DNA of 63,528 nucleotides, filler included, from Octopus bimaculoides (Eukaryota): assembly GCF_001194135.2 (NCBI RefSeq). It is 7 parts of 7 records of this genome, joined end to end, with 100 filler letters (N's around TTAATTAATTAA, not from the genome) between each part and the next. Parts side by side here need not be neighbours in the genome. Positions count along the whole stretch, not along the records: positions 32,702 to 43,857 come from NC_068981.1; 6 more parts are not named here. The stretch is one strand, 5' to 3'. Made by a program: the position numbers and the translations under genes. Under the pieces are notes generated by a model, which searched no databases, had not been told where the DNA came from, and saw only the letters and a list, made by a program, of their open reading frames with translations. Shown piece after piece: positions 1 to 63,528 of the stretch. Position 1 is the stretch's first letter; every line of letters begins with the position of its first letter.

Positions 1-378
1 CCCCCCCCCCCATCAACCCTATAATGTCATTCTAAAAATAAACAATCATATTGAAACCTCGAAGCAACAAGATAATGCTTGATTAGTTCAAAAACAATAT
101 TAATTAATAAGTTTATATTTAACAGAATAATCTGAATACTAAAGGGCTAAACCAACCACAGAGTATTACCGGAATTTCTTTTTAGAGAGAGTAAAATGTG
201 TTACATTAATATAATACGAAGAGCATAACTCAGAATAATGGAAAGAAAGTAAGAATTTGTTATGCCAATAATAACACATGCACTGGTTCAATTCCACTTC
301 TTTATTGTTAGTCAATTGGTTAAATATCTAACCAACTAACCAACCAACATACAAACATAACCAAATGCTCACACACGT

Positions 379-422
<44 letters not shown>

Positions 423-1697
423 TTATTAATTGAACATGACTGACACAAACACGTTCCATCTCCTCAGATACATAAAGAGAAATATGACCACACACATAAA
501 CAGACAGAGCTAAATAGAGGGGAGGAGAGGAATAGAGAGAGAAAGGAGAGAAAGAGGGAGTGAAAGAAGTATAAAAATGTCTGATGTCAAATAAATAAGC
601 ATGGAATCAGCAATGCCAAATAGGCAGCACCAGTTGTGCCAAAAGGTCTCATAATTCTATTGTTGAGGAATGGCAGAGTCATTAGAGTGCTGTATAAGAT
701 GCGTAGTAGTAGTTGTTCTGACTACCTGTGCTCTAAGTTCAAATCACACTAACATTAACTTTGTCTCCCGCCTTTCTGTGATTGATAAAAAAAAAGTATT
801 AATCTGAAATGGTGGATTGGTGAAAATGCCTCGCTCTGTTTCAGCTCTTTGTATTCTGAGAACAATGTCTTTTCCTTAGATAAATGTTGATGCTGGTAGC
901 ACAGAGAGTAATTATCTGTCTTCCTCAAAAGCTCTTGTCTATAACTGCACACAAATGTACAAATGCTTTGTCAAAGTTGACTGATGAGCATAATGTCCAT
1001 TTGACCATATAAGGCCAAACTTCTGCACCCTTGGTACCAGACAAGTTGAGCAGCTGACCATTTGACTCACTCTTTGCACAGATATGGAGAACATAGCAAC
1101 CTAGCAATCAATCAGGTCTTTATTGTATTGTCTTGAATCCTTTAAGCATTCAAATTACTCTATCAAATACAATGCCTTTTCTACTCACATTGTCTCGGAT
1201 TAATCATGCATATTCTTGTTGTTTCGAGATTTCAACAATGATTGTGTAATTTAAGAATGACATTGTAGGGTAGGTGTGAGAAGCTGGATCTGGCCAGTTT
1301 GAACATAAAACAGGCAGAATATTTGGGTCCCTTATGCACAAAGCACCAAAGCTGAATGAGAAACCATTTGTTGGCTTCTGTTTTTAACCAGGTTAACAAC
1401 ATGTACACGAACTACTTTTCATACCACTTGTATGCTATGATCTACATGCATACATGTGCTACACAAATGGAATGTTGTCATGAAGAGATTTTACTTCGTG
1501 TTTTCCCCCCTACATTGCCAAACTACTCTTGTCTGTCTGATTTTACTATGAGACGTGTCTTAGACAAATGAAACACAAAACTGCCTTATCTCTTTTCTGC
1601 CAGGGTAATTATAGAAATAAAACTTTTCCTTCAACACAAATTATTCAATTATTTATACATGTGTTTGTGTGGGGGGTGGGGGGTGAGAGAGAGAGAG

Positions 1698-1750
<53 letters not shown>

Positions 1751-2472
1751 ATACACAACACAGGCTTGGTTGTATGGCTATGACATTTACTTCCCAACCA
1801 CTTGAGTTCAAGTTCAAATAAACAGTATAGCATATTGGACACCAGGCTAAGCAGACCATTGAGAGTGGATTTGGTAGATGGAAACTGAAAGAAGCCTGTT
1901 GTTAATACATGTCTCTTTCATCATCATCCTCATCATCATCATTTAATGATCACTTTTCCATGCTTGCATGTGTCGGATGGACTTTGTTGAGGCTAGATAC
2001 CCTATCACAACCTGTTTCCAAGCATGTTTTTGCAGAATATTGGGAATGAATGACATTCATTTAAAACAACCACATGATGTCTAGATAAGGAGGTGCATGC
2101 ACACATGCATACGCACACACACAGACACACAGAGGCATGTATAGAAGAGGGTGACCCAGGAAGACATGAGGCAAAGTACTGAAGGACAGCCTCACAACAC
2201 TGAACCTTTTGGAGGACCGAAATATCTGGCACCTAGTTGTACTCAAGAAGACTCGTCCTCCATAGCAGAAGTGTTCAGGCTACTTCCCCTAATGAAGAAG
2301 ATCGACCTGCATGAGTCAAGAGTCCTGTGCTAGTACCACATAAAAAGCACTCATGATGGAACACCATTAAAAGCACTGAATACACACCGTAAAATAGTTG
2401 GCATTAGGAAAGGAGTCCAGCCATAGAAACCAATCCAATTCAGACAGGAATCAGATGCAGGTCTCCTGCTTG

Positions 2473-2553
2473 CCAGCACCGGTCAAGCCATCCAGCACCG
2501 GTCAAGCCATCCAGCACCGGTCAAGCCATCCAGCACCGGTCAAGCCATCCAGC
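2473..2553. repeat. Four perfect copies of the 19-mer CCAGCACCGGTCAAGCCAT plus a partial copy
   Basis: Read directly from the sequence; it is an expansion inside an RTE-type tail. Confidence 0.95.
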
Positions 2554-2590
2554 TTATACCAGCATGGGAAACAGACATTAAAAGATGATG

Positions 2591-2622
<32 letters not shown>

Positions 2623-2658
2623 CTANNNNNNNNNNNNNNNNNNNNNNNNNNNNNNNNN

Positions 2659-2699
<41 letters not shown>

Positions 2700-2862
2700 C
2701 ACTCTCTGAGTGGTTGGCGTTAGGAAGGGCATCCAGCTGTAGAAACTCTGCCAAATCAGATTGGAGCCTGGTGTAGCCATCTGGTTTCACCAGCCCTCAG
2801 TCAAATCGTCCAACCCATGCTAGCATGGGAAGCAGACGTTAAACGATGATGATGATGATGAT
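2700..2862 (+). mobile_element. RTE-type 3' tail ending in (GAT)n; other copies at about 2130-2590, 19195-19330(-), 19560-19690, 24740-25090, 25325-25430(-)
   Basis: GTGGTTGGCGTTAGGAAGGGCATCCAGC...CCAACCCATGCTAGCATGG..AG.GGACGTTAAACGATGATGAT is recurrent. Confidence 0.8.
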
Positions 2863-3592
2863 ATTTATATAGCTACAAACTTAATTTATATTAACAAAAC
2901 CAATTACCTGCAAACCAATTTATTATATGTTGCTTATTGGTTTTAAATTTAGAAAATGTCTAAATTTACTGTCAGTAAGACTTACAACCAACTTTCTTTC
3001 ATAACTATTTGCATTTTTACTGTTCAACTATTTTTCTCCATTTCTTTTCCTTGTTTATCTCTCTTTGAGTGTTTCTTCATTAGTTTGTTCGTTTAGAAGT
3101 TTTCCGTTCTTTTTTTTTTTTGTAACTCAATTTTTATATCAAAGCAAAACTAAAATGCCCCCTCTCCGCCCTCATAACTAATGTGATTAAATATGTCAAG
3201 ATTTTTAGAGGGGAGGGAGAACATCAATTAAATGGAATTGCCAAGACACAATGCAAAAAAAAAAAAGAAAAGAAAATACCAAAAAAAAAAATAAAAATAA
3301 AACTTTAAACAATATATTGAAAAAAAAAAAGAAGGAAATTAAAAACCAACCCAAAAAATAGAGAGGACATTGATGCAGAAAATATCTCAGGCCAAAGCTA
3401 AGGTAAGTGCTGCTAATGGATTTTAAAGGTTAAAAGCAAACACACAGGACCACATAATTAAATACATATGTTCACACATGCATACACACACACACACACA
3501 CATGTGCATTCGAAAGTAAAGACTCTGTACACATCCAGGCATATACATATGACAAAAAAAAGTTACATGAATAAGGATAAGAGCACGTTTAT

Positions 3593-3638
<46 letters not shown>

Positions 3639-3682
3639 GCATACATACATACATACAGAGAGAGAGAGATTGATAGATACAG

Positions 3683-3729
<47 letters not shown>

Positions 3730-3853
3730 CACTCCAATAAACAGTATAGAATGTGAGTGGACAGCAATAATAGAAATATTAGGGTGAGCAATAATGCAAG
3801 GTTGATGCTAAGAGGATATTATTAAAAGGAGGGAGACAAACATTCAGAGTAGG

Positions 3854-3946
<93 letters not shown>

Positions 3947-4159
3947 AGGTGAGAGTAAAAGAAGCTTGGAAGAGGTCAATAACACAAGGTAGTGTAACAG
4001 GAAATTTGTGAGAGTTGGTAGCAGGAGAAAGAGTGACAGTAAGAGGATACAGGTAATACAAAAGGAGGTGAGAGTGGAAGGGGGAGGATATTAAGGTCAG
4101 TAAGGTTCTAAGAATAAAAAGTTATCAAAAGAAGTGGGTGGATGGGGGGGGAAGTAGAG

Positions 4160-4880
4160 GTAAATGGGAGTTGCTGACAAAAGGGGAAGAAATGTCAGTC
4201 AGTAATTGAAGTTGCTAACTGGTATAGAGACAGTAAGAAGAAAGTTTCTAACATAAGAGTGATAACAAAAGAAAGTTGCTCACAGGATTAAGGAGGAGAC
4301 AAGTGGAATGTATGTAAAACAAGGGTGACAGTGAATATAAGTTGTGAACCTGAGAAAGTGACATGTTGGTAATGCAAGGAGAGCAATAGTGTGGCTAGCA
4401 AGAGGAAAAAAATGTCAGTAAGTGAAGTTGCTAACATAAGGGAGATAACAGAAAAGTTGCTAACAGGAGTAGGAGTGAGAGCCAGTGGATTGTGACAAAA
4501 CAAGGTTGATAGTGAACGCAAGTTGCTAACATAAAGGGCAAGTAAGTGTAGCAATAAAGTTGCTAACAGAAGTAAGAATGACACATGAAGTTGCTAACAT
4601 AAATAAGAGGGATAATAAAAGGGAGTCGTTAAGAAGAGAAATAATGACAATAAAAAGTAAGTTGCTAATATATGCAATGACAGCCTGAGAGAAGTTGCTA
4701 GCATGAGTAAAAGTAAATGGAATGATGCTAATCAGAAATGTACCAGCATGTATGAAAATTACTAACAAATAGAAAAAGTGAGAGTAAATATGATAGATAC
4801 TGCTTACAAATTTAATGCTGATAGAAAATGGAAAGTGAGGAAAAGTGACCATTCCTATAAATAGTTGCTTACAAGATGGA
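4160..4880. repeat. Purine-rich degenerate minisatellite with recurrent AAGTTGCTAACA
   Basis: About a dozen GTTGCT(A/G)AC-like motifs occur at irregular spacing (about 30 bp to over 100 bp). Confidence 0.7.
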
Positions 4881-5556
4881 ATATGACCATACCTCCAGTG
4901 CAAAGAAAAGCAAAGTTATATTACAGTATTATTTTGTTATGCCAATTTCATCATACATCTTCAGCTCCCCTCTTATTCCAACGTATATCATATGCATGAA
5001 TATCCCTAGTCTGAGTGCTGAATCAAGTAATATCACCCTTGATAGCTACACCTGTCTCTGTCTTTTGATTTCTGTAAATTTGAATTTATATATATATATA
5101 TATATAATTATATGTATTTCTTCTATCTTAATGAATAAAAATTCTTCGGATAGAATAAATGGGTTAATAGAAACCAATGTAGCAAAGAACACAAAATAAC
5201 TGTGGTTTAGTTCCTGTTTTTAAGGCAGGAACTCCTTGAAATTTTGGGTATTTGAGTATATTTAAAAATTTAAGGAATGGAGAAAACGCATGTTATGCGT
5301 TTTCTCCATTCCTTAAATTTNNNNNNNNNNNNNNNNNNNNNNNNNNNNNNNNNNNNNNNNNNNNNNNNNNNNNNNNNNNNNNNNNNNNNNNNNNNNNNNN
5401 NNNNNNNNNNNNNNNNNNNNNNNNNNNNNNNNNNNNNNNNNNNNNNNNNNNNNNNNTATATATATATATATGTGTTAATATCGAACAGTGAGAATGAGTG
5501 CTCAACAATGCATTTGTGGATAAATATCCTTCTTTATTTGTGAATTAATCAGGCTA

Positions 5557-5682
5557 CCATTGGTTTCAGACTGAGAATTCTCAGCAATTATCAACCCTCC
5601 ATCTTGGATGGAGATGAGTACCAATGGCCCATGTGGGAAGCTAGATAACTGCTGAGTATTCTTCTCAGCATGAAACCAATGG
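5557..5682. mobile_element. Small foldback/MITE-like element (126 bp)
   Basis: The arms CCATTGGTTTCA..CTGAGAA..CTCAGCA.TTATC are inverted about a spacer of about 50 bp. Confidence 0.55.
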
Positions 5683-8600
5683 CAACTTTAACCCACAAAT
5701 AAAGTATATATGTATGAAATATAATCATTTTTTAACTCCAGACATTAGCACAGTGGATTGGTCGAATCATTAGAGAATCAGCTAAATTAACTTTTGGCAT
5801 GTCTTCTTGCTCTTTATATTCTAAGTTCAATGTATAACGTAGTACCTATACTAGAAGTTACCAGCTCTGGACCACAACATCTAGGCCTAGAAACAAGTGA
5901 GTGTTGTTGGCAACAGGAGGGGCATCCAGCCATAGAAACTTTGCCTCAATAAACCCTGTCTGACTCAAGCAAGTGTGGAAAAGAATGCATTAAATGACGA
6001 TGATGACGACATATGTAACAAAATTAAATGTGAAAGCCATTGACTGTCTCTACTGAATTTTTTCTTCCCCTACCCAACAACCACAAGAATTTGTTTAAAA
6101 ATCAACACGGCTGTAACTATCCAAAGTATCTAATAATGAAATAAGAGATTATTTCCAGAAATGTCAGCATTGTAAAATTAATCCATACTAATGTCTTTAA
6201 ATTGAAAAATTCGTTATCCTTTATTTAAGGTCCATATATATACGCAGCATAATTAAATTTTGATTTGATTAATAGTAAATGAAATCAATTTTAAAATAGA
6301 AAATATTCAATTAGCAACACAGGTGTTAATGCCTATATGGTTTTCAGGCAATTACTTTTTTCACAGTTAAAAAGAAATTTACATTCTTTGAATTTTTAAC
6401 ATCTTTATGATTTTGTAACCTCTGGTGCTACTTTGCAAATACCTACAATTCCCAAGTGTCCCTCTTTCCAAATTAGGTTTATTCTTGCAGATAGGAAACA
6501 AAGCTTTGGATTTCTGATAATCTTATCTGCAATATATTTCAAATCAGCACGTAATGAGCCAATGATGGAACCTCTATGTGGTCATTAAACTTCCTAGAAA
6601 TAGCAGCTAAATGTACCTCAAATCATACCTGTCTTAATAACAAGGAAGGTATACTGGGTAATATCTCTTAACTTCTGCCGTTTACTTGTTTCAGTCATTG
6701 TACTGTGACCATGCTGGGGCACCACCTTGAAGGGCTTTACATGAACACATTGATTCTGGTACTTATTTTTTAAAACTAGTACTTATTCTATCAGTTTCTT
6801 TTGCCAACTGCAAAGTTGCAGGGACATAAACAAACCAACACAAATTGTCAAATAGCGTGTAATGACAAACATAAATACAAAGGCACACACACATGCATAA
6901 ATATACAATAGGCTTCCACACAGTTTCCATCTATGAAATTCACAGCCAAAGTATTGGTTGGCCCAGGGTTATAGTAGAAGACATTGCCGAAGGTGCCACG
7001 CAGTGGGACTGAACCTGGAACCATGTAGTTGGGAAGCAAACCTCTTACCCCACACCCACACCTGCACCCATGAGAGCAATTATAAAAGTGAAGGCATCAA
7101 GGAATGGTTCTTTGAGGCATTCTGCTGAGAATCAATTTCTTTGATTGAAAGTACTCAACTTCTGTTGGTTTTAAAAAAAAAAGTCCATGTAACTAAACAC
7201 TATTCTAGTTTTTCATCAAAATTGAGGTATTTTATCCCATTAACAAAAGGTGAGGAGTTTACAACTTCCAAAGAAGTTTTGAAAAGATATGTGAAGTGGT
7301 TTGACAAGAGATGTTTTACTTGTTCTTAGCAGAACTGTCAAGAAATCAACATGGTTTATTGTATCTATTAAATTTACTTCTTTTCTATTACTTAGAAAGC
7401 TGGGTTTGAACTTGAACTCTATATCTATATCCATTCAGTCATGCTATTTCAAAGCAGAAGTAGAAATGTTTTTAGTAGGGAGTAACTTGTTACTTACAGA
7501 TTTAATTGAGTGCAAAGAAAAGAATAAATAATTTACTGATCTAAAGTTCACAGTGTCAGTTTTATACAACAATTGATGATAATAATGACTATCCTCATTA
7601 TCAGCATCACCATCTCAACATGTTCTATCAAGAGAGCAAGCCTTTGATGGTTCATAGCACTGAATCTTTTTATGTTTCTTAATAAAGAGTTATTTTATCA
7701 GCATATTCTGTACTTTGTCTAAGCTGCAACTTTGAAGGCCTTTTTAGGGTCACCTCAACCTGTGATCATCAACAATCTTTAGCACTCATTCTCATCGCTT
7801 GTCATATTCAGAGTCACAAACGGTGAATCCGCAGACTTCTGGGGCATCGAGCTGAGGAGTCAGAGCAGTTCCTTTCCTACATTGTGCCTGTACTCAGCAA
7901 ACTTAGTACACAAACACTAAGTCCACCTAACCTTAAGTAGGTACTGATGAGTGGTATAATTTGTGTCTGTAAGAAGCAGCACTCAGAGATTAACAAATAT
8001 TTAGTTTACGTTAGTGAATTCAACTCCACACATAAACAAAAAAAAGCTACATGCAATAAATCAACTTTCCATTCAGGGAAAAACTTATCCTTGATCTACT
8101 TATAGAGAACTAATGATACAGACTGATCCGGTGAAATATTGCAGTTTAGAGAAAGATTAACTACAACATGCATTTATATTCACATATCTACACTTGTGTA
8201 ACCATCTCTCTTGTTTACTCTAGTCATGATGGCAAGCCACTTCCTCATCTCACTTGTACTCAACCTTTCTACCAAGTAAACATTCTACTTGAATGAGAAA
8301 GTAGGTAAACATTTGTTGCCTGGATAGGCTTCATGTGGAAGCACTTCAATGAGTTATTTTAACAATGGCTTTGCTAATGTCAGGCATAGCATTAGAATTT
8401 ACTAATAGCAGGATGGCAATAATACCTAACAATAGAGTGAATATCATGCAGAACGTCAGTATGTGTTACTTAATTGCTTGTTAACCATAGAATGGACAGT
8501 AGACTAAACTAGAAATAATTCATTCTTTAAACACTTTGAGAGCATATTTCTAATAACAATATACTTCTGCCTTTGCATTTTAATTTGCAAAACAATCAAT

Positions 8601-11600
8601 AATTATGAAGGGTTTCTTGAAATTACTTCCAACTTAATAAAATGCAAATGCTTTCATATTACAGTTCTAATGTTATCAAGTACTAATGAGATTTCAGACC
8701 AAGATTTTGATTTTCATTCAAACACTTTTAGTAGAGCTGGTTTCAAGCAGGTTTGTTTTAAAAGGTTGAACAATTGTGATAGTGTTTCACTATAGTGCTT
8801 AAATTGCTGGACTGTCAATGTAAAGGTTATAAGTTTAAGTGCTGTCATTGATACCAGTTAATGTGTTTAAGCCTGGAACCTTACTAAAAAGAGAATAATT
8901 ATATCTAAAAGAAGATGGTTTCTTTTCATTCACCTTCAGTGAATGTAGTTTTAGCCAGAAGGAGTTGATGTTGGCAGATGGTGTCTAATGGTCATTGCAT
9001 GTTCTGACGCTGAGCCATAACACCTTCCCATTGGCTGGATATTAACTAATGGACTCGGGTATGGTAACTTAATAAAATAGTGTATCTATTTGAAACTAGG
9101 TATTTTTAATTAGTATAAAATACAAAGTGAAGTTGCTACAATAAATAATTAAATAAAATTTATCCCAAGACTTATTTGTATATCTAAATTTACAGAAGCA
9201 TTCAACATATAAGCATAAAGATGTAAGCGTATAGATAAATGTAAGAATGTTAAGGGAAAAGTTTTCCAAATAAAGAGAAAAAATCTATACAAGACTGTCA
9301 TTTAGAAATGTTGATGCAGAAAAATTCCAGATATGACCACCATCCACGTTATGCAAACAAATATGAAAATGTTGGAGAAAAGTGTACATAAATGATTCCT
9401 GCGGCAAACCATTGTCTTCTATAGAAGAAACTCTACATGAGGTTTAGTGTAATCTATTCCATGGCATTTATCATTATTGAGTAGCAATGCATTGTTATCG
9501 AAGACATACTTAGAGAAAAACAGAGTGAAATGTACACCAATGTAATGAAACCATCAATATAGACAAAGTTTCTGATCTGTCAATATTTTGCACTTGTATG
9601 ACAGTACAAAATATCAAGAAATTATAGAAATGGACTATTTCAACTTATAAATACAATTATAGCATTTCTTACACTACCCTTTTTCTTTCAGCACTGTAGC
9701 ATCTTTTCATTTACTTTTTTTTCCTTTTTTCTTGTTTTTCTGTCAAGATTGAAGTAATTTTGTACATTAGAAATGTGCTTTTAGCTTCTTCATACTGTTA
9801 AGGTAATATGAATTTGTACATTGGTTCATTGTCGTGTTTACAAAAGAAATGATCAAATTAATGTACGTTGATAGACTACGGAAGTCTAATAAAGTGACAT
9901 TAGACCACAGTGTATTTTATTCCACATAATGTACAACCAATTTATTTGTGCTTCTGGTATATGTCTCTCAGCAGAAAAGTAGAAGACCTCATATAAGACA
10001 AGGTCACATAAGAATTAATATATTCTAGTGTTAGAGATAAGATGCTTAAAAATCAAGTCTTTGCTATATACGAGATATTGAAAAGATGGGCTGTTTTCCT
10101 CTAGAATTAAGTAGATTGGATGGAAAAGCTGACGGGTAGGGTTTTTTTTTTCTCTTCTTTTTCTGTGTTCTTTCTGAATAGACCAAATGACCATTTCTCA
10201 ACTCCAAGTATTTTCTATGGCTTGGTTTAATAAACAAGATTGTTATATTTAGAGAAATAATTCTCAATATTCCTCGATGTCTCTCTCTTTCTCTTTAACT
10301 ATGTATTAAATTTCTTTTCTGAGCTCATTCAAAAGACAATCAAACCAGCACATGAGAAAGAATTCTCATACGTTCACTGTTCTGAATATAGCCAAATTAA
10401 ACTTTTAGCATATATCTTATCTTTAGAAAGATATTCATAAAAAAAAGTAAAAATGATATATCTACAAGTACACATACACACACACATGTACATATATATA
10501 TTTTCTCTTCATGTAATCGTCTTGCTTTCTTCTGCTCTTTTTATCTATCAGAGTTCTTTATATGGTAAATGAAAAAGTAGAATGAAAGGAGGGTTAGAAC
10601 AAATTCTATTATGCCCTATAATTTTTGTTAAACCAAATATTTCCTTTCAATTTAGACTCCTTAAAAAATTTTTGATAACAAAGAACTGAAGATTTCAAGA
10701 GCAATACATACAAACACACACACACACACGCAGACATGTATATATATATCTTATTACTAGATACACATTCCTAAAAATCAATTTGAATTTTTATTTTGAA
10801 GTATTCAGTTGTTGTAAACACTGATAAGGATTTAACGAAAATATGCCAATATTTTCATTACAATGCTGAGAGAAGAAATTCTGAAATCTAAATAAATGGA
10901 AAAAAAATTCAGTAACACAAAAGAAGAAAATGAAACTCAGTATTTTCTTTTATTATNNNNNNNNNNNNNNNNNNNNNNNNNNNNNNNNNNNNNNNNNNNN
11001 NNNNNNNNNNNNNNNNNNNNNNNNNNNNNNNNNNNNNNNNNNNNNNNNNNNNNNNNNNNNNNNNNNNNNNNNNNNNNNNNNNNNNNNNNNNNNNNNNNNN
11101 NNNNNNNNNNNNNNNNNNNNNNNNNNNNNNNNATATATATATATATATATATATATATAGATTACATATAGATATTTACCAATATATATATATGTAGGTG
11201 TATGTAGACACACACACACGTACACACACACACACACACACACAAAAAGCAGCTGAATTCCAAAATCTTTGATTGTGTATAACTGAAACAACAAGAATAA
11301 AATTAGTTTTGAAAATTTTATACAAAATAGAGGTCAATATGGCATTTTGCATTTTGTTTTTGTATTTATTGTTCTTCCTTTCTTTTTTTTTATCTCTGAT
11401 TTTCCCCTCAAGTTACCTTACTGAATTTTCTTTTGTGGCTGAACCACAGAATTATTGTTATCAAGTGTTTTCTCCAATTTCAATTCATTAAATATTTTTG
11501 TTCTTTTCATTTCTATTATTTTATTTCATTCTGGGTTTGTTTGTCTTTTTTAATCATTTTTGTTTCCATTTTAAAATTCTTTTCATCTTCTTTTTAGTTT

Positions 11601-11926
11601 AATATAAGTGACACTCATCTCCAAGTCACTTGCCAACCAAGTACATCTCTGAAACTTATCTTCAAATGACCTCCCCAAAACAATTTCTTTTTTTTTCCCC
11701 ATTTTTCTCTTCTATTCGTCTTATTCTATTTTCTTTATGGATGTATATTTTCAAATGAAAATAAGATTTTATTCATGTCTTTATATAAATGCTAACTGAA
11801 AATTTTCAAACATTTCATTTGTCTGCTTAATAAAATATATGTATGTATGTATGTATGTACAAACACACACACAAACCATAAAAAAGTCAGGAGGTATGAA
11901 AGATTATATTTATTTAACCACTTGTC

Positions 11927-11968
<42 letters not shown>

Positions 11969-11978
11969 NNNNNNNNNN

Positions 11979-12013
<35 letters not shown>

Positions 12014-12313
12014 TTTGTGTTTATGTTGATGTATGTTTGAATGTCATCTCCAACTTCCATCCTGCCTTTAAAGTTAACTTTCTTCTGTAATCTGTTTGAG
12101 AATTTTTCATTTTTATTTATTTAATTTTTCATTTATTCATTTTCTTTTCCTTTTTACTTTTTGTCTTTCCATCTCTCCGTCTAATTTATATTTATTTCAA
12201 TTATAGTTAGCTTGATCTCATTTCATTTTATATTTTAATCCCTTTGTTATGATGATCACTATTTACAAAGATATACATACATATACATAAATATATATAT
12301 ATATTTATAAACA

Positions 12314-12401
<88 letters not shown>

Positions 12402-13561
12402 NNNNNNNNNNNNNNNNNNNNNNNNNNNNNNNNNNNNNNNNNNNNNNNNNNNNNNNNNNNNNNNNNNNNNNNNNNNNNNNNNNNNNNNNNNNNNNNNNNN
12501 NNNNNNNNNNNNNNNNNNNNNNNNNNNNNNNNNNNNNNNNNNNNNNNNNNNNNNNNNNNNNNNNNNNNNNNNNNNNNNNNNNNNNNNNNNNNNNNNNNNN
12601 NNNNNNNNNNNNNNNNNNNNNNNNNNNNNNNNNNNNNNNNNNNNNNNNNNNNNNNNNNNNNNNNNNNNNNNNNNNNNNNNNNNNNNNNNNNNNNNNNNNN
12701 NNNNNNNNNNNNNNNNNNNNNNNNNNNNNNNNNNNNNNNNNNNNNNNNNNNNNNNNNNNNNNNNNNNNNNNNNNNNNNNNNNNNNNNNNNNNNNNNNNNN
12801 NNNNNNNNNNNNNNNNNNNNNNNNNNNNNNNNNNNNNNNNNNNNNNNNNNNNNNNNNNNNNNNNNNNNNNNNNNNNNNNNNNNNNNNNNNNNNNNNNNNN
12901 NNNNNNNNNNNNNNNNNNNNNNNNNNNNNNNNNNNNNNNNNNNNNNNNNNNNNNNNNNNNNNNNNNNNNNNNNNNNNNNNNNNNNNNNNNNNNNNNNNNN
13001 NNNNNNNNNNNNNNNNNNNNNNNNNNNNNNNNNNNNNNNNNNNNNNNNNNNNNNNNNNNNNNNNNNNNNNNNNNNNNNNNNNNNNNNNNNNNNNNNNNNN
13101 NNNNNNNNNNNNNNNNNNNNNNNNNNNNNNNNNNNNNNNNNNNNNNNNNNNNNNNNNNNNTAAATAAAAGGGGAAGATAGTGTTCAATACATAGTGAAGA
13201 GTTTATTCATAACGTATTTAAACTGAAGATTTGGAGGCTGGTGAAGCTTTATCCTTTGCAGAGCATTCAATAACTTGAGTAGCAACCAAATCTACATCTT
13301 AGAACGTGTGTGTGTGTGTGTGTGTGAGTGTGAGAGAGAGAAGGGGGGTGTTAACAGAAGGATAATCTGGGCATCATGAGGTTGACTTTTATCAACGTGT
13401 TTCATCGTGATGAAATTTTCACTGCTATCCCAATACCCTTAGGAGAGTAGATAACAGTTTTCATTTCAACTTATCTGTACATGGCTGTAGCTGAGGGCTG
13501 ATCATTTTTGAACCACAAAAAATAATAGAACTGCTGCTCTATGTTTCTGCACTATGGCCAG

Positions 13562-13732
13562 ATTTTCCGGTATACAAGTTGACATAGTATGTAGTGTAAA
13601 CAATTAGATGTTGTCATCTTTCCAAATCCTTTTTGCATTTTACGGGGGAATTTTTGGTCTTCTAATGTTGCCAACCTATCTTTTTTTACTGTAAATTTTG
13701 GTCAAAAAATTTCGACTTGTATGCCAGAAAAT
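13562..13732. mobile_element. MITE with 21-bp imperfect TIRs (Tc1/pogo-like)
   Basis: The left end ATTTTCCGGTATACAAGTTGA matches the reverse complement of the right end, ATTTTCTGGCATACAAGTCGA, at 18/21 positions. Confidence 0.65.
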
Positions 13733-27465: not shown

Positions 27466-29117
27466 TGATATATATTATCATTGAACTACGTAATTTACTC
27501 ACATGCAGCATCTTTCAGAGCTTGTCGCTAATTTAGTTCTTAGCCAAATTGAAAACTGTTAACATTTCGGCATAAACAAAAAAAATGAGATTTGGTCTCA
27601 TAGAAAAAAAGTTTACATCAAAATTTGTAGCAACGTTATAGGAGAGTAAGTAACGCCTCTAATCAAGTTTAAATCAAAATAACTTTTTTTTTTATTTTAA
27701 AAGCAAAATATATTCATCTTAGCTTCAATGATAACAGAAAGCATGAGGAATTTTACAGTTTTGCTCGCATGCAACAAAAATTTGTATTAAAAAAGTTGTG
27801 AGGTAAAATATAAAAGAATATAAGTAAAGCAAAAAATTGGGTTTAAGTATAATTAACTTTTTATTTTAAAAGCAAACTATATTCTAATTAAGCTTAAATA
27901 ATAGAGCACAATTCGAGGAATTTCATGGTATCAATTTCATGCAATGAAGTTTTAAAAGAAAGTTGTTATGAGTGTTCGTTTCATAATTTTTTTATGAATA
28001 TAGTTCTAGAAGGGGAGTTTTAATAAATGTCACGGGCATCATGGAGGTAATTTTCAATACGGTAAAATCTTGGATTATTAACTAACACATGATTAATTAG
28101 TATAATAGCATAACTTGGAAAAAAACATGGATTACATGGAAAAATGCGAGCAAGAGAAATAATATATGTGAATGTGTGTGTACACTTTTCCAAGATTATA
28201 AATCTGGAAAAGTACAGGGCAAGTTATTCCACTTGGAAAAGTTCAGGACAAGCTATTACATCTGGTAAAGTACAGAACAAGACAAATTTTACTTGAAATA
28301 TTGCAGCTAAGGATAAAATTTGAATATTGAAAATTATTTGATTTTAATTTAGGTACCATTATTTTGTTAAAATATTGTCACACTAGAATACTTAAAAAAT
28401 GAGAGCCAGAAATACCAATATAGCTTAGGTTTTATGCAAAGTAGAATAGTATGAATGGTAGTCAAATTCACTATGTAAAAAAATAGGCATTTGGTCAAGA
28501 CAAAAAATGCGAACACTTGGCAATAACTTAGGCGATAACTCATGCAAATTTTACTGTGAATTTTTGTTATAGGTAGATTTTACTATAATATATAACTAAT
28601 TTTTGTGTTATTCTATATATTGTACTAAGTAATTATGTACTATTATTATTTTTTATAACCTGTTTTCAAATTTCTAATTATTAATTAATAATTTTAAAAA
28701 TGAATTTGTTTTTAAATGCAAAAAATATTTTAATTGAGTTATTTTTCATTTTTAATAGAAGTAACAATTAATAACAAATAAAAAAAATAACTTGTAATAA
28801 AATTTTTAGTTTTAATAAAAGCTAATATTTTCTCAATATTCTATTTGAAATTTATCCTTAGGTGTAATATTTTAAGTGAAAATTTTCATGTTCTGTGCTT
28901 TTGAATGCTACAACAGCGACTCCATCTGAGAATATCTGAAGAAGGAATTGTATTCNNNNNNNNNNNNNNNNNNNNNNNNNNNNNNNNNNNNNNNNNNNNN
29001 NNNNNNNNNNNNNNNNNNNNNNNNNNNNNNNNNNNNNNNNNNNNNNNNNNNNNNNNNNNNNNNNNNNNNNNNNNNNNNNNNNNNNNNNNNNNNNNNNNNN
29101 NNNNNNNNNNNNNNNNN

Positions 29118-29175
<58 letters not shown>

Positions 29176-29179
29176 CTGC

Positions 29180-29600
29180 ATAACGGCAGTTCGTATTGCA
29201 GTCCGACCTGGTTGAAAATGGAGTGCTGCCAAACAAAAGAGCTGCCGAAGGCTCTTGTTGAGACCGTGTTGATTGGGTGTTTATGCCGAAGCTACCTCCC
29301 AACATGCAAGATTGGTAATATCTAGGGAAATAAGAGGCATCATTTCTATCAAGATGTTTGCAAGGTGTACAGATAGTACGTGATCGTAGGATAGTGGTGC
29401 TCAGCCAATAAGAAACATGTACAAGATGGCTCGACATATTGTGGTGGAACACTACTTGGTCAGATGTCTGGTGGGATGACAACAGTGGCATCAGATTTCT
29501 GACACAGGCTATCTATGACACCTTACCAAGTCCAACAAAGCTTCACACACAGAGTCCTCCTGTTCCTTGTGTACTGGATGATCTCTTTCCTCAACCTAAC
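29180..29600 (+). mobile_element. Continuation of the Hero-like relic
   Basis: The segments VRPG*KWSA and TTWSDVWWD..SGIRFLTQAIYDTLPSP.KLH resemble Hero 'VRTGRKW' and 'TW.D.W....I.FL....YD.LPSP.NL'. Confidence 0.7.
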
Positions 29601-29714
29601 AGACAGTCACTCAGTTCAGTAGATATCTCCCCAGAAAGGTGTGATGTGATGTATCTACCATAGGCCTAGAAGAAACTAAACTTTCTATCAATGTTTGTAC
29701 TATGTATGTATGTA

Positions 29715-30560
29715 TATATTCACATAGTCGCTCGAATGCTGAGCTTCGCTTTGCGATGCGTGTATCATTGTCAAAGTTCAAAGACCTGGAGGGTGTGCTG
29801 CCGAGGTATCCCAACTTATCAACAACCTTCAGGGTTTCTCCTTCGACAATGATTGTTGGTTCCACTTTTGCGGGGCAGGTTGGTGCAAAGCTCCGTTTTC
29901 TGAGTACTGATTGTAAATTCGTTGCAGGCAATGGAAAAGCAGTTCATGCTCTCCTGCATCTGAACCTCTGTGGGGGAGAAGAAGCATCAGGCTGGCTACC
30001 AAGTTGAAGGTGTACTAAGCAGTTGTACTGCCTAGACTACTGTATGCCTGCAAGATTTTAATGGTTTACGAACGCTACACCATTCAGTTAAACTGCTTTC
30101 GCATGAACTTCCCGAGAAAACTGTTGACAATCACCTGGAAAGACAAAGTCCCAGACACGGAGGTCCTCTCTCGAGTTGATCTACTAAGCACTTACATACA
30201 GATCAAGTGGGCAGGCTATCTTATTTGAATGCCTGACACACGACTCCCCATATGACTGTTTTACTGCAAACTAGCAGAAGGCAAGTGTATGCTCGATGTA
30301 TAGAAAGAGCGCTTCAAAGCCTCACTGAAGTGCTTTGGGATCAGTCCAAAGACGAGCAAGACCGTCTTGCCTGGCGAAGCTGCACCAACAGAGGTGCCAT
30401 CCCCTACGAACAAAACAGGATTGCAGAAGCACAAAGAAAACGCGAACTGCGCGAGTCCAGTGCCAACTCCTTGTCTTCAGCCCCAGTTGTTGCAGCAAGT
30501 GTCACTGGCCATTCTCTGTGCCAACACTGTTGCAATTATGTCCCCGAGGTGCGGTTGAAC
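29715..30560 (+). mobile_element. 5'-truncated RTE-clade LINE with an inverted 5' segment
   Basis: 29715-29960 reads on the minus strand as MQESMNCFSIAC..TISTQKTE...EGETLKVVDKLGYLGST...SSAFERL. 29968-30560 reads on the plus strand as WGRRSIRLATKLKVY...ITWKDKVPDTEVL...DRLAWRS...YEQNRIAEAQRKRELR. Confidence 0.85.
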
Positions 30561-30890
30561 ACACCATTTGGACTGAAGTGTACAACCTGTTACTCCACAC
30601 CCCCAACTTTTGTTGCTTAATTCCCCTCTTTTTTTTTCCTTTTTCTTTATTTCCTTGTTGAAGTAATTTTGGGAGTATTTTTTGATAATTTAATTTTTAA
30701 TACTTTTAGTTCTTTTTTTCTTTTTACCTTTCTTGTCTTCCTGTAAACATATTTTGCTAAATGAAAATCCATCTTATTACTCTGAAAATATTCTTTTTTT
30801 AATTAATCAAGTCAAACCCTTTCTGTTCCTCCTTATCTAACTTCTTATTTTTCTTCCTATTTTTCTCTTGCATGAATATGGGCGAACTTG

Positions 30891-31090
30891 CAAAATCAGT
30901 TAGCATATTGCTATTTGCGGTGTTCCGATGGCTTGATTCCGCTGTACGGTGTGAAAGAAAAGTAGCACAGTGCATGGAAATAAATTAGTAATATGCAACA
31001 TAACGGCTTGATGCAACATTGGTTATAATGGAAATCAACGAAACAATTTTAAACTCAGCAAATAAGCGCAATTTGCTAACTCCATTTTTG
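30891..31090. mobile_element. MITE-like element with about 30-bp imperfect inverted ends
   Basis: CAAAATCAGTTAGCATATTGCTATTTGC at the left resembles the right-end reverse complement CAAAAATGGAGTTAGCAAATTGCGCTTATTTGC. Confidence 0.5.
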
Positions 31091-31455
31091 ATGTTTTATA
31101 TATATATATCTATATATATATGATGGACTCTCCCGTCGAAGACAACGTATGAGTGTTCAGCTTTTGCCGAACAACCACCTGCACAAATGATTTGTTTTTA
31201 GTGATCAAATGTATGTGCTGTACATTAGCTCACTCTTGATATCAAATTAACGTTGCCTGAACTAGTGCAAGGTGTACCACGCTTCAGGTGTTGAAGTGAT
31301 GGCAGAGCAATGCAAGATGAAGTGTTTTGCTGAAGAACACAACGCTCCAACCTGTCTAGGAATTGAAACCAATATCTCGCAATCGTGAGGGCAACACCCT
31401 GACCACTAGGTGATGCACCCTCACGTATGTGTGCGTGTTTGTGTATACATACATG

Positions 31456-31513
<58 letters not shown>

Positions 31514-31661
31514 NNNNNNNNNNNNNNNNNNNNNNNNNNNNNNNNNNNNNNNNNNNNNNNNNNNNNNNNNNNNNNNNNNNNNNNNNNNNNNNNNNNNNNN
31601 NNNNNNNNNNNNNNNNNNNNNNNNNNNNNNNNNNNNNNNNNATATATATATATATATATAC

Positions 31662-32537
31662 ATGTGGGTAATCCCAAAAGTAAGATCTCCAAACATATTT
31701 AGAAATCACAGAAATGTTAATTGTCAATGACGTTTACATCATTTTAAAGTTTGAATATATATTTTTCAACATAATCGCAATTTCGGTCGATGCATTTTTG
31801 TAGGCGCTGGGGCAGTTTTTGTATGCCCATGTCATGCCAGCTCACCGCCATGTCGTTGAGGAAGCGTTGAACCTCATCTTTCACCTCGTCGTTGCTGAAG
31901 CGCGTTCCGGCCAAATGTTCTTTCAACTTAGGGAACAGGTGGTAGTCGCTGGGTGTCAAGTCCGGATTATAAGGTTGGTTGCTGTTTATGGTCTTCTGTG
32001 AGCATTCGTGGGACCCATGTTGCGCACACCTTCCGACGTTGCAACTTTTCACTCAAAAGTTTATGAATGGTGCTTCGGGAAACCTGAGGAACCAAAATGC
32101 GGAGATCATCCAGAGTGATCCGCCGATCTTCACGCAGGATTTGCTCAACCTTCTCGGAAATTTATAGTCGCTCGCTTCTTTCTTCGTCATGAATTTCAGT
32201 ACGACCAGCTTCAAACTCCTTACACCACTTGCGGACGTTTTTGACATTCATGCACAACTCACCATGCACTTCCGTTAAACGGCGATGAATTTCAATAAGT
32301 TTAATGCCTTTCGCGTTCAAAAACCAAATAACTACGCGAACTTCACATTTAGCGGTAGCGTCAATCGGGAGCTCCATCAGATACGACTGCTAAGCCAAGA
32401 CTGAACGTGACAGCGAAGCGCGTGCAGGGGCAGGCCCAGGCGAATGCACAACAAATCAACATTGTTGCCAATAACAGCTCGCACAGTTTCCCTGCGTCCA
32501 CAGCGCTTTGTAGACCTTACTTTTGGGGTTACCCTCG

Positions 32538-32538
<1 letters not shown>
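31662..32538 (-). mobile_element. Mariner transposon, internally deleted, with both TIRs
   Basis: The TIRs (about 29 bp, c.f. ACGAGGGTAACCCCAAAAGTAAGGTCTAC) are flanked by TA-rich repeats. The transposase has the HTH N-terminus (CEVRVVIWFLNAKG...), WVPRML, and PYNPDLTPSDYHLFPKLK...KCIDRNCDYVEK, with one frameshift and loss of the region between WVPRML and PYxPDL. Confidence 0.92.
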
Positions 32539-32601
<63 letters not shown>

Positions 32602-32701
32602 NNNNNNNNNNNNNNNNNNNNNNNNNNNNNNNNNNNNNNNNNNNNTTAATTAATTAANNNNNNNNNNNNNNNNNNNNNNNNNNNNNNNNNNNNNNNNNNN
32701 N

Positions 32702-32736
<35 letters not shown>

Positions 32737-34150
32737 TTCAACTACGGTAATAGTTGAATAATATTTTTAACGTAGCTTTTTTGTCACAGTCAGCGTCTTC
32801 CAAGCAGTTTCACTAATTCAGTTTTAATCGAAATCAAATTTACTTTTCTGAATTATGTTTGACAAAGTGATAAGCTACATTTAGATAAGCTGCAGTAGAA
32901 CAAAAGTTAAGACAAAAAGTGTATAGACCAACCTGGTTGACTGACGAGTAATAACAGAAGTCTGCATCTTCGTATCACGTCGGGGGAATTTATGCGGTGG
33001 GAATATATATTCAGTTCCAGGTGTTGATATGGCTGCGTGTATGTTATTACAAGAGTTCATATAGAGATAAAGAATAAATTCAAGAACTATATTTACTACG
33101 TAAAATGTATTTTATTTACTGGTCGGTGATGATACATAATCAAAATGTAGAATGTAGTTGAATGAAGTAATTCATGCAAAAAAGTTCAGTGATAAGAAAT
33201 TTAGAAATAAGTGGTGGTTTTCAGTCATGTGGCATAGAGAAACAGACGGACATAACAATGACGTGAATGGCTCTAAGTTTAATCGACTGAGAAGTGAGAG
33301 CAGGGTTAGCAAGCTGTTTTTATTAATGAAACTACCAAGAGAAACGCTAAGCTTCNNNNNNNNNNNNNNNNNNNNNNNNNNNNNNNNNNNNNNNNNNNNN
33401 NNNNNNNNNNNNNNNNNNNNNNNNNNNNNNNNNNNNNNNNNNNNNNNNNNNNNNNNNNNNNNNNNNNNNNNNNNNNNNNNNNNNNNNNNNNNNNNNNNNN
33501 NNNNNNNNNNNNNNNNNNNNNNNNNNNNNNNNNNNNNNNNNNNNNNNNNNNNNNNNNNNNNNNNNNNNNNNNNNNNNNNNNNNNNNNNNNNNNNNNNNNN
33601 NNNNNNNNNNNNNNNNNNNNNNNNNNNNNNNNNNNNNNNNNNNNNNNNNNNNNNNNNNNNNNNNNNNNNNNNNNNNNNNNNNNNNNNNNNNNNNNNNNNN
33701 NNNNNNNNNNNNNNNNNNNNNNNNNNNNNNNNNNNNNNNNNNNNNNNNNNNNNNNNNNNNNNNNNNNNNNNNNNNNNNNNNNNNNNNNNNNNNNNNNNNN
33801 NNNNNNNNNNNNNNNNNNNNNNNNNNNNNNNNNNNNNNNNNNNNNNNNNNNNNNNNNNNNNNNNNNNNNNNNNNNNNNNNNNNNNNNNNNNNNNNNNNNN
33901 NNNNNNNNNNNNNNNNNNNNNNNNNNNNNNNNNNNNNNNNNNNNNNNNNNNNNNNNNNNNNNNNNNNNNNNNNNNNNNNNNNNNNNNNNNNNNNNNNNNN
34001 NNNNNNNNNNNNNNNNNNNNNNNNNNNNNNNNNNNNNNNNNNNNNNNNNNNNNNNNNNNNNNNNNNNNNNNNNNNNNNNNNNNNNNNNNNNNNNNNNNNN
34101 NNNNNNNNNNNNNNNNNNNNNNNNNNNNNNNNNNNNNNNNNNNNNNNNNA

Positions 34151-35565
34151 AAGGGCCAAAGTGTAATGAATTGCCAGAAAATATTTCTTTCGTAGTAATA
34201 CAACCAAATTTTCTTTATACGGTTAAACCAAGTTTCTATTATTAAATACCAGAAATTTGGGTTTAATGCAGTAGAAATATTAGCTTTCAATATTGCATAG
34301 AGTAGATCATAATCCTGTACTGTAGAAACATTTAAATTGCCATACTTCTCTAATAAACTCGTATTTTGAATGAGAAATGTGCAAGTGGATCTTTGATGTA
34401 ATGTATTATAAGCGATAGTCTCACTTACTCGACTGGGAAGAACGAAGAAGATAAAGTTGAAAGACACGTAACAGATTAACCATACTAACGGACCCCCAAA
34501 CCAGCCGTCTGTATTCTCATAACTTTCTGGGATACCTAATATTAAGGCGCGATGTCCCAACGGTATATCATCTTGGAAAAGTATGTTTGTTGTTTCATAT
34601 AAAAAGAAGTAATGCATCAAAAGATCCAGGAAAATTATTGAAAGAGACGATAGAATAAAAAAGAATCTTCTTAGTTTTGAGGCAACGAAAGTGGAATGGT
34701 GAAAGCAAAATAACCAAGACAGAAAATGAGGGAAATTGTAAGTATTATGGTTTTCGTTGATCCATTCTAAGTTGCATGGCAATGTGTTTTGACGGGATTT
34801 AGCTAATGAAAGAAAACTAATAATTAAGGGAAAATATGCCCATAGAATAGCTCCGACGATATTTGCATAATTGACAAACATACTATGTTCCATGATATTT
34901 CCAGAACAAATCGATTTTGGGTGATAAACATTGCTTCCATTTTTATAGAGTTTACAGCAATAGTTCTTCGCTAATTCTCGATTTATACCCAATCTTCTGT
35001 AAGCTTTTAATGCCTCAGGGCTGTTCTTCTTCATGTCCTGAGATAAATTTATTAGAAAACACATGTGACCAGATTCTCCTCTTTTCAATGTATCGATCAC
35101 TGCGATTTTCTTCAATTCCTGGAAAATCAAATATAGTAAATCATGTCTCTGAATATTTTGTTTTCCACAATTTATATCGATATCAATCCGTGGAGTAGCA
35201 ATGTAAGTTCCTAGTAAATTCAAAGAGCGCATTGAAAAATCATAATAGAAATTCTTATACGCCATCAAACCATCTGGTTCGTCTGGAATCCAGGTAAATT
35301 GTCTCGCGTTCGCGAAATAATCCATTGATACAGGTTTCAGAAGGTCATCTAGCTTTTTATCGGATAAATGGACTTCAAAATTGAAAACCTTTTTATCTGA
35401 TCTTACTAAACGAGATAAAATCATATTGACGTCGGGAGAAATCTTAATTTCACAATTATTTCCAAGTTCCTTCGCTTCTGTGTTTAATGATATTAGAATG
35501 ACAATAAAAGTAATCACAAGGAAAAGTGTACCGGTTGCTGTTATTGTCATCTGCATGGCAGCCAT
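34151..35565 (-). CDS. Uncharacterised signal-peptide plus multi-pass membrane protein, apparently single-exon CDS; 3' part lost in N gap 33356-34150
   Basis: About 471 uninterrupted codons occur in AT-rich DNA. The protein has an N-terminal hydrophobic segment (GTLFLVITFIVILISLNTEA), a cysteine-containing ectodomain of about 195 aa, and then several hydrophobic helices (IVGAILWAYFPLIISFLSL; FFFILSSLSIIFLDLLMHYFFLY; GPLVWLICYVSFNFIFFVLP; IFWQFITLWPF...). A strong splice acceptor lies 10 nt upstream of the ATG. No transposon motifs were seen. Confidence 0.85.
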
Positions 35566-35575
35566 ATTTCGTTTT

Positions 35576-35600
35576 CTGTAAGAGAAAAATAAGATATATA
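35576..35600 (-). promoter_or_regulatory. Splice acceptor of a 5'UTR intron just upstream of the membrane-protein ATG
   Basis: The minus strand reads tcttatttttctcttacag|AAAACGAAATATGGCT, with the AG at 35576-35577. Confidence 0.7.
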
Positions 35601-35849
35601 GAAGTCATAAAATAATGAAGATTCATTTTAGTTTCGTTATTTTGTAAATATTTGAAATAAAGAGTATTTACTTAAAGTAAATGAATGAAGAGCAGGAGAA
35701 CTTGCAGGACGAACATAATAGAACAGTAGTTAAATAGCACATGATTTAGGACAGTAATTCAAACGTCGAATGTGCTTGTTTTCAATTTATCACATTATCT
35801 GATGCAAACTTTACATAACTGAGTTATGGAAAATGTGCACACATATGTT

Positions 35850-37505
35850 TTTGTTTTATAAAGATAACTAGCATAAATGTGAATATAATTGGCCTGATAA
35901 GAAAAAGAAACATAATAGGAGTGACAAAAGAAACGATCCTTGGTGGAAAAAAAGAATACAGATGGGGTTAGATATGCTTTCAGAAAAGAAAAGGGGGAGA
36001 TTAAAAGCAAACAAAAATATAGGGCACTGAACAGAAAGTATGATATTGAAAGAAAGGGCCTGAAAGTGGTAATAGAGGAACTGAAGCAGCGCCTCGTTGC
36101 AAAGAAAGCAAAGATGGTGAGATACGACCAAAGAATGAAGGGATACCAGTAGAATAGGTTATTTAGCGTAGATCAGAAGAAATTCTACAAAGAAATTAAT
36201 GGAGAGTGTACAGATGAAAAGTTGATATCAGATAACATTGAAAGTCAAAGGTTACATCTAGAACAAAAGCAAGGATCACAAGAAAGATGCTGAATGGTTG
36301 CAAGAACTGAAACAAACAGTAGTTTGTCCACAACAGATAGAACTAGACATTTCAGTTAGGGAAGTGAAGGGAATCAGCAAAACAATGGACGACTGGAAAG
36401 CCTCTTGACCAGATGGATTTCAAGGCTACTGGGTCAAAAGATTTAGTGAATGTCATTCCCGAATAGCTGCGCAACTCAACACCTTATTAAATGCCGATCT
36501 AGTAGCACCAGTGTGGTTGACAATGGGTAGGACAATGCTGTGTTTGAAAAACATCGATAACGGCAATACGGTAGACAATTACAGGCCGATATCCTGTTTG
36601 TCACTTACGTGGAAATTATTCACAGGAATAGTCGCAGATTCAATGTAGGGGCATCTCAAAAAAAAAAAATGGAATTCTGCCAGATGAGAAGANNNNNNNN
36701 NNATTATAGTGTTAATAAGGATCAACAACTGGTAGACAAAACTGTACTTAGAGACTAAAAAAGGAGGAAAACTAACATAGCCATTTCATGGATCGATTAT
36801 TGTAAGGCATACGACATGGTTCCACATTCTTGGATTATGGAATGTATGAACCTATTTGGTATTGCATCAAATGTTGAATGATTGGTTGGAAAAAGTATGG
36901 TGAAGCGGAGGACGGAACTGACAGCATATGGAATAAGTTTACGGACAACAGAAATGAGGAGAGGCATCTTCCAAGGGGACTCCCTGTCCCTACTGATCTT
37001 TGCTCTGATTGAAAAAGTGTGGTGTATTATTATTGAAGGGAGGCAAAACTAAATGTATGAACGGGCTAACGATACCATCGGTGGAGGTTATGAAGCAAAT
37101 AGAAGAGACGTGCTACAAGTACTTGGGGATATTGGAAAAGGTTAAATTGATGGAGAAAGAAATGAGAGAAAAATTTAAGGTGGAATACTTATACTTAAGT
37201 CGAAACTGAACGGACGGAATAAGATCGAAGCTATCAACACCTGGGCGGTTCCACTCTTTAGATATGAAGCAGGGATAACCGCGTGAACAGTAGACGAACT
37301 AAACAGCTTAGTCAGAAAGACAAGGAGGTTACTGACTACATATAGGATACTCAACCCAAAACGTGACACAGACAGACTGTATGTACCAAGAAAAAGAGGG
37401 GAAAGTGGACTGATTGGATGCGAACACAGCCTTAGAATAGAAGAAAATAGCATAGAATGGTCTGTAAAAATGCCTCCGAACCGCTATTATTGGAAGTAAG
37501 AAGGT
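35850..37505 (+). mobile_element. Decayed R4/Dong-like non-LTR retrotransposon (RT region, 3'-truncated)
   Basis: Broken frames give EELKQRLVAKKAK..RY, PDGFQGYWVK, NYRPISCL..TWKLFTGI, WIDYCKAYDMVPHSWI, RRGIFQGDSLSPLIF, YKYLGILE, NKIEAINTWAVP and RLYVPRKRG..GLI. Confidence 0.85.
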
Positions 37506-37527
37506 CAGTCTATAATAATAGTAATAA

Positions 37528-37684
<157 letters not shown>

Positions 37685-38029
37685 TAAAAGGATTGACGTA
37701 ACTCTTCTCAAAGTAAAATAGTCAAGAGGAAGAGCGTGATTCGATTGTAATAGATATTTTATTGGTTGAACGATATTTCGTCAGTAAATCTGTCTTTGTC
37801 GAGTTCAAAATAAGAAATGATAAACATCCCCAAATATGGAAATTTAAATTTAAAGTATGAACGAGAGAAAGCGGCGTCCACACGTTCATGGAAGGACATC
37901 ATGAATCTTTAAGTTTCAATTTTATAACAGGCGAAAAGAAAAAGACAGAAAGAAAAGAGAAGGAAAAAAAGAAAAAGAAAAAAGAAGAAGAATATTTAAT
38001 CAAACAGTTTTATATAAATTTGATGATAT

Positions 38030-38660
38030 ATTCTCCTTTCAACCAAAATGACGTCATCAATGAACCTAACCAAAGTATTGGTTCATGACCATGAAGGGAT
38101 TTGAATGTCTTCAGTAGTTGTGTCTCGAATTTCGTCATGAAGACATTAGCGAAATTAATTGCCATGGGAGTACCCATTGCACGACCCCTCTTCTGGTGGT
38201 AGAACCTTTGTCCAAGTTTCATTGTTACAAAGTAACACAAGTCTCAATAATCTACAGAGAAAATTTGGTGGAATACTTTTGTTTGACCGCTTTTCGAAGT
38301 CATCCATGTATGCTTCTGCCCCTTCATCGTGATCAATATTAGGATATAAGGAAGAAACATCCATGGTTACCAAAAAACAGTTCTCGACACGGCCTCGGTA
38401 CTTAATAAAAGTTGATTTTAGACACAAAGTCAAAAGTACCACGAATATAAGAACTGGATCTTTTTGCGACAGGGAGTAGAAAGCCATCCAGCCATTCCGG
38501 AATCTTGGCTGTGCAACATTCATATCCGTTGCAAATTGGGTGTATTGAAGGAAATCTTTCAAACATTTTGTGTATTTTATGGAGACCATAAAATACAGGT
38601 GTTCTTCTTTCTGACCGTAAAATCTTGGATTTCGTCTTTTAGAGCTCGAAGCTATCAAAA
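38030..38660 (-). mobile_element. Penelope-like element reverse transcriptase relic
   Basis: Segments FLVTMDVSSLYPNIDHDEG and FYHQKRGRAMGTPMAINFANVFM occur with frameshifts. Confidence 0.85.
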
Positions 38661-38989
38661 GACGAAATCGGCCAGTAATGTTGCGTACCGTTTAAGGATT
38701 TTTCGAAAACTTGCGATGAGCTTTGTATATCTATTTTTGAAAATGTCAGCCGATGCACCAATATATATGTAGGGAGCTCCTCTAGTACTTAAGGTGCACT
38801 TTTACATGGCATGATTTGATGCAATGTTTATGTACTTTAGGCTTTCATTGGGTTTATGAAATGGTTCGTGCAGTCCAGTATCTAATTGGTGCAGTAAGCT
38901 CCAATATTCAAACTAAGTTGATTTTGCAACTCTAGAATGTGCCTGTACCTTTTTCTTCTGGCAGCTCACCTCGTCTTTCAGTACTGTAA

Positions 38990-39260
38990 GAAGAACAATG
39001 CAGTCAGATCAAATCTTTCACACTGACTCTAAAGAAACTTTCTAATGCTATATGGACATTTAGAAAGTCGGCAGTTGATGCAGTCTTGCAGAATTTATCA
39101 GCACAAGTAGTTGCTCTACACAGAATTGTGGATGATGGGATAATAAAACTGTACCCCTAAGCAGCACGTACGGCAAAGGGTATACTGGGGACACTAAGTC
39201 TATATGAATTCTTAGTTGTTCTTGCATTTTGGAGTAAAGTGCTAGACAAGGCTTTCAATT
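38990..39260 (+). mobile_element. hAT transposase relic
   Basis: TLKKLSNAIWTFRKSAVDAVLQNL...AKGILGTLSLYEFLVVLAFWSKVL resembles the hAT 'LK.LS.TRW' and 'A.GLL..L..FEF...L.FW..IL' segments. Confidence 0.6.
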
Positions 39261-39371
39261 TAGAAGTGATCTTCTGCTAGATGAAGAAAGGTTGGTGTGA
39301 CAGAGAGATAGAAATAGGCAGAAACAAGAAGGATTGTTGTAGAGGTGTTACGTGGTTGTCAGGTCAGAGAG

Positions 39372-39402
<31 letters not shown>

Positions 39403-39879
39403 GGGAGAGAGAGGGGGGGGGGAGAGATGGTGGCGAAATGTCAAGGCATACTCACAAGAAGGAATAGAGATCAGAGTATAAATGGGATGGTAGAATAGAA
39501 CAAGAGAGAGGTAGGTGGTGGCAAAGTGCTAGGCACGCCCTCAAGATACGGGGGTCAGTATATAAAGGGTAGAGTGTTGCCAAATCTGCATGAGTAGGAA
39601 GTAAAGAGTTTGTATGAATTCAAATAGTGTGGGGTTGGGGAATGCAGTGACCGATGAGACTTGGGTAAATGGAGGGGGTGTTGAACAGCAGATTAGCAAA
39701 GGGGTAGTGAGGACAGGATTGGGGTACAAGAGATGAGGATAAGCATAGTGCATGAACGAGAGGAAATGTGAAGAAGAAGAGAGATGTTGTTTGGTTTGTT
39801 GGGGGTGGGGTGTGTGAAAAGTCTTATTGTTAGATGTGGGTGGAACACACAGTGTTTCGAGGATCCAGTCTCACTGAAA

Positions 39880-40015
39880 TCGGCGAGTCATGTTTCTGTG
39901 GAAGACATCACCCAAGTGATTTGCAGTTGCCCAATAATGTCATCAAGGTTCTACCTCCCTATGTGACATGGTGCTGTCGCAGAAACAATATTAAATACCA
40001 TTTTCTGGAACAAAT
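39880..40015 (+). mobile_element. R4/Dong-like LINE zinc-knuckle/RLE-proximal fragment
   Basis: VEDITQVICSCPIMSSRFYLPM*HGAVA resembles 'E...HI.S.CP.....Y..RHD.VA'. Confidence 0.55.
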
Positions 40016-40209
40016 GTAGATAAATCCTTCTTATTAGAATACATACATACATAGAATGGAACATGAGGTGACAAGTGGCGTATTTGGTGTGGAAGACTAT
40101 TTATCGAAAATACGATGAATACTAACTCCAACTCTGAAGTTACAACTACCAGCCTTATTAAATGACTTGTTAATCTTCAGATGAATTAACTGATCGGAGT
40201 GATTTTCGA

Positions 40210-41826
40210 CTTTAAACTTGCAAACCCCAGAGTTATATGACTACATAGCGAAAGAAACTGTTCAATATTATGCGTCCAGGAAGGAGAAAAACGAAACATT
40301 TTCTGTAGATGAATGAAGTTCTAATATATTCCAGTTATCTTAGGTTACCACACACAAACGCACACACACAAGAAATTACTGGTCAAGAAATCGATTCCAG
40401 TATCTTAAAAGCAGCAATCACTTTCACAATAATGAAATCTGGGCGGAGAATAAAGATGATAAAGGTTACGTAGTTCGTTCTCTCTTTACCAGAATTCCTT
40501 CAAGAAATTCAGAATTTTTGAAAAGAGTCTGTCAGTCGATGGTCAAACACTAGGGACATAATTCACTCAAAAAATTTATGAAAGGGAGACCCATAAGATT
40601 TCGTTACAAATTTGGGGCATTGTGCGGGGTCTCAGGATCTTGTTACAACTTTGATCTGCATTATGGAAAGAGTATTCAAGAAGGACCTCAAGACGATCTT
40701 TCACTTGCAAATATAGTTGCTTGGAGTGGTAGATGGTCGTCGGTCACATTCCGTATATTTTGATAATTTATTCACAAAGTTTGATCTGCTAGTGCACCTC
40801 GGGCAAATGGGGTTTGAAGCAACTGCTACGAGAGATAATCGTCTCAAGAGATGTCCTCTAAAGGAAACAGCATTGATGAAAGAGGGGCCAAGAGGTTCAT
40901 ATGATTATAGATTTGAAATCAATAATGAAATCCTTATAGTTAGGTGGCTTGACACTAAATGTGTGGCAATTGGGACTAATTATGATCCAGTCGAACCAAA
41001 TTTGCGATGTACAACGCTAGAGTGAGGATGAAAAAGCAAAAGCAATGTGACTCGACCACATGTTTGGGACTCATATAACAGGGTGAAATTGACAAGCCGG
41101 ACTGGTTGGCGTCAAAATATGCAACCTCAATTAGAGGCATAACGTGGTACAGGCCATTGTTGACTAGAGTTATTGATATGACTGTTGTAAATGCATGGAC
41201 TATTTATAAACTGATCCACGAGGTAAAGGAGGAAACATAAAAATGTACTCGATTTCAGGAGATATCTATGTGCTTCATATCTAAAGCACTCCACTGCGAA
41301 GCAATCTGGACAATAAACAAAGACGAACACAATCCACACCCATAGCTGACGTTAAATTTGATATGAAAGTCCATATAATAGCTAAACGAGATCAGCAACG
41401 ACGTTGTCAGAATAAGTCTTACAGCGGTAAACCACAAAATAATTGTGAAAAGAGCAACGTAACCCTGTGTCTAGATTGTTTTTGTCCATTTCCACCAAGC
41501 ATTGTTTTTTTGAATGGATTTCCTTCAATGCATTATTTTTTGTATGTTTTGTATTTCACTGTATTCTTTCAAAAACTTTAGCTATTTTATATATAAACTT
41601 TAATACCAATAGAATATATTAATAGATAACATATGAAGGATTTTGAATTTATGAGTATATCACATTGTCCCAGGGTCCTCTTTATAGGACACCGTGTATT
41701 TCCATTTCTACTTGAAGTAAAGCAGTTTTTATAATTTATTTTTTGCCTTATACCCTATTTTCAATCATCTTTGAAAATTTAAAGTAATATTCTGAAATTT
41801 CAGTACTTTGGACCCTAATGGGTTAA
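40210..41826 (+). mobile_element. Decayed piggyBac (PGBD-like) transposon with intact 3' end
   Basis: Frameshifted segments include ELYDYIAKETVQYYA, SRNRFQYLKS.NHF, KGRPIRFRYKFGALCG.SG.CYNFDL, VYFDNLFTKFDLL, RGSYDYRF...VRWLDTKCV and a C-terminal Cys-rich-like region. The element ends in GGG-TTAA at 41820-41826. Confidence 0.9.
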
Positions 41827-41860
41827 GTGATTAAAAGCAGAAGAGAGGGAAACATATATA

Positions 41861-42327
41861 TGTAATGAAGATGGATTAGTGATAAAGACGTAAACCTGGT
41901 CGAGGGATATTCAGTTAAGGAGGTATTTATTTTCTTCGTTTTACAAGGAAAGATATCGTTAGGACGAACGACCAAATTGTGGAGAGTTGGGATGTTGCTT
42001 TTCTTCGTGTGATTGTGAAGACAGACAAGGAAATTCAGTTGTGAAGTCAACAGGTCATCTCTTAGCTAGGCCATTCTTTCAGTATTCTCTGTGTGTGGTC
42101 TCCTCAGCACTCTGTGTGGCAGCTCTTAGCGTTGTGTGTTCTCTGTCTCACATCTGTAGCGCTCTGCCGTAGGTGCTTGAGATGAGGTTTTTCTATAGCC
42201 AAATCATCGGATCAGAGAGACAGCTCCAACGGCTAGAATCTCTGCAGTTCTGCAGGTCAGTTCTAGGCGATGTCCCAATTGGTCAGAACCGTGGCATTGG
42301 ATGTACTGACTAAATATTCCTGCTACA
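41861..42327 (-). mobile_element. Probable solo LTR (about 467 bp)
   Basis: The termini are TGTAA...CTACA, set in microsatellite flanks. On the minus strand there is a TATA-like TATAGAAAA near 42190-42198 and AATAAA at 41926-41931. No clean TSD was seen. Confidence 0.5.
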
Positions 42328-42657
42328 CATACATACATACATACATACATACATACATACATACATACATACATACATACATACATACATACGTACGTAC
42401 GTACGTACATACATACAAACAAAGAAAACCACATTGTTGCTGTTGTTGAAATTGAAAGAGCCTTGGATCTAGGTTACAAACCGATTCTTTCTCTATTGGC
42501 AAGAAATCTTGAAATAAAACTGATCAATGACTCTACTGCTAGCACTATGCTTGAACAGGAGTAAATTATTTCTTGTGCATTTGAAATATATAAATATATG
42601 TGTAAATTTGTAAATATACTTGTAAAGATTAGAATCATTCATGCGAATAACCCCTTG

Positions 42658-42704
<47 letters not shown>

Positions 42705-43957
42705 GTCAAGTCAGAAACATTAGCCATATCTAGAAAAGTAAATTTTTAAGTAGATTTACTACTTTTAGTAAAGCGGGTTTTCCAAAACAATATATTTATC
42801 ACTAGAAAACTAAACAATCATGCCTCTATCAGCATTTCTCTTGACAGTCACATCCAATTTGATCTTCAGATGTCAAAATGATAGCCGAAGAAGAAGCATG
42901 AAATTCTATTAGAGAAACGAGCTCGGATTAAAATTTGCCACAAATAACATCCCCTGATCGTTTTATTTACCATTATACAAGAGCAAATCCTTTCTCTTCT
43001 GCAAGTGAGAGACAAGTTCAGTTACCAACAATTAATAACAATACCAAAACTCCAAGTTTATCAACAATTGAGGACTGTTTGGTAAAAGGTTTGAAGCTCA
43101 GAACAACCCAGCAAAACAAAAAAAAATCTAATAAGCAAGAAAACTATTCAAGATCGAATTAAATTTTGAGTAAGTATTTCTCTTGCAGTTGCCTGACTAT
43201 GAAAATAGCATCAGTAATGCTTCTCCCCGTGGCAAAGCTAATCTGGTTTTGGTCCAGCCTAATTCTCTTCCAAACCCTAACCCTGACCAATTCAATGGAG
43301 CAAAGTAATGTTTACTGATGAAACATTAATTTCTAAATACCAAAGCTATTGACCTCAAGGAAGAAGAGCAAACGGTGAGCAGCTGAAGGTAAAGTATACA
43401 GGTTTTAAATGTGACTTTGGTTCCATTATCTACATTCCAATGATGGAGCTTTGTACGTTTGTTAGAAAAGAGCCCCTTCTTCAGGAGAATGTAAAGTATT
43501 AAAACCAGGAGAGAAACATACATACATACATACATACATACATACATACATACATACATACATACATACGTACATACATACATACGTACACACACATACA
43601 CACACATATATACCTACATACATTTAGATACACACATACAAACTTACATGCTCGCACATACACATAGATACCTACATACATACATACAAGCATACACACA
43701 CATACACACATCGATACATAAATGCATACATACAAACACATCCATGCTTTTCGTACATATATACACACACATACATGTATTCATACACACATATATAGAT
43801 GCAGAAATGTTCATTTAGAGATAGAATCATATATATAGAGCGAGAGTAGGGAGAGAGNNNNNNNNNNNNNNNNNNNNNNNNNNNNNNNNNNNNNNNNNNN
43901 NTTAATTAATTAANNNNNNNNNNNNNNNNNNNNNNNNNNNNNNNNNNNNNNNNNNNN

Positions 43958-45587
43958 AAATGCCAATAAGCATTTTGCGTGGCATGCTAACAATTCTGCT
44001 AGCTCACCACCTTTATAATAATAATGATAATAATAATAATAATAATAATAATAATTCTTTCTATTATATTTCTTGATTGCCCACAAGGGGCTAAACATAG
44101 AGGGGACGAACAAGGACATACAAAGGGATTAAGTTGATTACATCAATCCCCAGTGCATAACTGGTACTTAATTTATCGACCCCGAAAGGATGAAAGGCAA
44201 AGTCGATCTTGGTGGAATTTGAACTCAGAACGTAACGGCAGATGAAATACCACTAAGCATTTTGCCTGGCGTGCTAACGATTCTGCCAGCTCACCACCTT
44301 TCTACTATAGGCATAAGGCTTGCAATTTTCAGGGAGGGGCTAGTGAATTACATTGACCTCAATGCTTCACTGGAATTTTATTTTATTAACCCTGGTGGGA
44401 CAAAAGATACAGTTGACCTCGGCAGAATTTGATCTCAGAACATAGAAAGCCAGAAGAAATTAGCTAGTCAATTACATCAACCCCAATGCTCTAACTGCTA
44501 CCTATTTCATCAACTCTGAAAAAAATGAAAGGTGAAGTCGACCTCAGCAGGATTTGAACTCAGGACATAAAGATGGATGAAATGTAGCTAAGTATTTTGT
44601 TCTGTATGCAAATAATTCTGCCAGCTCACTGTCTTACTACTAATAATAATGATCCTTTCTCCTAAAGACACAAAGCCTGAAATTTGGAAGGGACCAGTTG
44701 ATTACACCAACCCCAACGTTTCACTGGTATTTAATTTATCAACCCCCAAAAGGATGAAAGATTAAGTCGACCTCGGTGGACTTTGAATTCACGATATAAA
44801 GACAGACAAAATGCCACGAAACCTTTTGCCCAGCATGCTGCTAACGATTTTGTCAGCTCACAGCCTTTTCCATAATAATAATAATATTAACAATAATAAT
44901 AATAATTATCCTTTCTACTAACTGCACAAAGCCTGAAATTTGGGGCAGGGAGGAGACTAGTTGATTATATCAACCCTAGTGTTTGCCTGATACTTAATTT
45001 ATCAACCCTGAAAGGATGAAAGCCAAAGTCAACCTCGGCAGAATCAATAATAATAATAATTATTATTATTATTTCTACTCTAGGCAGAAGGCGTTGAAAA
45101 TTTTTGGGGGAAAAGGGCTAGTCGATCACCTTGACCCAGTGCATAACTGGAACTTATTTCATCGACCCCAAAAGGATGAAAGGCAAAGTCGATCATGGTG
45201 GAATTTGAACTCAGAACATAACAGCAGACGAAATACCGCTAAGCATTTCGCCCAGCGTGCTAATGATTCTGCCAGGCTCACCACCTTCTTAATAATAATA
45301 ATCATAATAATAATAATAATAATAATAATAATAGTAACAATAATAATGATGATGATGATGATTTCAAATTTTGCCACAAGGGCAGCAATTTTAGGGGAGG
45401 GTACTAGTTGATTACATCGACCCCAGTGCATAACTCGAACTTATTCCATCAACCCTGAAAGATGAAAGGCAAAATCGATCTCGGTGGAATTTGAACTCAG
45501 AACGTAACGGCAGACAAAATACCGCTAAGCATTTCACCCAGCGTGCTAACGATTCTGCCAGCCTGCCTCCTTAATAATAATAATAAT

Positions 45588-45630
<43 letters not shown>

Positions 45631-46320
45631 GTTTCCAATTTTGGCACAAGACCAGTAATGTTTTAGGAGAGGAGGTAAGTTGATTACCTTGACCCAGTGC
45701 TCAACTCATGCTTTACCTTCTCAATTCCAAAAGCATGAAAGGCGAAGTTGACCTCGGCAGGGTTTGAACTCGGAATGTAAAGATTTGGAAGAAATATCAC
45801 AAAGCATTTCATTGAACGAGCTAACAATTCTGCCAGCTCATCTTCTTAGATTAATAGCATAATCATAACAATGGTTTCTGATTTCGGCACAAAGCCAGCA
45901 ATTTCGAAAGGAGGAGCTTAAATCAATAACATCGACCTCAAAACTTCAAAGATATTTTATTACACTGATCTCGAAAAAAATGAAAGGCAAAGTTGACCTC
46001 AGCAGGATTTGAACTCAGATAGTTGGAACAAATACAAAGACAAAAAAAAAGAAATACAGGCTACCCAATACTCAAATGATTCCACCAATTTGTCAATATT
46101 ATTTGTCTTTGCAAAGCAGCAAGCCGGCAGAGTCATTAGCTCGGCGGATAAAACGCTTAGCAGCTTTTTATGTCTTTACGTTTTGAGTTCAAATTCTGCT
46201 GAGGTCATCTTTGCTTTTCTTCTTTTCGGGGTCGATAAGACAAGTACCAGTTGAGTACCGAAGTTACCCCCACCCCAAGTTCCAAGATTGCTGGCCTTGT
46301 GCCAAAATATGGAATCAATA
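43958..46320 (-). mobile_element. Cluster of about ten head-to-tail tRNA-type SINE copies separated by (AAT)n, plus one plus-strand copy at about 46120-46320
   Basis: The recurrent blocks AAAGGATGAAAGGCAAAGTCGA.CTCGG.GGAATTTGAACTCAGAAC and CTAACGATTCTGCCAGCTCACC.CCTT are the reverse complement of a head carrying a B-box-like GAGTTCAAATTCC. Confidence 0.9.
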
Positions 46321-46588
46321 TTTTCCTTCTTTGTAACAAAGGTGATACAAAATGAAAACACACATTGCTTGCATGTATGTATGCATGTGTGTGTATAGAT
46401 AGATAGATAGATGGATACATATATACATGCATATACACACAGACACAAGCATACACAATCACACACACACACACACACACATATATACATGTACACACAC
46501 ACATTATGTGTACATTCATATACACATACACACACTTGCACACATATATACACATACATAAATGCATACATATACATAGACATTCACA

Positions 46589-46639
<51 letters not shown>

Positions 46640-46662
46640 GTCTATGCATATATATATATATC

Positions 46663-46718
<56 letters not shown>

Positions 46719-46870
46719 TAGACACACATTTATACACGTGTGTGTGTACAGAAACATGCATATACAGCCACACACACACACATATATGCATATACATATA
46801 TATATATAATTCACATGCACAGATGCGCGCACGCGTGTACTCAAAAGCATACGTAATAATTTTCCTATGA

Positions 46871-46901
<31 letters not shown>

Positions 46902-47298
46902 TACGATCATCATTATTATTATTATATCATCTGAGATCGTATATATAAAAAAAAAAGCAAACAAACTAACAAAAAGACCATTTAATTGAAACCGTTTCAT
47001 TTTGATGAGAAGCCTTGAAAAATGCTGTCTTTGTTTCGACGTTCAACAGGAGAGATAAGAGGGGGGGTGAGACAGTGTGAGAGGGAGGAATGGAAAGCGA
47101 GAGAGGTAATAAGATTGAGAGAGTGGTGGAGAGAGGTTGTAGGAGAGAGAGAGAGCGCAGTATAGAGATTCAAAGAGAAAGGGGTTAGAGAAAGAGAGAG
47201 GGGGGGGGGTATCGAGAGAGAATGAGAGATTGTGAGAATGAAAGAGGAGTAAAGAGATTCAGAGTAAAGAGATTCAGAGACATGTAGAAGGATTGAAC

Positions 47299-47330
<32 letters not shown>

Positions 47331-49436
47331 GAAAGAGATTGGGAAAGAGGTAGGAAGAAAAATAGAGAGAAAGCATAAGATTATGAGAGAGATTGTAGGA
47401 GAAAGAGATTAAAATGAGAAATATAGAGGGAGAGAAAGGATAGGGACGGAGTGTGTGAGAGAGAAAAAGAAAGATATCTCCCCCCCTCTCCCTCTCTCTC
47501 TGTTTCTGTCTGTGTCAGTCTGTCTCTATCGCTCGCCACCCTTCGTCGAAGCACATCTCCAAGATTTTGACCACAACTCCAGCGCACTGCCAGAATGAAT
47601 GGTACCATTATTGTAGAACGGGGTTTCGAATACATTAAATAGCATTCGAAGAAAATAAAATCGAAATAGAAATATGAAAATTAAAAATATGATATAACAT
47701 TACAAATAAGATGAAATGAATAAATATATAAAAAAAGAAAGAAAATCATCAGACAGACAAAAAAACCCAAAAAACAAAGGGGGAAAAAAAGAAAATAGAT
47801 GCGATGGGGAGGGGTGGGGAAGAAGAAAGAATGAGAGATAGAAAGGGAGAGAGGAGAAGAGATAGAGAATTACAAAGAGAAAGATAGGAAGAAAGAATGA
47901 AAGAGAAAGAGAGGGGGCAAGATAGAAAGAAAGGATCAAAGGGAAACAGAGAGGGGGGAAGATAGAAAGCGAGAGAGGTAAGAGAGAGAGGGAGAAAGAG
48001 TGAGAGAGCTAAGAAAGCAAGAAAGAAAAAATGATAAAGAGAGAGAAAGAGAGACAAAGAGGTGTGTGTGTGTGTGGCACATTTTTCCTTTCTTATAATT
48101 AAGTATTGGAATATTAAAGAAGCCACACTGATGAAGATGCATGGCAATGAAACATAATATCACAATAATAGCCACAACCTTTTGCTTTTCTGGTTTCTTC
48201 TTTTCTCTTCTTTTTTTTATTGGTGTTTTTTTTTATTCATTTTAATAATTTTTGGAAGCAATTTTTTTTTGTTTTTNNNNNNNNNNNNNNNNNNNNNNNN
48301 NNNNNNNNNNNTTTTTATCAATTATATTCTTTCTTTTTTTTTTTTCAATTTTTGTCAGTCCCCCTCCCCGCCTCCCCCAACACCACCACCAATGTCGTCT
48401 GCAAATATTCCATTTGATTTTTCTGTCTTAGTTAAGTAAATTACATCAAAAATAAAAAGAAAGACAATATTTAAATTAAAAAAAAACAATAAAAAAAACC
48501 TCATCAAAAATACGAGGCAATTAAAGTTATTTGCTGTCTTTTCGTCATGTGTGTGTGTGTGTGTGTGTCTGAGAGTTTGCATGTGTGTGTGTGTGTGTGC
48601 TTGTATGTGAGTGCTTGTCTGTGTGCAATTATGTATGTATATTTCTGTACTTACGTATGTGTGTGCGTGTGCTTGTCTGTATGTGTGTGTGCGATTATAT
48701 ATATGTATAATTGTGTGTGTGTGTGAGTATGTGTGTCTATATGTGCGTCTGTGAATGTGTGATTAAATATGTGTGTTTGTGTGTGTGTACGTGTGCATGT
48801 ATGTGTGTGTGTGTGTGTGCATGCTTTTCTTATGTGTTTGTGTGTGATTATATATGTGTGTAATATTGTGTGATTATGTATGGGTGTGTGTGTGTGTGTG
48901 TGTTTATATGCATCTGTATTTCAGTGTGTGAAAATGTGTGTGTGTGTGTGTGTGTGTGGTTGTCTATGTATTGATATGTATTAGTATGTATGAATGAATG
49001 AATGCGTGCGATTGTGAATGTGTGCGCGTCTGCTTACATATATATGCGTGTATGAGTGAGTATATGGTAATCGTTGTCTTCGTTTATTGTGTTCCTTCGA
49101 AATTATGTATATGTATGTATTGCAACGAATGTGTGTTTATGCCATTACACACACACACATGTATGTATGTGGTGTGTGTGTGTGTACTTAACTACTGTAT
49201 TTCTGGGTGCGTGTGTTTTTATGATTATGTTCGTGAATGTGTGTGTGATTTTTGTTGTGTGCGTGTGTGTAAATATGATACTGAGCCATTTGTGCGTGTG
49301 TGAGTTTATTAGTGTTTACCATTAAAAAGAAAAAATTACTCCCTTCTTCGCTTTTCATCTTTCGAAAACCAGTCGACGAATTTGCATCTCTGTATAACAC
49401 ACACACACACGTATATATGTATGTAATTATGTATAT

Positions 49437-49471
<35 letters not shown>

Positions 49472-49939
49472 GCGTAAGCGTGTGTATGTGTGTGTGTGTG
49501 TGCAATTTTAGCTTTTTTTTAAAGAGGGTTCTTGCCAAAATACATCAGAAAGGCATGTTATGTGTGTGTGAGAGTGTTTTCGTTTGTTTGAAACCCAACA
49601 ACAGTGCGACTTGAGAGGGGAGCAACACAGAAATGTTTATATAGAGAGAAAATAATAAAATAAATATCATTATATGGGAATATATTAGAAGCACATAAGA
49701 ATGCTTTTACTTATTGAATAATTAAAAGAGAATAGAAAAATAGAGAGAGAGACACACACACACAGAGAAAATACACAACAATACCAGGCAATGAGAGGCA
49801 ACAGGCAAATAGTTGTGGGATAAGAAGAGATCGAGAAGGAAAATACTCGGACAGTGAAAGAAGGAAGAAAAAAAATACCCCCCACAAATTATAAAAGATC
49901 TAAATGCGATTATCTACCTACAAACAATTGGTCTCGACA

Positions 49940-49970
<31 letters not shown>

Positions 49971-50576
49971 GTGATTACAGATCATAAACAACATACAGCA
50001 GGCTTTTTTTTTTTGTTCTTGTTGTTGTCTAGATCGAAGCCATAAGATTTTTTTTCAATTCATTCACTTATCAAACGCGAGGAATTTAAATCGTAATCCT
50101 CCTCGAACAGACAAAGGAAATGTTTATTTTATTTATTTTTTATTTGTATTTATGTATTTGCTTATTTTTTATTTTAATTTTATTTTCGTATGTGTGTGTG
50201 TGTTTCGGAAATGGATGGAAGCGAACCCTTTGAAATATAATCAAACCCTGCCAGTGCAATAAATCCACACAGTGCAGTTGCCCGCGAAATGTCTGTATCT
50301 GACCCTACCTTTATTTATATATATACATAACACACACGTACAGATACACACACAAACACACATATGTATACACACACACACACACATATATATATATGTA
50401 TGTTTACACACACACATATATACCTCTATACATTTATATATAAATATATAAATGCACACATCTATATATATATATATATTTATATATATGTACACACACA
50501 CATATATATATAGAGAGAGAAATACATATATGTATATGTACATGCATATATATATACACACACACATAGATACACG

Positions 50577-50613
<37 letters not shown>

Positions 50614-51553
50614 GCGCNNNNNNNNNNNNNNNNNNNNNNNNNNNNNNNNNNNNNNNNNNNNNNNNNNNNNNNNNNNNNNNNNNNNNNNNNNNNNNNNNNN
50701 NNNNNNNNNNNNNNNNNNNNNNNNNNNNNNNNNNNNNNNNNNNNNNNNNNNNNNNNNNNNNNNNNNNNNNNNNNNNNNNNNNNNNNNNNNNNNNNNNNNN
50801 NNNNNNNNNNNNNNNNNNNNNNNNNNNNNNNNNNNNNNNNNNNNNNNNNNNNNNNNNNNNNNNNNNNNNNNNNNNNNNNNNNNNNNNNNNNNNNNNNNNN
50901 NNNNNNNNNNNNNNNNNNNNNNNNNNNNNNNNNNNNNNNNNNNNNNNNNNNNNNNNNNNNNNNNNNNNNNNNNNNNNNNNNNNNNNNNNNNNNNNNNNNN
51001 NNNNNNNNNNNNNNNNNNNNNNNNNNNNNNNNNNNNNNNNNNNNNNNNNNNNNNNNNNNNNNNNNNNNNNNNNNNNNNNNNNNNNNNNNNNNNNNNNNNN
51101 NNNNNNNNNNNNNNNNNNNNNNNNNNNNNNNNNNNNNNNNNNNNNNNNNNNNNNNNNNNNNNNNNNNNNNNNNNNNNNNNNNNNNNNNNNNNNNNNNNNN
51201 NNNNNNNNNNNNNNNNNNNNNNNNNCAAAGGAAGTAATTATATAAATAACAAAAAAAACGTTCATATGAATTCTTCCGAATTCACTCACACAATAGAAAC
51301 CTAACAAAGCTTATTTATATGTTGGTGATCGAGAAGAACTACAATGTGTCTTCGAGAAAGAACAACACACAAGACATAACTACACGTAGTTGGTAGTCCT
51401 CAGTGGAGGCACAGCGGAATTTTTAAACTGGAAACCTGTAGGAGGGTAAAAGGAAAAAGACGAAGAAGAAAAATAGAAAGAGAGAGAGAGAGAAAGGAAA
51501 AAAAAACAAGAAAGACGAGGGCGGGGTTTTTTACTCAATAAAGAAACACTTAC

Positions 51554-51720
51554 CTTTCAAAATTCGAAATAATGTGAGGTCGGAGCAAGGCCCCAGTAGC
51601 AATAGTAGAACTAACACTACTGGACAGGACGGAGGTGTGAGACAAGGGACAAATAGCCTCCTTGTCTGGTCTCCAACTGACCACTCCAACATCATCTGAA
51701 GCAACAACTTGACCGATCAT
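51554..51720 (-). CDS. Probable first (or early) coding exon of an unidentified gene
   Basis: The open frame MIGQVVASDDVGVVSWRPDKEAICPLSHTSVLSSSVSSTIATGALLRPHIISNFE(R) is 167 nt and ends at a consensus donor, AAAG|gtaagt. There is an in-frame TAA shortly upstream of the ATG, and the exon sits in a CpG-rich, SINE-free region. No homology was recognised and no downstream exons were found. Confidence 0.5.
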
Positions 51721-52260
51721 TCGTCCTTAAGAAAGCTAAAATCAGCCAAGTCTATTGAAATGGTAAGATTATTCCTTGGGAAGCCTTTCCCCGTACTCTC
51801 CAGACCATGTCGTTTGTCTCCAACACATTGTCGTCGTCGTCGTAGTAGTAGCGAGTAAAATCCGAATGTAGTTGGCCACCACTGTTGGCGTGCACCTTGC
51901 AACCGAAAACAGTGAGTTGGAGGAGGGGACGGAGGAGGGAGGTAGCTCCCTTCCTCCTTCTCTCTTTCTTTTCGCTGTTCTTTCTCTCTTTTCTCCTTCC
52001 TCCTCCTCCCCTTCTTCTTTCTCTCTTTCTCTCTCTCTCTCTCTCTGTTAAATTGTTATTGTGACTATCATCATGGCATAACTAAACAGCCAGAACAGCA
52101 ACATCATGCCACCACGTCGGTTACAGTAGCTGGGAAGCAAAAAAACGGCTCAAGTAATGGCAGTGTCGTCATGAAATGTATTCGAAACAATCGGGTGGAC
52201 TCGCGTACATCACATCACACCAGCGAGGCTGGGCGACGATAGAGAGAGAGACCGAGAGAA
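51721..52260 (-). promoter_or_regulatory. CpG-rich putative 5'UTR/promoter region with two ATG-initiated uORFs
   Basis: CpG is locally abundant compared with the rest of the window, and there are (CGA)n/(CTA)n tracts. uORFs start at 51828 (MCWRQTTWSGEYGERLPKE*) and 51808 (MVWRVRGKASQGIILPFQ*). Confidence 0.4.
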
Positions 52261-52280
52261 AGGCAGACATGCACGATAGA

Positions 52281-52502
52281 GAGAGGCGGAGAGACAGACA
52301 TAGAAGATATAACAGAGGCGAAAGAGAAAGATATAGACAAACACAGACAGATCGGAAAACAGAGAGAGGTGGAGAGTGAAAAGATCTAGCCAGACATATA
52401 AAGAGAGGCGGAGAGACAGACATAGAAGATATAACAGAGGCGAAAGAGAAAGATATAGACAAACACAGACAGATCGGAAAACAGAGAGAGGTGGAGAGTG
52501 AA
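52281..52502. repeat. 100-bp exact direct repeat, period 122 bp, running into a spacer
   Basis: 52281-52380 is identical to 52403-52502. Confidence 0.9.

Positions 52503-63528: not shown

What the first reader, a model, noticed from the sequence alone, without database searches (positions are those of the whole stretch)
34151..35577. Orphan receptor-like membrane protein: signal peptide, Cys-containing ectodomain, multiple TM helices, intronless CDS
Seen: more than 470 open codons, a cleavable-looking signal (…LNTEA|K), an ectodomain of about 195 aa with six cysteines (including a CC pair), at least 3-4 hydrophobic helices before the gap, and a 5'UTR splice acceptor 10 nt before the ATG. I find no GPCR (DRY, NPxxY), Cys-loop, transporter or TE motifs. 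Inference: this architecture resembles uncharacterised invertebrate multi-pass proteins that occur as expanded single-exon families, so it is a candidate novel sensory or ligand-binding receptor or channel. This is the best candidate for an undescribed system in the window.
Basis: partly seen in the sequence, partly recalled or inferred. Interest (0 to 1): 0.7.

Follow-up and report, generated by a model that had tools for sequence, protein, structure and literature searches.

The report
Uncharacterised mollusc-annelid multi-pass membrane protein gene
This is the first two-thirds of a real octopus gene for a large membrane glycoprotein; its family is conserved in molluscs and at least one annelid but matches no described protein family or solved structure, so its job is unknown.

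Summary
On the minus strand an ATG at 35565 opens 471 stop-free codons that run into the N gap (chance about 8e-14). They encode a signal peptide, a roughly 200-aa ectodomain with six cysteines, three clear TM helices and the start of a fourth. A splice acceptor lies 10 nt before the ATG.

It is a paralogue (84-85% aa) of octopus "uncharacterized protein" genes of 731-748 aa. These have a single coding exon, sit partly in a tandem cluster and are under purifying selection (dN/dS about 0.3). The family extends to bivalves, a gastropod and the annelid Owenia: 153 clusters at 50% identity, all unnamed, and a single coding exon in every member checked.

No Pfam model matches 70-odd members scanned. 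No PDB sequence or profile match exists. A confident AlphaFold model (pLDDT 87.7, pTM 0.83) has no Foldseek neighbour in PDB or BFVD.

UniRef labels two paralogues "STRA6". Every test run here rejects that label.

The architecture fits a cell-surface polytopic protein with a membrane-embedded invariant Glu. Whether this copy is intact cannot be told, because about 265 codons lie in the gap.

The parts
35576..35592 (-). Polypyrimidine tract plus AG splice acceptor (TTATTTTTCTCTTACAG) of a 5'UTR intron
   Evidence: Read directly. Identical in paralogue loci L001, L002 and L003, and similar in L004. Splicing itself was not shown.
35566..35575 (-). 10 nt of 5'UTR within the coding exon (AAAACGAAAT)
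35473..35565 (-). Start codon and predicted signal peptide, residues 1-31 (...LNTEA|KELG)
   Evidence: Kyte-Doolittle peak of 2.41 at residues 7-25. Low pLDDT for this helix in the model, as is usual for signal peptides. Cleavage is inferred, not tested.
34870..35472 (-). Ectodomain, residues 32-232: alpha/beta, six conserved cysteines (38, 133, 169, 203, 204, 220), sequons N173 and N209
   Evidence: Across the family this region averages 7 Cys and 4.2 sequons, against 0.5 or fewer sequons in every other loop. Modelled at pLDDT 88-96.
34804..34869 (-). TM1 (residues 233-254), containing the family-wide proline (P246 in P0001 numbering)
34669..34803 (-). Loop 1 (residues 255-299), poorly conserved and probably cytoplasmic. 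It ends in the conserved ASxLRR next to TM2. This copy is 4 residues shorter than P0001 here.
34600..34668 (-). TM2 (residues 300-322)
34495..34599 (-). Loop 2 (residues 323-357), probably extracellular. It is the most conserved segment of the family (IPLG...ESYENTDGWFG, followed by GP).
34438..34494 (-). TM3 (residues 358-376), starting at the near-invariant GGP
34186..34437 (-). Helical domain between TM3 and TM4 (residues 377-460), probably cytoplasmic (family mean net charge +6.4). Conserved motifs: P377, SETIAY, TFLIQ, YDLLYA, NPNFW and R449.
34151..34185 (-). Start of TM4 (residues 461-471, NIFWQFITLWP), cut off by the assembly gap
   Evidence: Aligns to P0001 residues 465-475.
33356..34150 (.). 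Assembly gap (795 N) hiding the remaining roughly 265 codons: TM4 onward (five or six more TM helices) and the C-terminal tail, including the family's invariant intramembrane Glu
   Evidence: Full-length relatives are 731-748 aa. tblastn of P0001 finds nothing beyond residue 476 in the piece. The sequence past the gap (32963-33355) matches the flank of the same locus in the O. bimaculoides chromosome assembly, which has its own gap inside this gene.

Best explanation
Shown:
- The feature is the 5' 471 codons of a real protein-coding gene on the minus strand, with a single coding exon.
- It belongs to a small octopus paralogue group of 731-748 aa. At least three copies lie within about 135 kb on O. 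bimaculoides chromosome CM046601.1, and another lies on a different chromosome.
- The group is part of an old family found in cephalopods, bivalves, gastropods and the annelid Owenia.
- The family has no Pfam model, no named member, no PDB relative by sequence or profile, and no Foldseek neighbour for a confident AlphaFold model.
- Architecture: signal peptide; a roughly 200-aa alpha/beta ectodomain with three conserved cysteine pairs and most of the N-glycan sequons; TM1-TM3 with a highly conserved TM2-TM3 loop; a basic 85-95-aa helical domain; then five or six more TM helices (9 or 10 in all), with a 97%-conserved Glu inside TM4.

Inferred:
- The ectodomain faces outside or the lumen.
- The TM3-TM4 domain and the C-terminus face the cytoplasm, so a 9-TM, N-out/C-in topology fits the positive-inside rule best.

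Mechanism I commit to, with low confidence (about 0.3): a cell-surface polytopic glycoprotein. Its disulfide-locked ectodomain binds an extracellular partner, and its helix bundle, built around the buried Glu, moves an ion or small molecule. That makes it a receptor-coupled transporter or channel, rather than an enzyme or a G-protein-coupled receptor.
For: Gene reality:
- ORF chance is about 8e-14.
- The protein is 84-85% identical to P0001 and P0002 over all 471 aa, E about 1e-267.
- dN/dS is 0.27-0.30 between old paralogues and 0.35-0.6 between recent ones.
- The splice acceptor is conserved.
- The window-specific motif QELKKIAVIDTLK is shared with O. vulgaris proteins P0015 and P0029.

Family breadth:
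- 153 clusters at 50% identity have E <= 1e-3, and 128 have E <= 1e-10.
- Named members come from Mercenaria, Ostrea, Mytilus, Mactra, Potamilus, Ruditapes, Haliotis, Owenia, Octopus and Argonauta. All are labelled 'uncharacterized' or 'hypothetical'.
- Every member checked has a single coding exon.
- Mercenaria has a tandem pair at 60% identity.

No known relatives:
- Pfam is negative for the window protein and 70-odd members.
- PDB is negative by phmmer and by two profiles.
- The AlphaFold model has pLDDT 87.7 and pTM 0.83. Its best Foldseek hit is E 0.17 in PDB (TM <= 0.11) and E 0.53 in BFVD.

Topology and mechanism hints:
- The ectodomain averages 7 Cys and 4.2 sequons. The TM3-TM4 domain has net charge +6.4. 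The loop after TM 583-601 has net +2.7.
- Residues conserved across the family are Cys, Pro, Gly and aromatics, plus R301, R304, R453 and E490. There is no His/Asp/Ser constellation that would suggest catalysis.
Against: - No functional, expression or localisation data of any kind were obtained.
- The ectodomain is no more variable than the rest of the protein, and copy number is modest. That is not the pattern of a diversifying chemoreceptor or immune receptor.
- No internal repeat of the kind common in transporters was detected by sequence.
- Foldseek is weak on all-helical membrane folds, and only the whole chain could be searched. No AlphaFold DB library and no domain-wise search were available, so a distant structural relative may have been missed.
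- The window copy lacks its last third. It differs from the same locus in the chromosome assembly with dN/dS about 1 (19 non-synonymous and 5 synonymous changes), and it carries His at a site that is Tyr in 90% or more of cephalopod relatives. This particular copy may therefore not be functional.
Confidence: 0.55

Rival explanations
1. This copy is a truncated or decaying duplicate (a pseudogene) of a functional family. Only the 5' 1.4 kb survives or is intact.
For: - The last roughly 265 codons are unsequenced here, and the same gene also has a gap in the chromosome-level assembly, where NCBI models only a 314-aa product.
- Sequence past the gap shares nothing with the 3' flank of the paralogues.
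- dN/dS against that locus is about 1, and the window has the Y167H change at a nearly invariant site.
Against: - 471 codons remain open.
- dN/dS against other paralogues is 0.27-0.62.
- Most of the differences from L002 sit in a block shared with O. vulgaris proteins. That points to a chimeric assembly or gene conversion in one of the two assemblies rather than to decay.
- The duplicated unit in the paralogues extends only about 113 nt past the stop, so a non-matching flank is expected.
Confidence: 0.2
2. It is a membrane-embedded enzyme or an organellar (ER, Golgi or lysosomal) protein. The disulfide-bonded domain would then be lumenal, and the protein would not be a cell-surface receptor, transporter or channel.
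For: - The topology evidence (Cys, sequons, positive-inside rule) cannot tell the lumen from the cell exterior.
- Even conservation and purifying selection across all regions suit a housekeeping-type activity.
- The TM2-TM3 loop on the lumenal or outer face is the most conserved segment.
Against: - There is no family-wide conserved His, Asp, Ser or Lys set. Only Arg residues and one buried Glu are conserved.
- No Pfam transferase, hydrolase or GT-C-type family hits any member.
- Lineage-specific tandem duplication is less typical of core biosynthetic enzymes.
Confidence: 0.2
3. It is an invertebrate STRA6-type retinol-binding-protein receptor, as UniRef names two O. bimaculoides paralogues (P0008, P0009).
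For: - The UniRef name 'Receptor for retinol uptake STRA6'.
- The size of the membrane part is similar, and a 9-TM N-out/C-in topology is possible.
Against: - No member of this family does, even at E <= 10 or E <= 1, depending on the scan.
- Family profiles do not find 5SY1 at E <= 10.
- hhalign of the 97-sequence profile against STRA6 and against a 17-sequence STRA6 profile gives probability 0.2%.
- 5SY1 is not among the top 50 Foldseek hits.
- STRA6 has no 200-aa disulfide-bonded N-terminal domain (established knowledge of 5SY1).
- STRA6 and its ligand RBP4 are reported absent from the annelid Platynereis (PMC5821490).
Confidence: 0.03
4. It is a domesticated or active transposable-element or viral gene. 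Intronless, tandemly repeated CDS is typical of such genes.
For: - The CDS is intronless in all species checked.
- The locus is surrounded by TE debris, including a piggyBac remnant and RT-like fragments.
- The duplication unit is barely larger than the exon.
Against: - No TE or viral Pfam domain hits any member.
- There is no BFVD structural neighbour.
- The duplication unit includes a conserved intron 3' end and acceptor upstream of the ATG, so the copies arose from DNA-level duplication, not retroposition.
- The family is under purifying selection and is shared by two phyla.
- No terminal repeats were seen.
Confidence: 0.02

Closest known systems
Octopus 'uncharacterized protein' paralogues (O. 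bimaculoides LOC106877666, LOC106877664, LOC128249435, LOC106875165; O. sinensis LOC115209402 and others) and their bivalve, gastropod and annelid relatives
   Same: - 67-93% amino-acid identity to the octopus copies, aligned end to end.
- The same signal peptide, six cysteines, GGP/NPNFW/R motifs, single coding exon and acceptor just upstream of the ATG.
- The window corresponds to the LOC128249435 locus (96.8-98.5% nucleotide identity).
   Different: - None of these proteins has been characterised, so membership says nothing about function.
- The window copy is incomplete.
- It differs from the chromosome-assembly version by a cluster of substitutions at CDS nt 358-499.
STRA6 / RBP_receptor (Pfam PF14752; zebrafish structure 5SY1)
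   Same: A large polytopic protein with an extracellular N-terminus, possibly nine TM helices and a cytoplasmic C-terminus. UniRef gives this name to two paralogues.
   Different: - No sequence, profile, profile-profile or fold similarity.
- This family has a roughly 200-aa disulfide-bonded ectodomain and a signal peptide that STRA6 lacks.
- The STRA6 ligand system is reported absent from annelids.
Polytopic proteins that pair an N-terminal helix and a roughly 200-aa cysteine-containing extracellular domain with a multi-helix core (polycystin/TRPP channels, SLC44 choline-transporter-like proteins, Wntless/GOST proteins). This comparison comes from memory and is a lead only.
   Same: The general layout: a first hydrophobic helix, a glycosylated disulfide-bonded outer domain, then a helix bundle.
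   Different: - No Pfam hit to PKD_channel, Choline_transpo or related models in any member.
- PKD2 and TRP chains appear only as noise in Foldseek (E > 1, TM <= 0.1).
- The helix count differs (9-10 here, against 6 to 8 in polycystins and Wntless).
Octopus chemotactile receptors (Cys-loop, nicotinic-receptor-like) and invertebrate chemosensory GPCRs
   Same: Lineage-specific, tandemly duplicated membrane proteins with few or no introns and an extracellular ligand-binding part.
   Different: - No Neur_chan or 7tm Pfam match.
- The ectodomain is alpha/beta rather than a beta-sandwich, and there are 9-10 TM helices rather than 4 or 7.
- There are only about 8-10 copies per octopus genome, and the ectodomain evolves no faster than the rest.

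Membership tests
Unnamed mollusc/annelid family (LOC106877666-like) | End-to-end alignment with full-length members | tested here: met
   All 471 aa are covered. Identity is 84-85% to P0001 and P0002 (E about 1e-267) and 33-37% to P0023-P0025.
Unnamed mollusc/annelid family (LOC106877666-like) | Six conserved ectodomain cysteines, including a CC pair | tested here: met
   The window has C38, C133, C169, C203, C204 and C220. These are 82-100% conserved family-wide.
Unnamed mollusc/annelid family (LOC106877666-like) | GGP at the start of TM3, Pro after TM3, and the F-W...R motif before TM4 | tested here: met
   The window has G357-G358-P359, P377, F438-W439 and R449. These equal P0001 G361, G362, P363, P381, F442, W443 and R453.
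Unnamed mollusc/annelid family (LOC106877666-like) | Buried Glu in TM4 (E490), P501, and the C-terminal helices with P577, Y592, Y604, P646 and P695 | not testable with these tools
   This part of the window gene lies in the N gap at 33356-34150.
Unnamed mollusc/annelid family (LOC106877666-like) | Single coding exon | tested here: met
   The window has 1415 nt uninterrupted. Relatives' gene span equals CDS length in Octopus (three genes), an ENA cephalopod-like assembly, Mercenaria, Owenia and Ostrea.
STRA6 / RBP_receptor | Match to Pfam PF14752 | tested here: not met
   No hit for the window protein or for 70-odd relatives, including the two that UniRef names STRA6. The positive control, human STRA6, scores 2e-261.
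STRA6 / RBP_receptor | Sequence or profile similarity to solved STRA6 (5SY1) | tested here: not met
   phmmer and two family profiles find nothing at E <= 10. The control scores 3e-169. hhalign probability is 0.2%.
STRA6 / RBP_receptor | Shared fold | tested here: not met
   A Foldseek search of the pLDDT-87.7 model against PDB did not place 5SY1 among the 50 hits shown, and the best hit overall had E 0.17. Caveat: only the whole chain was searched.
STRA6 / RBP_receptor | Nine TM helices, N-terminus outside, C-terminus inside | tested here: inconclusive
   Charge statistics favour 9 TM with N-out/C-in, but 10 TM is not excluded.
STRA6 / RBP_receptor | Binds holo-RBP4 and transports retinol; binds calmodulin | not testable with these tools
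   The literature reports RBP4 and STRA6 absent from the annelid Platynereis (PMC5821490).
G-protein-coupled receptors | Seven TM helices and a 7tm-type Pfam match | tested here: not met
   The model and hydropathy scan show 9-10 TM helices. No 7tm family appears at E <= 10 or E <= 1, depending on the scan.
Cys-loop ligand-gated channels (including octopus chemotactile receptors) | Beta-sandwich ligand-binding domain with a Cys-loop, plus four TM helices | tested here: not met
   No Neur_chan_LBD or Neur_chan_memb hit. The ectodomain is predicted alpha/beta and there are 9-10 TM helices.
Transposable-element or viral proteins | TE or viral protein domain, or a structural neighbour among viral proteins | tested here: not met
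   Pfam is negative. The best BFVD hit has E 0.53 and TM 0.09.

The most novel reading that the evidence does not exclude
The family is a structurally new class of lophotrochozoan cell-surface receptor-channel or receptor-transporter. A disulfide-locked ectodomain would gate a helix bundle built around a buried glutamate, and octopus would use its tandem paralogues in chemotactile or other environmental sensing.
Probability: 0.12. Interest if true: 0.8.

Novelty: categorically new. Interest (0 to 1): 0.45.

Why it matters
Molluscs and annelids carry many conserved genes with no counterpart in model organisms. This family is a clean example:

- It is large, ancient (shared by at least two phyla) and under purifying selection.
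- It folds confidently in silico.
- It has no Pfam entry, no named member and no detectable structural relative.

If it proves to be a transporter, channel or receptor of a new fold, it would add a membrane-protein class known so far only from spiralian animals. It would also give cephalopod and bivalve biology a new handle on sensing, immunity or transport.

More immediately, the analysis shows that the only functional label attached to the family in public databases (STRA6) is unsupported and should not be propagated.

Caveat on the novelty rating: "categorically new" refers to the protein family and fold as far as it could be tested here. The sequences themselves are already in public databases as uncharacterised predictions. 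No AlphaFold DB or domain-wise structure search could be run.

Tried and rejected
- **STRA6 homology.** Rejected after a positive-control-backed set of tests.
- **GPCR, Cys-loop, transporter and TE families.** Rejected via Pfam on the window protein and on 70-odd relatives scanned.
- **First AlphaFold run.** The 13-sequence cephalopod alignment gave pLDDT 51 and was discarded. The 97-sequence alignment was needed.
- **Profile search with the word-indexed database.** It returned only octopus proteins, because only the 8000 candidates sharing most words were scored, so it added nothing on range.
- **Sequence-level internal repeats.** Searched between TM blocks; none found.
- **Logan contigs as transcript evidence.** The roughly 3.7-kb contigs carrying the oyster homologue are collinear with the genome at 99.9% over their whole length. 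They cannot tell mRNA from DNA.
- **Literature searches.** Twelve LOC identifiers gave no paper. Searches on STRA6 plus octopus, molluscs or Lophotrochozoa, and on spiralian-specific membrane families, found no paper describing this family.
- **C-terminus beyond the gap.** tblastn found none, either in the window or in the same locus of the chromosome assembly.
- **One failed call.** A Pfam scan of all 97 members at once exceeded the residue limit and was repeated with 59 members.
Full report
**1. What is in the sequence**

Within the piece (32702-43857) the only long ORF lies on the minus strand. Its ATG is at 35565-35563, and 471 complete codons follow down to 34151, where a run of 795 N begins. 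The piece is 36% GC, so a stop is expected in 6.2% of codons. A 471-codon open frame then has a chance of about 8e-14.

The product begins MAAMQMTITATGTLFLVITFIVILISLNTEA|KELG: a hydrophobic core followed by small residues at -3 and -1. Residues 32-232 contain exactly six cysteines (38, 133, 169, 203, 204, 220) and two N-glycan sequons. A hydropathy scan gives three strong TM segments at 236-254, 304-322 and 358-376, with the beginning of a fourth at the gap edge.

Upstream of the ATG the minus strand reads TTATTTTTCTCTTACAG AAAACGAAAT ATG. This is a polypyrimidine tract and an AG 10 nt before the start codon.

**2. It is a real gene with close paralogues**

The protein is 84-85% identical over its whole length to two O. 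bimaculoides proteins, LOC106877666 (P0001, 736 aa) and LOC106877664 (P0002, 734 aa). It is 67-80% identical to further O. bimaculoides and O. sinensis proteins, 54% to one from Argonauta, and 33-37% to three proteins from an ENA assembly. All are labelled "uncharacterized", and none carries a precomputed Pfam domain.

P0001, P0002 and P0008 are each encoded by one uninterrupted exon of 2211, 2205 and 2244 nt.

At the DNA level the window corresponds to the LOC128249435 locus of the chromosome-scale O. bimaculoides assembly. Identity is 96.8% over the 5' 1064 nt and 98.5% in the flank beyond the gap. That assembly also has a gap inside this gene, which explains NCBI's truncated 314-aa model.

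Three copies (L002, L001, L003) lie within about 135 kb of chromosome CM046601.1, and a fourth lies on CM046605.1. The unit duplicated between L001 and L003 runs from about 240 nt upstream of the ATG to about 113 nt past the stop. The acceptor tract is conserved base for base among the clustered copies. The copies therefore arose by DNA duplication, not retroposition.

Pairwise dN/dS is 0.27-0.30 between the old paralogues and 0.35-0.62 between recent ones, and it is similar in the ectodomain and the membrane part. The family is under purifying selection.

**3. State of this particular copy**

The last roughly 265 codons are in the gap, and no C-terminal coding sequence is found beyond it.

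Against the same locus in the chromosome assembly, the window differs at 24 coding positions (19 non-synonymous, 5 synonymous). Thirteen of these are clustered at CDS nt 358-499. In that block the chromosome assembly agrees with the neighbouring paralogues. The window's version (…IFQELKKIAVIDTLK…) recurs instead in O. vulgaris proteins P0015 and P0029.

The window sequence is therefore a genuine, conserved paralogue type. The discrepancy looks like paralogue mixing in one of the two assemblies, or gene conversion. His at residue 167, where 90% or more of cephalopod relatives have Tyr, is unique to the window. Intactness of this copy cannot be decided.

**4. The family is much wider than cephalopods**

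A profile of 13 cephalopod sequences was searched against 1.84 billion representative proteins. It found 153 clusters (50% identity) at E <= 1e-3 and 128 at E <= 1e-10. Most are 730-870 aa and align end to end.

I looked up the source names of 30 clusters. Those that had names came from:
- the bivalves Mercenaria, Ostrea, Mytilus (five species), Mactra, Potamilus and Ruditapes;
- the gastropod Haliotis (three species);
- the annelid Owenia fusiformis (two clusters).

All were "uncharacterized", "hypothetical" or "unnamed". No name from another phylum appeared, but 120 clusters were not looked up.

The coding sequence is a single exon in the ENA cephalopod-like assembly, in Mercenaria, in Owenia and in Ostrea. 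In Mercenaria a second single-exon copy, 60% identical, lies 6.5 kb away. Intronless coding sequence and local tandem duplication are thus old properties of the family.

**5. Search for known relatives**

- *Pfam.* It gives nothing for the window protein at E <= 10 and nothing significant for 20 relatives. Among 59 diverse members scanned at E <= 1, no family was hit by more than one member and none reached its cut-off.
- *PDB sequences.* phmmer and two profiles (13 and 97 sequences) give only noise, with E of 0.34 or worse.
- *Structure.* A first AlphaFold run with the shallow alignment failed (pLDDT 51). With the 97-sequence alignment the 736-aa paralogue P0001 folds with mean pLDDT 87.7 and pTM 0.83, and 456 residues score above 90.
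- *Foldseek.* Searching that model against 350,542 PDB chains gives no hit at E <= 0.001. The best is E 0.17 with TM-scores of 0.11 or less, and the list is the usual mix of long-helix proteins such as ABC exporters, TRP channels and ClyA. BFVD gives nothing either.

Limits: only the whole chain could be searched, no AlphaFold DB library was available, and Foldseek is insensitive for all-helical membrane folds.

**6. The STRA6 label**

UniRef names two paralogues (P0008, P0009) "Receptor for retinol uptake STRA6".

It matches Pfam PF14752 end to end at 2e-261 and zebrafish STRA6 (5SY1) at 3e-169. All 120 of its listed database relatives carry PF14752.

The octopus family fails every corresponding test:
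- no PF14752 match;
- no profile hit to 5SY1;
- hhalign probability 0.2% against STRA6 and against a 17-species STRA6 profile;
- no 5SY1 among the Foldseek hits shown.

In addition, STRA6 and its ligand RBP4 are reported absent from the annelid Platynereis (PMC5821490). The label is unsupported.

**7. Anatomy and likely topology**

From the model's secondary structure and the family alignment, in P0001 numbering:
- a signal helix;
- an alpha/beta ectodomain (39-225, pLDDT 88-96);
- TM1 (228-253);
- a variable loop;
- a long TM2 (297-335);
- a 25-residue loop, the best-conserved segment of the family (IPLG…S..N.DGFFGGP);
- TM3;
- an 85-residue helical domain (SETIAY, TFLIQ, YDLLYA, NPxFW…R);
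- a helical hairpin (466-499 and 501-523);
- a 49-residue hydrophobic helix (527-575);
- a 42-residue helix (577-618);
- a beta-hairpin with a short helix;
- two more TM helices and a C-terminal helix.

Family-wide, the ectodomain averages 7 cysteines and 4.2 sequons, against 0.5 or fewer sequons in every other loop. The TM3-TM4 domain has net charge +6.4, and the loop after the 583-601 helix has net +2.7. The bivalve C-terminal tails are rich in Lys and Arg.

Under the positive-inside rule this favours an outside or lumenal N-terminal domain, a cytoplasmic TM3-TM4 domain, nine membrane spans and a cytoplasmic C-terminus. Ten spans are not excluded.

Residues conserved in 75% or more of a de-redundified alignment are six Cys, several Pro, Gly and aromatic residues, R301, R304, R453 and E490. 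E490 lies in the middle of TM4 and is 97% conserved. There is no conserved His/Asp/Ser/Lys set of the kind expected for a hydrolase or transferase. No internal sequence repeat was detected. Conservation is even along the protein, and the ectodomain is neither hypervariable nor faster-evolving.

**8. Interpretation**

Shown: a real, conserved, selectively constrained gene family encoding a large polytopic glycoprotein, with no detectable relation to any characterised family.

Inferred: the topology and the three disulfides.

Committed guess, at about 0.3: a cell-surface protein that binds something with its ectodomain and moves an ion or small molecule through a bundle organised around the buried Glu. 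This is a receptor-coupled transporter or channel. I prefer it to an enzyme because no catalytic constellation is conserved, and to a GPCR because the helix count and fold are wrong.

The main rivals are an organellar or enzymatic role for the family, and pseudogene status for this copy.

**9. Verdict**

- The family is undescribed and structurally unplaced with the tools at hand, although its members already sit in databases as uncharacterised predictions.
- Interest is moderate. It would rise sharply if domain-wise structure searches stay empty and a transport or sensing activity is found.

Noticed in passing
window 40554-41237 (+): A broken piggyBac-type transposase remnant. Two fragments match Pfam DDE_Tnp_1_7 at 4.5e-09 and 1.5e-04, covering profile positions 205-281 and 310-349, and are split over different frames by stops.
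   Followed up: partly
window 36409-36645 (+) and 38013-38691 (-): Frame fragments that look like reverse-transcriptase pieces of retroelements (…PDGFQGYW…NYRPISCL…; …MDVSSLYPNIDHDEG…; …RGRAMGTPMAINFANVFM…). Pfam did not confirm them at E <= 0.01, so this rests on motif recognition only.
   Followed up: partly
window 37528-37684; 42327-42421 and 43516-43738; 32702-32735 and 42659-42702: Microsatellites. Three abutting perfect trinucleotide arrays, (TCT)17, (TAC)23 and (TAT)13; two (ACAT)n arrays that produce the 'YVCM' pseudo-ORFs; and (TA)n runs.
   Followed up: yes
window 34151-35565 compared with L002 10001-10732: The window and the same locus in the O. bimaculoides chromosome assembly differ by 34 positions over the aligned CDS plus 330 nt upstream (24 of them coding). 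Thirteen are clustered at CDS nt 358-499. There the chromosome assembly matches the neighbouring paralogues, while the window matches O. vulgaris proteins P0015 and P0029. This suggests paralogue mixing in one of the assemblies, or gene conversion.
   Followed up: partly
proteins P0008 and P0009 (O. bimaculoides, UniRef): The database name 'Receptor for retinol uptake STRA6' is attached to members of this family without any detectable STRA6 similarity. It is likely an automatic mis-annotation.
   Followed up: yes
L004 1-12244 (O. bimaculoides CM046605.1) and protein P0246 (O. vulgaris): The paralogue LOC106875165 lies 2.5 kb downstream of a gelsolin gene. The 1010-aa O. vulgaris model P0246 carries gelsolin Pfam domains and matches this family over its C-terminal part (residues 647-900). 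It is probably a fused gene model.
   Followed up: partly
L006 974-3499 and 10001-12472 (Mercenaria mercenaria CM038760.1): Two single-exon family members (841 and 823 aa, 60% identical) sit 6.5 kb apart on the same strand. Tandem duplication of this family therefore also occurs in bivalves.
   Followed up: yes
window about 36690-36700: A second, very short run of N (9 bases) inside the retroelement-like region, seen as XXXX in two frame translations.
   Followed up: no
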